Assembly (NCBI GenBank): GCA_040380025.1
Contig: JBEIJY010000002.1
Location: 73,660 to 137,659, forward strand
From: Bdellovibrionales bacterium
GTDB taxonomy: Bacteria > Bdellovibrionota > UBA1018 > CAIMNF01
DNA length: 64,000 nt
Direction of reading: 5' to 3'
Below are positions 1-64,000 of the stretch, piece after piece (position 1 is the stretch's first letter; each line of letters starts with the position of its first letter). Under the pieces are notes generated by a model that saw only the letters and a list, made by a program, of their open reading frames with translations, was not told where the DNA came from and did no database searches. A program made the translations under genes and the position numbers.

Positions 1-1
1 G

Positions 2-442
2 GGGCTCGCGGGGGTTCTGATCGGGGACTCGTTCGTGTACTACCTTGGCCACCATTTCGGCCGCCGGCTCCTGAAGAAATGGCCGTTCCGCCTGTTCATC
101 GACGAGAAAAAAATCGAATCCATCCGGGGCCAGCTGGACAAGCACGGGGCGAAGCTTCTGTTTTCGGCCCGGTTCATGCCCGGTGTCCGCTCGACGGTTT
201 TTTTCGCAACGGGGCTTCTTCATTATCCGTATCGCAAAATGCTGTTTTATGACGGACTGGCCGCGATCCTGAGTGTCCCCGCGATCGTGTACTCGGTGTA
301 TCACTTCGGGGATTTCCTCGAGTCGGTGATCAAGTGGATCAAAAAAGTGGAAGGCGGAATCGTCGGGTTGATTGTTCTGGCCCTTCTTTATGCGGCCTAC
401 AAGTTCTGGTCCTCCCGTCGTAAAAAGGAGCGGGAAACATGA
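2..442 (+). CDS. DedA/SNARE-associated family inner-membrane protein, 5' end cut by window edge
   Basis: The frame is open back to nt 2 (GLAGVLIGDSFVYYLGHHFGRR...). The product is hydrophobic and DedA-like. The stop overlaps the next start (ATGA). Confidence 0.7.
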   Translation, partial: GLAGVLIGDSFVYYLGHHFGRRLLKKWPFRLFIDEKKIESIRGQLDKHGAKLLFSARFMPGVRSTVFFATGLLHYPYRKMLFYDGLAAILSVPAIVYSVYHFGDFLESVIKWIKKVEGGIVGLIVLALLYAAYKFWSSRRKKERET

Positions 443-1326
443 TTCTCCGGATTTTGTGCGCTGTGATTTTGTTTTTGACTGCGGCGTCGGTGATGGCCGA
501 CCAGATCGAGGCCGACGTGCCTTCTTTGTGCTCGGGTCTCGACAAGGCGTTCCTGAAGCGGAACTGGGGGAACAGTCCTTGCCGCAAGATCGAGTGGAAG
601 GTTCACTCGAGCTCGGTCGCGGGGCGGCCGCTCATGTATGCCGAGTTCGGCCCGAAAAACGCCGAAAACACCACTCTTGTTTTTTCGATGGTCCACGGGG
701 ACGAGATCACGCCGCTCTATTTGGGCTTTGCGCTCGCCCGTTGGGCCGAGACCAACATGAAGTCGTTTCCCGACACGCGGCTGATTCTTGCTCCGCTCGT
801 GAATCCGGACGGATTTTTCGGCTACCCGAAGTCCCGCACGAATGCCCGCGGTGTGGATTGCAACCGGAACTTCGATACCCGCGACTGGAAGAAAAAGGCA
901 CTTGCCTCCTGGCGCAAGAACTATCGTTCTGACAAGCGGCGCTTCCCCGGGCACAAGCCCGATTCCGAGCCCGAGACGCTGTTTCAGAAGGCCCTGATCG
1001 ACCTGACCAAGCCCGACAAGATCATCTCGATCCATTCCCCGCTGAATGTCCTCGATTACGACGGGCCGGATGCGCTGAAGCTCTCGCACTTCAACGAAGA
1101 ATACATTCAAAAATGCGAGGAGCTTCGCGCGAGCGTGAAAGCGAAGTCGACCGGGTTTTTCCCCGGTTCCCTCGGCAATTATGCCGGCAATGAGCTCGGA
1201 ATCCCGACGATCACGCTGGAGCTTCCGACTGCGAATCCGAATTTTGCGAAGAAGTACTGGGAGCTGTTCCGGAAAGGGATCGAAACCGTGATCCGGTACC
1301 GGATTCCCTCGCGGGAAACCCCATGA
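439..1326 (+). CDS. M14 zinc carboxypeptidase family protein (MpaA/succinylglutamate desuccinylase-like), signal peptide
   Basis: Motifs HGDE, NPDGF and DCNRNF are present with an N-terminal signal sequence. The gene is translationally coupled to its neighbours. Confidence 0.8.
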   Translation: MILRILCAVILFLTAASVMADQIEADVPSLCSGLDKAFLKRNWGNSPCRKIEWKVHSSSVAGRPLMYAEFGPKNAENTTLVFSMVHGDEITPLYLGFALARWAETNMKSFPDTRLILAPLVNPDGFFGYPKSRTNARGVDCNRNFDTRDWKKKALASWRKNYRSDKRRFPGHKPDSEPETLFQKALIDLTKPDKIISIHSPLNVLDYDGPDALKLSHFNEEYIQKCEELRASVKAKSTGFFPGSLGNYAGNELGIPTITLELPTANPNFAKKYWELFRKGIETVIRYRIPSRETP

Positions 1327-1907
1327 AGACGCTCTTTTCGACCCGGGTGGAGCAAAAGCCGTTGGGCCTTCCGAAGTCCCTGCAGTCCGCGCTTCTGAAA
1401 ACCATCGACAAGCTCCCCGAGTTGGACCGCGCAGGAGCGGAGTGGAGCCGCAAGAATTACCGGAACGGCTACACCTCGTACGGATCTCTCTCGGATCTGC
1501 ATCTTCAGTTCAGCGTGTTCGAGCGCCTGAAAGAAAAGCTCGATCTCGCGGCCAAAAAATACGCAAACGGGCTCGGAATCCGCTTCCCCCGCGGACGACT
1601 GGAGCTCTCTGCCCTTTGGGTGAACATCATGCCGGCGAATTGCTATCACGCCTTCCACATTCATCCGAACTCGATTGTGAGCGGGACCTTTTATGTGAAA
1701 GTCCCGAAGGGCGCGGGACCGCTTCGTCTTGAGGATCCGCGCGCCTCGCTGTTCATGGCGTGTCCGCCACGAAAGATCCAAGAGGACCTGATCCCCCGGG
1801 CGGGCGAGGTGATTTTGTTCGAAAGCTGGCTCCGGCACGAGGTCCCGCCGCATTCTTGCAAAAAAGAGCGGATCAGCGTGAGCTTCAACTACGATTGGAT
1901 TCAGTAA
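1323..1907 (+). CDS. 2OG-Fe(II) oxygenase-like protein (TIGR02466/PhyH-like family)
   Basis: Carries the HAFHIHPNSIVSGTFYV double-stranded beta-helix His motif. Its ATGA overlap with the upstream gene suggests an operon dedA-M14-oxygenase. Confidence 0.6.
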   Translation: MKTLFSTRVEQKPLGLPKSLQSALLKTIDKLPELDRAGAEWSRKNYRNGYTSYGSLSDLHLQFSVFERLKEKLDLAAKKYANGLGIRFPRGRLELSALWVNIMPANCYHAFHIHPNSIVSGTFYVKVPKGAGPLRLEDPRASLFMACPPRKIQEDLIPRAGEVILFESWLRHEVPPHSCKKERISVSFNYDWIQ

Positions 1908-1911
1908 GAGT

Positions 1912-3039
1912 TCAGGGCTTCTTTTTCACAGCCGGCGGAGTCAACGAAGAATTCGGGAGGGGCTTCGCGGGAGTGGCCACCGGTTTCGGTTTTGCGGGCG
2001 CTTTTACCGGTGCGGGAGCTTTTGCCGGTGGCGGAGCCTTTACCGGAGCAGGTGACTTCACGGGAGTCGGTTCCGGCTTCGGTTCGATCAAGCGAGGGCT
2101 CGGAGGAAGCGGAACGGGTGCAATTTCTTCTTGTCCGAAGAGCGTGTACCGGATTCCCGCGATGATCCTGAGGTCTTGACCCAACGGTCCGCCGATCCTC
2201 GAAATATCCAATCCTGCAGTGGCGGAAAGGCCGTTTGAGGAGCCGTGCCGGAGCCCGAGATAAAAATCATTCGGGGCCGTGTTGTTGCTCAGGGGAACCA
2301 TGTTGATCGAGTTGATCTCGGCAGACATCCCCCATGAGTCATTGAAAGGAAGATATCCTCCAATTCCCGCGATGAACCGGCGCCGAAAGTCGATCGGCGC
2401 GTAGTTCGCACTGAAATCATAAATCGAGTTCGGGGCCGAGACGTACCCGAGATTGATGACCATCGTCCATGCCTCGAAAGTCCGCTCGAGCGTTCCGCGA
2501 AGGCCAAGATACGGAGTTCCGTCTGACACGAAGGCGCCGCTTCCCCCGGTCGCAAAGCGGACCTCAGGAATCAGGGCCACCGCGGTGTGAGAGCCATCGT
2601 TCGTGAGGCGGATTTTTCCCATGAGCTTGATGTCGCCGATGCTGGTTTCGTTCGAGTAGTCGCCGAGAGGTCCTTCGAGTGGGTTTCCCGAGAAGCTCAC
2701 ATAGTGGATGGGGACGCCGAGATAAAGCGCGAAGTTGTTCGCAAGCTTCGCACCTGCGAAGAGGTCTAGGGTCTGCAACGAATCAAGAATGGGAGCGGTG
2801 GCGGTCTGGCCCTCGGTGCCCGCCACGAGCGGGTTCGAGACAAAATTGTAGGTTGCGCCGAAATAGTACAAAGCCTTCTTCGGCCACTCCGAGCGGAACC
2901 CATCCTCGAGCAGTACGAACCGGTCCGAGGTCGATGGGTTGAATGTCTGAACGTTGATGCTCTTGATTCCCGCAAAAGCGATTCCCGGAAAAAGCAGGGA
3001 AACCAAAGCGATCCGGCGAAGAAACAAGGGAAGTCTCAT
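1912..3039 (-). CDS. outer-membrane beta-barrel-like protein with C-terminal Pro/Ala/Lys-rich (PAPVKAP-type) tail
   Basis: Signal peptide MRLPLFLRRIALVSLLFPGIAFAG. The body has an alternating beta-strand pattern. The C-terminal 60 aa are low-complexity PKPEPTPVKSPAPVKAPPPAKAPAPVKAPAKPKP. Confidence 0.6.
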   Translation of the reverse strand: MRLPLFLRRIALVSLLFPGIAFAGIKSINVQTFNPSTSDRFVLLEDGFRSEWPKKALYYFGATYNFVSNPLVAGTEGQTATAPILDSLQTLDLFAGAKLANNFALYLGVPIHYVSFSGNPLEGPLGDYSNETSIGDIKLMGKIRLTNDGSHTAVALIPEVRFATGGSGAFVSDGTPYLGLRGTLERTFEAWTMVINLGYVSAPNSIYDFSANYAPIDFRRRFIAGIGGYLPFNDSWGMSAEINSINMVPLSNNTAPNDFYLGLRHGSSNGLSATAGLDISRIGGPLGQDLRIIAGIRYTLFGQEEIAPVPLPPSPRLIEPKPEPTPVKSPAPVKAPPPAKAPAPVKAPAKPKPVATPAKPLPNSSLTPPAVKKKP

Positions 3040-3075
3040 GATTCCAGTAAAACAAAGATCATAAAGGAATGAAAC

Positions 3076-3708
3076 TCAAAAAGGCCTTTGCGGGATGCCT
3101 TGAACGGCCAGGGCCCGGTCATAATGGCGGAATGTCCCCGCACCGTCATCGAGTAGACGCCGGCCCGGGCACAAGATCGGCTCATCCGGAAAATCCAGCT
3201 CTTCCTCGGGGGTTCCGAGAAGGGCGGTCCCGTCCCCGAGCTTTTCGATCACCTCGCGCATACAGGAATCAAACCACCGCTTGTCGCGATCAGAATCAAG
3301 CTCGACCTCGGCGATTCCGCCCGGAATATACCGGTAAAATGCGGGAACCTCCCGCGACCACAACAGCGGCGGCGAGTATTTGGGCTGGTGATCGGGGTTG
3401 CCATGAGCCTTCTTGCGGAACGATACGCTGGTGTTCAAATCGACCACCTCGCCAAACGGGGTCACGACCCAAAAATGGGTGTGATCCCCCCAGCATCCCG
3501 CCCAAAGGAGCGAGAGGTTTTCCATGACCTCGACCCACGCGGCTTGGCCATAAAACACATTTGCTTGAATGCCACAATGGCGGAGGGCCTCGGTGGTCAC
3601 AGCCGAAACCAAGAGGGGATATTCCGAGCGGTCGCCCGAAATCCGGTCGGTGACCCGGGTCACGAGCCGCGAAACGGTTGCAATCAGCGGAAGGGGGGTG
3701 GAATCCAT
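3076..3708 (-). CDS. hypothetical protein with CWGDHTHFW Cys/His motif
   Basis: Protein-like composition, unlike the overlapping plus-strand ORFs. No family could be assigned from sequence alone. Confidence 0.5.
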   Translation of the reverse strand: MDSTPLPLIATVSRLVTRVTDRISGDRSEYPLLVSAVTTEALRHCGIQANVFYGQAAWVEVMENLSLLWAGCWGDHTHFWVVTPFGEVVDLNTSVSFRKKAHGNPDHQPKYSPPLLWSREVPAFYRYIPGGIAEVELDSDRDKRWFDSCMREVIEKLGDGTALLGTPEEELDFPDEPILCPGRRLLDDGAGTFRHYDRALAVQGIPQRPF

Positions 3709-3755
3709 GGCGGCACCTTACCGGAAGTGCGCGCAAGGCTCAAGCAAAGCCGGCT

Positions 3756-4010
3756 TCAGGAGGCCTGTTTCGAGAATTCTTCGGGGAACAGACGCACCAC
3801 CACATCATGGGGAAGAACCCCGAAAATCAGCTCGTGGAAGTCACCGGGGCGGAGCCCCTCGACTGCGGCTGCTTTTCCGATTCGTTCGAGGCGCTCCTTC
3901 AGCGTCGAAAAATCGACCTCTCCGCGCTCATGCTCGCACTGAAGGTAGGCTTCAAAAATTCCGTTCGCATATTGCTGTTTTAGCTGGTCGATGAAGTCGT
4001 CGCGATCCAT
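3756..4010 (-). CDS. small hypothetical protein (84 aa), possibly co-transcribed with 3076..3708
   Basis: Compact acidic/helical ORF on the same strand, 47 nt upstream of the next gene. Confidence 0.4.
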   Translation of the reverse strand: MDRDDFIDQLKQQYANGIFEAYLQCEHERGEVDFSTLKERLERIGKAAAVEGLRPGDFHELIFGVLPHDVVVRLFPEEFSKQAS

Positions 4011-4058
4011 GAATTCCCTCTCTTGAATCCTGATCGGACGAAAATCGAAATCCTTGAG

Positions 4059-4427
4059 TCAAAAAGAGGATTTTCCGTCACGAAACCGCCACAGAAAAGC
4101 GAAGCCCGCCCAGCCCGCCATCAGAAGCACTCCCCCGATTGGGGTGATCGCGCCCAAAGCCCGGATTCCTGTCAAAAGGATGCCGTACAGGCTTCCCGAA
4201 AAAATGGCGATCCCGGCAAGAAAGCAGAACCCGGGCCAGCGCTTCTGAACCCCGCTCAGGTGGAACAAAATCAATGCGATCGCATGAATGACCAGATAGT
4301 GGGTCGAAGTTTTGTAAATCTCGAGGAGGTCCTCGCTGACCCGGTCCCGAAGCCCATGTGCACCGAATGCACCCAGAGCGACGCCGATTCCGGCCAGGGC
4401 TGCGCCCAGTCTTCCAAAATGAATCAT
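4059..4427 (-). CDS. DUF423 (YgdD-like) small membrane protein
   Basis: GAFGAHGL motif and four TM helices. The gene overlaps the phhA stop region. Confidence 0.75.
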   Translation of the reverse strand: MIHFGRLGAALAGIGVALGAFGAHGLRDRVSEDLLEIYKTSTHYLVIHAIALILFHLSGVQKRWPGFCFLAGIAIFSGSLYGILLTGIRALGAITPIGGVLLMAGWAGFAFLWRFRDGKSSF

Positions 4428-6136
4428 GCCTGAAGTCCTCTTTCGATCATCTCTTTGAAGTCTTTGTTCGTGGATTTCAGATTTTCGAGGGTTTGCCGAG
4501 TGGAGGCGACGGCAGGGCTCATCGGATCGAGCCTCGAGATCAGCTCCAAAAGCTCAAGTCGCAAGAGCCAGTCTTCGGGATGGCGGGCATCGAGTTCGGT
4601 GAGAATCTTCAAAAGGGGCTCGGCCGAATTCCCGTTCTGGTCCCGACACTCCCGCACCTTCCGGTACAGCTCGTTCAAGGCCGCATTTTCGGCGGTGAGG
4701 TTGGTCTTGTGCGATTTCACCTTGGTGCCGGCGCTTCCGCGGGTCTTCATGACAAAGCTCTTGCGGTCGGCGGCTCCTCCGAACACCGAGACAATCCGCG
4801 ATGCGATGGGAACGAGTCGGGTCTCGCCCCCGGATTCGGCAATCATTCGGCCTTGAGAATCGCGGACTTCGAGGTTTTTGACCACAAGCACGAGCCCTGT
4901 CGGGCCGTGCGAGAGGACGCGAACCACGTGGCCTCGCAGAATATGGCCGGATTGAGCAAGAACCCCCGCACCTTCGAGTGCCCGGGCGATCTCGCCTGCC
5001 GGAGCGGTCCGGATCGCCTCGGGGAACAGAAAAACCGCGATTTCTTCGGGGAGCAGACCAGTTTCGGATTCCGAAATCTCGACCCCGCCCGAGGAAAGCT
5101 GCTTTGCTCCCGAGAGGGTGAATCCGGCTTCTGTTCCCTCTGTCGTAAAGAGTGGAGAGTGCAAAATTCCTGAGAGCTGAAGGCCCGAGTCGAGCACTGC
5201 GGTGACGGTGTTTTCGGCCTCGACGCCAAGGCGGAGCCCGTACGCTCCCCCGCGCCTGAATGCCATCGAGTCCGCGAATTCGTTCAGCGCCCGGGTGAGC
5301 TCCTGAAAGTCCTTTGCCACGAACAATTGCGGCTGGGGGCGCGTAATGTCGTAGGAGGTACCGATGCAGGCTGAAAGCGAGAAGGGGATTTTTTTCACCG
5401 ATGGGTCAAGGCAGTGGTAGCTCTCGCTGATCGAAGAAAGTAGACCCGCGCCGTAAATGAGGGGCTTGTCGGTCCCTTCGATCAGGCCGTATTCGGTCGT
5501 CCACCACGCCATGCGGGTCAGAAGCGCGGCCTCGGAGGGCTTGCTCTCGCGGCTCGCGAGCTCCTCGAAGCGCTGTTGGGCTTTTGCGATTTGTTCGGGC
5601 GTGGATTTGGGGTTTTCTTTGATCTCAGAGAGATCAAACACCGCTCCGTAGAGTTCGAGATCGGCCTTGGTGATGATCGCGTTCCGGGCGACCTCGCCAT
5701 AGGCCTCGAGATACGCACGGTACCCGGGGTCGGCCACGATCGGCACGTGTCCAGCCGCCTCGTGGATGATGTCGGGCGAGGGGGTGTAGCCGATGTTCTC
5801 GAGCTTCCGGATGTCGCAGGCGATCGCAAGGATGCGAAGCGATTGGAACTCCAGGAAAACGCTCGGCGGAATGAAACCGTTGATGGCGACCGCGCGCCAG
5901 CCGATTTTTTTGAGCGCTTCGTCCATTTCGGAGATCAGCGGGACGCGATCGGTGGAGATTCCGGTCTCGTCGAGGCCATGAACATAAAGCGGATGGCCGT
6001 GAACGGCGAAAAACGCCTTCGAAACGCGCATGACGTAACGCCAGACCGCGTGATCGATCGGGGTGTAAAGGGAAGGGTCCTGCTCCGTGATGTATTCCAG
6101 AAGATGCTCCGGAATCTCAGCGAGCGGTGGCCTCAT
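4424..6136 (-). CDS. phhA: aromatic amino-acid (phenylalanine-4-) hydroxylase, long form with about 270-aa C-terminal extension
   Basis: IHEAAGHVP, YGAGLLSS and iron-binding His/Glu motifs of biopterin-dependent hydroxylases are in the N-terminal 300 aa. The remainder is an unassigned domain. Confidence 0.85.
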   Translation of the reverse strand: MRPPLAEIPEHLLEYITEQDPSLYTPIDHAVWRYVMRVSKAFFAVHGHPLYVHGLDETGISTDRVPLISEMDEALKKIGWRAVAINGFIPPSVFLEFQSLRILAIACDIRKLENIGYTPSPDIIHEAAGHVPIVADPGYRAYLEAYGEVARNAIITKADLELYGAVFDLSEIKENPKSTPEQIAKAQQRFEELASRESKPSEAALLTRMAWWTTEYGLIEGTDKPLIYGAGLLSSISESYHCLDPSVKKIPFSLSACIGTSYDITRPQPQLFVAKDFQELTRALNEFADSMAFRRGGAYGLRLGVEAENTVTAVLDSGLQLSGILHSPLFTTEGTEAGFTLSGAKQLSSGGVEISESETGLLPEEIAVFLFPEAIRTAPAGEIARALEGAGVLAQSGHILRGHVVRVLSHGPTGLVLVVKNLEVRDSQGRMIAESGGETRLVPIASRIVSVFGGAADRKSFVMKTRGSAGTKVKSHKTNLTAENAALNELYRKVRECRDQNGNSAEPLLKILTELDARHPEDWLLRLELLELISRLDPMSPAVASTRQTLENLKSTNKDFKEMIERGLQA

Positions 6137-6306
6137 GAGAGTCTTTTGGTCGAATCGTGATCGTCTTTGTCGGAGCCTTCGAGGCCCTTCTTGAACGCCC
6201 CGATGCCTTTGCCGAGGGCCGAGCCGAGCTCAGGGAGCCTGCGGCTGCCGAACAGAAGCACTACAATCGCGAGAATGAGAAGATGACCGCCGCTTAATCC
6301 AAACAT
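6133..6306 (-). CDS. tatA: twin-arginine translocase subunit TatA/E (57 aa); not in supplied ORF track
   Basis: Reverse-strand translation MFGLSGGHLLILAIVVLLFGSRRLPELGSALGKGIGAFKKGLEGSDKDDHDSTKRLS gives a TM helix plus amphipathic helix typical of TatA. Its TGA overlaps the phhA ATG. Confidence 0.8.
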   Translation of the reverse strand: MFGLSGGHLLILAIVVLLFGSRRLPELGSALGKGIGAFKKGLEGSDKDDHDSTKRLS

Positions 6307-6387
6307 GTCCCTTTTTTACCTCAAAAACAGTGGATTCACCACGGGTTTTTGGGTAGAGTCGGAGCCCTTGCTCAAAGGAGAATTCCC

Positions 6388-7152
6388 ATGGAAAAACAAA
6401 AACCTTTAACGGTTGCGGCCCGCCTTGTCTCGAGACGGAACCTGACTTCGGATGTGATCGAGTTCGTGTTTCGCTCCGAGCCGGCCTTTTTGTTTAAACC
6501 GGGCCAGTTTATCAGCATTGTGGTTCCGGGGCGTGGTCCCGGAGGGCGCGATCTTCGTCGGGCGTATTCGATCGCCTCCGCGCCCGAGCTCACGCTGGAC
6601 GGTCAAAGCGCGTTCGAGCTGTGCGTGAAGCTGGTCGAGGGTGGTCCCGGTACGAGTTATCTGAATACGATTTTGCCCGGGGATTCGATCTCGGGAATGG
6701 TTCCGTTCGGGGATTTCGTGTATCACGCGAAGCCCGGACGCCATGCGATTTTCATCGCCACCGGCACCGGCATTGCCCCGTTTCGTTCGATGGTGCTCTC
6801 GAAGGTGTTCGAAGAATGCCGTCCGGCATCGGCGAAGATTCTGTTCGGTGCGCGGAGCGAGGAGGATCTTTTGTACACCGACGAGCTCGGCCACGCGATC
6901 GGCCCGGCCAATGTGATTCAGGCGCTTTCGCGTCCGGTCGGGGCGTGGGGCGGCTTCAAGGGCCGGGTGACGGACTGGCTCCGGCAGAACGAAAGTTCGA
7001 TCGCCTGGGGCGAGACTGAGTTTTATTTGTGCGGAAACGGCGCCATGATCGATGAAGTGAAGCAGATTCTGGCCGCCAAAGGAGTCGAAAAGACCTCGGT
7101 GCACCAGGAGGTGTACTATAAGCCGAAGCCGGGCGAGGCCCACGCGAACTGA
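6388..7152 (+). CDS. ferredoxin-NADP+ reductase family flavoprotein (FAD/NAD(P)-binding oxidoreductase)
   Basis: RAYSIAS FAD motif and GTGIAPF NAD(P) motif. RBS AAAGGAG lies 8 nt upstream of ATG 6388; the ORF-track start at 6349 is probably too early. Confidence 0.8.
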   Translation: MEKQKPLTVAARLVSRRNLTSDVIEFVFRSEPAFLFKPGQFISIVVPGRGPGGRDLRRAYSIASAPELTLDGQSAFELCVKLVEGGPGTSYLNTILPGDSISGMVPFGDFVYHAKPGRHAIFIATGTGIAPFRSMVLSKVFEECRPASAKILFGARSEEDLLYTDELGHAIGPANVIQALSRPVGAWGGFKGRVTDWLRQNESSIAWGETEFYLCGNGAMIDEVKQILAAKGVEKTSVHQEVYYKPKPGEAHAN

Positions 7153-7246
7153 TCATCACGCAGGGCCCTGTTTGATTGACAAGCACGCGGGGTTCTCGTT
7201 AGGGTCAAGGCTTGCGGCCACATCATACCCTGAAAGTCTCGTTTGC

Positions 7247-7336
7247 GGAGAGATGGCAGAGTGGTCGATTGCACCGGTTTTGAAAACCGGCAGACTCGTA
7301 AGGGTCTCGGGGGTTCAAATCCCTCTCTCTCCGCCA
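7247..7336 (+). tRNA. tRNA-Ser (anticodon TGA), type II with long variable arm, CCA encoded
   Basis: GGAGAGA...TCTCTCC 7-bp acceptor stem with discriminator G and CCA. Anticodon stem CCGGT/ACCGG with loop TTTGAAA. Long variable arm and a GGTTCAAATCC T-loop. Close to E. coli serT architecture. Confidence 0.9.
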
Positions 7337-7542
7337 CTTTCCCGATCGCTCCCGCCAAACCGCTCCAATCGCCCACCGATCAATTCTGGTCCGCCTCCGC
7401 GACGTCGTGTCTCGCTGATTCGGTTCTTTGGCTTGGCGTATGTGATTGATTTTCATGTTAAATTCACCAGATAAAATAAGCACTTGCAATGCGCGATGTA
7501 TTTTGTATTTACATTTTGTCATTACAATGATATCTTGATCGA

Positions 7543-7905
7543 GTGAGGGTGTCGGCATTCATCTGGGATGAACACAACAGCGATAAGTGCCTATAGCACG
7601 GTTTGAGTTTGGCCCAAATAGAGGACTTTCTATTAAGCCAACCAACCCTGATGGACGATGATCATCACTCAGGCCAAGAGCCGATATATATTGCTTTTGG
7701 TTATTTCGAAGACCGATTTTTATTCGTGGTTTTTACCTTGAGGGTGAAAGACAAAAAACTAAAGTTTCGGGTGATTAGTGCGAGATATGCGAGAGCAAAA
7801 GAAATAAAGAGGTTAGAAGCTTATGAAAAAGCAAAAAGCACAAGTCAGAAAAAGAAAGACGGAAGGCAAAGACCCATTAGATCGAGATATGTCTTTCGTG
7901 TTTAA
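7543..7905 (+). pseudogene. brnT: BrnT (DUF497) ribonuclease toxin interrupted by in-frame TAG at 7594..7596
   Basis: One frame reads ...FIWDEHNSDKCL*HGLSLAQIEDFLL...DDDHHSGQEPIYIAFGYFEDRFLFVVFTLRVKDKKLKFRVISARYARAKEIKRLEAYE. It matches the BrnT consensus (F.WD..K...N..KHG...D..HS..E.R....G....VV.T.R.....RIISAR.A). The amber codon is about five residues upstream of the HG of that motif. Confidence 0.65.
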
Positions 7906-8092
7906 CCATCCAGAAAAGTGGAAGCAATTCAGCGAGCTTTTTCAGTTCGCACCGAAAGACAAGACGATCACTCTGAGAATGAGTGCAGATCTTTTAAATC
8001 GCTACAAAGAGTTAGCGGAAAAAATGGACACAAAATACCAGAAGCTTATTCGTGAGGCTTTGCTGGAGTACCTATTGAAAAAGGCTTCGTAG
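7823..8092 (+). CDS. brnA: BrnA antitoxin (RHH/CopG-like)
   Basis: KTITLRMSADLLNRYKELAEKMDTKYQKLIREALLEYL matches the BrnA C-terminal consensus. It overlaps the brnT 3' end. The true start may be the internal ATG at 7889. Confidence 0.65.
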   Translation: MKKQKAQVRKRKTEGKDPLDRDMSFVFNHPEKWKQFSELFQFAPKDKTITLRMSADLLNRYKELAEKMDTKYQKLIREALLEYLLKKAS

Positions 8093-8133
8093 AGTTTCGA
8101 TCATTCATTTTAATCGGAATGTCCTGCACAATT

Positions 8134-9696
8134 TCATCGTTGGGCGCCCGCAAGCATCCTGTCCTCGAATGCCGTAAGTGCCGCTTTTGCCCCTTCTCCC
8201 ATGGCGATGATGATTTGTTTGAAAGGCGTCGTGGTCACGTCGCCTGCCGCATAAATTCCCGGAGCCGAGGTCCGGTTTTTCGCATCGATCACGATTTCAC
8301 CGCTCGGGGCGAGGTCCAGGGTGCCTTTCAAGAATCCGGTGTTCGGAAGAAGCCCGATCTGAACAAAAATTCCGTCCACTGCGAAAACGCGCTCTTCGTT
8401 CGTGGTTCGATCCTCATATACAAGGGCATTGGCTTTGTGACCGTCACCCTCGATTCGGCGGGATTTGGCGTTCGTGATGACAGTCGTATTCGGAAGGGAT
8501 CTCAGTTTGTCGACCAAGACCAGGTCTGCCTTCAGATCGGCATTGTATTCAAAAACCGTGACGTGGCTCGCGATGCCGGCAAGGTCGATCGCCGCCTCCA
8601 CACCGGAATTTCCCCCGCCGATCACGGCCACGGCTCGTCCTTTGTAAAAGGGGCCATCACAATGAGGGCAGAATGCCACTCCCCGCCCTAAGTATTCTTT
8701 TTCGCCGGGAATTCCGAGCTCCCGCCATTTTGCTCCGCTCGCGATGATCACCGAGTGCGCGCGGATGGTCTCGCCGCTCTCGAGCAACACTTCCTTCCGC
8801 TCCTCTTTTGAGATCGATTTCACTTTGCGATGCTCAAAGATCGATACGGGGTATCGCCCCAGGTGGCGGGATAGTTCCGCAGAGAGCCCCGGGCCTTCGG
8901 TGTAGGGGATCGAGATCATGTTCTCGATGCCGCGGGTTTCCTGAAGCTGTCCGCCGATGCGGTCTGCGACGATGGCGGTTTTCAGCCCCTTTCTAGCGCT
9001 GTAAATGGCGGCAGAAGAGCCTGCGGGCCCGCCGCCGATGACCAGCACATCGAAGAATCCGAGATCCTTCGGCACCACGGTCTCGGGGGACTCGGATTTT
9101 CCGAAGTGCTTCTCAAGAACCGAGAGCAAATCGACCAACGAAATCCGGCCCGAGTGCAGAAGAGTATCGCCCGATAGAACCGACGGCACGCCTTGGATTC
9201 CCAATCGGGTGACTTCTTCTTGCCGGAGCCCGCCATCGATCATCTCGTGATCGAAGTCGGAGTGGATCAGGGCGAACAGATTCAGCATCTGCACGACATC
9301 GGGGCAATTCTCGCAAGAAAGCGAAACAAAGGTGCGCAGACGGATCGGACCCTTCAGAGCCTGAATTCGTGCCTGGATTGCTTCGTCGGGAAGCTTGCCT
9401 TTTTCGGCGGAATTCAGGACAGCGAGCACGAGCGAGGAAAACTCGTGCCCTCCCGGGACGCCGCTGAAGCGGATTCCGGTTTTGGCGCCGTTCCTTACTA
9501 TGCAAAAAGACGGAATGGCATGGGCCTCGCCCGATGAGGTAACCGTGATCCGGGAGGAACATTCCGCAAGCCCGCGCAACATCGAAAGAAGCTCCTCTTG
9601 CGCGGGGTGTTGGCACTCGTCATGACGGAGCAAGATGTCCGTCGTAAGAGTGGCAAAAAGCGAAGCGAGTTCTGTTTTCAGTGCATCGTCCAACAT
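8134..9696 (-). CDS. ahpF: alkyl hydroperoxide reductase subunit F
   Basis: N-terminal thioredoxin-like CxxC (CENCPD) plus FAD/NADH disulfide reductase domains (GGGPAGSSAAIY, CPHCDG). Lies downstream of ahpC. Confidence 0.9.
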   Translation of the reverse strand: MLDDALKTELASLFATLTTDILLRHDECQHPAQEELLSMLRGLAECSSRITVTSSGEAHAIPSFCIVRNGAKTGIRFSGVPGGHEFSSLVLAVLNSAEKGKLPDEAIQARIQALKGPIRLRTFVSLSCENCPDVVQMLNLFALIHSDFDHEMIDGGLRQEEVTRLGIQGVPSVLSGDTLLHSGRISLVDLLSVLEKHFGKSESPETVVPKDLGFFDVLVIGGGPAGSSAAIYSARKGLKTAIVADRIGGQLQETRGIENMISIPYTEGPGLSAELSRHLGRYPVSIFEHRKVKSISKEERKEVLLESGETIRAHSVIIASGAKWRELGIPGEKEYLGRGVAFCPHCDGPFYKGRAVAVIGGGNSGVEAAIDLAGIASHVTVFEYNADLKADLVLVDKLRSLPNTTVITNAKSRRIEGDGHKANALVYEDRTTNEERVFAVDGIFVQIGLLPNTGFLKGTLDLAPSGEIVIDAKNRTSAPGIYAAGDVTTTPFKQIIIAMGEGAKAALTAFEDRMLAGAQR

Positions 9697-9747
9697 GGGG
9701 TATTCCTCCCGGTCAAGATCCGGTTACTATGGCATCGAATCGGTAGG

Positions 9748-10314
9748 TCAGATTTTTCCGACGAGATTCAAGCCCGGCTTCAGGGTTTCTGCTCCAGGCT
9801 TCCATTTGGCGGGGCAGACTTCGCCCGGATGGGTCGAGACAAACTGCGCCGCTTGCACCTTGCGAAGCAGCTCGTCCGCATTGCGGCCGATTCCGTTGTC
9901 GTGCATCTCAGCGATCTTGATGAGTCCCTCGGGGTTCACCACGAACGTGCCGCGGTAAGCGAGGCCTTCTTCTTCGATGTGCACACCGAAGGCGCGCGAG
10001 AGGTGCCCTGTCGGATCGGCAAGCATCGGGAAGCGGATCTTCTTGATCGTCTCGGAGGCATCATGCCAGGCCTTGTGCGAGAAGTGGGTGTCGGTGCTGA
10101 CCGAGTAGACCTCGACGCCGAGTTTTTTGAATTCGGCGTATTTGTCTGCCATGTCGCCCAGTTCGGTCGGACAGACAAAGGTGAAGTCAGCGGGGTAAAA
10201 GAAAAAGATCGACCACTTTCCGAGAAGGTCGTTCTTGGTGACGGTTTTGAAGGCTCCTTCGTGAAATGCCTGCACTTTGAAGTCTTCGATTTGGGTATTG
10301 ATGATGGTTTTCAT
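9748..10314 (-). CDS. ahpC: peroxiredoxin AhpC (typical 2-Cys)
   Basis: FTFVCPTE peroxidatic Cys and C-terminal resolving Cys (EVCPA). Confidence 0.9.
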   Translation of the reverse strand: MKTIINTQIEDFKVQAFHEGAFKTVTKNDLLGKWSIFFFYPADFTFVCPTELGDMADKYAEFKKLGVEVYSVSTDTHFSHKAWHDASETIKKIRFPMLADPTGHLSRAFGVHIEEEGLAYRGTFVVNPEGLIKIAEMHDNGIGRNADELLRKVQAAQFVSTHPGEVCPAKWKPGAETLKPGLNLVGKI

Positions 10315-10413
10315 GGGTTTCTCCTTTGACTCAAGGATAGCTCCTCCCTCGGCATAGATAAAATCGAATTATTCTCTAGAGTGATAGAGTAAATCTAACA
10401 ATGAGGGCGGTGG

Positions 10414-10821
10414 ATGTCGAAAAGCCAATGCGGGTCGTTTTGTGGTACACTCCCGCCCATGATGACCGGTATTCGCAAAGTTCTCGGATTCCTGATCCTT
10501 GCCCTCGATCGCATTTTCGTCCCCGGGGTCGAGGTAAGCCGCACTCCGCCGGAGCAGGAAGCGCTCGACCGGAGGCTTTCGGATTGGACCCTGTACCACC
10601 TTGAGGCTTGCCCTTTTTGCGTCAAAGTGCGTCGTCAGATGAAGCGCCGGGCGCTCACGATTCCCCTGAAAGAGATCAATGCCGATTCCCGGTTCCATGC
10701 CGAGCTCATGGCGGGCGGAAAGCTCGATCAGGTCCCGTGTTTGCGCTATCGCGACTCCGCAGGCGCCGAAAAATGGATGTACGAATCGAGCGACATCAAC
10801 GCGTTTCTTGCAGGCCTTTGA
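10414..10821 (+). CDS. glutaredoxin-family (thioredoxin-fold, CPFC) protein
   Basis: LYHLEACPFCVKVRR...GGKLDQVPCL. Divergent from ahpC. The start is uncertain (ATG 10414 or 10459). Confidence 0.6.
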   Translation: MSKSQCGSFCGTLPPMMTGIRKVLGFLILALDRIFVPGVEVSRTPPEQEALDRRLSDWTLYHLEACPFCVKVRRQMKRRALTIPLKEINADSRFHAELMAGGKLDQVPCLRYRDSAGAEKWMYESSDINAFLAGL

Positions 10822-10833
10822 GAGCACACCCTG

Positions 10834-12801
10834 ATGCTTCAAATTCAAGCCGTATCGAAGAGTTTCGGATCGAAAGTCCTGTTTGAGGGCGTACGCGCGA
10901 ATCTCGATGCTCGCTCCCGGATCGCCCTTGTGGGGCCGAACGGGGCTGGCAAATCGACTCTGATCAAGATGATCCTGGGGGGCGAGCACCCCGATCAGGG
11001 GGCGATTGTTCTTCATCCCCACGTTCGGGTCGGGCATCTGGCTCAGGAGCTTCCGAAGTTCGAGGATCGCACCATTCTGGACGAGGTGATGAGCCTCGGG
11101 GGGCGCCGCGGAGAAATCCTTGCACGAAAAGCCTGGCTCGAGCACGAGATGCAATCTCGCGAAGCGGGTCCGGCGCAGGATTCGGTGCTCTCGGCCTATG
11201 CAAAGGTTCTCGAGGAACTCGACTCGTTCGACGAGTTCCGTCTTCCCTCGCGGGCCGAGCGGATTCTCGAGGGGGTCGGCTTCCGGAGCCGGGATTTCGG
11301 GCGGAAGCTCTCGGAATTCAGCGGGGGCTGGCTCATGCGCGTGGCGCTGGCGCGCGTGCTTCTTTTGAATCCCGATATGCTCATCCTTGACGAGCCGACC
11401 AATCATCTGGACCTCGAGTCCCTGCTGTGGCTCGAGGAATTCTTGAAGGGCTATCCCGGCGCGATTCTGATGGTGAGCCATGATCGCGTGTTTTTGAACA
11501 AGCTCGTGAACGGAGTCTGGGAGATCGATCAGCGTCGCATCGAGACTTATTCGGGCGACCTCGATGCGTTCGTCGTTCAAAAAGAGGAACGCCTGAAGGT
11601 GCTCGAGGCGCGGGCGCAAGGGCAAGAGGCGAAGGCCGCCGAACTTCGCGCGTTCATCGAGCGGTTCGGTGCGAAGGCAAGCAAGGCCAGACAGGCGCAA
11701 AGCCGCATGAAGCAACTCGAAAAACTCGAGTCCCTCGAAAAAATCGAACTCCCGCAGGCAACGTCGGGAATCGGGTTTCGGTTCCCGCCCTGTCCGAAGA
11801 GCGGCTCGGTGGTGGCAACCATCAAGGGACTTCAGGTCAGAGTCGGGGCGGGCACCCAGGACGAGAAGACGCTCTTCTCGGGCTTGGACTGGATCGTCAA
11901 GCGCGGCACGCGCACCGCGATCGTCGGCGTGAATGGTGCCGGTAAAACCACTCTTCTGCGGGCTCTTGCCCGCAGTCTCGGGAACGGGGCCGAGTTCACC
12001 GCGGGCGAGTTCCGCCTGGGGCATGAGGTTCGCATCGGCTACTATTCCCAGCTTCAGGCCGAGACGCTCGATCTCGAAAGCACGATTCTCGAAGAGCTCG
12101 AGTCGACGGCACCCACGCTCGAAATCGCCCGCATTCGGGGCGTGGCGGGGGCGTTTCTTTTTCGGGGCGATGATGTCGAGAAAAAGATCAAGGTCCTCTC
12201 GGGCGGCGAGAAGGCGCGAGTGGCGCTTGCGAAACTCCTGCTGACCCCGAACAACTTTTTGCTCCTCGATGAGCCGACCAACCACCTTGACGCGGATTCG
12301 CGGGAGGTTCTGCTGAGTGCGCTCCAGGAGTACGACGGGACATTGTGCCTGGTTTCGCATGATCGTGATTTTGTGGCGCCCCTTGCCGATCAGCTCCTCG
12401 AGATCGAAAATCACAAGGTGATCCCGCTTGTGATTCCCTACGAGGAGTATCTCGAAAAGAAGACCCGCGAGACCCGCGAAAAAATCAAACAATCCTCGCG
12501 GAGCGGGACGCTTGCGGCCGCGACCCGGACTCTTGGTGCGACTAGCGATGCTCCGGCGGAATCGAAGGCGCCGAAGATCTCGAACAACCAGCGAAAGGCA
12601 TGGGAGCGGGAGTTCCAGCTCATTGAGGCCTCGATCGCCGATCTCGAAGAACGAATCCGCGAGCTGAACGACCGGATCGCCTCGGGCGATTTCGAAAAGG
12701 ACGCGGGGAAAATCCGGGCATGGATCGAGGAGCAGTCGGCTCTTCAGCTCGAATTGGACGCAAAAATGACACGATGGGAAGAGCTCGGAGGCTTATTATG
12801 A
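10834..12801 (+). CDS. ABC-F family ATPase (Uup/EttA-like, two NBDs plus C-terminal coiled coil)
   Basis: Two Walker A motifs (GPNGAGKST, GVNGAGKTT), two LSGG signatures, and a Lys/Glu-rich linker. Confidence 0.85.
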   Translation: MLQIQAVSKSFGSKVLFEGVRANLDARSRIALVGPNGAGKSTLIKMILGGEHPDQGAIVLHPHVRVGHLAQELPKFEDRTILDEVMSLGGRRGEILARKAWLEHEMQSREAGPAQDSVLSAYAKVLEELDSFDEFRLPSRAERILEGVGFRSRDFGRKLSEFSGGWLMRVALARVLLLNPDMLILDEPTNHLDLESLLWLEEFLKGYPGAILMVSHDRVFLNKLVNGVWEIDQRRIETYSGDLDAFVVQKEERLKVLEARAQGQEAKAAELRAFIERFGAKASKARQAQSRMKQLEKLESLEKIELPQATSGIGFRFPPCPKSGSVVATIKGLQVRVGAGTQDEKTLFSGLDWIVKRGTRTAIVGVNGAGKTTLLRALARSLGNGAEFTAGEFRLGHEVRIGYYSQLQAETLDLESTILEELESTAPTLEIARIRGVAGAFLFRGDDVEKKIKVLSGGEKARVALAKLLLTPNNFLLLDEPTNHLDADSREVLLSALQEYDGTLCLVSHDRDFVAPLADQLLEIENHKVIPLVIPYEEYLEKKTRETREKIKQSSRSGTLAAATRTLGATSDAPAESKAPKISNNQRKAWEREFQLIEASIADLEERIRELNDRIASGDFEKDAGKIRAWIEEQSALQLELDAKMTRWEELGGLL

Positions 12802-14225
12802 ATTTTGACGAACTTGCGATTTCAGACAGCATGAAGGCACGCCTGAAAGAAATCGGCTTCACCGCGATGACTCCGATTCAGGAGGCGACGATTCCCGTGA
12901 TTCTCGCGGGTCGCGATGTGATCGGCCAATCGAAGACGGGAAGCGGGAAGACCGCAGCCTTTGGGATACCGATTCTCGAAAAAATCGTCGTGCGCCAAGA
13001 AGGTCACCCTGAGCTTCAGGCCTTGATTCTGTGCCCGACCCGCGAGCTCTCGGCCCAGGTGGCTCGCGAGCTCCGGCGGCTCGGCACCAAAAAAATCGGT
13101 CTTCGGGTGATTGAGCTTGGGGGCGGAGTGCCGGGAGGCCCGCAGGCTCGCCAGCTCGAGAACGGAGTCCAGGTCGCGGTGGGCACCCCGGGGCGGGTGC
13201 TCGATCATCTCGAGCGAGGGCGGCTGGATCTGGCGAGTCTTCGGATGCTCGTGCTCGATGAGGCGGACCGGATGCTTGAGATGGGGTTTCAGGAAGAGAT
13301 GGACGGGATTTTTTCGAGGCTTCCCGAATCGCGACAAACGCTGTTGTTTTCGGCGACTTTTCCGCGTGGAATCCTCGAGATGAGCGCGCGGTGCCAGAAC
13401 GATGCAATTCCGCTCAAGCCCGAGGTGCCGTCGACGGACGAAGCGGAATCCTCCACGCAAGCGCTGATCCGGCAGGAGTTTCGGGTATTGGAGGGGGGAG
13501 AGGGGCAGGGGACCGATCGAACGGATGCGCTCTTGTCGCTTCTTTGGGAGACCGACCCCGAATCTGCGATCGTATTTTGCAACTTCAAGGCGGTCAGTTT
13601 TGAGCTGGTGCGCGATCTGAAAATGCTCGGCATCAGCGCCGATTGTTTGAACGGGGATCTCGAGCAGAGGGAGCGGGACCTCGTGATGGCGCGATTCCGG
13701 AATCGAAGCCTTCGCATTCTGGTGGCCACCGATGTTGCGGCACGGGGAATCGATGTGGCGGGGCTCGATTTGGTGGTGAACTATGAGCTTCCCCAGAAAA
13801 CCGAAAATTACGTTCATCGCATCGGCCGCACCGGACGGGCCGGGAAGACCGGCCTTGCCGTCTCGCTCATTCTTCCGCGCGAGAAGGATCGCGCCCGCAT
13901 GCTGGTCGGCCCGGCGTTTGGCGACGAAATCTTTGCGCCCGCCCGGACCGGCACTCCCGAAGGAGGGGCAAAACCCGCCCTTCAGGCCGGAATGGAGACA
14001 CTGATCATTCTGGAAGGCCGGAAGAACAAGATGCGTCCCGGTGACATTTTAGGAGCCCTGACGGGCGAGGCCGGAGGCCTCTCGGGCGAGCAGGTGGGAA
14101 AGATCGAGATCCATGACTTTCATGCCTTCGTCGCGATCGAGAAGAAGTCCGCCGCCCGCGCGCTTGCGCGTTTGCAAGAGGGGCGAATCAAGGGTCGAAA
14201 GGTGCGGGTCGAGCGGCCGAGGTGA
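12798..14225 (+). CDS. DEAD-box ATP-dependent RNA helicase with DbpA-type C-terminal RNA-binding domain
   Basis: Q-motif region, GSGKT, DEAD (VLDEADRML), SAT and HRIGRTGR motifs. The C-terminus has IEGRKNKMRPGDILGAL. ATG 12798 (MNFDELAI) is preferred over the track start at 12720, which overlaps the ABC-F gene. Confidence 0.85.
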   Translation: MNFDELAISDSMKARLKEIGFTAMTPIQEATIPVILAGRDVIGQSKTGSGKTAAFGIPILEKIVVRQEGHPELQALILCPTRELSAQVARELRRLGTKKIGLRVIELGGGVPGGPQARQLENGVQVAVGTPGRVLDHLERGRLDLASLRMLVLDEADRMLEMGFQEEMDGIFSRLPESRQTLLFSATFPRGILEMSARCQNDAIPLKPEVPSTDEAESSTQALIRQEFRVLEGGEGQGTDRTDALLSLLWETDPESAIVFCNFKAVSFELVRDLKMLGISADCLNGDLEQRERDLVMARFRNRSLRILVATDVAARGIDVAGLDLVVNYELPQKTENYVHRIGRTGRAGKTGLAVSLILPREKDRARMLVGPAFGDEIFAPARTGTPEGGAKPALQAGMETLIILEGRKNKMRPGDILGALTGEAGGLSGEQVGKIEIHDFHAFVAIEKKSAARALARLQEGRIKGRKVRVERPR

Positions 14226-14377
14226 ATCGTTCGAACATTCTGGTGCACAGCCGGGCCCGAAGAGCGTCAAGAAAATATCTTTTCTTTTTTCTTTTTTCCT
14301 TGACCTGACGTCTGTAAGCTTATGAAGTAATACCATTCAACGCAGTAAAACTATTGTTTGTCAGGAAAGGGATTTTC

Positions 14378-15157
14378 ATGTCTCGGATTAATAAAATCGT
14401 CCTGTCTTTGTTTGCGTTTTCGACCTTGTTTTCGAGCCCCGCTTTCGCAGAATCATCAAAAATGCTCAATCAGAACGACTTCGTGGGAATCTCGTTTTGG
14501 ATGATCTCGATGGCTCTCGTGGCGGCAACCGCCTTCTTCTTTCTCGAAACCCAGCGGGTTGCGGGAAAGTGGAAGACCTCTCTCACCGTTTCTGGTCTGG
14601 TGACCCTGGTCGCTGCGACTCACTACTTCTACATGCGTGAAGTATGGGTTGAGACGGCAAGCACCCCGACCGTATACCGGTACATTGACTGGCTCATCAC
14701 GGTTCCCCTTCTGATCACCGAGTTCTATCTGATCCTTCGTGCGATCGGAAAGGCCTCTGCCGGAATCTTCTGGCGTCTGATCATCGGAACCACCGCGATG
14801 CTCGCCCTCGGATACATGGGCGAAGCCGGTTACATGGGCGTGTGGCCCGCATTCATCCTGAGCTGTCTTGCGTGGTTCTTCGTGATCTACGAAATCTACG
14901 CCGGAGAAGCAGGAAGAATCGGAACCACCCAGGCTCCTCCCGCAGTTCAATCAGCGTACCGCACCATGCGGACCATCGTGGTCTTCGGCTGGGCGGTTTA
15001 TCCGATCGGATACTTCGTCGGATACCTCACCGGTGCAAACCCTGCCGACAGCATGGGAACTCTGAACATCGTTTACAACTTTGCTGACGTTGTGAACAAA
15101 ATCGGCTTCGGCGTGATCATTTGGAACGTAGCCGTCACTTCGAGCGAATCGAACTGA
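14378..15157 (+). CDS. proteorhodopsin, green-tuned proton pump (DTE motif, Leu105, Schiff-base Lys)
   Basis: Signal peptide, seven TM helices, RYIDWLITVPLLITEFY (D97, T101, L105, E108 by PR numbering), His75 (ATHYFY) and NFADVVNKIGFG retinal-binding Lys. RBS AGGAAAGGG lies upstream of ATG 14378. Confidence 0.9.
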   Translation: MSRINKIVLSLFAFSTLFSSPAFAESSKMLNQNDFVGISFWMISMALVAATAFFFLETQRVAGKWKTSLTVSGLVTLVAATHYFYMREVWVETASTPTVYRYIDWLITVPLLITEFYLILRAIGKASAGIFWRLIIGTTAMLALGYMGEAGYMGVWPAFILSCLAWFFVIYEIYAGEAGRIGTTQAPPAVQSAYRTMRTIVVFGWAVYPIGYFVGYLTGANPADSMGTLNIVYNFADVVNKIGFGVIIWNVAVTSSESN

Positions 15158-15178
15158 TTCGAACAAAAATAAGGAAAA

Positions 15179-15209
15179 GCCCCGCGACCCTGTCGTGGGG
15201 CTTTTTTTT
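15179..15209 (+). terminator. rho-independent terminator after the opsin gene
   Basis: GCCCCGCGAC-CCT-GTCGTGGGGC hairpin (one G:U pair) followed by T8. Confidence 0.75.
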
Positions 15210-15215
15210 GACCTC

Positions 15216-17207
15216 ATGAAACACTTTGATGTCGTCATTGCGGGCGGCGGTCTTTCCGGAATGATCTGCGCCGACACCCTCGCGAATTCTCCGAACACCG
15301 AACTCCGCATCGCCATTGTGGATCCCGATCCCGCGAGCCTGAAATCGAGGACTTTCGCGAGCTGGACAAAAAAATCCGAGCCTCCTCATCGGTATTCCGG
15401 CCTGGTTTCGAAGCGATGGGATCGGTTCCGGGTCACCGACCCCCGCGGGAATCCGATCGAAAGATCATTCGAAGACTATTGCTACGAGTACGTATCGGGA
15501 GAGTCGCTTTTTGAGCATTGGAATCAAAAAATCAATGCTGATCCCCGCTTTCATCGCATCGATCAATCCGTCCGGACCATCACCGAGGAGCGAAATCCCG
15601 ACACTGGACAGATTCGTGCGGTGGTGGAGCTCAAGGACGGACGCATCCTTCATGCTGATCGGGTGTTGAGCTCTCCCGCGCGCCATCCGGGAGCGGTTCA
15701 ACAAAGCTTTTTCGGGCTCGAGATCGAAACGACCGAGGAGTTCTTCGATCCGGATGTGGTGGATCTCATGGATTTTCGCTTCGAGCAAAAAGGCGAGGTC
15801 CGGTTTGTGTATCGCTTGCCCCTGAGCAAGACCCGCGCACTGGTCGAGTTCACGGTCTTTTCGGCAAGCGATGTTTCCAGAACAGACTGCGAGGCGGGAC
15901 TGCAAGAGTATCTTTCTCGATTGCTGGGGCTCCCTTCGTATTCCGTGCTCCGGACCGAATCCGGGATCATTCCGATGGGCGTGGACCCGGAGCCTTTTTT
16001 CCCCCCTTCGTTTCGAAGCCAGGTGATGGAATCGATCGGAGGAGCGGGAGGAAGAATCAAGGCCAGCACGGGATACTCCTTTCGGCGGAATCTGGAGCAC
16101 CCGGAAGCGGGGACGAGCGCGGGATCTGCGCGCTTCCGGTTCCGGATGTATGATGTGCTACTGCTCGGGATGATTCGACAAAACGGCGGCGTGGTCGCCG
16201 GCGTCTTTGCCCGATTGTTCGCACGAAACCGACCGGGAGCGGTGTTTTCGTTTCTGGACGAAAAATCGCGACCCTTGGACGAGGCCAGGATTTTCTGGTC
16301 CCTGCCTTGGACGCCTTTTTTGCGACAGTTGTTGCTGGAGTATCCTTTTCTTTTTGCCGCAATGGCAACTCTTTTGCTTCAGCATGCGATCGGAGGATTC
16401 GCCGGCTGGATCGTGCCCCTTTCGGGTCTGCTCATTACGGGCGTTCCCCATGGGAGTGTCGATCATTTGCTGAATCCAGCCCAAAAAAACAGACTTTCCT
16501 TCACGCTTCGCTATCTCATAGGAATGGCGCTTTATCTTCTCGCCTGGTGGTTTGCGCCTCTTCTGACCTTCTTGTTCTTTCTTTGGCAGTCGGCCGATCA
16601 CTTCGGCGAGGCATATTGGATTCGCGCGATCCGCGCGTCCAAGAATGATCCCCTGGTTCGCGGACTGGTCTGGCTCTGGGGCCTGTTCGCGGCCGGATTC
16701 AGTGTTTTGTTTCATTGGGAAGAGGCGATGCCGATCGTGATCGGCATCGTGGGCGATCAGGAGTGGATCCGAACACTCCCGGACTCGCGGGCTGGGTTTC
16801 TCTCGCTCGTTCTTTTTGGAATGGCCTTCATTGCGGCCCATTTGCTCGATCGCTATGAGCGCAGGTCCAGGGGGCGGCCCCCGAGCGGTGCTCCGGCCAC
16901 GCTTCTTCTCGGGGCTGTGCTCATGATGCTTCCTCTTTTACCGGGCTTTCTTTGTTTCTTTGCGTTCTGGCATGGCTGGGATTCGATCCGGGCCCAGCGG
17001 GAGCGCATGGGGTGGAGCGTGGGCGATTACGTTCGGAAGGCGTTGCCACTCTCGGTGGTTTCATGGGCCGGAATCTTTGGCTTGATTTGGTGGTTCGACG
17101 GGCTGATTTGGAAGGTCTTTTTTATCGCGATCGGCGCTCTCACCGCGGCCCACGTGCCCGCAATGAAGCGATTTTTACTTTCACGACCAACAGAAGAGCG
17201 GGGATGA
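15216..17207 (+). CDS. crtY-blh: lycopene beta-cyclase (CrtY/CrtL-type, FAD) fused in frame to Brp/Blh beta-carotene 15,15'-dioxygenase
   Basis: N-terminal VVIAGGGLSGM dinucleotide motif, ESGIIPMG and GGAGGRIKASTGYSF cyclase motifs. The C-terminal 290 aa form a multi-TM domain with conserved His motifs (PHGSVDHL, SADHFGE, HWEE, FWHGWDS) typical of Blh. Confidence 0.85.
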   Translation: MKHFDVVIAGGGLSGMICADTLANSPNTELRIAIVDPDPASLKSRTFASWTKKSEPPHRYSGLVSKRWDRFRVTDPRGNPIERSFEDYCYEYVSGESLFEHWNQKINADPRFHRIDQSVRTITEERNPDTGQIRAVVELKDGRILHADRVLSSPARHPGAVQQSFFGLEIETTEEFFDPDVVDLMDFRFEQKGEVRFVYRLPLSKTRALVEFTVFSASDVSRTDCEAGLQEYLSRLLGLPSYSVLRTESGIIPMGVDPEPFFPPSFRSQVMESIGGAGGRIKASTGYSFRRNLEHPEAGTSAGSARFRFRMYDVLLLGMIRQNGGVVAGVFARLFARNRPGAVFSFLDEKSRPLDEARIFWSLPWTPFLRQLLLEYPFLFAAMATLLLQHAIGGFAGWIVPLSGLLITGVPHGSVDHLLNPAQKNRLSFTLRYLIGMALYLLAWWFAPLLTFLFFLWQSADHFGEAYWIRAIRASKNDPLVRGLVWLWGLFAAGFSVLFHWEEAMPIVIGIVGDQEWIRTLPDSRAGFLSLVLFGMAFIAAHLLDRYERRSRGRPPSGAPATLLLGAVLMMLPLLPGFLCFFAFWHGWDSIRAQRERMGWSVGDYVRKALPLSVVSWAGIFGLIWWFDGLIWKVFFIAIGALTAAHVPAMKRFLLSRPTEERG

Positions 17208-18030
17208 AGAGCAGGATTTTTCGAGTGGTCGGGACCACGGTCCGGTTCCGGAATGCTGTTTTCGGGTCACTCGCCGCGGTCTTCAGCAATTCGTGACCGA
17301 TTTGCTGATAGAGTTTTCCGGCGAAGGCGATCGCCACGGCCGTCCGAAGGGGCAAAAATGCAATCCCCCGAAAGCCCTCGTCATACCAACGGTCAGCAAG
17401 ACGCAACAACGACCGCACCGCCGGGAGCGCTCGCTCAGGTTCGTGTGCCAGCTCGCGTGCCAAGTCGTGAGCCCCTAGCCCCGGCATGAGATCAGCCGGA
17501 ATGTACACTCGGCCGATCCGGGCATCGGCTTGGATGTCGCGCGCAATGTTCGTGAGCTGCATTGCCTTTCCGAGCGCGGCGGCCGGAGCCGGCGCCCGGA
17601 TCGGATCGGCACCGATCACGGGGCACATCATGAGTCCCACGACTCCGGCCACACGAAAGCAGTACTGTTCGAGTTCCGAAACGGTCGCATAGCGCGTGTC
17701 TTCGAGATCCATCCGGAACCCCGCGAGGAATTCCGCCCGGTGCGCGGGATCGACCCAGGCGGGAGGGCTGAAAGGAGAGTTTGCGTCGGTAGCGCACTCG
17801 ATTTCTTGAAGCCCGCGCAGCGCAGCGGAGCGGTCAGGGGCCTCGTCGATTCGATCATCACAGTTTCGGCACCACTGATACAGCCGAAGTGCATCGTGGC
17901 GCGTGGAGCGCGGCAAAAAAAATGAAGCGAGGGCAAAGCTTTTCGATCCTTGCCGGATCACCTCCTCGGGCGAAATCGCGGGGTGAGGTCTAGGATGCGG
18001 TCGAGGGTGCTCGTCTGGCGCGGCCGTCAT
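17140..18030 (-). CDS. crtB: phytoene synthase
   Basis: Squalene/phytoene synthase family with DxxxD-type substrate-binding motifs (YCFRVAGVVG, NIARDI). The start abuts the crtI stop. Confidence 0.85.
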   Translation of the reverse strand: MTAAPDEHPRPHPRPHPAISPEEVIRQGSKSFALASFFLPRSTRHDALRLYQWCRNCDDRIDEAPDRSAALRGLQEIECATDANSPFSPPAWVDPAHRAEFLAGFRMDLEDTRYATVSELEQYCFRVAGVVGLMMCPVIGADPIRAPAPAAALGKAMQLTNIARDIQADARIGRVYIPADLMPGLGAHDLARELAHEPERALPAVRSLLRLADRWYDEGFRGIAFLPLRTAVAIAFAGKLYQQIGHELLKTAASDPKTAFRNRTVVPTTRKILLFIPALLLVVKVKIASLRARGPR

Positions 18031-19554
18031 TCAGGCCTGCGCCTCGAATCGGGCCGATCGAATGTCGTCCAAGAGCAGATTCGCGGTCGCTTTTGCGGAA
18101 TTCACGACTCCCGGAACCCCTGCCCCGGGATGCGTGCCGGCGCCGACAAAATAGAGACCCTTCAGGTCGGGGTCGCGATTTCGGGTGCGGAACGCAGCAC
18201 TTTGCCAAAGGACGGGTTCGGCCGAGAAGGCCGCACCCAGATGTGAGTTCAGCTCGTCCCGGAAATCCTCAGGCGTGAAGATGCGCTGGGTGACGATGTG
18301 CTTTCGCAAATCGGGAGCGTAGCGGGTCTCGATGTACTCGAGGATTTTCTCGGCATAGGCGGGGCCCTCTTTCTTCCAGTCGATCTTGAGGTTTCCGAGA
18401 TGGGGAACGGGCGAAAGAACATAAAACGCCTCACATCCCTCGGGGGCCATCGACGGGTCCGAGCGGGTGGGGGCATGAAGATAGAGCGAGAAATCATCGG
18501 GGATTTCGTCATTCTTGCTGAAGATTTTTTTCAGGAGCTCGCGGTAGGATTTTCCGAACAGAATATTGTGATGGGCGAGTTTCGGATATTGCTTGCTTGT
18601 CCCGAAGTAAATCAAGAAGAGGGACATGCTCTGGGATTGCCGGAGCGCTTTCTGGCGCGAGGGGCGGACTTGTTCGGAGTTTCGAAGAAGGTGCGAGTAA
18701 CTGTGAACCACATCGGCGTTCGTGACGACGATGTCGCAGGGCCAGGTCCCCTGATGCGTGCGAACCGCCGAAACGCTCGAGCCATGGGTCAAAATCTCAT
18801 CGACGGGAGTCGAGAGCTCGATTCTTCCCCCAAGTTCCTGAAACAACCGCACAAGAGCGTTCACGAGTGCGCCGGTTCCTCCGCGCGGAAAGAACACGCC
18901 CCAGTTTCGTTCGAGGTAATGAATCAGGGTGTAAATCGAGGAGGTCTTGAAGGGGTCGCCGCCCACTAGCAACGAATGAAAACTGAATGCCTGGCGAAGC
19001 TCACGGTCTTCGATGTATTGCGAGACCGTCTTGAAGACCGAGCGGTGAGCCTTCAGATTCACAAGCTGGGGTGCAACCCGCACCATGCTCCAGAGATTCA
19101 AAAACGGAACATGGGCGAGCTTGGTGTAGCCCTCATCGAAGACATTCTTCGAGTAGTTCAGGAACCGCTCATAGCCTTCGACGTCGCGCGGGGACTTCGA
19201 CTGGATCTGCTCGAAGGTCGTCTTCGGATCGTTCGAGTAGTCGAAGACATAGCCGTTCTCCCAAAAGAGCCGATAAAACGGGCTCACGGGCATGAGCTCG
19301 ACGTAGTCTTCCATCTTCCGGCCCGCCTCTTCGAACAACTCCTTCAGGCACTCAGGCGCGGTGATCACAGTGGGACCAGCATCGAAAACAAAGCCCTTGT
19401 CCCGGTACACATAGGCCCTGCCGCCAGGCTGGTCTCGCTTTTCGAAGAGCACCACTTCGTGTCCGGCCGTTTGCAGGCGCACGGCGGCGGCCAGTCCCGC
19501 AAAGCCACTGCCGATGACGGCGATTCTTTTTTTGTTCCTGATTTTTTCAGCCAT
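18031..19554 (-). CDS. crtI: phytoene desaturase
   Basis: IAVIGSGFAGLAAA FAD motif. Full-length CrtI-like amine-oxidase fold. Confidence 0.9.
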   Translation of the reverse strand: MAEKIRNKKRIAVIGSGFAGLAAAVRLQTAGHEVVLFEKRDQPGGRAYVYRDKGFVFDAGPTVITAPECLKELFEEAGRKMEDYVELMPVSPFYRLFWENGYVFDYSNDPKTTFEQIQSKSPRDVEGYERFLNYSKNVFDEGYTKLAHVPFLNLWSMVRVAPQLVNLKAHRSVFKTVSQYIEDRELRQAFSFHSLLVGGDPFKTSSIYTLIHYLERNWGVFFPRGGTGALVNALVRLFQELGGRIELSTPVDEILTHGSSVSAVRTHQGTWPCDIVVTNADVVHSYSHLLRNSEQVRPSRQKALRQSQSMSLFLIYFGTSKQYPKLAHHNILFGKSYRELLKKIFSKNDEIPDDFSLYLHAPTRSDPSMAPEGCEAFYVLSPVPHLGNLKIDWKKEGPAYAEKILEYIETRYAPDLRKHIVTQRIFTPEDFRDELNSHLGAAFSAEPVLWQSAAFRTRNRDPDLKGLYFVGAGTHPGAGVPGVVNSAKATANLLLDDIRSARFEAQA

Positions 19555-20644
19555 GCGAATTCATCACCTTTCTTGCCATTTCTTCGATCGGGTTCAGAGC
19601 CGGGTTCCCGGCGAATCGATCTTTGAGTCCTCTCAGACACGAATCCATCGCCTCGCAGGCTTGCGCAAGCGCCACCGCGATCACCGGATGGGTCGTCCGC
19701 GGATCGTCTTCGCCTTTTTGGATGGTTCGGGACATCAGGGCCTGGAATTTTGTGAACTCATGGGGTTCGAGCGTTGTCGCCGCAACCGCCCACACCCAGG
19801 ACGGACGAATGAAGGGCCCTCTCGGGGTGTCCGATTTGCCCGATTCGCGAAACTCGGCCAGGTCATTGAACATTTGCAACAAGACCCCGAACGACTGACC
19901 GAAATCGGCAATCGTGCGACGAAGGTCCGAATGGGCAGAGGCGGCGACGGCTCCGAATTCGGCGCACATCCTCATGAGGGCGCCGGTTTTCAGGCCCAGC
20001 GTTGCCATCGAGATTGGAGTGATTTTCGCTTGGGGCAGAAAGGTCATGTCATGAGCGAGATCGAGCGACTGACCATAGTGAGCTTGAATCATGGCGTGAT
20101 GATGAACCCGATAGAGCTCGAGCTCGATTTCAGCCGGGATTTTTTGAGACCGGATCAGGTCGGTCGCGCGGTAGTAGAGCCAGTTGCCGGCATTGATGGC
20201 AGAGGGCATGCCGATCAGGGCGTGCAGGGCAGGGCCGCCTCTTCGAGTCATGCTTGAGTCCTGAATGTCATCGATGATCAGGGATCCGGCATGGATCGTC
20301 TCGACCATGGCACCGAGAGAAGAGAGCAAGTCCTCGTGCTCCTTGTCTCGGACCGCTGAACCCGAGGCGAGATCAAACCCGATCGAGACCAACTGAGCCC
20401 GGACCTGTTTGCTCGGCCGGTCCAAGTATTCGTTCAGGGGGTCGAGCATGGGTGCGAGCAAAGGGGGAAGAGCTTCTTTTGGCGCGACTCCCAGCGGGAG
20501 CCATTCCCGCAAAAAAGCCAAGTCGTCCGGGCCCGGGAGGATCATCTGCGACAAAGTACGCGGTTGGTCCGACCTCGCGGGCGGGGATGTTCTGAATGGT
20601 TCCTGGATTTCTCTTCGATTCGTCAGTTCACGAAACTCGTTCAC
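19547..20644 (-). CDS. crtE: polyprenyl (geranylgeranyl) diphosphate synthase family
   Basis: First aspartate-rich motif LIIDDIQD. The second motif is degenerate (FNDLAEF). It overlaps the crtI start by 8 nt. The true start may be the internal ATG (MILPGPDD) near 20545. Confidence 0.75.
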   Translation of the reverse strand: MNEFRELTNRREIQEPFRTSPPARSDQPRTLSQMILPGPDDLAFLREWLPLGVAPKEALPPLLAPMLDPLNEYLDRPSKQVRAQLVSIGFDLASGSAVRDKEHEDLLSSLGAMVETIHAGSLIIDDIQDSSMTRRGGPALHALIGMPSAINAGNWLYYRATDLIRSQKIPAEIELELYRVHHHAMIQAHYGQSLDLAHDMTFLPQAKITPISMATLGLKTGALMRMCAEFGAVAASAHSDLRRTIADFGQSFGVLLQMFNDLAEFRESGKSDTPRGPFIRPSWVWAVAATTLEPHEFTKFQALMSRTIQKGEDDPRTTHPVIAVALAQACEAMDSCLRGLKDRFAGNPALNPIEEMARKVMNSHG

Positions 20645-20818
20645 GCGCCCCGCCCCGCTGTTTTGCCAAAAATCCCTCGTGTCTTCATGGATAACAGCCG
20701 GAGTGGTTGAATTCTAGAAAATACAGGCACCTGACCCTAACGAGGGTTACGGGAGTATTCCTTGCTGTTTTGGTCAACTTAAGGTATCATTCGCGCCCGA
20801 AACCCAGGGATTTGTCTT

Positions 20819-21649
20819 ATGAAGTGTTTCACGGCCGTGGTTGCATTTGTCCTTTCTGTTCCCCTCTTCGCCATCGCAGATGAGCGATGTTCCGATCTTC
20901 TGACCAAGAAAACCCACCAGGAGGCGATTGCCGAGGGGATTCTTGCGAGCTATGCCCCTTATCAGTACCGCCCGTTCCGACTCGAACCGCTTAGCCAGAA
21001 TCAGAATGCCATCGTATTTTTGGGATCGGAGATTGATCTTCCAAAACGGAAGTTCATTTTGAAGGTCATGCCGCTCGGCGAGGCATTGAGCGACTTTTAT
21101 GCTCTTCGCTTGATTCGAGGCATCCAGAAAGAGATTCGAATCCCGATTTCCGTGGTCGATTCGGTGGTTCTCACGCCTCGACTCGGAACTCTCGCGTCAG
21201 AGACCTTGGTGCTCCAGAAAAACTCCCTCGCCCGGGGAAGAACTTTGTTTGAGATTCTTGCCGACGAACAGGTCGCAACCGATCGAAAGAGTTACCTTCG
21301 GAATTACTATATGGCCTGGATCCATCAAATGGCGGGAGCTTTGAAGAAGAAGCGGTTTTTGGTCGAAACGAAGCGTCTGGAGTCCAACTTTTATCGAAAC
21401 CAACACCGCTTCATCGAGACCCATCCGAATGCGATCGACGATCAGCCGATTGCGCTCAGTGCGAGCCGTTTGTGGGATGAAGAGATGAGGGGCAAGGAGA
21501 TGGAGCCTTTGTTCCAGTATCTCGACCGCGCATCCCGTGGTGTGCTCGAGAACCTGAGCAGTAGCGGGAACGGGATATCCATCATCCTCAAGACCGACAA
21601 CATCATGGTCGATGATTCCGACCACATGGTGTTGTTTGATCCATTTTAA
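20819..21649 (+). CDS. secreted hypothetical protein with protein-kinase-like motifs
   Basis: Signal peptide. KFILKV (VAIK-like), ILKTDNIMV (catalytic-loop-like) and VLFDPF (DFG-like) appear in the expected order. Confidence 0.5.
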   Translation: MKCFTAVVAFVLSVPLFAIADERCSDLLTKKTHQEAIAEGILASYAPYQYRPFRLEPLSQNQNAIVFLGSEIDLPKRKFILKVMPLGEALSDFYALRLIRGIQKEIRIPISVVDSVVLTPRLGTLASETLVLQKNSLARGRTLFEILADEQVATDRKSYLRNYYMAWIHQMAGALKKKRFLVETKRLESNFYRNQHRFIETHPNAIDDQPIALSASRLWDEEMRGKEMEPLFQYLDRASRGVLENLSSSGNGISIILKTDNIMVDDSDHMVLFDPF

Positions 21650-23100
21650 TTTTTTGGTTTCGGATTCTTTTTTTCGATCAGGGGGGCAGTCAACTTTACG
21701 CGAAGTCCGCGATCGGGATTCCCGATGGGTAGCACCAGATACATGCTGGTGCCCGATCGAGGAAATTCCAATCCGGCCGCAATTTCGCCAGAAATCCCCT
21801 GTTTTTTTGCCCACTCCCGGAGAATCGATACATTGACAAAGCCCCGCACGGGGGTCTTTTCGGAGCTTCCGGCGAAATTTGTGCCGAAACTCGCCCCGAA
21901 ACTCGCTTCACTCGAAAGCTCTTGCCCCGCTTCGGCGTTGTTTCGGATTCGAATCGGGGTCACCGACGCGTTCGCGACCAACCCGCCCTTGTGAAGTTGA
22001 TACGCTCCCGTTGCCTCATTGGTTTGCCCGAGCCGTGTGATCAATCCATAGGTGTGCCGGGCTCCTCCGGTCGAATTGGCTGATTCCGAGACTTGGACGA
22101 TCAGCTGGCCGTAAGGATCGGAGCCGCGGGTCTCGTACCCCAAAAACAGGTTCTGGTTTTTCTTCTTCCATGCGACCCCGGTCAACGCCTGCTCCCGGAA
22201 TGGCCTGGCGATCAATACATATTGAAGTTTTCCACCGACCCGTCGGAGCGGATTTTGACCGGAAATCCGGAAATCCAGGTAGCTGCCTCCCGGATCGGTC
22301 GCATCCACGCGGGAGCGGAGCGAGAGATCAGAATCGCCAATCGATGCCCCCGAGGGATTCCGCCAGTGTTGTTTGTAGTCAAAACCGACCGGAATCGTGA
22401 CCGGTCCCAAGGAGTAAAATCGCGGTTTGAATTTGGATTTCTTTCCCTTTTCCATCGGAATGGCCGAAAATCGGCCTGCTTCCACCGCAGATGGAACCAA
22501 GGCTGTCCATCGGCTCCCGGTGACCCAAAGATCGGGATTCGCAGGCGAAGGTTCAAGGGCAATTACCGCAAGAGGACTCGACTGCGAAGACAGTTCGAGA
22601 ATCTCCGGCAAATCGGAGTCCCCCGGGGCCTGCGACGGCCGCCAAGAACAGGCATCGACGTTTTCTCCGAAAGCGGCCTTCGCCCACTCGCCATCGAGAG
22701 AGGGCGGAAAAGCCCCAATCGCGGCCTGAAGGGGTTTCAGATTCTCTGCCACCGGAGAAACTGCTCCGGGCGGAGGTTCTTCAAAAACCGGGATTAGCTC
22801 GTGGTCGATTGCTCTGTCCGTGAAGTTGATGAACGAGGGGGTGAATCCGAGCCCCATTTGCTTTTGCATCTCGAGCGGATCCCCGAATGCGCTGGCAAGT
22901 TCGGGCAGACGTAACCATCCCTCTGGCGTGGCCAAATCCGGAAACAGTCCCGGCTGCATCACATAGTGCCCGAGAAAAAAAGCATTCCTCTCCCAATCCG
23001 AATCTTGTGCCTGCACGCGCGCCCCGATGCACCAAAAAATTGGCATCAAGATCAAGAACCGAACAGGAATCCGTATCGCCCGAAAAAACAGCGCACTCAT
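21646..23100 (-). CDS. hypothetical secreted/outer-membrane protein (484 aa)
   Basis: Signal-anchor-like N-terminus. The C-terminal half has alternating hydrophobic/polar residues and ends in an aromatic-rich beta-strand-like segment. Confidence 0.55.
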   Translation of the reverse strand: MSALFFRAIRIPVRFLILMPIFWCIGARVQAQDSDWERNAFFLGHYVMQPGLFPDLATPEGWLRLPELASAFGDPLEMQKQMGLGFTPSFINFTDRAIDHELIPVFEEPPPGAVSPVAENLKPLQAAIGAFPPSLDGEWAKAAFGENVDACSWRPSQAPGDSDLPEILELSSQSSPLAVIALEPSPANPDLWVTGSRWTALVPSAVEAGRFSAIPMEKGKKSKFKPRFYSLGPVTIPVGFDYKQHWRNPSGASIGDSDLSLRSRVDATDPGGSYLDFRISGQNPLRRVGGKLQYVLIARPFREQALTGVAWKKKNQNLFLGYETRGSDPYGQLIVQVSESANSTGGARHTYGLITRLGQTNEATGAYQLHKGGLVANASVTPIRIRNNAEAGQELSSEASFGASFGTNFAGSSEKTPVRGFVNVSILREWAKKQGISGEIAAGLEFPRSGTSMYLVLPIGNPDRGLRVKLTAPLIEKKNPKPKN

Positions 23101-23169
23101 CTCTTCCGTTTCGGTGTTTCCCCGATCAAAACTTGATGCCTCGAAGATCAGGCGCTACCATTTTAATGA

Positions 23170-24537
23170 ATGGGAGCGGGTGATTCCAAAAAAACAGTCA
23201 GAGCGCTGACGGTGTTTCAAAGCGCCGATCTTCGTAAGCGCGTGAACAACGAGCTCCAGCGTCATTACCGGGATCGTCTGGAAGAAGAATCCGTTCCGTT
23301 GCTCCAGGATGCGGTGGCGCTCGTCGAGGAACACCCGGAGCGGTTTGACCTTTTGATCATCGAGCACGAGAGTGCCTCGCTTGCGGTTCTAAAAACCCTT
23401 CTCGATTTGTGCGGTTTCGGCGCGCCCGTCCTCGTGTCGAACAAGGCGGAGCTCTTCGAGGGGCTGCTTGCCCGAGAACGGCCGCCCGAAGTTGCAAGGG
23501 TTTCATCGCTCGAGCAAGAGCTCGAACACATTTTGCGTCGTCTTGTCCTCTTGGGCCGTCTGCCGCCCACCGGATCGGTCGATTCCTTGGAATATGTCGC
23601 CATTTCTTCGAGCTCGCTCATGGGGGTTCAGCCTCTTCATGCCGATGTCTTTGTGAAGATCGGAGATGGTCATTTCGTACGGGTCTTCAAGCAGGGAGAG
23701 GTGATTGTCCCTGAGGCCCTGCAAAAATTCATCGAGTCCAAAAAGGACAAGTTCCACCTGAAAAAATCCGGTGCCCTGAAGGCGCTCGATCAGACGGCCT
23801 CGGGACTCCGGGCTCTCGCAAGCCCCCTTCCGCAGGAACCCGAAAAGGCCGCTCCGGTGCTGATTCATGCACGAAAACTCGTCGGCGATCTGATCGCCCA
23901 AGTGGGGTTCACCCCCGAGGCGCGCGAGATCGCCCGGAACAGCGCCATGGTTGCGATCCGCCTTGTGGGAAGCAAGCCGAAGCTTGCCAGTGTCCTGAAG
24001 GACATCAATCTCGAAGAGGGCGGATTGATCGCGAACCACAGCTTTGTAACCGGAAACGTCGCCTGCGCCCTTGCGTTCCGTGCCGGATGGAGTTCCGAGA
24101 GTACGTTCTTCAAGCTCTGGCTTGCGGCCTTTTTGCATGACATTGCTATTCATCGCGAGGAACACGCGAAATTCCGGACTTCCGCCATACTGGATGCCTC
24201 GGAACTCGATTCGGATCAGGCGAGGGAGGTGCGTCTTCATCCGATCCGTGCGGGCGAGTATGCGCGCCAGTTCACCGATATTCCCTCGGATGTCGAGCAA
24301 ATCGTGGTCCAGCATCACGAGCGTCCGGACGGGGGAGGGTTTCCCCGGGCGCTCCATTCGCGCCACATCAGTCCCTTGAGCGCATTGTTCATCATCGCCG
24401 AAGATCTCGTTCATGCCGCGATCGAGAATCCCGGCCTTTCGGTGCTTGGATTTTTCGAAACCAAAAAAGAAGAATACTCCCGGGGCCAATTCCGGAAGAT
24501 CCGGACGTCGATTCTGGGATCCGGTTCCGGTCTGTGA
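23170..24537 (+). CDS. HD-GYP domain protein (variant GGGFP) with degenerate N-terminal receiver-like domain
   Basis: HD motif (FLHDIAIH) and QHHERPDGGGFPRAL. Confidence 0.7.
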   Translation: MGAGDSKKTVRALTVFQSADLRKRVNNELQRHYRDRLEEESVPLLQDAVALVEEHPERFDLLIIEHESASLAVLKTLLDLCGFGAPVLVSNKAELFEGLLARERPPEVARVSSLEQELEHILRRLVLLGRLPPTGSVDSLEYVAISSSSLMGVQPLHADVFVKIGDGHFVRVFKQGEVIVPEALQKFIESKKDKFHLKKSGALKALDQTASGLRALASPLPQEPEKAAPVLIHARKLVGDLIAQVGFTPEAREIARNSAMVAIRLVGSKPKLASVLKDINLEEGGLIANHSFVTGNVACALAFRAGWSSESTFFKLWLAAFLHDIAIHREEHAKFRTSAILDASELDSDQAREVRLHPIRAGEYARQFTDIPSDVEQIVVQHHERPDGGGFPRALHSRHISPLSALFIIAEDLVHAAIENPGLSVLGFFETKKEEYSRGQFRKIRTSILGSGSGL

Positions 24538-24553
24538 TAGGGTCATTTGCGGT

Positions 24554-25954
24554 ATGATCGAACCCCGAGTGGTGCAGGTTCCGGGAGCAGAAATCCGTTT
24601 TTTCGGCGCGGCCGGCGAGGTCACGGGCAGCAAAGCGATTCTTCGTGCGCATCGAAAGTCGATTCTGATCGATTGCGGATTGTTCCAGGGCGAAAAGACG
24701 AGCAAACAGATGAATTGGACCCCGATGCCGGAGGAGGTTTCTTCGGTCGATGCCGTCTTGATCACGCATGCGCACCTGGATCACTGCGGGTATCTTCCGA
24801 GGCTCGTGAAAGGCGGATACTCGGGTCCAGTGTACTGTTCGCCCGGGACCCGCGACTTGATGAAGATCATTCTTCTGGATTCGGCCCATCTTCAAGAAGA
24901 AGACGCTGAGTATGCGAACCGGACCGGATACTCCCGCCACAAGCCGGCCGAACCCTTGTACACGGTCCGCGATGCCGAACGGGCCCTCTCGCTCGTCAAG
25001 ACCATGCCGATGGGGGTGTGGCAGACGGTGGTTCCCGGGGTCGAAGTCGAGCTCACGCGCGCGGGGCATATCATCGGTTCTTCGGTGGCGCGCTTCCGCA
25101 TCAAGGCTGCGGGGAAGGACTCTCTCGTTACCTTCAGCGGGGACCTCGGCCATGGCCGGCAGCTCACCATTCTTGCTCCTGATCCTCTCCCCGATACCGA
25201 TGTGCTGGTTCTGGAGAGCACCTATGGAGATCGTCTTCATGCGCGGGATCTCCCCGAGGATGCTCTGGAGCGAATCCTGAATCAGATTCAGCGCTCCGGC
25301 GGAGTCCTTGTGATTCCCTCGTTCGCCGTGGGGCGCGCGCAGGAAGTGTTGCATCTCATTCGAGTTCTCGAGGATCGCGGGCGGGTCAAGCCGGTTCCGG
25401 TCGTATTGGACTCACCGATGGCCGAGGACGCGACCGCAATCTACCTGCAACACCCCGAGGACCATCCGCCCGGTCTTGATTTTGAAAAAAAGGCACGCAA
25501 TTTCTTTCCGAAGCGCTTTGAGTGGGTTCGGTCGGCCCAGGAGTCACGCCAGTTGTCGGATCGCAAGGGGCCGCTGGTGATTCTTTCTGCTTCGGGTATG
25601 CTCCAAGGTGGGCGTGTATTGCATCATCTTCGGACGCGACTCGTGGATTCAAAGAATGTGGTTCTATTTGTGGGATATCAGGCCGAGGGAACCAAGGGCT
25701 GGTTTTTGAAGAATCGAGGAAAATCCGAGGGCGCGCTCCGGATCTTCCACGAACCGGTACCAGTGAATGCGCAAATTGAGTCGATCGAGTCGCTCTCGGC
25801 CCACGCCGATCAGAAGGATCTTTTGACGTGGATCAATTCGGCCGCAAAAAAACCGAACTTGATCATTTTGAATCATGGCTCCGGCCTTTCGGCTAATGCT
25901 CTCGCGGGTCGGATTGATCGCGAGCTCGGGATCCGCACCCATCCGCTCACGTGA
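24554..25954 (+). CDS. MBL-fold beta-CASP family RNA-metabolising hydrolase
   Basis: HAHLDHCG metallo-beta-lactamase motif and beta-CASP motifs. ATG 24554 (MIEPRVV) avoids overlap with the HD-GYP gene. Confidence 0.8.
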   Translation: MIEPRVVQVPGAEIRFFGAAGEVTGSKAILRAHRKSILIDCGLFQGEKTSKQMNWTPMPEEVSSVDAVLITHAHLDHCGYLPRLVKGGYSGPVYCSPGTRDLMKIILLDSAHLQEEDAEYANRTGYSRHKPAEPLYTVRDAERALSLVKTMPMGVWQTVVPGVEVELTRAGHIIGSSVARFRIKAAGKDSLVTFSGDLGHGRQLTILAPDPLPDTDVLVLESTYGDRLHARDLPEDALERILNQIQRSGGVLVIPSFAVGRAQEVLHLIRVLEDRGRVKPVPVVLDSPMAEDATAIYLQHPEDHPPGLDFEKKARNFFPKRFEWVRSAQESRQLSDRKGPLVILSASGMLQGGRVLHHLRTRLVDSKNVVLFVGYQAEGTKGWFLKNRGKSEGALRIFHEPVPVNAQIESIESLSAHADQKDLLTWINSAAKKPNLIILNHGSGLSANALAGRIDRELGIRTHPLT

Positions 25955-26015
25955 GTCATGGATTGATCTTTGTGGGATGCTGGAATCCACGATTCTTTTG
26001 AGATATCGTGGGAGT

Positions 26016-26627
26016 ATGAAAATCAAAGTCCTTCTTTTGGCAAGCTTGGTTGGCTCGGTCTCGACTCTGGCCGCAGCAGCGGTTCCGGAATCGATTTATG
26101 ACTTTCGTGTGAATCGACTCGGCGGAGTTCCGGCATCGCTCTCGGAGTACAAAGGAAAAGTCCTTTTGATCGTGAACACCGCATCGAAATGCGGATACAC
26201 TCCGCAGTATCAGGGCCTTCAGACGATTTATCAGCGATACAAGACTCGCGGCTTCGAGGTCCTCGGATTTCCTTCGAATGACTTCGGCTCGCAGGAGCCG
26301 GGCAATGCGGGTGAGATCAAAAAGTTCTGCGAGACCCGGTACAAGGTCTCCTTCCCGATGTTCGAAAAAGGCGTGGTGTCCGGAAGCCACAAGCAACCCC
26401 TGTACGCTTGGCTCGTGGCCAATGAGCCGAAAGCGAAATTCGGCCAGAGCGAAGTGGGCTGGAACTTCGAGAAATTCCTGGTCTCCAAAGAAGGCGCGGT
26501 GCTTGCCCGCTTTCGTTCGAGTGTCACCCCCGAGAGCCCCGAGGTGATCCAGGCGATCGAATCGGCGCTCGAAAAAAAAAAGGAATCTGAACATGTCGGA
26601 CCCAAAAGCACCGCTCCATCTCAGTGA
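26016..26627 (+). CDS. glutathione peroxidase, secreted/periplasmic
   Basis: Signal peptide and NTASKCGYT active-site Cys motif, followed by WNFEKF. Confidence 0.8.
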
Positions 26628-27558
26628 CGAGCAGGTCCGGGTCACCCGGATGTGCGCGACCGAAAACCCCTTCCGGAATGCCTATTGGGACAATCACGAT
26701 GCGGGAATTTATGTCGACATCGTGAATGGAAAGCCCTTGTTCAGCTCGAAGGACAAATTCGACTCCGGCACCGGTTGGCCGAGCTTCACCAGGCCCGTCG
26801 ACGAGAAGGTCCTTGCGCTGAAGGATGACCGGAGCCACGGGATGATTCGCACCGAGGTGCGCTCGAAAGATTCGGACTCTCATCTGGGCCACGTGTTTGA
26901 TGACGGCCCGGGCCCGACCCGGAAGCGCTTTTGCATCAATTCGGCATCGCTCCGGTTCGTGAGCGTGCTGAACCTCGAAAAAGAGGGCTACGGAAAATAC
27001 CGCGATTTGTTTTCGGACGAGGTAGTGCGGGACGAAAAGAAAAAGCGTGCCGATCGCGTTCAATCGGGTGCGTACCAGACCGCAATCCTTGCGGGCGGAT
27101 GTTTTTGGGGGGTTCAGGATCTGATCCGGAAGCTTCAGGGCGTGGTCGACACCGAGGTGGGGTACACCGGCGGGAGCACGGCGAATCCGATGTATGAAGA
27201 GGTGAAAAAAGGCACCACCGGACATGCCGAGGCCGTGAGGGTTGTGTTTGATCCGAAGCAGATCCCGTTTGCGAGGCTTTTGGATTTGTTTTTCACCCTG
27301 CATGATCCGACGACCTCGAACCGTCAGGGCAATGACATCGGCTCGCAATACCGGTCGGCGATCTTCTTCTCTTCGCCCGCCCAAAAGGAAGAGTCGCTCA
27401 AAAAAATCAAGGAATGGAATGCCTCGGGCAAGTGGAAGAAGCCCATTGTGACCGAAGTCCTTCCGGCGATGCCGTTTTATCCGGCGGAGGGATATCACCA
27501 GGATTACCTGGTCAAGAACCCGAACGGATACACCTGTCATTACTTCAGGGAGTTCTGA
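26593..27558 (+). CDS. msrBA: bifunctional methionine sulfoxide reductase MsrB-MsrA
   Basis: N-terminal SelR/MsrB domain ([24 protein letters not shown]), then an MsrA domain (GGCFWGVQ). Confidence 0.85.
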
Positions 27559-27559
27559 G

Positions 27560-28387
27560 ATGAAGAACCTGAGGCCTTCTCCTGCGATCAGCGTGGCCTC
27601 GAACACCAGTATCGGAGAAACCCTCCGGATCATGCGCGAGAACCACGTGGGTTCGGTTCTCGTGAATTCCTACTCGCACCCCCATTCGCTTGAGGGGATT
27701 TTCACCGAGAGGGATCTCTTGAAGTGGATCCCCGAGATCGAGAAAAATCGTGCCTGGGACAAGGCGATTGCGACCATCATGACCAAAAATCCGGTGACCC
27801 TGGATCTTCCGGATCTCGACCGCGCGGCCGAGATCATGATCGAAAAAGGCTTTCGCCATGTTCCGATCGTGTACCGGTTGGAAGGGGCGATCCGTGTTGC
27901 CGGAGTGGTATCGATGCGGGACTTGTTCAAGGGCCTCGTGGCCGAGAGGCGCGAGCGGAAGGTGCGCGATCAGTTTTTGGGCAAGCGAGTGGTGGTGCTG
28001 GCCCATGAGCCCTCGGGTCGGGATCTTCAGAAACGCCTTTTGAAGGATCATGTCGACCTGATTGTGATCGAGCGGGATTTTGACCAAAATCCCCCCGGAG
28101 TCCTTGAGGTCGTGTCCGAGGTCATGGCTTCTGATCTTTTGGTGCTGGATCTGGATCAGTTTCAGGTCGAGTATTGGGTGTCGATCCTGAAGGCAGTGCT
28201 TGCCCAAAAGCATCGGCCGCATGTGTTTGTCGTGTACGATCCGGTTCTGCAAGAGAGCAAAAGCATTGTGGCCCTGAAGAAGCTCTCGCAAGGTTCGGTG
28301 GTGCAGGTGTTTCCGAAGCCCGTCAATCTTTTGGAGTATCTGCGCTTGATGGAGCGCAGTTTTAAGCCAAGCGTCAAAAATCCGTGA
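27560..28387 (+). CDS. CBS-pair domain protein with C-terminal receiver-like domain
   Basis: Two CBS motifs (GSVLV...GIFTERD; HVPIV...GVVSMRDL). The C-terminus is a degenerate REC-like alpha/beta fold. Confidence 0.7.
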   Translation: MKNLRPSPAISVASNTSIGETLRIMRENHVGSVLVNSYSHPHSLEGIFTERDLLKWIPEIEKNRAWDKAIATIMTKNPVTLDLPDLDRAAEIMIEKGFRHVPIVYRLEGAIRVAGVVSMRDLFKGLVAERRERKVRDQFLGKRVVVLAHEPSGRDLQKRLLKDHVDLIVIERDFDQNPPGVLEVVSEVMASDLLVLDLDQFQVEYWVSILKAVLAQKHRPHVFVVYDPVLQESKSIVALKKLSQGSVVQVFPKPVNLLEYLRLMERSFKPSVKNP

Positions 28388-28462
28388 TCCATTTTCCGGT
28401 CCGAACGTGCGCGGGAGTCGTGCTACACTGTTTCCAACACCCGAAAGAAAGGACTTTCAGAC

Positions 28463-29608
28463 ATGATCAGTTTTGAACTTTCCGACGAACAGAAGCAACT
28501 CCAGGAACTGGCCCGCAAATTCGCGAAAGACGCGATGATCCCGGCCGCGGAACATCACGATCATACCGGCGAGTTCCCGTTCGAGGTGACCAATAAAGCG
28601 TGGGAGCTCGGCCTCATGAACACCCACATTCCGCAAGAATACGGCGGTCTCGGGCTGAGCGTTCTGGATGGCATCATCATCACCGAAGAACTGGCATATG
28701 GATGCACCGGAATCGCGACCGCCATGGAGGCGAACGCTCTCGCATCGGCCCCTGTGATTGTCGCCGGGAATGACGAGCAAAAGAAACAATTCCTCGGAGC
28801 CCTCACCGCCGAACCCAAGTATGCCGCTTATTGTGTGACCGAGCCCGGAGCGGGATCGGACGTGGCGGGGATCACCACCACGGCAAAAAAAGTCGGCGAT
28901 GAGTATGTGATCAATGGCGCGAAGATGTGGATCACGAACGCGAGTGTGGCGAGCTGGTACTTCGTGCTCGCGTACACCGACCCCTCGCTGAAGCACAAGG
29001 GGATGTCGGGGTTTTTGGTTCCCCGCGACACCAAGGGCATCGTGGTCGGGCGCAAAGAAGACAATCTCGGCCAGCGCGCATCGGATACTCGCGGGATCAC
29101 CTTCGAAGAAGTGCGAATTCCGGTGAAATACCGCCTTGGCAACGAGGGTGATGGCTTCCGGATCGCGATGAGTGCATTCGATCATACCCGTCCGGTGGTG
29201 GCGGCCGGAGCAGTGGGACTGGCCCGCCGGGCGATGGACGAGGCGATTCAGTACGCAAGCACCCGAAAAACCTTCGGGACTCCGATTGCGGGGTATCAGG
29301 CGATCAGCTTCATGATCGCCGACATGGCAAAAGACATCGAGGCCGCGCGATATTTGGTCTGGCGCGCAGGCTGGGAGATCGACCAAGGCCGGAGGAATAC
29401 CAAGTTCGCGGCCTTCGCGAAATCCTTCGCGGCCGACATGGCCATGCGGGTAGCGACCGATGCCGTGCAGGTCTTCGGCGGATACGGGTATTCCAAGGAA
29501 TATCCGGTCGAGAAGCTCATGCGCGATGCGAAGATCTATCAGATCTACGAAGGAACCTCGCAGATCCAGCGCCTGATCATCGCAAAAGAGATCTTCGATC
29601 GCAAATAG
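28463..29608 (+). CDS. acyl-CoA dehydrogenase (short/branched-chain type)
   Basis: ACAD N, middle ([10 protein letters not shown]) and C-terminal domains with catalytic Glu (YEGTSQIQ). Confidence 0.9.
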
Positions 29609-29613
29609 CGCGA

Positions 29614-30426
29614 TCAGTGCGGATTTCTAAGATACTCCTGCATTCCATTGAGCATCTGCGAACACCCGTAACCGTCGATGTGCCGGTGATCAATCGTGAC
29701 CGAGACGGGAAGCATCGGTTTAATGATGATCTTCCCGTTCTCGACCACGGGTTTGTCTGAGATCTTCCCGATCGCCATGACCATCGGGCACCGCGAGTAG
29801 GGGACCAGCGGGGCGAATCCGTATTCAAGGCCCATCCCTCCGACCGAGGTGAGCATGACCGATCCGAAGGGGTCCCGCGGGGTTCCGAGGAGCGGGCTCC
29901 AAAGGTTCAGGTCGTGGTTCAAAAACGAGACCAAGTCGAGCACCTTCGCGATCACCCACGAGGGCACGAACTTCAGATTCTTTTTGATTTTCTGGAACTC
30001 CGGATCGCGATGGGTGCGGATCGCCTTCGCCTTTTCATGGAGTTCGTCCATGATCGCCTCGAGGGATTTTTGGTTCGTGTTCCGGATGATCGCGCCCGAG
30101 AGGTTTTCTTCGCCGTCCTCGACCGCCGAGACCTGCAAGAAGGTGTCGATGGTTTCGCGCTCGTAGAGGCGGCCCCAGCGCAGAACCGAATTGAACGAGG
30201 GGCACCGCTCGATTCCGTGGGCGATCGCCTTTGCCATGATCACGGTCGGAGTCAGGCGGATGCCCCGCTGTTTGGATTCCTCGATTTTTTCGAGAATCGG
30301 TCCCGCGTCGATGTCAATGAACCCGTACACCGATGGGTCCTTGGTTGTGGACCAGGTTCCGATGGCGACCTTCCGCCAGACATTCATTTTGACCGCGCCT
30401 TTGAAGCCGATGTTCTGTTTGATCAT
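29614..30426 (-). CDS. 2-oxoacid dehydrogenase E2-type acyltransferase catalytic domain protein, no lipoyl domain
   Basis: C-terminal DHRHIDGYGCSQ catalytic His/Asp motif. The plausible start is MIKQNIGF at 30426. Upstream, the 633-aa track ORF is antisense to a genuine plus-strand gene. Confidence 0.6.
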   Translation of the reverse strand: MIKQNIGFKGAVKMNVWRKVAIGTWSTTKDPSVYGFIDIDAGPILEKIEESKQRGIRLTPTVIMAKAIAHGIERCPSFNSVLRWGRLYERETIDTFLQVSAVEDGEENLSGAIIRNTNQKSLEAIMDELHEKAKAIRTHRDPEFQKIKKNLKFVPSWVIAKVLDLVSFLNHDLNLWSPLLGTPRDPFGSVMLTSVGGMGLEYGFAPLVPYSRCPMVMAIGKISDKPVVENGKIIIKPMLPVSVTIDHRHIDGYGCSQMLNGMQEYLRNPH

Positions 30427-30576
30427 GGTCAGATGGTAAACAAAAACCCGTCTTCGTGCGAGATCCGGCTTTTGGAACGCCGATTTCTTGCCCCTCTTGA
30501 CGCCGCTCCTTGATTTCTCGCTCCCCTGTTCGTAGTTTGCCTCGCGCGGGACGGATGGAAGGTACGGGGTGAGTGA

Positions 30577-31455
30577 ATGGTTCCACGGTTCGGTCGGGGA
30601 TTGAGGGTCACGGTTCTGTTTTTGGTTCTGGTGTCGCTTCAGTCCTGCAAAAAGGACGCATGGTTCGGGCAGGGGTTCGATACGATGGTGATCCGGTGCC
30701 GGAAGGGAGCACACCCATGCTCGGGGATTGCAAATGTTCTTTTTTCTGGAAAAAAAGTAGCCCGTGCTTTTGAGTTCCAAGAAGGGACGCTGTATCAGGA
30801 AGCCTGGGGGGATTCCTACAGCCAGGTGAACAAGCTCTTCGGCGCCACTGATTGTGGCGATGTGCTCGATCCGCGCAACAATAGCGCCATGGTGGGCTTT
30901 CGGCATTTGGCCGGAACCGATCAGATCGAGATTCTGGGGTACGTCCATCGTGAGGATGCCTACCGGAACGGATACAACTTCCGGCATACGAATCTTTGGG
31001 TGGTGCCGCGGGGAACGCGGGTCGCCCTTGAGATCTCGACAGCAGGACCGTATTACCGGTTCACGGCGAACGGTGATACCGATTTGCTGATGAAGCGATT
31101 CTGCAATCGTCCGAATTTTCAGGGCCGCATGATCGGAACCTGGTTCGGGGGACAGCGACCCGCTCCGCAGGCGATGCGGATTCAACACGAACCGGGAGTG
31201 ACAATCGAGTCGGTCTTTCCGAAAACGCTTCGAATCATGGACCAGGATAACCTGTGCTCGAAGGGACTGGATCCGCTTGAATATCTGGTTCAGCACGAAT
31301 CGGGAATCTACTCGGCGTATGAGTCCGAGTGCGGGGCGGGGAACCTCGAAGTGCAGTATCTGGGCTGTGATGCGAAGATGAACGGAACTCCCGGGGCAGA
31401 AACCAGTGTCGATTCGGAGCGGGGGTTCCGCTACCGGATCAGCTGCGGATCCTGA
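30577..31455 (+). CDS. hypothetical lipoprotein (292 aa)
   Basis: Lipobox LVSLQSC and GGTGAG RBS. Protein-like composition, whereas the antisense frame is Arg-rich junk. Confidence 0.6.
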   Translation: MVPRFGRGLRVTVLFLVLVSLQSCKKDAWFGQGFDTMVIRCRKGAHPCSGIANVLFSGKKVARAFEFQEGTLYQEAWGDSYSQVNKLFGATDCGDVLDPRNNSAMVGFRHLAGTDQIEILGYVHREDAYRNGYNFRHTNLWVVPRGTRVALEISTAGPYYRFTANGDTDLLMKRFCNRPNFQGRMIGTWFGGQRPAPQAMRIQHEPGVTIESVFPKTLRIMDQDNLCSKGLDPLEYLVQHESGIYSAYESECGAGNLEVQYLGCDAKMNGTPGAETSVDSERGFRYRISCGS

Positions 31456-31465
31456 TCCCCGAGAC

Positions 31466-32332
31466 TCAGCGGCCCTCGTCCTCGAGCGCCGCTTTGATTC
31501 GAAGATAGCTTTCAAATCGCGGCAGATGCGAGTACTCCTGCCGCTTGACCTGAAGCTCGTACATCTCGGGAAAGTATTGAATCAGCGTTTTCGGATCGAC
31601 CCCGATCAGGCCGAACTCCTTGATGCCGGGAGTATCGATGAACCGGGTTCCTTCGCCGGCCGGAATCATCTTCGAGACCGTGGTCGTGTGCTTGCCTTTG
31701 CCGGTGGCTCCGCTCACTACTCCCACCTTGCCCACGGCTTCTCCGAAGAGCTCCGAGAGGAGCGAGGTTTTTCCCACACCCGAGTGCCCGCAGAAGACTG
31801 AGGTCTTGCCCCGAAGGGCGTTTCTGAGTTCCTCGATTCCCGATTTTTCTCGGGTCGAGACCGGAAAACACTGGTAGCCCAAGTCTGAATAGAGCTTCCA
31901 CGGAGACTCCTCTCCCGAGCGCAGATCCATTTTGTTGATCACGATCAGAGGGATGATTCCCGCCGCAGAGGTCGAGATCAAAAAGCGATCGACCAGCCCG
32001 GGTGAGAAATCCGGCTCATGGAGCGAGGTCGTGATGACCACGTAATCCAGATTGGCCGCGATCGTGTGCATGATCTTGCCTTCACGCCCCGGGGCTTTTC
32101 TGGAGATCGAATTTTTTCTGGGAATCACTTCTTCGATGACGCCGTCGCTTCCGCCAAAGGTTTTGATTCGGACCCGGTCGCCAGGCGCCACCGGAGACCG
32201 CTCGCGCCACTCGGCATCCCGATCGACGATCTGCCCGCGCCGGTAGGTGCACAGGATCCGTTTCGATTCGTCCGAATCGGGAATGACGTTCGCCATTTTG
32301 GGGAACACCTCGCTGATGACGCCTTCAACCAT
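31466..32332 (-). CDS. rsgA: ribosome small-subunit-dependent GTPase A (circularly permuted), lacking C-terminal zinc finger
   Basis: N-terminal OB fold, G4-G1-G3 order (NKMDL ... GHSGVGKTSLL ... DTPG). No Cys cluster at the C-terminus. Confidence 0.8.
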   Translation of the reverse strand: MVEGVISEVFPKMANVIPDSDESKRILCTYRRGQIVDRDAEWRERSPVAPGDRVRIKTFGGSDGVIEEVIPRKNSISRKAPGREGKIMHTIAANLDYVVITTSLHEPDFSPGLVDRFLISTSAAGIIPLIVINKMDLRSGEESPWKLYSDLGYQCFPVSTREKSGIEELRNALRGKTSVFCGHSGVGKTSLLSELFGEAVGKVGVVSGATGKGKHTTTVSKMIPAGEGTRFIDTPGIKEFGLIGVDPKTLIQYFPEMYELQVKRQEYSHLPRFESYLRIKAALEDEGR

Positions 32333-32410
32333 TCATTGATTCCTCTGCACGAGGCGAACAGTACGAAATTCCCGTGACTCCGTCAAAGAGATGCTCCAGA
32401 ATCAGAAAAA

Positions 32411-33151
32411 ATGAAGGCATCCGGATCTTTTCGTCTTCTTACGATGTTCATGATCGGGTTTCCGGTCATTTATCCGCTCGGTGCAGCGCTGGTGTTCCAG
32501 CTTCCGCTGAAGGGTCTGGGCGCGATCGTCCTGTCTCCTCTTTTTTATCTTGCCACTGCGCTTTGGATTGCAACCGGCACCGGGCTTCAGTCCTTCCGGC
32601 ACTGGGCTTGGTATACCTTTTTGGTCGCACAGGGGATTGTGGCCTGGTTCAATGCCCAGATTGTTCTCAATTACAGTGAGTCTCCGATCAAGGGGTACTC
32701 ATTCTTTCTGGTGTTTGCGCTTCAGTTCCTGTTCATCCGGTTCGTCTCGCGCGAGGTGCGGGTGCCTTATTTGTTCCCGAGAATCCACTGGTGGAAGAGC
32801 GGAATCGAGGCGATCCGCTCGCTCGAGGTCCAGTTCACGGTCATGAGAGAGTCTGAAATCCCGCTGAGCGGGCAGGTCCTCGATTTGAGCCCCCGGGGGT
32901 GTTTCATGAAAACCCCGCTTGAGTTCGGGGCGGGTGAGCAGGTTTCCATGCAGTTGAACGCCTACGGGCAGGATCTGGTCGTCAAGGGAGAGATTGTCTG
33001 GATCGCACCCAGTACCGTGACCCATCCGCGCGGGATCGGGATCCGGTTCGAGGAGTTGGATCGGCAGACGAGGCGAAAAATCCGCACGATGGCGCGGTCG
33101 TTTGATCAAGAAAAGGAGCGTTCCGGTGGAACTTCAGTCTTACCTTCGTGA
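32411..33151 (+). CDS. membrane protein with C-terminal PilZ (c-di-GMP-binding) domain
   Basis: Four N-terminal TM helices. The C-terminal beta-barrel has DLSPRG (DxSxGG-like) and an RxxxR-like segment. Confidence 0.65.
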   Translation: MKASGSFRLLTMFMIGFPVIYPLGAALVFQLPLKGLGAIVLSPLFYLATALWIATGTGLQSFRHWAWYTFLVAQGIVAWFNAQIVLNYSESPIKGYSFFLVFALQFLFIRFVSREVRVPYLFPRIHWWKSGIEAIRSLEVQFTVMRESEIPLSGQVLDLSPRGCFMKTPLEFGAGEQVSMQLNAYGQDLVVKGEIVWIAPSTVTHPRGIGIRFEELDRQTRRKIRTMARSFDQEKERSGGTSVLPS

Positions 33152-33593
33152 GGCGCTGAAACAGGCCGAAAAGGCGGGTGCCATCGAGGAAGTGCCCGTC
33201 GGCGCCGTGATCGTCCATGAGGGCAAGGTCATTGGAACCGGGTTCAATACCCGTGAAACCACGCAAGATCCGCTCGGGCATGCCGAGATCAACGCCATCC
33301 GCGTGGCCGCAAGCGCCTTGGGTTCGTGGAGGCTGCTCGATTGCGATTTGTATGTGACGCTCGAGCCTTGTCCGCTTTGTCTTTCGGCCTGCCAGCAGGC
33401 CAGGATCCGAAAGGTCGTGTACGGAGCAAAGGACGAAAAAGGCGGAGCGATTTGCCTTGGGTTTCATGTTCATGATCATCCCAAGCTGAATCACCGGTTC
33501 GAGGTGATCCATTCCCCGATGGAGGAGTGCTCGAAGATCCTGAAGGACTTCTTCGCACGCCGCCGGACCGAGAAGAAGTCCACCCGTTCCTGA
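33126..33593 (+). CDS. tadA: tRNA-specific adenosine deaminase
   Basis: HAEINAIR and TLEPCPLC zinc motifs. GTG 33126 is preceded by AAGGAG. The track start (TTG 33102) lies inside the PilZ gene. Confidence 0.8.
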   Translation: MELQSYLREALKQAEKAGAIEEVPVGAVIVHEGKVIGTGFNTRETTQDPLGHAEINAIRVAASALGSWRLLDCDLYVTLEPCPLCLSACQQARIRKVVYGAKDEKGGAICLGFHVHDHPKLNHRFEVIHSPMEECSKILKDFFARRRTEKKSTRS

Positions 33594-33651
33594 TCAAAAA
33601 CAATCATTCTGCGCGTGCAAAGAGCCCTCGGGTTCATGCTAGGCTCCCCCC

Positions 33652-34947
33652 ATGGACGGTACGTTTCTCGATCGGGTGTTTCGCGTTTTGACCAGCCGAA
33701 GAATGGCCACGGTTCTTCTGCTCGGATTCTCCTCGGGCCTTCCCTTGGGTCTCACCGGCAGTACGCTTCAGGCGTGGATGACCCACGAGGGGGTCAATCT
33801 CAGGACTATCGGAATCTTCGCTCTGGTTGGCCTTCCTTACACGATCAAGTTTCTTTGGTCGCCCTTCATGGACCGCTATGTTCCGCCCTTGTTCGGTCGA
33901 CGACGCGGTTGGCTTCTGCTCACTCAGCTCCTCCTCGTGGCCTCCATCGCGGGCATGGCAGTGACCGATCCCAAGGAGCAATCGATGATCATGGCGACCA
34001 TCGCTTTTTTGGTCGCGTTCTTTAGTGCAAGTCAGGACATCGTGGTCGATGCGTATCGGACCGATGCCCTGGCCCCCGAAGAATACGGATTGGGGTCGGG
34101 AGCCTATGTGCTGGGCTATCGGCTTGCGATGCTGATGAGCGGGGCGGTCGCGCTCATTCTTGCCGATCAGATGCCGTGGAAGCAGGTGTATCTCGTCATG
34201 GCTCTTTGCATGGGGGTCGGAATCCTGACCACGCTTTTTTTGGCGCCCGAGCCCGAAACCAAAGAGCCGCCTCCTCATAATCTTCGCGAGGCGATCGTCG
34301 ATCCCTTGGTTGATTTTTTTTCGCGCCGGGGGTCGTTCGAGATCCTCGGATTCATTATTCTCTACAAGCTCGATGTCGTGGTCGCGCTTGCGCTTAGTAC
34401 GACGTTTCTTTTGCAGGTCGGGTTCTCGAACACGGATATCGGGGCCGTGAACAAGGGAGTCGGGCTCGTGGCCACCATTGTGGGGACTCTTTCGGGTGGA
34501 GCGTTGATGACGGCGCTCGGAATGAAGCGCTCTCTATGGATTTTTGGGATTTTGCAGGGGGCGGGGAATGGATTGTTCGTGGCCCTTGCCCACTTTGGCA
34601 AAGTGTACCCGCTCATGGTGGGAGCGGTTGCGCTCGAGAATCTCTTCAGCGGCATGGGGAATGCCGCTTACGCCGCTTTCATGATGAGCCTTTGCAATAA
34701 GAAGTTCTCGGCGACCCAATATGCGCTTTTGACGAGCCTGATGGCCCTGACCCGGGTTCTTGCGGGATCGGCGAGCGGATTCCTGGCTGAGCGCCTGGGG
34801 TGGGAGCATTACTTCATGGTCGCGATCAGCCTCATGATTCCGGGGCTTTTGCTGCTAACCCGCTATGATCATTGGGCAACGCTTCGCGAAAAAGCGCTCG
34901 ATGAGGGAGCCAATCCCGAAAAATGGGAGGTTGCTAAAAACCGCTAA
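33652..34947 (+). CDS. ampG: AmpG-family MFS permease (muropeptide transporter-like)
   Basis: Twelve predicted TM helices. The N-terminal motif region LLGFSSGLPLGLTGSTLQAW is typical of AmpG. Confidence 0.75.
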   Translation: MDGTFLDRVFRVLTSRRMATVLLLGFSSGLPLGLTGSTLQAWMTHEGVNLRTIGIFALVGLPYTIKFLWSPFMDRYVPPLFGRRRGWLLLTQLLLVASIAGMAVTDPKEQSMIMATIAFLVAFFSASQDIVVDAYRTDALAPEEYGLGSGAYVLGYRLAMLMSGAVALILADQMPWKQVYLVMALCMGVGILTTLFLAPEPETKEPPPHNLREAIVDPLVDFFSRRGSFEILGFIILYKLDVVVALALSTTFLLQVGFSNTDIGAVNKGVGLVATIVGTLSGGALMTALGMKRSLWIFGILQGAGNGLFVALAHFGKVYPLMVGAVALENLFSGMGNAAYAAFMMSLCNKKFSATQYALLTSLMALTRVLAGSASGFLAERLGWEHYFMVAISLMIPGLLLLTRYDHWATLREKALDEGANPEKWEVAKNR

Positions 34948-34980
34948 ATTTTATCGGGTATTGGTCCGAACAGAGGAGGT

Positions 34981-35532
34981 ATGGTCGGACCCAAGGCAAA
35001 TCTCCTTCGGAGAATCGGATCGAGCCTCGTCGACGGAGCCCTGGAGCTCACGGGGGGGCTCTTGGGTTCGTACCTCGGAGCCATGGTCGCGGCGCTCGTG
35101 ACAGTCATGCACGAGGAGGCCGCCGCCGAGACCATGCAAAGCTCGATGAAGAGCGGTTTCGGGATCGGTTTTGCATTCTGGGCGCTCTCGATTTCATTCT
35201 TGAATCGGGTGCTGATCCAAGGCATCTCGCGCGCCTCCATCGGCAAAAAACTCTTTCATCTCGAGCTGGTTTCGGCCCGCGATTCGATGACCTGGGGACG
35301 GGTAACGGGACGCTGGGTGCTCTCGGTCGGATCGCTCGTCGTGCTCGGGGCCGGCTACTGGTTCATGCTCTTGAACCGCGAACGGCGCACCCTCCATGAT
35401 TTGGTCGCAGGCACGGATGTGGTGCCCGCCTCGGGGGGCGCAGGCGCCGATTCCGCCCCCCTTGCCCCTGTGATCGAGCTGCGCCCGAAAGCGGTCACAG
35501 ACGAAAACAAAGACGAGAAAAAATCAGCCTAA
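34981..35532 (+). CDS. RDD-family membrane protein
   Basis: Arg...Asp...Asp pattern (RRIGSSLVDG ... RRTLHDLVAGT) with two or three TM helices. Confidence 0.65.
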   Translation: MVGPKANLLRRIGSSLVDGALELTGGLLGSYLGAMVAALVTVMHEEAAAETMQSSMKSGFGIGFAFWALSISFLNRVLIQGISRASIGKKLFHLELVSARDSMTWGRVTGRWVLSVGSLVVLGAGYWFMLLNRERRTLHDLVAGTDVVPASGGAGADSAPLAPVIELRPKAVTDENKDEKKSA

Positions 35533-35840
35533 TTGCCCGTCACGATCGTGCACATTTTTCCGTACACGCCGAGGATGCTCTTGTACTGATGATCGACCGA
35601 GCTGATCTCGGTGATCGCTCCGTTCTTCATGGCCGCCGAAAGAGACGCATCTCCCGAGGTAACCAGACCCACATAGTTTTGCGTGCAAGCCATGCCCCGT
35701 TTGCGGCCCGGCGGATTGGTGGTGACCATCACGCCCTCGATGTGGTCGGTCAGGATGAGTCCGGGGGCGGTCGAGGAGCGCGGAGTCGCGCAGGCCGAGA
35801 GAAGAATCACAGGAAGAATCCAAAGAAATCGCATGCTCAT
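35529..35840 (-). CDS. small lipoprotein (TRL-like domain)
   Basis: Lipobox LLSACATP. The C-terminal region GLVTSGDASLSAAMKNGAITEISSVDHQYKSILGVYGKMCTIVTG is TRL-like. Confidence 0.55.
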   Translation of the reverse strand: MSMRFLWILPVILLSACATPRSSTAPGLILTDHIEGVMVTTNPPGRKRGMACTQNYVGLVTSGDASLSAAMKNGAITEISSVDHQYKSILGVYGKMCTIVTGN

Positions 35841-35958
35841 GCCCTCATTGGAGCAGAAAACATACCCTGCGACAAGCGATGCAAACTGCCCCCTTCATCG
35901 AGCACAATCAAAGGGGGCAGTTTTCAAGCCGTGGGGGGATGTGATAAATCGACCGAAG

Positions 35959-37008
35959 ATGCACGAGACGATTCTCATAACTGGAGCGGCCGGATACATC
36001 GGTTCTCATTTCGCCGAGGCCCTGATCGCAGCTCCGGAATGGACCCGAAAAAATCCGAAGCTCGTTTTTTTGGATGACCTGAGCTCGGGGCATCTGGAGT
36101 TTCTGCAAGAGCTGTCGGCCCTCGCCGTCGGTGCCGGAATGACGGAACCCGTCTTTGAGCGCGTCTCTCTTCAGGATGCCGAGGGGGTGCGGACAGCCCT
36201 GCTTCGTCATCGTCCCGCTGCGGTCGTGCATTTCGCCGCGAAGATCTCGGTCGCAGAATCGGTGCAAAATCCGGATCTTTATTTTTTGAACAACGTCGAG
36301 GGGTCAAAGAACCTGCTCTCGGCCATGCGGGAATCGAATTGCAAGAGGATGATTTTTTCGAGTACGGCTGCGGTGTACGGCGCGGTTGAAGATCCGGTCC
36401 GGGCAACCGGTCCCTTGTCCGAGGAAACCTCCCTCGCTCCGATCAATCCCTACGGCGAGACCAAGCTCAAAATGGAGCAAGAGATCGCCCGCGCCGGGGC
36501 GGAGTGGGGGCTTCGCAGTGTGGTCTTTCGGTACTTCAATGCGGCCGGCGCATCGGCCTCGGGACGTTTCGGAGAATGGCATGAGCCTGAGACGCATTTG
36601 ATCCCGCTTCTTTTGCGCTCCATCGAATCGGGCAAGGCCCTCTCGGTTTTTGGGAATGATTATCCGACCCGCGATGGAACCTGCATCCGGGATTACATTC
36701 ATGTGTCGGATCTGGCGAGCGCGCACCTTCTCGGGCTCATGCGGCTTTTGGTCGAGGAAGCCTTTGCGGGCGGAACGTTCAACCTGGGCACCGAGACGGG
36801 CACCTCGGTACTTGAGGTAATTCATGCGGCCGAGCAGATCACCAAAAAGCGCGTGCCCTACGAGCTCAAAGACCGCCGAGCAGGTGACTCACCCGTGCTC
36901 GTCGCGGACTCCTCGCGGGCCCGCAAGGTTTTGGGATGGGTCCCCGTGCATTCCGGCATCGACATGATTGTTCGAACCGCATGGGACTGGGAGCAGAGAA
37001 AGAGTTGA
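35959..37008 (+). CDS. galE: UDP-glucose 4-epimerase
   Basis: ITGAAGYIGSH Rossmann motif, YFNAAGA, and catalytic YxxxK region. ATG 35959 is preferred over the longer track start, which runs antisense through the lipoprotein gene. Confidence 0.85.
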   Translation: MHETILITGAAGYIGSHFAEALIAAPEWTRKNPKLVFLDDLSSGHLEFLQELSALAVGAGMTEPVFERVSLQDAEGVRTALLRHRPAAVVHFAAKISVAESVQNPDLYFLNNVEGSKNLLSAMRESNCKRMIFSSTAAVYGAVEDPVRATGPLSEETSLAPINPYGETKLKMEQEIARAGAEWGLRSVVFRYFNAAGASASGRFGEWHEPETHLIPLLLRSIESGKALSVFGNDYPTRDGTCIRDYIHVSDLASAHLLGLMRLLVEEAFAGGTFNLGTETGTSVLEVIHAAEQITKKRVPYELKDRRAGDSPVLVADSSRARKVLGWVPVHSGIDMIVRTAWDWEQRKS

Positions 37009-37011
37009 TTC

Positions 37012-37410
37012 CTATTTCGATGCTTTGAATGCGTCCGCAAGGATCTGGTTTGCCTTCGGGCCGCATTCCTGGATTTCTTGATAGGGAACCGTGCTTCCGT
37101 CGGCTTGATATTGAATGTCTTTGATCACCCGGGCGAATTTGGTTCCGCTTGGAACCAATGCCTGGATGACGTCCGACGCAAAGTATCCGATGGTGTCTAC
37201 GTCAATTCCCGTCCGAAGTTGCTTTCCGATCGATTCCTTCGAACCAACCACGATCACGGGATCGGTCGAGTGGCTCGGATTGCGGATTTCGATCTCGGAA
37301 CCTCCGTTCACCAGAGAAATCTGAAAGGGTCCGCAAAGCGAATCTTCAGAAGTCTGGGCGTGGGAGGGAGTCTGAACCAGGGCAAGAGACAGAAGAAATG
37401 CGGTAATCAT
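37012..37410 (-). CDS. small secreted hypothetical protein (132 aa)
   Basis: Signal peptide MITAFLLSLALVQTPSHA. Convergent with galE. Confidence 0.5.
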   Translation of the reverse strand: MITAFLLSLALVQTPSHAQTSEDSLCGPFQISLVNGGSEIEIRNPSHSTDPVIVVGSKESIGKQLRTGIDVDTIGYFASDVIQALVPSGTKFARVIKDIQYQADGSTVPYQEIQECGPKANQILADAFKASK

Positions 37411-37504
37411 GAGCAGATTTGTACACTACTGCTTGCAGGCTGTCGAGAAAAACTGACACAATGCAAAATCCTGACAAACACTCGCTGGACTCAGAGCTTC
37501 AAGA

Positions 37505-37705
37505 AAATTGAGCCCTTTGAGAGTTCCTGATCAGTACGGTGTTTCGGGAAAGGGGCTGGGGAACAAAAAAGTTTTGCCGAAACACGCGAGCCACGAAGGC
37601 GAAAGCGAGGCCGGAGGACCCGGCTCGGAGGCAAAAACCTTTTTGTTTCCCAGCCCCTTTCCCAAACCACGGTACTGGGTCAAGCACACTCAAAGGGCTC
37701 AGTTT
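37505..37705. repeat. about 200-bp imperfect palindromic element, copy 1 (39-nt conserved core at 37598..37636, reverse orientation)
   Basis: Nested inverted repeats: TTGAGCCCTTTGAGAG with CACTCAAAGGGCTCAG, and GGGAAAGGGGCTGGG with CCCAGCCCCTTTCCC, plus others. The core GGCGAAAGCGAGGCCGGAGGACCCGGCTCGGAGGCAAAA is the exact reverse complement of 40901..40939. Confidence 0.8.
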
Positions 37706-37802
37706 TCGCTTCACGCGGGGGATCTACTTCATTTGGAGAGCATTTTCGTTGCAATTCGGGTGGGTTTTTTCTATTGTGCGCCGCAGAACGGTGAGGAGTT
37801 TT

Positions 37803-38360
37803 ATGAAAAATCCATTTTTTTCGTTGGCGTTGATCGGAATCGTAGCCCTTTCTCAGTCGGGAGCGGCCTTGGCCGATCCACAGGACCGCGAAAACCGGGC
37901 GCGAATCACTCTGAAGGTGATCGAAACCGACGCCGAAGGGCACACCCGTACTCATAAAATCGGAAAGCGTTCCAAGGTTCTGTTTTCGAAGACCCCGAAG
38001 GGAACCGTTCGATTGGCGGTTGACCCCGCGTGGGGCCTGACGGTGTTGGATCGGGTCGAGCCTGATTTCCAGCCCGGTGCATGGTCGATCAAGGGGCATC
38101 TTCCGCAATTGGTCATTGCCAAGCTGATCGAGCAGTCCTGCGACGTGGAGTGCCAGAGCGAGTATCTCTCCGTTCAGAATAAAATCGCCGAGCTGAAGGC
38201 AAGCACCGGATTTTCGGATTACTTTTATGCCGGAGCATTCGAGGTTTCGGGCCCGACCATGGGCTATCTCGACGATTCCAGCGAATTCGAGCTGAAGTAT
38301 CGGCTTTCAGAAGGAACCGAGCTCGTGGTCCGCGTGGACCTTCGTCGCTGGTGGCGCTAA
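37803..38360 (+). CDS. secreted hypothetical protein (185 aa)
   Basis: GGTGAGGAG RBS, ATG 37803 and signal peptide MKNPFFSLALIGIVALSQSGAALA. The longer track ORF starts inside the palindromic element. Confidence 0.55.
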   Translation: MKNPFFSLALIGIVALSQSGAALADPQDRENRARITLKVIETDAEGHTRTHKIGKRSKVLFSKTPKGTVRLAVDPAWGLTVLDRVEPDFQPGAWSIKGHLPQLVIAKLIEQSCDVECQSEYLSVQNKIAELKASTGFSDYFYAGAFEVSGPTMGYLDDSSEFELKYRLSEGTELVVRVDLRRWWR

Positions 38361-38394
38361 CCGCTCAAACCGGGCGGATTCGAACCATTCCACC

Positions 38395-40767
38395 TTACCA
38401 ATAGGGCACCGTCCGGTAGAACACCGAGGTGTCGAATCTTTGGGATGCCCCGAAGCCCCATTCCGAGGCCCGCTGGCTGAATCCCATGGTCATGAACAGC
38501 GTCTCATCGGCGAGGAGCTTCGCGCTCAGTTTCCGTTCGAGCGGGTCAGGGGAGTTCGGATCGAGAGTGATCGAATTCAAACCCTCTTTGAACTTCAGAT
38601 GCCGGTTGTAGACGATCACCTCGATCGCATCTTTTTTGTGTCGTCTCGACATCGGCTGAATCCGAAAGTACAAAAACTCCGGCGTTTTGCTCAAATTGAA
38701 GTGAATCACGGTTCTTCCAAGCGCATCACGCGAAGAATAGAACGACCGCACGAGGGCCTCGGGGTCTTGCGCGGTCCGTTCGGTCTCGGTTCCCATTCCC
38801 ATCGATTGCGACGAGATCCGGAGCGTGTTTTCCATCGCGGTCGGCGTGTGCCCGCGCACCTGGATGTTCCCGAAGGCCGGATTCTGCGCCACCAAGAACC
38901 GTTCATAGGTGCCGTTCGGGAGTCCCTCCATCAGCAGAATCGGATACAACTCCGAACGCCCCTGATTGGCAAAAAGACGCGTGAGTGCCGCATGTTCGGC
39001 CTGTGCATCCCCGCGAAGAAAAGCTTCGCGCGCCTCCTCGAACCAGCGTTGCTTGAGTCTCAGGCCGAGTCCCTTTGCACGGCGGTCGATTTCTTCCCAC
39101 GGGGTCTCGAGGAAGCGCCGGAGGCCCGAGAGCTTGAAGGTCATTCCGAAGTAAAACGAGCTTCTTCCGTAAAACAGTCGTCTTCCCAGTTTTTTTCCCG
39201 GAGCGGGCGGCGCCCGGCGGGGAAATCGCGGAAAAATCCCTTTCAGTCCCAAATCGGTTTCGACCCGTCCCACGTACCGGTTCAGCGAGGCGGCCATGGT
39301 GTAAGAGTCATCGATGGAGTTCTCGGACATCAGCACGAACGAGTCCTCGAGCTTCTCGCGGAACGCCTGATCATCGATCAGAATCGAGGTGCGATGGGTG
39401 ACGCGTTCCCCGCTTCCGACAAAATCGTATTCCCGCGAGCGGGACTTCACGGACTGAAAAAATCGCTTCTCTCCGTCCGGGAGTTCGATCTCGGTCGTGA
39501 TTTTTTGCGAGCCCCGCGCGACACTGAACCGGATCACCGGGCTTGCACGCCCGCTGAATTCGGCGTTGTGGAGGTGCCGGTCGGTTTTTCGGCGGTACAA
39601 CCGCTCGACCGGAGGTCGCCCTTCTTCGGGTATCATCGCAGAGAGCTCGCTTGACCGGATGAACGAGCCCAGCACCGCACGATGATACGCATCCCTTCCC
39701 TCGGGCGACTCGAGATCGTAGCGGTATCCGACATCGAGGCCGATCTCGCGCGCATTGGTCGCCGTGAACTGAAACGGCGTGATGGTGGGGCTCAGGCGTC
39801 CCACGGTGGTTTCGATGCTCGAACCTTTGAACAGAACAAATCCTTGAAATACCCCCGGAAAGCCAAGTCTTGTTCCCGCCGTGACCTTGAGCTGATCGCC
39901 CTTCAGGCGGCTGATCCGGACTTTCGCGTAGCGATCGTCTTCTTTCATGATCGCGATCTGGTAACTGCCCGTAAAATGGAACTCCACGCCGACTCCCGCG
40001 TAGCCCTCGATCAGGGGTACGGGCGACACATTCCAGCCGAAATCCCCCCCGAAGCCCGCGGTGCCCGAGACGGTGTAGCTGATGATCTCGTTCTTCTTCA
40101 TGCGCTTCTTCACGCAGTTCGCATGAAAGGGGATTTTGAAGGGGAGCTTTACGAGATTCAACACATCCCGGAGCTTTACCCGCATCGCCGCATCGAGCGG
40201 ACTGGAGTTCAGGTACGGGTTCAGGTCTTCGATGTCGGCCTCGTCGCCCGGGCCCGCGTTCTCGAAATCGAGGGCCTCCTTGGTGCGGGCTTTTTCGGGG
40301 CTCATCTGCCGGATGTTCCGGATCTCGAATGAGCCATCGACCCCGAGGCGCATTCCGCCCACGGGGAACTGCAGAACCTGATCGGGAATCCGCTCGGGGG
40401 GGCCCACGGTCAGGTCCGCGCCGACGATGCGCGAAGCGAGGCGGATCGAGAACGAGTCGATCACCGTCCAGGTGTTCAGGGTGTCGTAGTTGTTGAAGAT
40501 GTTGCGTCCGATGCGGACCGCGCCCGAGCCGATTCCGGGAATGTCGCTGTCATACAGGGGAATCGAGGTGTTTCCGTCGAAGAGGGCGTTCACGATCCGG
40601 TATTCGAGGGCTTCGCCCCGGGTCATCGAGGATTGGTAGAACTCCTCGGGCCAGGGTCTTGGCTGGAAGTCGAAGCCCGGCGGAGGAGGGCGCGGCACTT
40701 CGATTTGTGCGAGCGCGATCCCCGGCATGGCCAGCAATGCCGCAAAGAAAATGCGAAGCAAATTCAC
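38395..40767 (-). CDS. large secreted hypothetical protein (790 aa)
   Basis: Signal peptide MNLLRIFFAALLAMPGIALA. No recognisable family. The antisense ORFs across it are Arg-rich artefacts. Confidence 0.65.
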   Translation of the reverse strand: MNLLRIFFAALLAMPGIALAQIEVPRPPPPGFDFQPRPWPEEFYQSSMTRGEALEYRIVNALFDGNTSIPLYDSDIPGIGSGAVRIGRNIFNNYDTLNTWTVIDSFSIRLASRIVGADLTVGPPERIPDQVLQFPVGGMRLGVDGSFEIRNIRQMSPEKARTKEALDFENAGPGDEADIEDLNPYLNSSPLDAAMRVKLRDVLNLVKLPFKIPFHANCVKKRMKKNEIISYTVSGTAGFGGDFGWNVSPVPLIEGYAGVGVEFHFTGSYQIAIMKEDDRYAKVRISRLKGDQLKVTAGTRLGFPGVFQGFVLFKGSSIETTVGRLSPTITPFQFTATNAREIGLDVGYRYDLESPEGRDAYHRAVLGSFIRSSELSAMIPEEGRPPVERLYRRKTDRHLHNAEFSGRASPVIRFSVARGSQKITTEIELPDGEKRFFQSVKSRSREYDFVGSGERVTHRTSILIDDQAFREKLEDSFVLMSENSIDDSYTMAASLNRYVGRVETDLGLKGIFPRFPRRAPPAPGKKLGRRLFYGRSSFYFGMTFKLSGLRRFLETPWEEIDRRAKGLGLRLKQRWFEEAREAFLRGDAQAEHAALTRLFANQGRSELYPILLMEGLPNGTYERFLVAQNPAFGNIQVRGHTPTAMENTLRISSQSMGMGTETERTAQDPEALVRSFYSSRDALGRTVIHFNLSKTPEFLYFRIQPMSRRHKKDAIEVIVYNRHLKFKEGLNSITLDPNSPDPLERKLSAKLLADETLFMTMGFSQRASEWGFGASQRFDTSVFYRTVPYW

Positions 40768-40836
40768 CCTCCCGAATGAACGATCCCGACAGCACCGTAA
40801 ACCGGATTGATGTACCGAGTCGAGGGATTTTCAAAA

Positions 40837-41027
40837 CTGCTCCATTTGATTGCGCCTCATTTGGAATTTGGGTTGAGAATGCACCCGAACAGAAAAACGA
40901 TTTTGCCTCCGAGCCGGGTCCTCCGGCCTCGCTTTCGCCATCCTGGCTCGCGAGAGTCGGCAAACTCCTTTTTCTGCCCGGGTACATTCTCAACCCAAGT
41001 TCCGATGGGCACAATCAAATGGGGCAG
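40837..41027. repeat. about 190-bp imperfect palindromic element, copy 2 (conserved core 40901..40939)
   Basis: Left arm CTGCTCCATTTGATTGCGCCTCATTTGGAATTTGGGTTGAGAATG is almost the exact reverse complement of right arm CATTCTCAACCCAAGTTCCGATGGGCACAATCAAATGGGGCAG. The core TTTTGCCTCCGAGCCGGGTCCTCCGGCCTCGCTTTCGCC is shared with copy 1. Confidence 0.8.
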
Positions 41028-41046
41028 TTTGTGGTATACGGCCTCG

Positions 41047-42003
41047 ATGGAATTTCAAATCCTGATGACCAATCTCACGAATCCGACTCTTTTGTTTTTT
41101 GTTCTCGGTGCCTTTGCGGCACTCGTAAAGAGCGATCTCGAGATCCCTCCCCACACGATCAAGTTCATCTCGCTCTATTTGTTGTTCTCGATCGGATTCC
41201 GAGGCGGGCAGGAGCTCGCGCACAGCGGCTTCACCACCGAGGTCCTGCTGGCCCTCGGCTTTGGCGTCGTGCTGGCGACCGTGATTCCGATTTTCTTGTT
41301 TTTTGCGCTCAAAAGACGATTCTCGGTGGCCGATGCCGGCGCCATTGCCGCCACCTACGGATCGGTGAGCGCCGTGACCTTCGTGGCCGCGAACTCGTTT
41401 TTGGAGTTTCAGGGTCTCCATGCCGGGGGGCACATGGTGGCAGTCATGGCCGCGATGGAGGCTCCCGCGATCATCGTCGGGGTTTCGCTGATCAGCTGGT
41501 ACGACCGGAGTACGCCGGTGTCGTTCAAGACGGTGCTTCATCACTCGCTCACGAACGGGAGCATCCTGATGGTGGTGGGGAGCCTCGTGATCGGTCTGAT
41601 TGCCGATGCCAAGCAGGCCGAGGGGATCCGGCCGTTCGCTTCAGATATCTTCAAGGGGTTTCTTGCGATCTTTCTGCTCGAGATGGGCATGGTCACCGTG
41701 AACCGGATCCGGACCTTTCTGCGCTATGGACCAGTGGCCTCGATCATCTCGACCGTGGTGCCGCTCTTGAACGGGGGCGTGGTCGCGTACGTGAGCCAAT
41801 GGGTCACGGCCGATCCGGCGAACCGGTTTATGTTCTCGATTCTCGCCGCGAGCGGGTCTTACATTGCGGTTCCGGCCACCCTCCGGCTCGCGGTCCCGAA
41901 GGCCGATCCAGGCCTGTACATTCCGATGGCGCTCGGAATCACCTTCCCGGTGAACCTTACGATCGGAATGCCGTTTTATTTTTGGATCGTGCACCGTCTC
42001 TAG
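41047..42003 (+). CDS. SbtA-like (DUF897) sodium-dependent bicarbonate-transporter-family permease
   Basis: About ten TM helices with two internal repeats, typical of the SbtA family. The ATG at 41047 follows the palindromic element. Confidence 0.7.
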   Translation: MEFQILMTNLTNPTLLFFVLGAFAALVKSDLEIPPHTIKFISLYLLFSIGFRGGQELAHSGFTTEVLLALGFGVVLATVIPIFLFFALKRRFSVADAGAIAATYGSVSAVTFVAANSFLEFQGLHAGGHMVAVMAAMEAPAIIVGVSLISWYDRSTPVSFKTVLHHSLTNGSILMVVGSLVIGLIADAKQAEGIRPFASDIFKGFLAIFLLEMGMVTVNRIRTFLRYGPVASIISTVVPLLNGGVVAYVSQWVTADPANRFMFSILAASGSYIAVPATLRLAVPKADPGLYIPMALGITFPVNLTIGMPFYFWIVHRL

Positions 42004-42248
42004 GTTTAAAGGCCGATAAATTCGATCTGATAATCAAAGTTGATTCACGAATAAAAAAACTAAAGGTTTCTGAACTCATGCCGAAAGGAAGGTGTCTGAG
42101 CTGGAGGTGCTTTGGTGGGTACTCAAAGGCTCGGGCACTTGACTGGGGGCCGTTCCACTTTTTGAAACGAAGGAACCAAGACTGAGGTGGTTCCGACGGG
42201 TACAGCGAGGTGGTGACGGCTCCTTTTTTTTTCGCTAGTCTCAGATCC

Positions 42249-42686
42249 ATGTCCATTCGAGTCAGCCTGAACCACATCGGGATCGCCACCGAGCGGGGGA
42301 ATACCCGTCTCGAAACCCTGTTTCGTCTTTTGAATATCCGTCACGCCGAAAGCGAAGTCGTCGAAGAGCAGGGGGTGAATGTGCACTTTTTCGAGCTTCA
42401 GGGGGAGCCGCCTCACTTGGAGCTTCTTGAGGTCATGGATCCCGAGGGGGCGGTGGCCAAGTTCATCGCCAAGCGCGGGCCGGGGGTGCATCATCTTTCG
42501 TTCCAGGTCGAGTCGGGAGGCCTGGACCCCCTGTGCGAGACCTTAAAAAAAGAGGGATTCCGCTTCATTTACGATTCTCCGCAGCGCGGAGCCCGGAACA
42601 TGCGAATCCATTTCATTCATCCTGCCACTGCGGGCGGGGTGCTCGTCGAACTCATGGAGGCGGCCCATGCCCATCCGGCTCAGTGA
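42249..42686 (+). CDS. methylmalonyl-CoA epimerase / VOC (glyoxalase-fold) family protein
   Basis: LNHIGIAT N-terminal VOC motif and second-module HHLSFQV, ending in His/Glu metal ligands. ATG 42249 lies downstream of a T9 run. Confidence 0.7.
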   Translation: MSIRVSLNHIGIATERGNTRLETLFRLLNIRHAESEVVEEQGVNVHFFELQGEPPHLELLEVMDPEGAVAKFIAKRGPGVHHLSFQVESGGLDPLCETLKKEGFRFIYDSPQRGARNMRIHFIHPATAGGVLVELMEAAHAHPAQ

Positions 42687-43380
42687 GACACTAAAGCGTC
42701 TTTTGATCGTTTATGTCGTCGTATTCGTGATCCAGCAAACGATCGATCAGTTTTTCGGCGGCCATCTGAAGGCCTATCTCGCGCTGATTCCGAACGCGGT
42801 TCTGGGCGGGTATGTCTGGCAGATCCTGACCTACGGTTTTCTTCATGCCGATGTCATGCACCTTCTTTTGAACCTGCTGGTGCTCGCGTTCGTCGGATCC
42901 GACATCGAGTCGGTCTGGGGGCGGAGGAAGTTCCTGATTTACTACTTCTTTTGTGTTCTTTCGGCCGGATTGTTTTATCTGATCGTGCAGTTCCTGATCT
43001 CGAACCCCTTGTACCTGTCGCTTCCCATGTTGGGAGCCTCGGGGGGGATTTATGGCCTTCTGTACGCCTATGGAGTGCTTTTTCCCGACCGCGAGATGCT
43101 TCTCATGATGCTGTTCCCGATCCGGGCGCGGCAGTTTGTCTGGGTTCTGGCGGGGATCGAGTTTTTGCAGGCGATCTACTCCGGACAGGGCGGACTGGGT
43201 GCGATCGCCCATCTTTCGGGCATGGGGGCCGGATTTTTGTACCTGTATTTTGAGGCGCGGGGGCTCCGGCTTCCACGGGGTTCGTCGAATCCGTCCGGCC
43301 CTGCGAAAAAGAAGAACAGTCATCTCCGGCTCGTGAAAGACGAAGACGACCAGACCAAAGGCCCGAAGACCTGGCACTGA
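42667..43380 (+). CDS. rhomboid-family intramembrane serine protease
   Basis: GASGGIYGL catalytic Ser and HLSGMGAGF catalytic His, with six TM helices. Confidence 0.8.
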   Translation: MPIRLSETLKRLLIVYVVVFVIQQTIDQFFGGHLKAYLALIPNAVLGGYVWQILTYGFLHADVMHLLLNLLVLAFVGSDIESVWGRRKFLIYYFFCVLSAGLFYLIVQFLISNPLYLSLPMLGASGGIYGLLYAYGVLFPDREMLLMMLFPIRARQFVWVLAGIEFLQAIYSGQGGLGAIAHLSGMGAGFLYLYFEARGLRLPRGSSNPSGPAKKKNSHLRLVKDEDDQTKGPKTWH

Positions 43381-43458
43381 TCGGTTTTGATCGGTACGGA
43401 TCGGGGGCCGTCCCCCTTGCGTTGACTTATCTGCGGATTTCCTTTATGTTTTGACGCT

Positions 43459-43638
43459 ATGTCATTACTTCACGAAGCCATTTCTGATAAAAAATTCGAC
43501 GTCCGTGTGCTCGAAAAAAACCTGGTCCGCAATGTCGTCACCGACAAAGACGTGAAGTCGTTCGTGGAGCGTCTTCCGGATGATGCCGAGAACGCGACTT
43601 TCATCAGCCTCGACGAGATCGCCGAGCAAAAAAAATAA
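43459..43638 (+). CDS. small hypothetical protein (59 aa), not in ORF track
   Basis: ATG 43459, MSLLHEAISDKKFDVRVLEKNLVRNVVTDKDVKSFVERLPDDAENATFISLDEIAEQKK. Genome-typical codon usage. Lies immediately upstream of trxB on the same strand. Confidence 0.4.
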   Translation: MSLLHEAISDKKFDVRVLEKNLVRNVVTDKDVKSFVERLPDDAENATFISLDEIAEQKK

Positions 43639-43662
43639 TTCCTCGATTCAGAGGGGGTCATC

Positions 43663-44640
43663 ATGAGTCACGCCGCAATCACGCCGGCCCAGCCTCCGGC
43701 AGACGGAATTGAGAACGTTGTCATTTTGGGCACAGGCCCCGCAGGGTTGACCGCGGCCATCTACGCGGCTCGCGCGAATCTCGCCCCTCTTTGTGTCGAG
43801 GGCACTCAGCCCGGCGGACAGCTCACCATCACCACCGATGTCGAGAACTTCCCCGGATTCCCGAACGGTGTCATGGGACCCGAACTCATGCAGGGCTTTC
43901 GTTCCCAAGCAGAGCGTTTCGGCACCCGCTTCAAAACGGGCGATGTCCAGGCGGTGGATCTAAAGCAACGGCCTTACTCCCTGAGTCTCGCTGATGGCTC
44001 AATCGTGAAGACCCGGACCTTGATCATCTCGACTGGTGCATCGGCGAAGTTGCTCGGACTGAAGAACGAATCCCGCCTCATGGGGCGCGGAGTTTCGGCA
44101 TGCGCCACGTGCGACGGATTCTTTTTTCGCAACCAGGACATCGCGATCGTGGGCGGTGGCGATACGGCCATGGAAGAGGCGAATTTCCTGACCCGGTTTG
44201 CAAAGTCCGTGACGCTCATCCATCGGCGCGATACCTTTCGCGCCTCGAAGGTCATGCAGGACCGCACCCGCCGGAATCCGAAAATCCGCTTTATTCTCGA
44301 CACCGCGGTCGAAGACGTCCTGGGCGAGAATGAGGTGACCGGACTGAAGCTGCGGAATCTGAAGACGGGCGAAGCGAGCGAGCTTCCCGTGACCGGATTC
44401 TTCGTGGCCATCGGGCACCAACCGAACACCAAGCTCTTCCAGGACCAGCTCGAGATGAACGATGCCGGATATCTCGTGATTCAGGCCGGAACGACGAAGA
44501 CGCGCATTCCCGGCGTTTTTGCTGCGGGCGACGTGGCCGACCCTGTGTATCGGCAGGCGGTCACCGCGGCAGGTACGGGTTGCATGGCCGCGATCGATGC
44601 CGAACGGTATCTCGAGAGCGAACACTCGGGCTCCCACTAG
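43663..44640 (+). CDS. trxB: thioredoxin-disulfide reductase
   Basis: GTGPAG FAD motif, CATCDG redox-active disulfide and a GGGDTA NADPH motif. Confidence 0.9.
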   Translation: MSHAAITPAQPPADGIENVVILGTGPAGLTAAIYAARANLAPLCVEGTQPGGQLTITTDVENFPGFPNGVMGPELMQGFRSQAERFGTRFKTGDVQAVDLKQRPYSLSLADGSIVKTRTLIISTGASAKLLGLKNESRLMGRGVSACATCDGFFFRNQDIAIVGGGDTAMEEANFLTRFAKSVTLIHRRDTFRASKVMQDRTRRNPKIRFILDTAVEDVLGENEVTGLKLRNLKTGEASELPVTGFFVAIGHQPNTKLFQDQLEMNDAGYLVIQAGTTKTRIPGVFAAGDVADPVYRQAVTAAGTGCMAAIDAERYLESEHSGSH

Positions 44641-44664
44641 GCGGGATTCTCTCAAGGAGGGGCA

Positions 44665-45912
44665 GTGAGCTCAACGCGTCTCAAGCTGTCGCTCGAAATC
44701 GCACTCCGCTTCCTCGTTTCGAAAAGTCGCGGGAATTTTCTCTCTTTCATTTCTTTGGTTTCGATCTCAGGCGTCTGCATCGGCGTTCTGGCCCTTCTCG
44801 TGGTGACCAGTGTGGTGAACGGCTTTGAGAACGAGCTCACGCGCGTGATCTCCGGCACGCAAGGCGATGTGCTTTTTTACACCCGTGGCGCTCCGATCCG
44901 GGACCGGAAGGATCTCGAGCGCAAGATCCGCGAGCTTTCCCCGCAAGCGGGTTCCATCACCGGCTCGTTCGTGAGCGAGGTGATGTTCCACGGTCCCGAA
45001 GGCGTTGCCGGCGGGGTTCTTGAGGGAGTGGATCTTCCGACCTGGCCCTCGGTCATCGAAATCAAAAGCAGGATCCAAGGCGAGGGCGCATTGCCCGAAA
45101 AGGACGAAGAGATTCTTCTCGGCTCCGCCCTGGCCGAGCGCCTGGGCGTGAAAATCGGGGATTCGATCCGCGTGATTCTTCCGTTTTCGAGCATGGACGA
45201 GGACGAGAGCGGAGCGGGAACCCCGAAGGTCCAGGATTTCAGGCTGGTCGGGATCGTGCACCTCGGAATGTATGATTACGATTCGAAGTATGCGTACGCG
45301 CCTCTTCCCTCGGTTCAGCGGTTGGTCTACGGCGAGGATCGCGATTTCATCACGACCTTCCGAATGAGGCTCGAGGAACCCTCGATGGCGGCGTCCGTGG
45401 CGCAAGGGCTTTCCGGGCATTTCGGTTACCCGTACCGGGTGCGCGACTGGAGCCAGCTGAATCGCAATCTTCTTTATGCGATCCGGCTCGAAAAGGCCGT
45501 GATCGCCGTTCTGCTCACGGCGATCATGGTGGTGGCGGCCTTCAATGTGATCAGTGCGCTCCTGATGATGGTCCACGAAAAAGAAAAAGAGATCGCAATT
45601 CTCCGGGTGCTCGGAGTCCGCATGCGGGATCAGTTCTATCTGTTTTCGCTGATCGGTTCTTTTTTGGGCCTTGCGGGGACGGTTTTGGGAACCGTGCTCG
45701 GGCTGATCGCGACCTGGGTTCTGCGAAGCTCGCAGTTCATCCGGCTGCCGGCCGAGGTGTATCACCTCGAATACCTCCCGGTGATCATCCGCTGGACGGA
45801 GTGGTGCGCGATCGGCGTGCTCGCGTTCTTGATTTGTTTTTTGGCAACCGTGGGACCTGCTGCGCGGATCGCGCGCAGGAGCCCTGTCGAGGGACTGAGA
45901 TGGACAACGTGA
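44665..45912 (+). CDS. lolC: lipoprotein-releasing system permease (FtsX-like, LolC/LolE family)
   Basis: N-terminal TM, large periplasmic domain and three C-terminal TMs. Upstream of lolD. Confidence 0.8.
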   Translation: MSSTRLKLSLEIALRFLVSKSRGNFLSFISLVSISGVCIGVLALLVVTSVVNGFENELTRVISGTQGDVLFYTRGAPIRDRKDLERKIRELSPQAGSITGSFVSEVMFHGPEGVAGGVLEGVDLPTWPSVIEIKSRIQGEGALPEKDEEILLGSALAERLGVKIGDSIRVILPFSSMDEDESGAGTPKVQDFRLVGIVHLGMYDYDSKYAYAPLPSVQRLVYGEDRDFITTFRMRLEEPSMAASVAQGLSGHFGYPYRVRDWSQLNRNLLYAIRLEKAVIAVLLTAIMVVAAFNVISALLMMVHEKEKEIAILRVLGVRMRDQFYLFSLIGSFLGLAGTVLGTVLGLIATWVLRSSQFIRLPAEVYHLEYLPVIIRWTEWCAIGVLAFLICFLATVGPAARIARRSPVEGLRWTT

Positions 45913-46586
45913 TTCTAAGGGCCCGCGGCCTCTATCGGGAGTTCAAGAAAGAAAAAGAGCGCATTCCGGTGGTGAAGGGCGTCTCGCTCGATCTCGCCGC
46001 CGGAGACTGCGTTGCCATCATGGGCTCCTCGGGAGCGGGCAAGTCCACGCTCCTGCACATGCTGGGAACCCTTGACCGTCCGACGAGCGGGGAGCTTGCG
46101 TTCGCTCCTTTGTTTTCGGATGTGTGGAAGCTGTCCGATGAGGCGCTCTCGGATTTCCGGAACCGGAACATCGGGTTTGTGTTTCAGTTCCATTATCTTC
46201 TGCCCGAGTTCACGGCGCTCGAGAATGTCATGATGCCCGCCTTGATTTCGGGAATGGCCCGTCCCGAGGCCGAGACGAGGGCCCGGGGGCTTTTGGAGTT
46301 CGTGGGGCTCGGAAGCCGGCTCGAGCACAAGCCGGGCGAGCTCTCGGGCGGGGAACAGCAGCGGGTGGCGATCGCGCGAGCGGTGATTTTGAAGCCCAGA
46401 ATCCTCCTGGGCGATGAGATGACCGGGAATCTCGACTCCGAGAACAGCAAGAAGGTCATCGATCTGCTGCTCGACCTGAACCGGCAGTTCGGGATCGCGA
46501 TTCTGATCGTGACCCACGATCCCGAGGTCGCGGCCCGGATGAAGCGGGTGATCACGATGAAAGATGGAAAAATCACCAGTTCGTGA
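45900..46586 (+). CDS. lolD: lipoprotein-releasing system ATP-binding protein
   Basis: Walker A GSSGAGKST, LSGGEQQR signature and Walker B ILLGDE. ATG 45900 (MDNVILRA) overlaps the lolC end. Confidence 0.85.
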   Translation: MDNVILRARGLYREFKKEKERIPVVKGVSLDLAAGDCVAIMGSSGAGKSTLLHMLGTLDRPTSGELAFAPLFSDVWKLSDEALSDFRNRNIGFVFQFHYLLPEFTALENVMMPALISGMARPEAETRARGLLEFVGLGSRLEHKPGELSGGEQQRVAIARAVILKPRILLGDEMTGNLDSENSKKVIDLLLDLNRQFGIAILIVTHDPEVAARMKRVITMKDGKITSS

Positions 46587-46601
46587 TACGAAGTAGGTCC
46601 C

Positions 46602-48947
46602 GTGAAATTCGTGATCCTGGCTCTTGCATCCTGCTTGTTTCTCGCGTCCGCCCGGGCCGCCACGATCACCGAGGTCCAGACCGCGGGGCTCCGGCGCATC
46701 GAGCGCGATGCCGTGCTCGAGAAAATCCTCTCCAAAAAGGGTGTTGAGTACGATTCCGACCGCATCCGATCCGACATCGAGGCCCTTTATGGCATGGGGT
46801 ATTTTGACGACATCTCGATTCATCGGGAGGACTCCCCCGAAGGCGGCGTCGTTCTGAAGTACGAATTCGTCGAGCGGCCCGTGATCAACGAGATTCTTTT
46901 CGAGGGGAACGAAAAGATCTCCACCTCCGATCTCGAGGAGGCGATCAAGGTCAAGCGCTGGTCGATCCTCGACACGAGCAAAGTCCAGGCGGACATCGAG
47001 ATCCTTCAAAAGCAGTACGAAGAAAAAGGCTATTTCCTCGCCCGGATCACCCATGAGGTGAGGCCCGATGTCGAGGGAGAGGTCAAGCTCGTGTACCGGG
47101 TCTCGGACTACGACAAGGTCGAGATCAAGCGGATCAACATCCTGAACAACAAGCGCTTCAGCACTTCAAAGCTGAAGTCCCTTTTCGCCGAAACCAAAGA
47201 GGGAGATTCGGCGAGCCTGCTTTCGAGCGGGGGATCCTTCAAGGAATCGGCGTTCAAGGTCGATCTCCAGCGCCTGATGTATTTTTACTTCGACAACGGC
47301 TATCTCAAGTTCCGGCATGAGAATCCCGTGGTCACCGTGAGCGAAGACAAGCGCCACGTGTTCATCTCGCTCTGGGTCGATGAAGGCGAGCAGTACTCGG
47401 TTGGGTCGTATGACTTCAGCGGCGATCTTCTTTTTCCGAAAGATGAGCTCAAAAAAGAGATCAGTCTCCTGGAAGGCCAGATCTTCACGATTACGGGGCG
47501 CAATGCCGACATCCAGAGGCTGACCGAGAAATATCAGGATCTCGGGTACGCCTTTGTGAACGTGGTTCCCCGGATGGAGTTCGATGACCAGAAGAAAACC
47601 ATCGCCGTCGATTATTCTTTCGAAAAAGGAAGCCTGGTTCATTTTGGCGAGATCCGGATCGTCGGCAACACCAAGACCTACGACAAGGTGATCCGTCGCG
47701 AGCTTCGGATTTATGAGGGCGAGCTGTACAGCGGGTCCAAGCTCAGAATTTCAAAGGAGCGGGTGGAGCGCCTCGGGTTTTTTGCGCCGGGCGAGGTGCA
47801 GTTCAATCAGATTCCGCGAAAAGGGCGCGATGATGTCGTCGACATCGAGATCCAGATCAAGGAACGCTCGACCGGAAGCGTGACTCTCGGGGCCGGATAC
47901 AGCTCCGTGCAGGGCTTCTTTTTTCAGGGAAGGATCCAGGAAATCAACCTCTTCGGCCGTGGTCAGAACCTGAGCTTCGAGACGCAGTGGGGGCGCACCC
48001 AGCTCGTCCGGAGCTTCTCGCTTTCGTTTCTTGATCCGTACGCCTTCGATACCCTTTGGAGTGCGGGCTTTGACATCTTCATGGCGAACTCGCCGATCCC
48101 GGACCGCTACCTGATCCGTCGCTCGGGGTTCAATCTCAGGACGGGGTATCCGCTCACCGATGACATTCAAGGGTTCATCACCTACAAGTTCGAGCATCTG
48201 GGAGTCCTGATCAACGATGCCGACAGCCGGAATCAGCAGCGGCTCCTTCCGGGCGCAAACACTTCGCTCCCCGTACTGAAGGCCGATGAAACTCTCGACA
48301 GAGGCATTCTCTCGAGCCTGGTCTTCAGCGTGGTCCGTGATCGCCGGAATAACCGCTTCGAAACCACCAGCGGCAATTATCAGAACGCCTCGTTCGAGAT
48401 CGCCGGTCTCGGCGGGGTGAAGGATTTTGCGAAGCTCATTTTGAACAATCGCTTTTATTCGAATTTCATCGGGAATTTTGTTTTCAAGAACAACACCGAG
48501 TTCGGCGCCTTGTTCAATACCGGCGGACGGGGGATTCCTCCTGCCGAGAAGTTCTTCCTCGGGGGGCCGTGGAATTTGCGCGGCTTTGATGCGTTCTCGA
48601 TCTCGCCGACCAGTGGCACGGGAACAGCGGACGATCCGATCGAGAAACTCGGCGGGGTCTCGCAATTCTTCTCGATGTTCGAGCTGGAGCATCCGATCGT
48701 GAAGGAGGCGGGAATCAAAGGAGTCCTTTTTTACGACGTCGGAAGCTCTTTTGCGGGCGTTCCTGTCATCGATTCTGGTCGAAACTACAATCTCCGGCAG
48801 GACTGGGGATTCGGAATCCGCTGGTTTTCGCCCCTCGGACCTCTGCGATTTGAATGGGGTTTTCCGATCGGACGGCAGATCATCGCCACCCGGGGCCAGA
48901 TCGAGGCAAGCCCCTCATTCATTTTCTTTATCGGACAACCCTTTTAG
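46602..48947 (+). CDS. bamA: outer membrane protein assembly factor BamA
   Basis: Signal peptide, five POTRA-like repeats and a C-terminal surface-antigen beta-barrel ending in an aromatic residue. Confidence 0.9.
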   Translation: MKFVILALASCLFLASARAATITEVQTAGLRRIERDAVLEKILSKKGVEYDSDRIRSDIEALYGMGYFDDISIHREDSPEGGVVLKYEFVERPVINEILFEGNEKISTSDLEEAIKVKRWSILDTSKVQADIEILQKQYEEKGYFLARITHEVRPDVEGEVKLVYRVSDYDKVEIKRINILNNKRFSTSKLKSLFAETKEGDSASLLSSGGSFKESAFKVDLQRLMYFYFDNGYLKFRHENPVVTVSEDKRHVFISLWVDEGEQYSVGSYDFSGDLLFPKDELKKEISLLEGQIFTITGRNADIQRLTEKYQDLGYAFVNVVPRMEFDDQKKTIAVDYSFEKGSLVHFGEIRIVGNTKTYDKVIRRELRIYEGELYSGSKLRISKERVERLGFFAPGEVQFNQIPRKGRDDVVDIEIQIKERSTGSVTLGAGYSSVQGFFFQGRIQEINLFGRGQNLSFETQWGRTQLVRSFSLSFLDPYAFDTLWSAGFDIFMANSPIPDRYLIRRSGFNLRTGYPLTDDIQGFITYKFEHLGVLINDADSRNQQRLLPGANTSLPVLKADETLDRGILSSLVFSVVRDRRNNRFETTSGNYQNASFEIAGLGGVKDFAKLILNNRFYSNFIGNFVFKNNTEFGALFNTGGRGIPPAEKFFLGGPWNLRGFDAFSISPTSGTGTADDPIEKLGGVSQFFSMFELEHPIVKEAGIKGVLFYDVGSSFAGVPVIDSGRNYNLRQDWGFGIRWFSPLGPLRFEWGFPIGRQIIATRGQIEASPSFIFFIGQPF

Positions 48948-48962
48948 GTTAAGCTCCCCCTC

Positions 48963-49472
48963 ATGAACAAAACAGCCACGATCGGTTTTATTCTGTGCAG
49001 TCTGGTCCTCAACTCCGCCATCGCCCGTGCCGACGGAGACCTGAAAGTCGGGATCATCGACATGCAGAAATGCATTCAAAGTTCGGATTCCGGAAAGAAA
49101 GCGAAGGCCGAGCTCGAAGCAGCCTTCAACAAAAAGAAAAAAGAACTTCAAGAGCAGGAACAGGCTTTTAAGACCGCAGAAGAAGCGTTTCAAAAGAAGC
49201 AGGGCGCTTTGAGCGAGACCGCCCGGAAGGAACAACAAGAAAAGCTCCGGGAGAAGTTCATGAAGTATCAGGAGAACCTGCAGCGATCCCAGGCCGAGAT
49301 TCAAAAAAAGGAGCAGGACATGAGCGCTCCCATCATCCAGAAGGTGCGCGAGAAGGTGACCGAAATCGCGAAGAAACGCGGCCTCGGCATCGTGCTCGAG
49401 AAGAACGAGAACATCGTCATTCATTCCGAGGACCGCTACGACATCACCGATGAGGTCATGAAGGCTCTTTGA
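48963..49472 (+). CDS. skp: periplasmic chaperone Skp (OmpH)
   Basis: Signal peptide and a coiled-coil Lys/Glu-rich body, in the conserved position between bamA and lpxD. Confidence 0.8.
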   Translation: MNKTATIGFILCSLVLNSAIARADGDLKVGIIDMQKCIQSSDSGKKAKAELEAAFNKKKKELQEQEQAFKTAEEAFQKKQGALSETARKEQQEKLREKFMKYQENLQRSQAEIQKKEQDMSAPIIQKVREKVTEIAKKRGLGIVLEKNENIVIHSEDRYDITDEVMKAL

Positions 49473-50557
49473 TGGTCTCGATCGAGCAGGTTGCAGACTG
49501 GTGCGGGGGACGGATTGCGAACTCCGCTGAGGGGGCGATTTCCTCGCTGGCAGGGTCGCTTCGCCTGCGACGGATCGCACCTCTTGAGAAGGCCGGACCC
49601 GAGGATCTTGCGTTCTTTTTTTCAAAAAACTACCAAGAGGCCCTGAAGCAGACCCGCGCCGGGGCGATCGTGACGGGCGATGCGTTCGTCGCTCCTCTGG
49701 CCGGATCGGGACTTCCCCAGTGGAAGACTTCCGTATTTTTGTCGTGCCCGCAGCCTTATCTGGCGATGGCACTCATCACCCGCGAATTTTCGAAACTTCT
49801 TTCGGCCCATGATCATCAGCAAAAAAGAGCCGCAAGCGAGATCCACCCGAGCGCGGTGATCGATCCTTCGGCACGGCTCGGCGAGCGGGTCAAAGTGGGT
49901 CCTCATGTGGTCATCGAGGCCGGCGCCGTGGTGGGCAATGATGTCACCCTGTATCCCTCGGTGTATCTCGGCCCGGATACGCGAGTGGGCGATGAGACCG
50001 TGCTCTTCCCGCGAGTTTCGCTGTATCAGGCAAGCGAGGTCGGCAAGAGGTGCCGCCTCCACGCCGGAGCAGTGATCGGAGCCGACGGGTTCGGGTACGC
50101 GCAAAAAACCGACCCAGCAAGCAAGCTCCCGGTCGATCACCTGAAGATTTACCATCTCGGCCGCGTTGTGATCGGCGACGATGTTGAGATCGGTGCGAAT
50201 TCGACGATCGATCGCGGCACTTTCGGCGACACGATCATCGGCGACAAGGTCAAGATCGACAACCAGGTCCAGATCGGACACAACGTGGTGCTCGAAGAGG
50301 GCGCGGTTCTTTGCGGCGCCTCCGGAGTCGCGGGAAGTTCAACGGTCGGACGATTCACCATGATCGGAGCACAGGCGGGTCTCGGCAACGGAGTCAAAGT
50401 CGGGGCGTACTCGACGCTCGCAGGGTATACCGGTGTGACCAAGGATTATCCCGATCATTCCGCTCTTGCGGGAGTTCCCGCGCGGCCGCAAAGCGAGCAG
50501 TTCCGGATCCTGGCGCTCCAACAAAAGCTTCTGAAAGAACGAGGACGAAAAAAATGA
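49469..50557 (+). CDS. lpxD: UDP-3-O-(3-hydroxyacyl)glucosamine N-acyltransferase
   Basis: Left-handed beta-helix hexapeptide repeats with a C-terminal helix. In the conserved lpx cluster. Confidence 0.9.
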   Translation: MMVSIEQVADWCGGRIANSAEGAISSLAGSLRLRRIAPLEKAGPEDLAFFFSKNYQEALKQTRAGAIVTGDAFVAPLAGSGLPQWKTSVFLSCPQPYLAMALITREFSKLLSAHDHQQKRAASEIHPSAVIDPSARLGERVKVGPHVVIEAGAVVGNDVTLYPSVYLGPDTRVGDETVLFPRVSLYQASEVGKRCRLHAGAVIGADGFGYAQKTDPASKLPVDHLKIYHLGRVVIGDDVEIGANSTIDRGTFGDTIIGDKVKIDNQVQIGHNVVLEEGAVLCGASGVAGSSTVGRFTMIGAQAGLGNGVKVGAYSTLAGYTGVTKDYPDHSALAGVPARPQSEQFRILALQQKLLKERGRKK

Positions 50558-51084
50558 ACGAGCCCGCTCCGTACCAACTGGATATCCGGAAGATCCAGGA
50601 ATTTCTTCCTCATCGGTATCCGTTCTTGATGGTCGACCGGATTCTGGACATCACCGGGCCCGGCCCCTTGGACAGTGACGAGTCCAAGACCAAAATCGGC
50701 ATCAAGGTCCGGGGCGTGAAGAACGTCACCATGAATGAGCCGTATTTCACGGGACACTTTCCCGACCTTCCGATCATGCCCGGGGTGCAGATCATCGAGG
50801 CCATGGCCCAGGTGGCGAGCTTTTCGATTTATCCGACCTACATGAAGCGCAAAGCCGAATTCGACGACGGGTTTCAGTGCTTTCTCGTGGGAGTCGACAA
50901 CGCGCGCTTCCGCGCGCCCGTCACTCCGGGAGATGTTCTCGTGGTCGAAACCGAAGTGACCATGAGTCGCTCCACCATGTGGGGGTTCCATGTTCGCGGT
51001 ACCGTCGACGGCAAACTCGTGGCCGAGGCCGATCTTCTCGCTAACATCCTGATGAGCCGCAAGGGCTCGAAAACAGTCCGATAA
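50554..51084 (+). CDS. fabZ: 3-hydroxyacyl-ACP dehydratase
   Basis: HRYPFLMVDRI and HFPDLPIMPGV hot-dog motifs. ATG 50554 overlaps the lpxD stop. Confidence 0.9.
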   Translation: MNEPAPYQLDIRKIQEFLPHRYPFLMVDRILDITGPGPLDSDESKTKIGIKVRGVKNVTMNEPYFTGHFPDLPIMPGVQIIEAMAQVASFSIYPTYMKRKAEFDDGFQCFLVGVDNARFRAPVTPGDVLVVETEVTMSRSTMWGFHVRGTVDGKLVAEADLLANILMSRKGSKTVR

Positions 51085-51097
51085 AAGGAGTTTCATC

Positions 51098-51877
51098 ATG
51101 GCGAACATCCATTCGACTGCGATTGTCCATGCCCGTGCAGAGCTTGCCGCCACGGTCGAGGTAGGACCCTACTGTGTGATCGGCCCGAATGTGAAGGTCG
51201 ACGAGGGGACTTGTTTTCAGAGCCATGTTGTCGTCGATGGTTGGACGACGATCGGCAAGAACAATGTGTTCTTTCCGTTCGGCTCGATCGGAGCCGTGCC
51301 GCAGGACCTGAAGTACAAGGGCGAAAAAACCGAGCTGATCATCGGGGACCACAACACGATCCGCGAGAGCGTCACTTTGAATCTCGGGACCGTGCAGGGA
51401 ATCGGAAAGACCGTGATCGGAAATCACAACCTGATCATGGCCTATGTGCATTTCGGTCATGATGTCGTGCTCGGAAACCACGCCATCATCGCGAACTCGG
51501 TCAATCTTGCGGGGCACTCCGTGATCGAAGACCATGTGAACGTCGGCGGCATGACCGGGGTTGTGCAGTTCTGCCGGATCGGGGCGCACTCCTATGTCGG
51601 GGGTTGTTCGGTGATCGATCGGGACGTGACTCCCTTCACCATCGTCATCGGCTCACGGCCCGTCGAGCTGAAGGGTGCCAACATCATCGGCCTTCGCCGG
51701 CGTGGATTCAGCAATGCCACGATCTCGGCGATCAGTGAATCCCTGAAGCTCTGGAAGCGTGCGGATGTCATGAGGGACCAGTGCCTGCTCGAGATCGAGA
51801 GCCAGTATGGCGAGGTTCCCGAGGTGCGGGAACTCGTGCAGTTCATCCGGAAGAGCGAGCACGGTTGCGTGAGATGA
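51098..51877 (+). CDS. lpxA: acyl-ACP--UDP-GlcNAc O-acyltransferase
   Basis: Hexapeptide-repeat beta-helix with a C-terminal helical domain. The stop overlaps the next start. Confidence 0.9.
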   Translation: MANIHSTAIVHARAELAATVEVGPYCVIGPNVKVDEGTCFQSHVVVDGWTTIGKNNVFFPFGSIGAVPQDLKYKGEKTELIIGDHNTIRESVTLNLGTVQGIGKTVIGNHNLIMAYVHFGHDVVLGNHAIIANSVNLAGHSVIEDHVNVGGMTGVVQFCRIGAHSYVGGCSVIDRDVTPFTIVIGSRPVELKGANIIGLRRRGFSNATISAISESLKLWKRADVMRDQCLLEIESQYGEVPEVRELVQFIRKSEHGCVR

Positions 51878-53961
51878 GGATCTTTGTCTCCGCGGCGGAG
51901 ATTTCGTCTGACATTCACGCCGCGAAGATTCTCCGCGCCCTGATCGATCTCTTGCCGCCGGATTCGGTCCGTGTTGCCGGAATCGGCGGTCCGCGTCTTC
52001 GAGCCCTCCCTGAATTCGAGTGTCTTGCCGAAGCGGAGTCGATGCGGGTCATGGGTTTTGTCGAAGTGCTCGGAAGTTTGGGCAAGCTCGCGCGAATTCG
52101 TGACAAAATCGAAGGATTCCTTTCTTCGAATCCTCCCGATCTCATTCTGACGTTCGATTATCCTGATTTCCATTTTTCTTTGATGAAAAGACTCTCGCGC
52201 CATCCCTGGTTTGCGGAAGCATTCAAGATCTGCGCGATTCCGCCCAAGGTCTGGGTGTGGCGAAAAAATCGGGTCGAACGGATCCGCAGACTCTACGACG
52301 GGGTGCTCGTGGTGTTCCCGTTCGAAGAACAATTCTATCGCGATCACGGGATCCCGGTTTTGTACCGTGGGAATCCGCTCATTGCCGATCTGCTCGAGCG
52401 GCATCCTGTCCGGGCCGGTGGCGATGCCGGTGATTTCTTGCAACTCGCAGTTCTTCCCGGAAGCCGCAAGGGGGAGCTAAAGCAGCATCTTCCGATTGTG
52501 GCGGCCACGCTTCATGATCTTTCTGCGATTTCAGGAAGAACGGTGATTGCAGAGGTGCCCGTTCCCCGGGGAGTCGAGCAGTCTTGGATCGAGTGCGAGC
52601 TGGTTTCGAACTCACGGGTGCAGTACCGGTTTTTTCCGGATGGATCGGGAGAGGTCCTCTCGCGCAATTCCGTCGGGTTGGTGAAGAGCGGCACGTCCAC
52701 GCTCGAGGCGGCGGTTCTCGGGTGTGTGCCGGTGATTTTTTATCGAATGAATCCCGTGAGTGAGTGGATTTTCAAGAAATTCGTCCGGTACGCCGGTCCG
52801 GTGGGGCTCCCGAACATCCTGCTTGGAATCCGGGATCGAAGCCGCGCGGTGTTTCGCGAGTTTTTGGGTCGGGAGGCCGCCCCCGGAGCGCTGGCCGTGG
52901 AGCTTCGGAGATTGCTCGAGGATTCCGGGTCGAGAGACGAACTCCAACGGGCCGGTGACTCCTTGCGGTCCTCTTTGGTGCCCGCCCGGGGGCCGGTCCC
53001 GACCGAACTCGCGAAGGCCATTCTGGAGTGGGTTTCGACGCCGCGAAATCTCCGCATTTCCCGCAAAAAATCAACATGGATCGCACTGGCTTCGTTCTTC
53101 TGGTCTTGTTTGAATGGCCTGCGAAGGGGAGTGCGGAAGGCTCTCGGACTCACCGGGCGCAAGCTTCCGGTCCGTTCGATTCTGGTCGGAAACCTGCAGG
53201 CCGGCGGGGCGGGAAAAACCCCTCTGGTGATCGCTCTCGCGCAGGGGGCGCTGGCGCGGGGGGATCGGGTCGGGGTGGTTTCGCGCGGCTACGGAATCAA
53301 GCTCACTGAAACAGTCCGGATCGCATCTCACGGGGACTCCGCGTCCCGGATCGGAGACGAACCGGCCGAAATTCTGAGCGAGGTACCGGGAGTGAAGATC
53401 GCTCTTTCGGCCGATCGGCATCAGGCTGCAGAGGCACTGATCCGCGAGGGCGTGAATCTCATTCTGGCCGATGACGGATTCCAGAATCTCCGGTTTCGCA
53501 CCGATGTGACCGTTCTTGCGGTGACGGATGCGGGACGGAACGAGATTCCCTATCGGGATTTTGACTCGGTCGCGACTTTGGCAGACTTCGTCGTCCAAAC
53601 AAAGGGCGAGGTGGGCGACCGGTTCGGTGCGATTTTTCGGCTCGAGTGGGAGTCTGATGCGATTCCTCATGGTCCTCTTTGGCTCTGGTGTGCCGTCGGG
53701 GATCCCGATGAGGTGGTGCGATTCCATCGGAATCGCGGGTGTGAAATCGAGCGTGTGATCGTCGCCCGCGATCATGCGGTGCCGGACCCCGCGGCGATCT
53801 CGGCATGGATCAACGAAGCCCGTCTTGCGGGTGCGCATCTGGCCGTGACCCCGAAGGATGCGGTGAAGATTCCGCTCGATCTGCGTCAGGAAATTGTGGT
53901 TCTTTCTCGAAGGATTCGCGCTCCACAGTTGATTTCGAAGATCTTGGACCGTTTGCAATAA
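51874..53961 (+). CDS. lpxB-lpxK: lipid-A-disaccharide synthase fused to tetraacyldisaccharide 4'-kinase (LpxB-LpxK)
   Basis: The first ~385 aa are LpxB (MRIFVSAAEISSD ... GTSTLEA). They are followed by the LpxK membrane anchor (WIALASFFWSCL), the P-loop NLQAGGAGKTP and DDGFQ, with no intervening stop. Confidence 0.85.
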   Translation: MRIFVSAAEISSDIHAAKILRALIDLLPPDSVRVAGIGGPRLRALPEFECLAEAESMRVMGFVEVLGSLGKLARIRDKIEGFLSSNPPDLILTFDYPDFHFSLMKRLSRHPWFAEAFKICAIPPKVWVWRKNRVERIRRLYDGVLVVFPFEEQFYRDHGIPVLYRGNPLIADLLERHPVRAGGDAGDFLQLAVLPGSRKGELKQHLPIVAATLHDLSAISGRTVIAEVPVPRGVEQSWIECELVSNSRVQYRFFPDGSGEVLSRNSVGLVKSGTSTLEAAVLGCVPVIFYRMNPVSEWIFKKFVRYAGPVGLPNILLGIRDRSRAVFREFLGREAAPGALAVELRRLLEDSGSRDELQRAGDSLRSSLVPARGPVPTELAKAILEWVSTPRNLRISRKKSTWIALASFFWSCLNGLRRGVRKALGLTGRKLPVRSILVGNLQAGGAGKTPLVIALAQGALARGDRVGVVSRGYGIKLTETVRIASHGDSASRIGDEPAEILSEVPGVKIALSADRHQAAEALIREGVNLILADDGFQNLRFRTDVTVLAVTDAGRNEIPYRDFDSVATLADFVVQTKGEVGDRFGAIFRLEWESDAIPHGPLWLWCAVGDPDEVVRFHRNRGCEIERVIVARDHAVPDPAAISAWINEARLAGAHLAVTPKDAVKIPLDLRQEIVVLSRRIRAPQLISKILDRLQ

Positions 53962-53988
53962 GCCCTGGGAAGCCGTAAACTCAAAAAG

Positions 53989-55026
53989 ATGGAAAGAAAA
54001 CGGGGCCGGCGACTTTATTCGGCGGGACATTTCGGTCTTGGAGTGTTGTTGATTCTTGCCGCGTGTTCCACATCCAATCATTTGCGAAAGATCGAGGATG
54101 GCGACCTGAGCAAAGAGCTTTCCCCGGATCTTGCAAAGCGCTTCGAGGTGAAGGATTTCTCGGGAGCGCCCCCGGCTCCTGCGCCGTCCCCTGCGCCGCT
54201 ACCGGCTGCTTCCGAAAAAGCCGGCAAGAAGAAAGGCAAAAAAGGATCTGGAATGAAGGAGAAGCAGCCATCTCCGAGCGAGCCAAAAGCAGTCCCGGCT
54301 CCCGCGTCCGCGCCCTCCCGACGGGTGTCACCCATGCCCTTTGAGGAGGGCGAGCGTCTGACTTATGATGTGCGTTATCTCGGGGTGACCGCCGCCACGG
54401 TCGAGGTCGAGGTGGGGCCGGTCAAGTTCGTGAATGACCGGAAGGTCTATGAGCTGAGGGGTCACGCTCGAACCCAAAAGCTCTTCGAGCTGGTGTATCG
54501 GGTGGATGACCGGATTCAAAGTTATTGGGATTACGAAGGACTCTATTCGCACCGGTTTTCGATGGATCTCGATGAGAGTAAACAGAATCGAAAGCTGATT
54601 GAACTGTACGATTACGAAAAGAACCAGAGCTTTTTCTGGAATCGCATCGACCATGTCGAAAAGGGGTACAGCGAAGAAAAGCGGAATCAGGACATCCTTC
54701 CCTGGTCGCAGGATTTGCTTTCGGGATTGTTTTACCTGAGAGTGGCACCGCTTCCTGTCGACGGTTCTGCCCCGTTCCGGATGCCCGTGATCGTCGACGG
54801 AAGACCTTGGGAATCGGTGATTACGTATCTCAGGACCGAGAAAATTTTCGCCGGAGGTAAAAACCGCGAGGCGAGGGTGTACCGGGTGGAAAACCATGCG
54901 GGCGGTGAGGTGAAGAACAAAGAGAATATGCTTTGGGTTTCGACCGATGAACGCCGCCATGTCCTGCGGATCGAGACCAAGGTCAAGGTGGGATACTTCG
55001 CCATCGCGCTCGATAAGATTTTATGA
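53989..55026 (+). CDS. lipoprotein with low-complexity Pro/Ala/Lys linker and C-terminal beta-rich domain (possibly DUF3108-like)
   Basis: Lipobox LILAACS. The family assignment is tentative. Confidence 0.55.
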   Translation: MERKRGRRLYSAGHFGLGVLLILAACSTSNHLRKIEDGDLSKELSPDLAKRFEVKDFSGAPPAPAPSPAPLPAASEKAGKKKGKKGSGMKEKQPSPSEPKAVPAPASAPSRRVSPMPFEEGERLTYDVRYLGVTAATVEVEVGPVKFVNDRKVYELRGHARTQKLFELVYRVDDRIQSYWDYEGLYSHRFSMDLDESKQNRKLIELYDYEKNQSFFWNRIDHVEKGYSEEKRNQDILPWSQDLLSGLFYLRVAPLPVDGSAPFRMPVIVDGRPWESVITYLRTEKIFAGGKNREARVYRVENHAGGEVKNKENMLWVSTDERRHVLRIETKVKVGYFAIALDKIL

Positions 55027-56066
55027 AGAGAATCCTGGTGCGGGCCCCGAACTGGATCGGGGATCAGATCCTCGCTTATCCGTTTTTCAGGACACTCAGG
55101 GCCCGTTACCCGTCCGCATGGATTGCGGTCGTCTGCCCCGACGGACTGAAAGACATCCAGTTCTCGGGATTCGTTGACGAGGTTTTCCCCCTCCCCAAAA
55201 AGCGGAACGACCATTCCGTGAAGTCGATGTGGAAGCTTCATCGGTTCGGCCGGTTTCTCCGGACCAAGGGACCGTGGGATCTCGCGATTCTCTTGCCGAA
55301 CTCCTTCGGCTCGGCCCTCGTGTTCCGGCTGGCGGGTGCGGTCCGAAGGCGCGGCTATGTTGCCGATGCAAGGGGTTTCTTGCTGAATGAGGGGCTCAGG
55401 ATCGGAGAGGCGTCGTCGCTTCACCGCTCGAATGTGTATCTGCATCTTCTGAGTCCCGAGGGAGCGCTTTCCTTTGACGGCGCCGAGTACTGGAAAAAGG
55501 GACCTGAAAAGGAATTCGATCCGTATTTGCACTGGGCGGGGGTGGATGCCTTCGAACCGCCCGATGATCCTTATTTCGTAGTGGCACCGGGGTCGAATGC
55601 GGATTCGCGGCGCTGGGACGGGGAGCGGTTTTCGGATCTCATCCGTCGCATCACCGCGCGCAGAAGACTGCTTCCGGTTGTGGTCGGCGGAAAGGCCGAG
55701 CAGGGCATTGCAGAGCGATTCCGGCAAGACGGGGTGGAGTTTCTTGATTTCACGGCAAGGGGACCGGTGGCGGCACACTGGAAGCTCTTCAAACGGGCCG
55801 CATTCCTGGTGGCGAATGATTCGGGATTGGCCCATGTCGGGGCGCTTTGCGGGTGCCCGGTGCAGATCGTATGGGGAGCGGGCGATCCTGCGAGGACACT
55901 TCCGATCGGGCCCGGCCCCGTGCGGACCATTCAGCATCCGGTAAGCTGTTGGCCCTGCGAAAAGAATGTGTGTGCTCTCCCTCAGAGTGCAAAGAATTCA
56001 TGTCTGCGCGGGATCGATCCGTCACGGGTCTTCGAGGAGGTGGAGCGTGCAATTCTCTCCCGCTGA
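55023..56066 (+). CDS. LPS heptosyltransferase family (GT9) glycosyltransferase
   Basis: APNWIGDQIL N-terminal motif and NDSGLAHVGAALG-like C-terminal motif. Confidence 0.75.
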   Translation: MKRILVRAPNWIGDQILAYPFFRTLRARYPSAWIAVVCPDGLKDIQFSGFVDEVFPLPKKRNDHSVKSMWKLHRFGRFLRTKGPWDLAILLPNSFGSALVFRLAGAVRRRGYVADARGFLLNEGLRIGEASSLHRSNVYLHLLSPEGALSFDGAEYWKKGPEKEFDPYLHWAGVDAFEPPDDPYFVVAPGSNADSRRWDGERFSDLIRRITARRRLLPVVVGGKAEQGIAERFRQDGVEFLDFTARGPVAAHWKLFKRAAFLVANDSGLAHVGALCGCPVQIVWGAGDPARTLPIGPGPVRTIQHPVSCWPCEKNVCALPQSAKNSCLRGIDPSRVFEEVERAILSR

Positions 56067-57198
56067 GATTCAGAGAATCGTGTTCGTGTTTCCGGACGAC
56101 CGGTTCGGAGAGGATGAACAGCTTTCGATCGAGGATGTCTCGGAGCTTCACTCCCGGGGTGTGGACTGGAGAGCAGTGTGCGTGCGGGACAGCGAAGTTC
56201 ACCATCAGCTCGGAGGCGTCGATTCCTCGCGGTTGATCCTTCTCGATCGAGTGCCTGGTCCGAATCTGGACCGGACCGTGAGGGATGTGCTCGACGGGAT
56301 TCTTGAGCCCGGGAGTGTGGTCCATGTGCACGGCTCCCACTGCCTCGGAAGCATCCTGCCCTGGATGCTGAAGCATCCGAAAATCCCCGTCGTGGTGGCC
56401 GAAGGCCCCCGGGCAGAAAAGCGCTTCCGACATTTTTTTCAGAGTTTCTTTTACCCGAGGATCGATGCAGTACTCGTCCCCTCATCGACGATGAAGCGTC
56501 GTGTGTCTCAGATGCGACCGGTGTTGGCAAACCGGATCCGCGTGCTGCACCCCGGGCTCGACTTCAAGGTCTTCAATCCCGAAAATTTCGATTTTCGGAT
56601 TCTCCGGAGCAAGTGGGGGATCGACCCCGAGATCTGTGTGGTCGGAATGATCGCATCCCGCGAGTACAAAAAAGCGCAGTCTGTGTTCATCAAGGCCGCG
56701 GCCTCGTTTTTGCGGAACGAAGACCTTGCCTCACGTACGAGGTTTGTGATCGTCGGGTTCGAGCAGGAGGGAAACGAGGAGCTGATCGCCCTGATCGAGA
56801 AGTTCCATTTGCGGGACCAGATCATTCTCGCTCCTGCCGAGCCTTCGGTGCCGAAGGTACTCGGATCGCTCGATGTGTACGTGCTTCCCTCGAGCAAGGC
56901 GATGTTTGGCTTGCAAGCGATCGAAGCGCTTGCCATGGGCACGCCGATCATTTGTGCGGCAGGCCCCGATTCGGCAGAGTGGACCGGGAACTCGCAAGGG
57001 GGGCTGACCATGAGGTCCGGCGATTCCTTCGACTTGCAGAGAAAGCTCCGCACGATCATCGAGGACCCGGAAGAGCTGAAGATCATGGGTCAGCGTGCCG
57101 TGCAATATGCGCGGGAGCATTATGACCGAAAGATGCGGACGGATCGCTTGCTTCAGATTTATGCGAGAGCGCTCCACCGGAGAGCCGCTGCGGAATGA
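56047..57198 (+). CDS. GT4-family (GT1-fold) glycosyltransferase, probable LPS core
   Basis: C-terminal EALAMGTPII motif (the E-x7-E region) typical of GT4. The start is uncertain; GTG 56047 overlaps the upstream stop. Confidence 0.7.
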   Translation: MQFSPAEIQRIVFVFPDDRFGEDEQLSIEDVSELHSRGVDWRAVCVRDSEVHHQLGGVDSSRLILLDRVPGPNLDRTVRDVLDGILEPGSVVHVHGSHCLGSILPWMLKHPKIPVVVAEGPRAEKRFRHFFQSFFYPRIDAVLVPSSTMKRRVSQMRPVLANRIRVLHPGLDFKVFNPENFDFRILRSKWGIDPEICVVGMIASREYKKAQSVFIKAAASFLRNEDLASRTRFVIVGFEQEGNEELIALIEKFHLRDQIILAPAEPSVPKVLGSLDVYVLPSSKAMFGLQAIEALAMGTPIICAAGPDSAEWTGNSQGGLTMRSGDSFDLQRKLRTIIEDPEELKIMGQRAVQYAREHYDRKMRTDRLLQIYARALHRRAAAE

Positions 57199-57693
57199 TC
57201 AGAGTTGGACCCGGGATGCGGGACAGGGGCCATACCGGAACGGCACTTCCTTTGTGATCCCGGTGGAGGTCCGGCGGAACCGGATGCTTCCGGATCGGCC
57301 GCCGTTCGAAGTCTGGACATTCACTTCGGTTCGATTGGTCGAGTTCGATTTTTGAATGACATGTGAGTGGGATGTGCGGAGATCATAGCCCGCAATGGAG
57401 GAGTACAAGATCCCGAAGAAGGTTCCTTCTGGCGAGAATGCCACCCCGATCAGATTCTTACCCGCGTTTGCGACCCAGCAGTACTGCGCTTGTTCTGGAA
57501 CCGCTCTGTCCTGGAGTCCGTCATAATGATCCGAGGTCATCCGTGGAGCGCTGTGAACCCACCCGTTGAGTTCGCTCCAGGCTTCTTGAGCCTGGGCCGA
57601 GGGCGAACTCAACGATAATAGAACGAACAAAAGCGAGGCAAGCCGCGAGGCCGACGACCGAACTGATTTCATAAAATCCTCCCCCATTCCCAC
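57199..57693 (-). CDS. secreted hypothetical protein
   Basis: Signal peptide ...LLFVLLSLSSPSAQAQEA. Convergent with the glycosyltransferase gene. Confidence 0.45.
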   Translation of the reverse strand: MGMGEDFMKSVRSSASRLASLLFVLLSLSSPSAQAQEAWSELNGWVHSAPRMTSDHYDGLQDRAVPEQAQYCWVANAGKNLIGVAFSPEGTFFGILYSSIAGYDLRTSHSHVIQKSNSTNRTEVNVQTSNGGRSGSIRFRRTSTGITKEVPFRYGPCPASRVQL

Positions 57694-57706
57694 CCGTTTC
57701 CCGGGT

Positions 57707-59074
57707 CTATTCAGACTTCCAAGCGGCGGCCTTGTCTTCGATGTAAGCCGTGAGTTTTTCGGCCGGGATCCGCTCTTGGGTCATTCCATCGCGCTCGCGA
57801 ATGGTCACGGTCTGATCCGCAAGGCTGTCGTAATCGATGGTCACGCAAAACGGAGTACCGATCTCGTCCTGCCGGCGGTAGCGCTTTCCGATGGTGCCGC
57901 TTTCGTCGAAGGTGGCGCGGAAGCGCTTCTTCACATCGCCGTACACTTTGTCCGAGAGCTCCATGAGCTCGGGTTTCTTCATGAGCGGAAACACCGCGAC
58001 CTTGTACGGGGCGAGGTTCGGGTGGAGCTTCAATACCGTACGCTCTCCCTCAAGGCGATAGGCATCACACAAGAGCGCCAAAAGAGCCCGGTCACATCCG
58101 ACCGAGGTTTCGACCACGTACGGAATGAATTTCTCTTTCGTCGACTCTTCGAAGTATTCGCACTTCTTGCCCGAGAATTCCTGATGGCGTTTCAGGTCAA
58201 AATCAGAGCGGTTGTGGATTCCCTCGATTTCCTGCCAGCCGATGGGGAATTGGTATTCGACATCGAAGGCGGCCCGCGCGTAGTGCGCAAGCTCCCCCGG
58301 TCCGTGCTGGTGGAAACGGAGCTTCGAGCGACGGAGTCCGTTCGCGAGGTGCCACTGGATGCGGATTTCCTTCCATTTTTCGAACCACTCCATGTCGGTT
58401 CCGGGCTTCACGAAAAACTGCATCTCCATCTGCTCGAACTCGCGGGTACGGAAGATGAAATTGCCGGGGGTGATCTCGTTCCGGAAGGCTTTTCCGATCT
58501 GGGCGATCCCGAACGGCACTTTTTGGCGGGCGCTTTGTTGGACGTTTTCGAAGTTCACGAAGATCCCCTGCGCGGTCTCGGGGCGAAGGTAGACGACGCT
58601 TGCCGAGTCCTCGAGCGGACCCATGAAGGTCTTGAACATCAGGTTGAACTGGCGGGGTTCGGTGAGCTGGCACTCGCTCATTCCACCGGGACGGACAGAG
58701 GGTTTTTTGCCGCAGTTCGCATGTTCGAGTTTGTCGGCGCGAAAGCGCCCTTTGCAGGTTTTGCAATCGACGAGCGGGTCGACAAAGCCTTCGACATGGC
58801 CCGAGGCCTCCCAGGTTCGCGGGTGCATCAGAATGGAGGCGTCGATTCCCTCGACATCATCGCGATCGGTCATCGCGCGCCACCACGACTCCTTGATGTT
58901 GCGTTTCAGCTCCACGCCGAGCGGACCGTAATCCCAGCAGGAACCGATCCCGCCGTAAATTTCGGACGAGGGAAAGATGAATCCGCGTCGTTTGCAGAGG
59001 GAGACCAGGTCCTGAAAGCTCTCGAGCTCTTTGGATTCGACGGGCGCGGGGGTCGCATTCGGTGTTTCGCTCAT
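57707..59074 (-). CDS. glyS: glycine--tRNA ligase, dimeric alpha2 (class II) form
   Basis: Full-length match to alpha2 GlyRS ([18 protein letters not shown] ... class II motifs 2 and 3), with a C-terminal anticodon-binding domain. Confidence 0.9.
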
Positions 59075-59113
59075 AATAGGGAAGAGGCTAGCACAGCGCG
59101 AGAAAATTGAAAA

Positions 59114-60271
59114 TCAGGGGCCGGCTCTTTCATCAAAGTGGCCGGACCAGAGAGCGTGCAAAAAATCCTCCACCGGGTAGCATTCGATCCCGCCGTCCCA
59201 TTGTCTGGCTCCGGTGTCAAAAGACACCATCACGAAGCGTTTGAATTTTTTTTCTTCCTGAAGCGCTCTCAAGCCCTTGAAGTGTCGTTCCGAGAGCCGG
59301 TTGGTGCTTTTCACCTCGATTGCCACGCGATCATCGAGGCAAAAATCAACCTCATGTCCGGCAGTGGAGCGCCAGAAGGAGATTGGCTCGTGGGTTTTTC
59401 GATAGCTTCGATGGCATCGGAGCTCATGAAGAATCCAGTGCTCAAGCGCGATTCCGAAGTCATCGGAATTCCGATTGAGTTCTTTCCGGTCGATCAGGGC
59501 AGCCTGGACTCCCGGATCGAACAGGTAAAATTTGACGGTTTGAATGGCTTTTCTTTTTTTAGAAAGTCGCCAGGGCTCAAGCTCCGTACCGATCAGGGTA
59601 TCCCGCAACAACTCGAAATAAGCGCGAACCGTGGTCTCGGGAACCCCGGAGTCGCTTGATACCGAGGAATAGTTCAAAAGTTGTCCCGAGCTCAATGCCG
59701 CGATTTTCAGGAAGCGTACGAACTGGCCCAGATTCCTTACGGCCGCCTCCTCTTCGATTTCCTGCTTCAGGTAGGTGTCGGTATAGGCCTTCAGGTCGGC
59801 CCAAGGGTCGTCACTCAGCAAAACAGAGGGAAGCGATCCGTAGTGAAGCTTGCGTTCCAGCGGAACGGACGGGGACTCTCCATGGGTGACCCCGAACATT
59901 TCGAGCACCCTTGCCCTGCCACCGAGGAGGTTGGCAGAGGATCGCTTCAGTTTTCGGGCGCTACTGCCCGTAAGAAGGAAGCGGATCTTTTTTTCTTCGA
60001 TCAGGGCATGAACCTCGTCGAGCAGATCGGGGATTTTTTGGATTTCATCGATGACCACGCCTTTTTTTCGGGGGTCGATCATGTTTCGCAGATACCCCGG
60101 GTTTTCGATCAGCCGGAGGCGATCCTCGCTTCGGAGCAGTGAGATCAGTTGATATTCCGGGACCAGGGTTTCCCGGATCAAGGAGGTTTTTCCGACCCCC
60201 CGAGGGCCGAATAAAAAGTGGGATTTGGCCTGAACGGCCCCTTTGAGATCCAGTGTTCGTGAAAAGAGCAT
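59114..60271 (-). CDS. AAA+ ATPase (AAA_14 plus DUF4143 architecture)
   Basis: Walker A GPRGVGKTS and Walker B VVIDEIQ. The C-terminal region resembles DUF4143. Confidence 0.8.
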   Translation of the reverse strand: MLFSRTLDLKGAVQAKSHFLFGPRGVGKTSLIRETLVPEYQLISLLRSEDRLRLIENPGYLRNMIDPRKKGVVIDEIQKIPDLLDEVHALIEEKKIRFLLTGSSARKLKRSSANLLGGRARVLEMFGVTHGESPSVPLERKLHYGSLPSVLLSDDPWADLKAYTDTYLKQEIEEEAAVRNLGQFVRFLKIAALSSGQLLNYSSVSSDSGVPETTVRAYFELLRDTLIGTELEPWRLSKKRKAIQTVKFYLFDPGVQAALIDRKELNRNSDDFGIALEHWILHELRCHRSYRKTHEPISFWRSTAGHEVDFCLDDRVAIEVKSTNRLSERHFKGLRALQEEKKFKRFVMVSFDTGARQWDGGIECYPVEDFLHALWSGHFDERAGP

Positions 60272-60297
60272 CTTTTGCAGGATACTCGATTATTCCC

Positions 60298-60339
60298 CTG
60301 TGGAGTAGCGGATTATCATGATTATCCGCTACTCCACAG
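60298..60339. promoter_or_regulatory. 42-bp near-perfect palindrome 27 nt upstream of the AAA+ ATPase start
   Basis: CTGTGGAGTAGCGGA-TTATCATGATTA-TCCGCTACTCCACAG has 15-bp perfect arms. No U-tract follows on the transcribed strand. Confidence 0.5.
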
Positions 60340-60359
60340 AGGATGGTTATGGTTTGGAG

Positions 60360-61310
60360 CTATTTTTCATCCCAAAGGACCTGAAGCGCCGTCTGCCCCA
60401 CGGCCTTCAGCGAGACCCTCGAGATGCCCTCGGAGGTGTCTTTGAGGGTATGCCACTGGGGCGGAAACCTCCCGTAAGGCGTGATGTGGATTAGGTCGAC
60501 CACGGGCACCTTGAGGCCCTCCATCAGGTAGAAATGATCATCAATGATCGCTCCCGTGCGGTACCCCGGAAAGTAATCCTGGAACCCGGCCTTTTTTGCG
60601 GCGGCTCTGATTTTCTCGACCACCGGACCCGCCCGTTCCATCGAATAGGCCTCGATCGGAAACACGGCGCCGATTCCCCCGACCATGTCAAAGTTGATCC
60701 CGAAGCGGGGTTGGTAGCCTGCCGGAATCGGGTTTTTGGCAAAGTGCTGGGAGCCCAGACAGTAGCTGTTCTCGGTGCTCGGGTTCCCCCAATCCTCGGC
60801 ATCCAGAAACAAAAGATCCACGCCGAACGGCAAGTCCTTTCCCTGGAGGGCTGATGCGATTCCGAGCAGGACCACGACGCCGCTTCCGCCGTCATTCACT
60901 GCCGGAACGGGGCGGGTCCGGTTTTTCGGATCGGGGTCTTCATCGGCGAAGGGGCGCGCATCCCAGTGCGCCGAAAAAAGATATCTTGTTTTTGCCGAGG
61001 GGTTGATCCGGCCCAGGATGTTCCGGATGGGAATGGTCTTTTTGTCAAAGGTCACGGCCGAGGCCGTTTGTTCGATGACCTCGGCGCCCGATGATTTCAG
61101 GGCGGATGCGATCCAGTCTCCGGTGGCAAGGCTTGCGGCAGAGCCGGGAACGGCGGGGCCCTTTTTTTCGTACTCGAGAATCCGGGAATAGGCGAGGTTC
61201 TCATCGAACGCCGGTGGAGGTCCTTTCACCGCTTTCGAGCCGAAGAACGGGAGCGAGCATCCCGAAAGGAGCGCCGCCAAAACACCGAAAGAAATCAGAT
61301 GGCTTCTCAT
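60360..61310 (-). CDS. M28-family peptidase / glutaminyl-cyclase-like lipoprotein
   Basis: Lipobox LLSGCS, SAHWDARP and FLDAEDWG zinc-ligand motifs. ATG at 61310. Upstream, the 489-aa track ORF is antisense to the next gene. Confidence 0.65.
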   Translation of the reverse strand: MRSHLISFGVLAALLSGCSLPFFGSKAVKGPPPAFDENLAYSRILEYEKKGPAVPGSAASLATGDWIASALKSSGAEVIEQTASAVTFDKKTIPIRNILGRINPSAKTRYLFSAHWDARPFADEDPDPKNRTRPVPAVNDGGSGVVVLLGIASALQGKDLPFGVDLLFLDAEDWGNPSTENSYCLGSQHFAKNPIPAGYQPRFGINFDMVGGIGAVFPIEAYSMERAGPVVEKIRAAAKKAGFQDYFPGYRTGAIIDDHFYLMEGLKVPVVDLIHITPYGRFPPQWHTLKDTSEGISRVSLKAVGQTALQVLWDEK

Positions 61311-61774
61311 GTTCCGGGCCTGTAGTAGCCGGTCACCCAGGCAAAGATCCACATGGGGCCAATGAAGAGGTGCTCCAGCGAGGTGAAGAAGGCGGGAGAT
61401 TTTTTTTCGTATACGATGTGTCCGAAGAACTGCAGCACCCACCCGATCACCTGAAGGGCGATCAGAACGTTCAGGTGCAAGTGCCGCGCAATCAGGTAGT
61501 TCGCGAAGCCATACAGAAAAAACGGGATTCCGAGTTTCCAGTCCACCCGGAGCGAGAAGATTCCTCCGGCGATCGCAAGGATGAGACCGAGGTCCAGCCG
61601 CAGAAGGCTCTCGGCGGAAGGCGCCCAAAGCACAACCTGGGCCAAAAGGCCTACGAGGCTGAAGAGCACGAGTGGAATGCCCACAAGGTGCGTGCGTTTG
61701 TTCCCTTTGGTTTGATGATACTGCTCGTAGTCCTTGAAGTAGATGATCAATGCCGGAGTCGGTAAGGTTGCCAT
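61307..61774 (-). CDS. DUF962 (Mpo1-like) membrane protein
   Basis: Four TM helices and His-rich motifs (HLVGIP, FGHIVYEKK). The stop overlaps the M28 start. Confidence 0.7.
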   Translation of the reverse strand: MATLPTPALIIYFKDYEQYHQTKGNKRTHLVGIPLVLFSLVGLLAQVVLWAPSAESLLRLDLGLILAIAGGIFSLRVDWKLGIPFFLYGFANYLIARHLHLNVLIALQVIGWVLQFFGHIVYEKKSPAFFTSLEHLFIGPMWIFAWVTGYYRPGT

Positions 61775-61850
61775 GGCTCCACACTAACGGAAGATTTGGC
61801 GGGATTTCAATCGATTCATCCGGGGGCAAACCGGTTTTTTGCGGGATGGT

Positions 61851-63332
61851 TCAAAGCGTCTTCAGGTATTCGAGCAGATTCAGCCGGTCCTCTTCGGTGA
61901 ACCGCTCCAGGAATCCGAAAAAGTGCCCGCGGTTGGACTGCTCCGGCAGCCGCGTATCGCGGATCTGTCGGGGGGATTTTGCAAGCGCCGGATCTTCCCG
62001 GGTCAATCCCATCCGCGCGCGGTCATAGCGATGTTCTTCGCCGGCATCCCGAAGCGAGAAGACAAGAGTCCTGTTTTCGGGCGGAAGGAGCAATTCATAC
62101 AGCGTCGGGACCGAGCCGTTATGCAGGTACGGAAACCGGGCCCAGATTCCCCAAAGCTGGGGGGCAAGATAACCCGGTTCGGCCTCTTGCAGGGGAGCAA
62201 GCCGGTTCCACTCGGTTTTCTCGACGAGCGCCCTGTATTTTTGATCGATCGAGAGGGTGCGTGCGGGATCAGTGCCGATTTTTTCGAGCGGCATCCGCTT
62301 GGGAGGAAAATACAGAGGCTCTCCCGAAGCCGTTCGTTCATGGGCTTGATGGCAACGAATGCAGGTCTGCTCGAAGAGGATTTTTCCGGCCTTGGCTCGG
62401 GAGATTTCGATCGGGTAGGGGTAGCGGGGCGGCTCGATGCGATTCACGAGCGCGTACATGCGCTTCAGACTCTCCTCGTTTTCGAGAATGTGCGAAGCGC
62501 CCGGTCCGCTGACCGCCATCTCGGCGCCCATCATCCAGCCCAAGCCCCCGATCCAGCCATCCATCGAGCGGCCCTCGCCGTTTGCCGAGAACCCCGTGGC
62601 TCGTTTGGCCGCAATTCCCCAAAGGTGCGGCGGCTTCACGACTCCGCGAGGGGTGTCGGGAGTCGGAAATGGCATTCTGAGCTCGCGGTACACCCACGAC
62701 TTGATCATGGCGGTCGAAACAAGACCCTGGCTCAGGTTCGAGATCGCGGGATCGGACGAGAGTCTTGCGAACTCAAGCGAGTTTTCGTAGGCCGCCTGCG
62801 CGTTCCGGCCTACCCCGAGAGATCCCCAGGCCTTCAGGATTTTCATGGTGTCGGAGCTCATGACAAAGGGATCGATCGTCTTGTTCCCGAGGCCCGCGTA
62901 GAAGCGACCCGCGGCTTTTCCGCTGTGGCAGGAGGCGCAGCCTGCAATGAAGACCTGCCGGTTCTGGAAGCGCGTTTGCAGCATGCCCGCGACGCGCACG
63001 CCGGGGGAGGCTCCCTCGCGGGATTCGATCGGAAGCAAAACCAAGCCGTATTGGTCCCGAAGCCGCTCGATGGGTTTCAGCCCTTGAAGAACTCGGTTCC
63101 GGTGGAGCTGAAACGGCAGTACCGATTCGCCATCGGTGCCGAAGGTCGAGGGGAAGAGCCACCGGGCCAGATCGAAGGCTTTGGGCATGGCGAAGATCAG
63201 CCCGTGCCCGTTTTGATAGTAACTTGCCCGAAGGAATTCCTCGGTGACCGATTGCGCACGGGCAGAGCCCTGAAAGAACGCAGAAAAAACCAGAATGCGA
63301 AACACCCAAGAACGAATCAGCCCCGAACCCAT
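61851..63332 (-). CDS. di-haem cytochrome c peroxidase family protein (CcpA/MauG-like)
   Basis: Two CxxCH haem motifs (CASCH, CIRCH) and a signal peptide. Start taken as Met46 (ATG 63332, MGSGLIRSWVFRILVFSAFF). Confidence 0.8.
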   Translation of the reverse strand: MGSGLIRSWVFRILVFSAFFQGSARAQSVTEEFLRASYYQNGHGLIFAMPKAFDLARWLFPSTFGTDGESVLPFQLHRNRVLQGLKPIERLRDQYGLVLLPIESREGASPGVRVAGMLQTRFQNRQVFIAGCASCHSGKAAGRFYAGLGNKTIDPFVMSSDTMKILKAWGSLGVGRNAQAAYENSLEFARLSSDPAISNLSQGLVSTAMIKSWVYRELRMPFPTPDTPRGVVKPPHLWGIAAKRATGFSANGEGRSMDGWIGGLGWMMGAEMAVSGPGASHILENEESLKRMYALVNRIEPPRYPYPIEISRAKAGKILFEQTCIRCHQAHERTASGEPLYFPPKRMPLEKIGTDPARTLSIDQKYRALVEKTEWNRLAPLQEAEPGYLAPQLWGIWARFPYLHNGSVPTLYELLLPPENRTLVFSLRDAGEEHRYDRARMGLTREDPALAKSPRQIRDTRLPEQSNRGHFFGFLERFTEEDRLNLLEYLKTL

Positions 63333-63423
63333 GGCGTGCAGTCTAGCGGGGGCTCGGGGGTGGGGCAAGGGAAAGCAAGGAAAGTCTGGTGCTGGTTTTA
63401 ACCCCTTGCCCGAACCCCCCTGA

Positions 63424-64000
<577 letters not shown>

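Follow-up and report, generated by a model that had tools for sequence, protein, structure and literature searches.

The sbtA-like permease gene at 41047-42003 on the forward strand (Pfam Sbt_1, E = 9e-105) and a divergent open reading frame for a 790-amino-acid (790-aa) protein at 38395-40767 on the reverse strand flank a palindromic element in the 64-kb window, by which we mean the whole stretch of DNA analyzed here. The 790-aa protein has a signal-peptide-like N terminus and returned no match in a Pfam search. Inverted repeats, RNA and DNA folds, and a covariance-model match place the element, referred to here as copy 2, at 40833-41031 on the plus strand, which is the strand where its tip loops read TCCT. 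As the original prediction held, it occupies the divergent region common to the two genes, 66 nt from the start of the 790-aa gene and 15 nt (rather than 20 nt) from the sbtA ATG at 41047. Orthologues begin at the equivalent methionine; the public annotation places the sbtA start at ATG 41005, within the right arm of copy 2. With only 15 nt between the element and ATG 41047, there is room for the sbtA promoter only inside the hairpin or upstream of it, and the earlier reasoning to this effect is sound. A simple-consensus scan found no sigma-70-like promoter or intrinsic terminator near either copy in the window.

Copy 2 is a hairpin of ~200 nt with ~75-nt arms that are complementary at 63 of 75 positions. 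The arms had been described as 40 to 45 nt long and near-perfect reverse complements; they are about 75 nt long, and their complementarity is 84 to 85%. The outer inverted repeat (40834-40856/41008-41030) spans 23 nt with 91% complementarity, and the inner one (40863-40907/40959-41003) spans 45 nt with 87%. As RNA, the element folds at -120.6 kcal/mol (z = -13.7), and none of 200 shuffled sequences was as stable; the DNA fold reaches -69.6 kcal/mol (z = -13.3). The covariance model matches 40900-40966 with 80.9 bits. On the plus strand, the left terminal module AAAACTGCTCCATTTGATTGCGCC (40833-40856) is common to copy 1, a remnant at 35883-35924, and the related loci L001 and L003. It is followed by a copy-specific middle segment (40857-40890), which is dissimilar to those of copy 1 (p = 0.25) and the L001 copy (p = 0.12), and by the left side of the inner stem, AGAAAAACGATTTTGCC (40891-40907), which a two-copy alignment places in copy 1 too. 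The apical core, a three-way junction kept in more than 20 copies elsewhere, occupies 40908-40958. The right arm (40959-41031) comprises the inner stem, a copy-specific middle, and the right terminal module, and it includes ATG 41005.

The window holds a second full copy, copy 1, at 37503-37707 on the minus strand. It has the same architecture in the opposite orientation and lies between divergent small open reading frames at 37012-37410 (-) and 37803-38360 (+), with a fold z score of -12.0, 66 of 78 arm positions complementary, and a covariance-model match at 37571-37637 (68.9 bits). The window contains exactly two occurrences of a 34-nt core, where 0 are expected, and the 39 nt at 40901-40939, which cover inner stem and core, match copy 1 without a difference, in keeping with the claim that the two palindromes have the same core-plus-spacer layout. 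The spacers quoted after the core, ATCCTGGCTCGCGAGAGTC versus TTCGTGGCTCGCGTGTTTC in the two window copies, are also correct. That the arms differ between copies holds for the middle segments, which have no detectable similarity, but not for the outer 23 nt and the inner ~17 nt, which are common to both. More broadly, arms are unrelated between the copies compared (p = 0.12 to 0.5).

A short hairpin at 35883-35924 (-) consists of terminal modules only (23 nt + TCGATG + 14 nt) and is probably what remains of a third copy after a central deletion; it is missing from the syntenic L003 site. The census of the 64 kb is thus two full copies and one remnant, with no open reading frame conserved across copies, and a further 8.7 kb of the source genome holds no additional copy. 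The terminal-module pattern has five matches in the window (arms at three loci) versus 0.04 expected. The termini of L001 and L003 resemble it (p = 0.009, 0.016, and 0.0005), and the module is additionally present in L016 and as the inner stem of the L007a and L007b copies. This 23-nt module of the window, L001, and L003 resembles a conventional terminal inverted repeat (TIR) and would not be predicted by pure outward growth of a palindrome.

The hairpin at sbtA is one copy of a previously undescribed family of dispersed, noncoding palindromic repeats, found so far in Bdellovibrionota-type genomes; neither Rfam nor the searchable literature holds an earlier description. More than 20 relatives are present in Bdellovibrionota metagenome-assembled genomes (MAGs) and metagenomes, all intergenic and in convergent, divergent, or codirectional contexts. 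The exact 22-nt core has 0 matches in genome and metagenome contigs; GTDB does not use the source genome as a species representative, and in its exact window form the core is rare. The search pattern that succeeded was redesigned from the L001 relative and identified nine loci in five Bdellovibrionota MAGs plus L007 in an unclassified MAG, with up to four per genome and further matches in metagenomes. A motif-independent hairpin scan added copies with variant cores and the same design, and all true members fold into a long hairpin whose tip is the core. Up to five copies occur in fragments of one MAG. Five copies in one MAG have only the core and about 11 bp in common, and L007a and L007b follow the same pattern. 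Related copies come from independent NCBI, ENA, JGI, and Logan assemblies, and one independent assembly ends inside the shared core. The closest named relative belongs to the Bdellovibrionales.

Presence is patchy among relatives, and the same unit is found at unrelated sites: between L018 and L036, whose flanks are unrelated, a stretch of about 175 nt is about 98% identical. For none of the copies did we recover a site that is truly empty, and insertion is inferred from the patchy distribution and the L018/L036 comparison. The core lies on one strand relative to genes in 11 cases and on the other in 10, a lack of bias that is mostly uninformative since most contexts are convergent or divergent. 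Only a tRNA passes Rfam thresholds in the window, where the best matches on the element are generic miRNA-hairpin models (28 bits versus gathering thresholds of 80 to 140), and nothing in Rfam covers the element in 15 related loci. Viral, plasmid, and phage collections returned chance coding-sequence matches or none, and we reject an origin from such elements on these grounds. A nearly identical tip motif adjoins 5S rRNA genes in Riflebacteria-like MAGs, which belong to another phylum. Derivation of the core from 5S rRNA was also considered, and the match of only 9 to 14 nt (GAGAGTCGG..., p = 0.004 to 0.09) is insufficient.

Every copy forms a Y-shaped hairpin in which a three-way-junction tip of 50 to 58 nt sits on a long stem. 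The tip contains two hairpins of 3 to 5 bp with N-TCCT-G loops 22 to 26 nt apart, usually joined by TCGCTTTCGCC...GGCTCGC. In copy 2, these are hairpin A (GCCGG-GTCCT-CCGGC, 40913-40927) and hairpin B (GCCA-TCC-TGGC or GCC-ATCCT-GGC, 40937-40947), and in the minimum-free-energy structure the stem P3 (CTCGC/GCGAG, 40928-40954) encloses hairpin B, all on the plus strand. The hairpin A stem covaries across copies, with variants such as GCCGC/GCGGC, GGAC/GTCC, GAAC/GTTC, and AGGC/GCCT, and three of five pairs in alignment A6 and four of four in alignment A7 are changed on both sides. Hairpin B is nearly invariant, and its stem covaries in L052 (GTCA/TGAC) and at L001:6473-6541 (CGC/GCG). P3 is paired in GAGAG-type copies, and AAAAG-type copies pair CTTTT/AAAAG instead. 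The conserved unit comprises the tip and 10 to 17 bp of family-specific stem, beyond which each copy has a unique arm of 24 to 115 nt.

The tip looks constrained, and the case for selection is stronger for the apical core than it is for the arms. At the orthologous loci L022 and L048 the core is identical at 55 of 55 positions against 75 to 85% identity in the flanks; gene conversion between copies in a genome, instead of selection at the host level, could also account for this core identity. The stems of hairpins A and B also carry compensatory differences when window copy 2 is compared with its orthologue in L001. The tip would be the functional part, a module to which a factor binds by reading a pair of identical hairpin loops in single-stranded nucleic acid.

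Covariation, the check proposed for the original prediction, is significant once 13 or 24 sequences are aligned. Among 13 sequences, 88.8% of cells are paired (71.6% in shuffles), with a covariation score of 0.465 versus 0.156 when shuffled and at most 0.136 when slid; with 24 sequences the score is 0.404 versus 0.121, and all eight basal-stem pairs covary significantly. These values come from hand-trimmed and model-based alignments, as an untrimmed MAFFT alignment misregistered the variable stems. For the long stem, this covariation is significant but no proof of selection. Replication template switching is known to homogenize arms, extend them, and invert spacers (PMC8794818, PMC8604942); this mechanism, described in several studies (PMC8794818, PMC8604942, PMC13100816), can mimic covariation (PMC8794818). 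Since template switching produces such "covariation" by mutation, complementary arms need not mean selection.

The arms themselves behave accordingly. They are copy specific in every genome examined and contain 100 transversion (nonwobble) mismatches in 21 copies, and the L048 arm has four mismatches in 24 bp versus one in its orthologue L022. In L018 the outer part of the left arm is a genuine tRNA-Arg gene, whose 3' half recurs as an inverted copy in the right arm, and in the related 5S-adjacent architecture an arm carries an inverted copy of the adjacent 5S tail; flank-derived arms are shown for these tRNA and 5S cases only. One compensated double change separates L018 from L026. A comparable derivation of the copy 2 arms from an L003-type ancestral flank, suggested by a resemblance by eye, failed shuffling (p = 0.4 to 0.9) and was rejected. 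The long stem is probably kept self-complementary by a DNA-copying mechanism and not by selection. Template switching or arm-to-arm conversion would copy one arm from the other and so maintain most of the complementarity, with per-base selection not the main cause; template switching would also extend the palindrome into flanking DNA and occasionally flip the tip. The original prediction thus stands in part: the structure, the covariation, and the lack of a transposase that uses the arms (none among the 38 window open reading frames scanned, and no Rfam match either) are borne out, but its inference that divergent yet complementary arms signify selection on structure is not supported, given arms that decay and copy tRNA and 5S flanks and a core that flips.

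The history of the sbtA junction was assessed at orthologous loci. The L001 orthologue of the 790-aa protein (64% identity) has the element at the same junction, with arms 74% paired, its core flipped relative to the window, and a 1,102-aa gene between the element and sbtA. At L003 the structure is lost entirely (z = +0.43), and the site is a decayed copy, not an empty one. No element was found upstream of sbtA in L002 or L061, the latter being too distant from the window for an empty-site comparison. Conservation in a fixed orientation upstream of sbtA orthologues is thus not seen. A 28-nt direct repeat around copy 2 was rejected as a target-site duplication because both halves are already in L003 and hence ancestral. 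Copy 2 may influence sbtA expression, since it abuts the translation start of the gene. It is not a dedicated sbtA regulator, because most family members adjoin unrelated genes, mostly between convergent ones, and the element is missing upstream of sbtA in L002 and L061. Our best explanation, to which as a whole we give moderate confidence, is a repeat family with a functional tip and template-switched arms, one copy of which (copy 2) inserted long ago between the divergent 790-aa and sbtA genes.

The sequence of the tip offers one candidate for its ligand. Read from the complementary strand, the loop sequence is CAGGAN; the hairpins have 3 to 5 bp and lie 22 to 26 nt apart in the 19 cores with two such loops, and the variable loop position in NTCCTG is the degenerate position of CAGGA(U/A/C)G. 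The criteria used here for a CsrA-binding RNA are GGA in the loops of short hairpins and at least two sites 10 to 63 nt apart; the published optimum for dual sites is a spacing of >18 nt with stems of ≤4 bp (PMC7652899). The tip shows the GGA loops, two sites, and spacing of a Csr/Rsm-type RNA. A functional CsrA is documented in Bdellovibrionota, in B. bacteriovorus (PMC13443453); the DNA fetched here contains no csrA gene. Arm mismatches skew to G.U on the GGA strand (52 versus 27, p = 0.0066), and the counts in the window copies are balanced (3 versus 4 and 3 versus 3). Strand-biased deamination could produce such a wobble asymmetry. The most likely reading of the tip is as RNA of the complementary strand that would present a putative CsrA-type dual site, a speculative assignment that we put forward tentatively. 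The loop motif alone cannot settle the ligand, since the MOBP relaxase nick core reads as CAGGAN on its opposite strand. Comparable systems are CsrB, RsmY/Z, and the two-hairpin site of the hag leader: the CAGGA(N)G loops agree with the motif repeated in CsrB, and the tip also has the short stems and the spacing that suit dual sites (PMC7652899). Unlike the Csr/Rsm sponge RNAs, the element has only two GGA sites, and a promoter or terminator of its own was not detected. The Rfam RsmY match in the window lies elsewhere, at 39427-39528, and is subthreshold (13.1 bits versus a gathering threshold of 57). We know of no CsrA-antagonizing small RNA in Bdellovibrionota. An extension of this reading, which we think unlikely, is that the tips are dispersed putative CsrA-binding modules: the mobile palindrome would seed two-GGA-hairpin decoy or regulatory sites in the untranslated regions of many Bdellovibrionota transcripts, with the stem as a self-renewing template-switch scaffold. 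If so, the 5S-adjacent Riflebacteria-like tip motif would point to an origin of the module that is older and possibly cellular.

We weighed the favored explanation, a repeat family with a functional tip and template-switched arms, against four others. Selection of the whole hairpin as an RNA structure, whether as double-stranded RNA processed by RNase III, as a transcript stabilizer or insulator, or as a cis-regulatory leader of sbtA, would fit the very strong folding z scores of both window copies, the covarying basal stem, the compensated change between L018 and L026, a wobble bias that favors one strand, and the position of the hairpin against the sbtA start. We judge it improbable, given the nonwobble mismatches and the decay in orthologues, arms that range from 24 to 115 nt, unrelated and mostly convergent neighbors, sbtA orthologues with no element (L002 and L061) or a decayed one (L003), no match to an Rfam family, and covariation that template switching can mimic (PMC8794818). 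Slightly less improbable is a conventional miniature inverted-repeat transposable element (MITE), with the 23-nt terminal modules (AAAACTGNNCCNTTTGANTGNGC) as TIRs for a transposase encoded elsewhere and the internal differences as subfamily divergence. The recurrence of the module at three window loci and in L001, L003, L016, and the L007a/b inner stem speaks for it, as do the termini-only remnant and the noncoding, multicopy, intergenic, and patchy character of the element. However, neither window copy nor the remnant has a consistent target-site duplication, no transposase was found among the 38 window open reading frames scanned, and plasmid and phage collections gave no matches. Copies in other genomes have copy-specific ends and a conserved center, which is the reverse of MITE anatomy, and simple divergence does not yield unrelated middle arms beside a 100% identical core.

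The loops could alternatively be substrates of an HUH-type (relaxase- or Rep-like) nuclease, which would encounter ATCCTG as its nick motif when the DNA is extruded or single stranded; cleavage and fold-back priming at the Y-shaped tip would then mobilize the element and build the palindrome, as in rolling-hairpin replication. The MOBP/VirD2 nick core is 5'-ATCCTG-3', with the consensus (C/T)ATCCTG(C/T) (PMC3772185), and 26 of 45 loops read ATCCTG in agreement with it. A DNA fold as stable as the RNA fold (z = -13.3), the lack of orientation bias, and a conserved center with variable ends that would suit tip recognition point the same way. Against these stand a first loop position, the A needed for cleavage, that varies in 16 of 45 loops; the placement of oriT nicks 3' of an inverted repeat rather than in a loop, where the motif lies here (PMC3772185); no relaxase or Rep gene in the window and no plasmid, phage, or genuine viral matches; and a wobble asymmetry indicative of an RNA-level or strand-specific effect. 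We regard this analogy as the least probable of the three biological alternatives. A chance palindrome or an assembly artifact, such as a fold-back chimera, is effectively refuted by the independent assemblies. Assembly can create palindromes, and one independent assembly does break inside the element, but two copies with a 39-nt identical core versus 0 expected, more than 20 related copies across the NCBI, ENA, JGI, and Logan assemblies, and orthologous copies conserved across species leave this explanation almost no weight.

Covariation is usually taken as the gold standard for RNA structures under selection, and this family is probably a natural case in which it is largely mutational, a point relevant to structured-RNA scans with Infernal and R-scape. 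The predatory Bdellovibrionota have barely been studied for repeats or posttranscriptional control, and the tip provides a testable candidate for a CsrA target or decoy in this phylum. On a practical level, the element breaks assemblies and has led public annotation to an sbtA start inside the repeat.

Several known systems resemble the family in part. The inverted terminal repeats of parvoviruses and AAV are T-shaped, with a long palindromic stem capped by two small hairpins, and exist in "flip" and "flop" orientations. The likeness is of shape only, including an asymmetric tip found in both orientations; the present repeats are bacterial and chromosomal, with no sequence similarity and no Rep gene. 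Template-switched inverted repeats (Ripley 1982; PMC8794818, PMC8604942, PMC13100816) share the copy-specific complementary arms, the tRNA and 5S-tail copies, and the flipped core. Published cases are short, unrelated inverted repeats of a few to tens of base pairs with short spacers, whereas here the process would act on a family with a conserved structured spacer of 50 to 58 nt and arms of up to 115 nt. REP and REPIN sequences, mobilized by RAYT/TnpA_REP, are likewise dispersed intergenic palindromes, often between convergent genes, and their hairpins of about 100 nt are thought to be recognized in single-stranded form. The present family has no GTAG-type REP head, no RAYT gene was seen in the window, and its anatomy is the opposite of the REPIN, in which the REP arms are conserved and the loop varies. 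MITEs such as Correia/NEMIS, Nezha, and Chunjie are also short, noncoding, multicopy, intergenic, and patchy, form long hairpins, and sometimes abut gene starts and alter expression, and in the window lineage the shared terminal module acts like a MITE TIR. The family differs from them in that its center rather than its ends is conserved and its arms are unique to each copy, and neither a target-site duplication nor a partner transposase was found. It is thus a variant of MITE/REPIN-like repeats with inverse anatomy, in which a conserved structured center is joined to variable ends.

Copy 2 (40833-41031) is a long imperfect palindrome around a 51-nt centre, with an outer arm pair (40834-40856/41008-41030; 23 nt, 91% complementary) and an inner pair (40863-40907/40959-41003; 45 nt, 87% complementary). 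It folds to -120.6 kcal/mol as RNA, compared with -60.0 ± 4.4 for shuffled sequences (z = -13.7), and to -69.6 kcal/mol as DNA (z = -13.3). Copy 1 (37503-37707; z = -12.0) has the opposite orientation. The two copies share 39 identical nucleotides covering most of the centre, an inner stem of about 17 nt, and a 23-nt terminal module (AAAACTGNNCCNTTTGANTGNGC); no relation is detectable between their middle arm segments (p = 0.25). The arm pairs, the folds, and the 39-nt identity confirm the original prediction that copy 2 is a palindrome laid out like copy 1, and the spacer sequences it quoted are exactly right. Its description of arms that differ between copies yet remain complementary within each also holds. 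However, the arms are about 75 nt rather than 40-45 nt long, and their complementarity of 84-85% falls short of near-perfect.

A 42-nt hairpin at 35883-35924 consists of terminal modules only (23 nt, TCGATG, and 14 nt) and looks like what is left of a third copy after a central deletion; all three elements lie between divergently oriented genes. This hairpin is flanked by galE and a TRL-like lipoprotein gene; it is missing at the corresponding site of L003, a locus syntenic with the window. Copy 1 and two small ORFs (132 aa, minus strand; 185 aa, plus strand; signal-peptide-like N-termini, no Pfam match) form a 1.4-kb insertion (37012-38360) relative to L003, where galE abuts a 793-aa gene. 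A separate 50-bp palindrome without a spacer (60294-60343) has 25-nt arms that are 92% complementary and is 23 nt away from where an AAA_14/DUF4143 ATPase gene (59114-60271) starts; AAA_14/DUF4143 genes also border sbtA homologs in contigs of JGI sample 3300059473.

The element is real and statistically robust, and it is a member of a previously undescribed, MITE/REPIN-like family of intergenic palindromes. No Rfam family matches it at gathering thresholds, and at permissive thresholds only generic miRNA-hairpin models score (about 28 bits). Scans of genome and metagenome contigs with the exact window core returned no match. A relative on L001, the contig of an sbtA ortholog, revealed the conserved core positions, from which the search pattern was redesigned as TCGCTTNCGCCNTCNTGGCTCG. 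This pattern matched 25 genome loci, nine of them from five Bdellovibrionota MAGs (at most four per MAG), and 27 metagenome loci. All Bdellovibrionota matches and several metagenome matches are long hairpins with the motif at the tip, and L007, from an unclassified MAG, is one further true member among the genome matches; the remaining scattered matches were rejected as coding-like chance hits. Among named relatives, the one closest to the window's sbtA carries the annotation Bdellovibrionales. A motif-independent scan of the same loci for long hairpins uncovered extra copies with a different core sequence and the same design, and a covariance model added one copy in L001 and none in the window beyond copies 1 and 2.

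By rough ORF calling, all family members are intergenic, mostly between convergent genes, with some divergent and one co-directional, and the core shows no strand preference relative to genes (11 versus 10). The family is patchy among close relatives, being absent from L061 and L002. Between L018 and L036, about 175 nt comprising the hairpin, the core, and a 48-nt right-hand extension are about 98% identical, and both flanks are unrelated. We found no element matches in plasmid and phage collections and no target-site duplications; a 28-nt direct repeat around copy 2, considered as such a duplication, is ancestral. None of the 38 scanned window ORFs encodes a transposase, an integrase, a reverse transcriptase, or an HUH nuclease. 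A viral origin was also rejected, as the viral-contig matches are chance matches to coding sequence. Logan assembly ERR9973196, an independent one from the same organism, has a contig that ends inside the core, directly after the 39 shared nucleotides (L062:1-31), indicating that the repeat breaks short-read assemblies.

The anatomy of the family is unusual, as its structured centre is conserved and its arms are specific to each copy. The conserved tip opens with a short TCC(A/G/C)(C/A)G lead-in, followed by hairpin A (a 4-5-bp stem of variable sequence with an NTCCT loop), a linker that is usually TCGCTTTCGCC, and hairpin B (GCC-ATCCT-GGC); the TCGC after hairpin B leads into the strand that pairs back and encloses it. 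Across 45 tip hairpins, the loop and its closing base read N-T-C-C-T-G, with A 29, C 6, G 5, and T 5 at position 1, C in 38/45 at position 4, T in 42/45 at position 5, and a closing G in 42/45; the two tip loops are always 22-26 nt apart. Copies within one genome share about 10-17 bp of stem, beyond which the arms (24 to about 115 nt) are unique, and one MAG carries five copies with five unrelated arm pairs. L007 holds three copies within 2 kb (L007:2211-4256). Copies L007a and L007b have only AAAAACTGAG and the core in common. Two of the three form a distinct core subfamily (GAGCATCC(T/C)TGCTC ... CCCCGCATCCTGCGGGG) without the TCGCTTTCGCC linker, and AAAAACTGAG, which makes up their inner stem, is found in the window as the motif of the outer termini.

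The covariation that the original prediction expected once more copies were aligned is present in two alignments. In 13 hand-trimmed sequences spanning the core and 8 bp of stem, 88.8% of cells are paired, compared with 71.6% after shuffling, 50 cells changed on both sides versus 15.8 (reached by 0/500 shuffles), and the covariation score is 0.465 versus 0.156 shuffled and at most 0.136 slid. The corresponding values for 24 distinct, model-aligned sequences are 87.1% versus 67.8%, 90 versus 28.4, and 0.404 versus 0.121 shuffled and at most 0.113 slid, with two-sided changes at 8/8 basal-stem pairs and 4/4 hairpin-A pairs.

Selection on the structure of the long stem, as originally proposed, is probably the wrong explanation, since the arms decay, contain host DNA in two cases, and flank a tip that flips. 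The 24-bp stem of the orthologous pair L022/L048 has one mismatch in L022 and four in L048, none compensated; the L001 copy at the site orthologous to copy 2 is only 74% paired; and 21 copies contain 100 non-wobble arm mismatches. L018 has a bona fide tRNA-Arg(CCT) gene whose 3' half makes up the outer left arm, and the right arm carries an inverted copy of that half. The units at L018:3526-3751 and L036:1427-1590 carry a 36-nt inverted, diverged copy of this 3' half and share the left junction ...CCACCA; the former directly follows the tRNA gene, and the latter lies at an unrelated site without one. In Riflebacteria-like MAGs, a second architecture follows 5S rRNA genes, and its stem is made of one inverted and one direct copy of the 3' tail of 5S. 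The 790-aa gene has an L001 ortholog (64% identity) with an element upstream of it, at the same junction as copy 2; this element shares the terminal module, has unrelated middle arms, and carries the core in reversed orientation. L003 retains the terminal motif at that junction (p = 0.0005-0.016) but lacks both the core and any structure (z = +0.43). Template switches between inverted repeats during replication homogenize arms, extend them in one step, and invert spacers, so that perfect stems and seemingly compensatory changes arise in the absence of selection (PMC8794818, PMC8604942, PMC13100816). The decay, host-derived arms, and flipped tip of this family match these outcomes exactly, and long-stem covariation is therefore not evidence of selection here. 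In copy 2 itself, where template switching is only a candidate process, the arms show no significant similarity to L003 sequence.

It is plausible that the small tip is under selection. L022 and L048 have identical 55-nt cores, arms that differ at 5/48 positions, and flanks of 75-85% identity; such identity within the family could instead reflect gene conversion among genomic copies. Although the tip sequence has diverged between copy 2 and its L001 ortholog, compensatory changes preserve both hairpins, with GCCGG/CCGGC replaced by GCGGC/GCCGC in hairpin A and GCC/GGC by CGC/GCG in hairpin B. Furthermore, the 5S-adjacent loci, which belong to another phylum, carry an almost identical version of a 28-nt motif around hairpin B, and a third hairpin there, whose loop is ATCCT, shows covariation (GCGCC/GGCGC, GCGAC/GTCGC, and GGCAC/GTGCC). 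In these loci (L013, L015, L031, L037, L050, and L053), from Riflebacteria-like MAGs and metagenomes, the motif follows 5S rRNA genes at a distance of about 95 nt, just past the 5S terminator, and seems to be single-copy and conserved there.

The gene downstream of copy 2 encodes a Pfam Sbt_1 permease (E = 9e-105), whose ATG follows after 15 nt, not the 20 nt originally given; the start of the 790-aa gene on the opposite strand is 66 nt away. This 15-nt gap places the sbtA promoter within or upstream of copy 2 and a very stable hairpin at the edge of the ribosome-binding region. A scan for sigma-70-like promoters around the window copies detected none. The public annotation starts sbtA at ATG 41005, inside the right arm, and its 332-aa product is identical to the window translation from there. 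This start adds 14 residues (41005-41046) absent from orthologs, which start at Met 41047, and the extension is probably an annotation artifact caused by the repeat. Judging from this arrangement, copy 2 could plausibly affect sbtA expression. There is no indication that the element evolved for sbtA, to which the family is not tied. At L002:8957-13276, an sbtA-like gene lies between rpsG (S7) and fusA (EF-G), inside an otherwise conserved str operon.

Each strand of the tip resembles a known recognition site. The loop motif ATCCTG on the strand whose loops read NTCCTG (the TCCT strand) is the nick core of MOBP relaxases/VirD2 (PMC3772185), and the complementary GGA strand, with loops reading CAGGAN, carries the CsrB-type CsrA site CAGGA(U/A/C)G (PMC7652899). 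Where the loop varies, the CsrA motif is degenerate and the relaxase core requires an A; the tip stems are 3-5 bp, loops 22-26 nt apart suit a CsrA dimer that binds two sites, and Bdellovibrio bacteriovorus has a CsrA that functions on a leader containing two GGA stem-loops (PMC13443453). These features favor a CsrA-type site. In 21 oriented copies, transition-type arm mismatches that would form G.U pairs number 52 on the GGA strand and 27 on the TCCT strand (p = 0.0066; 14 versus 4 counted per element), and copies 1 and 2 are individually balanced. This asymmetry lends weak support to the GGA strand; selection on RNA is one candidate cause, and strand-biased deamination is another possible one. 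The broader idea that such tips are CsrA-binding modules appears unlikely, and we only tentatively suggest that the tip may be a CsrA-type dual site on the GGA strand.
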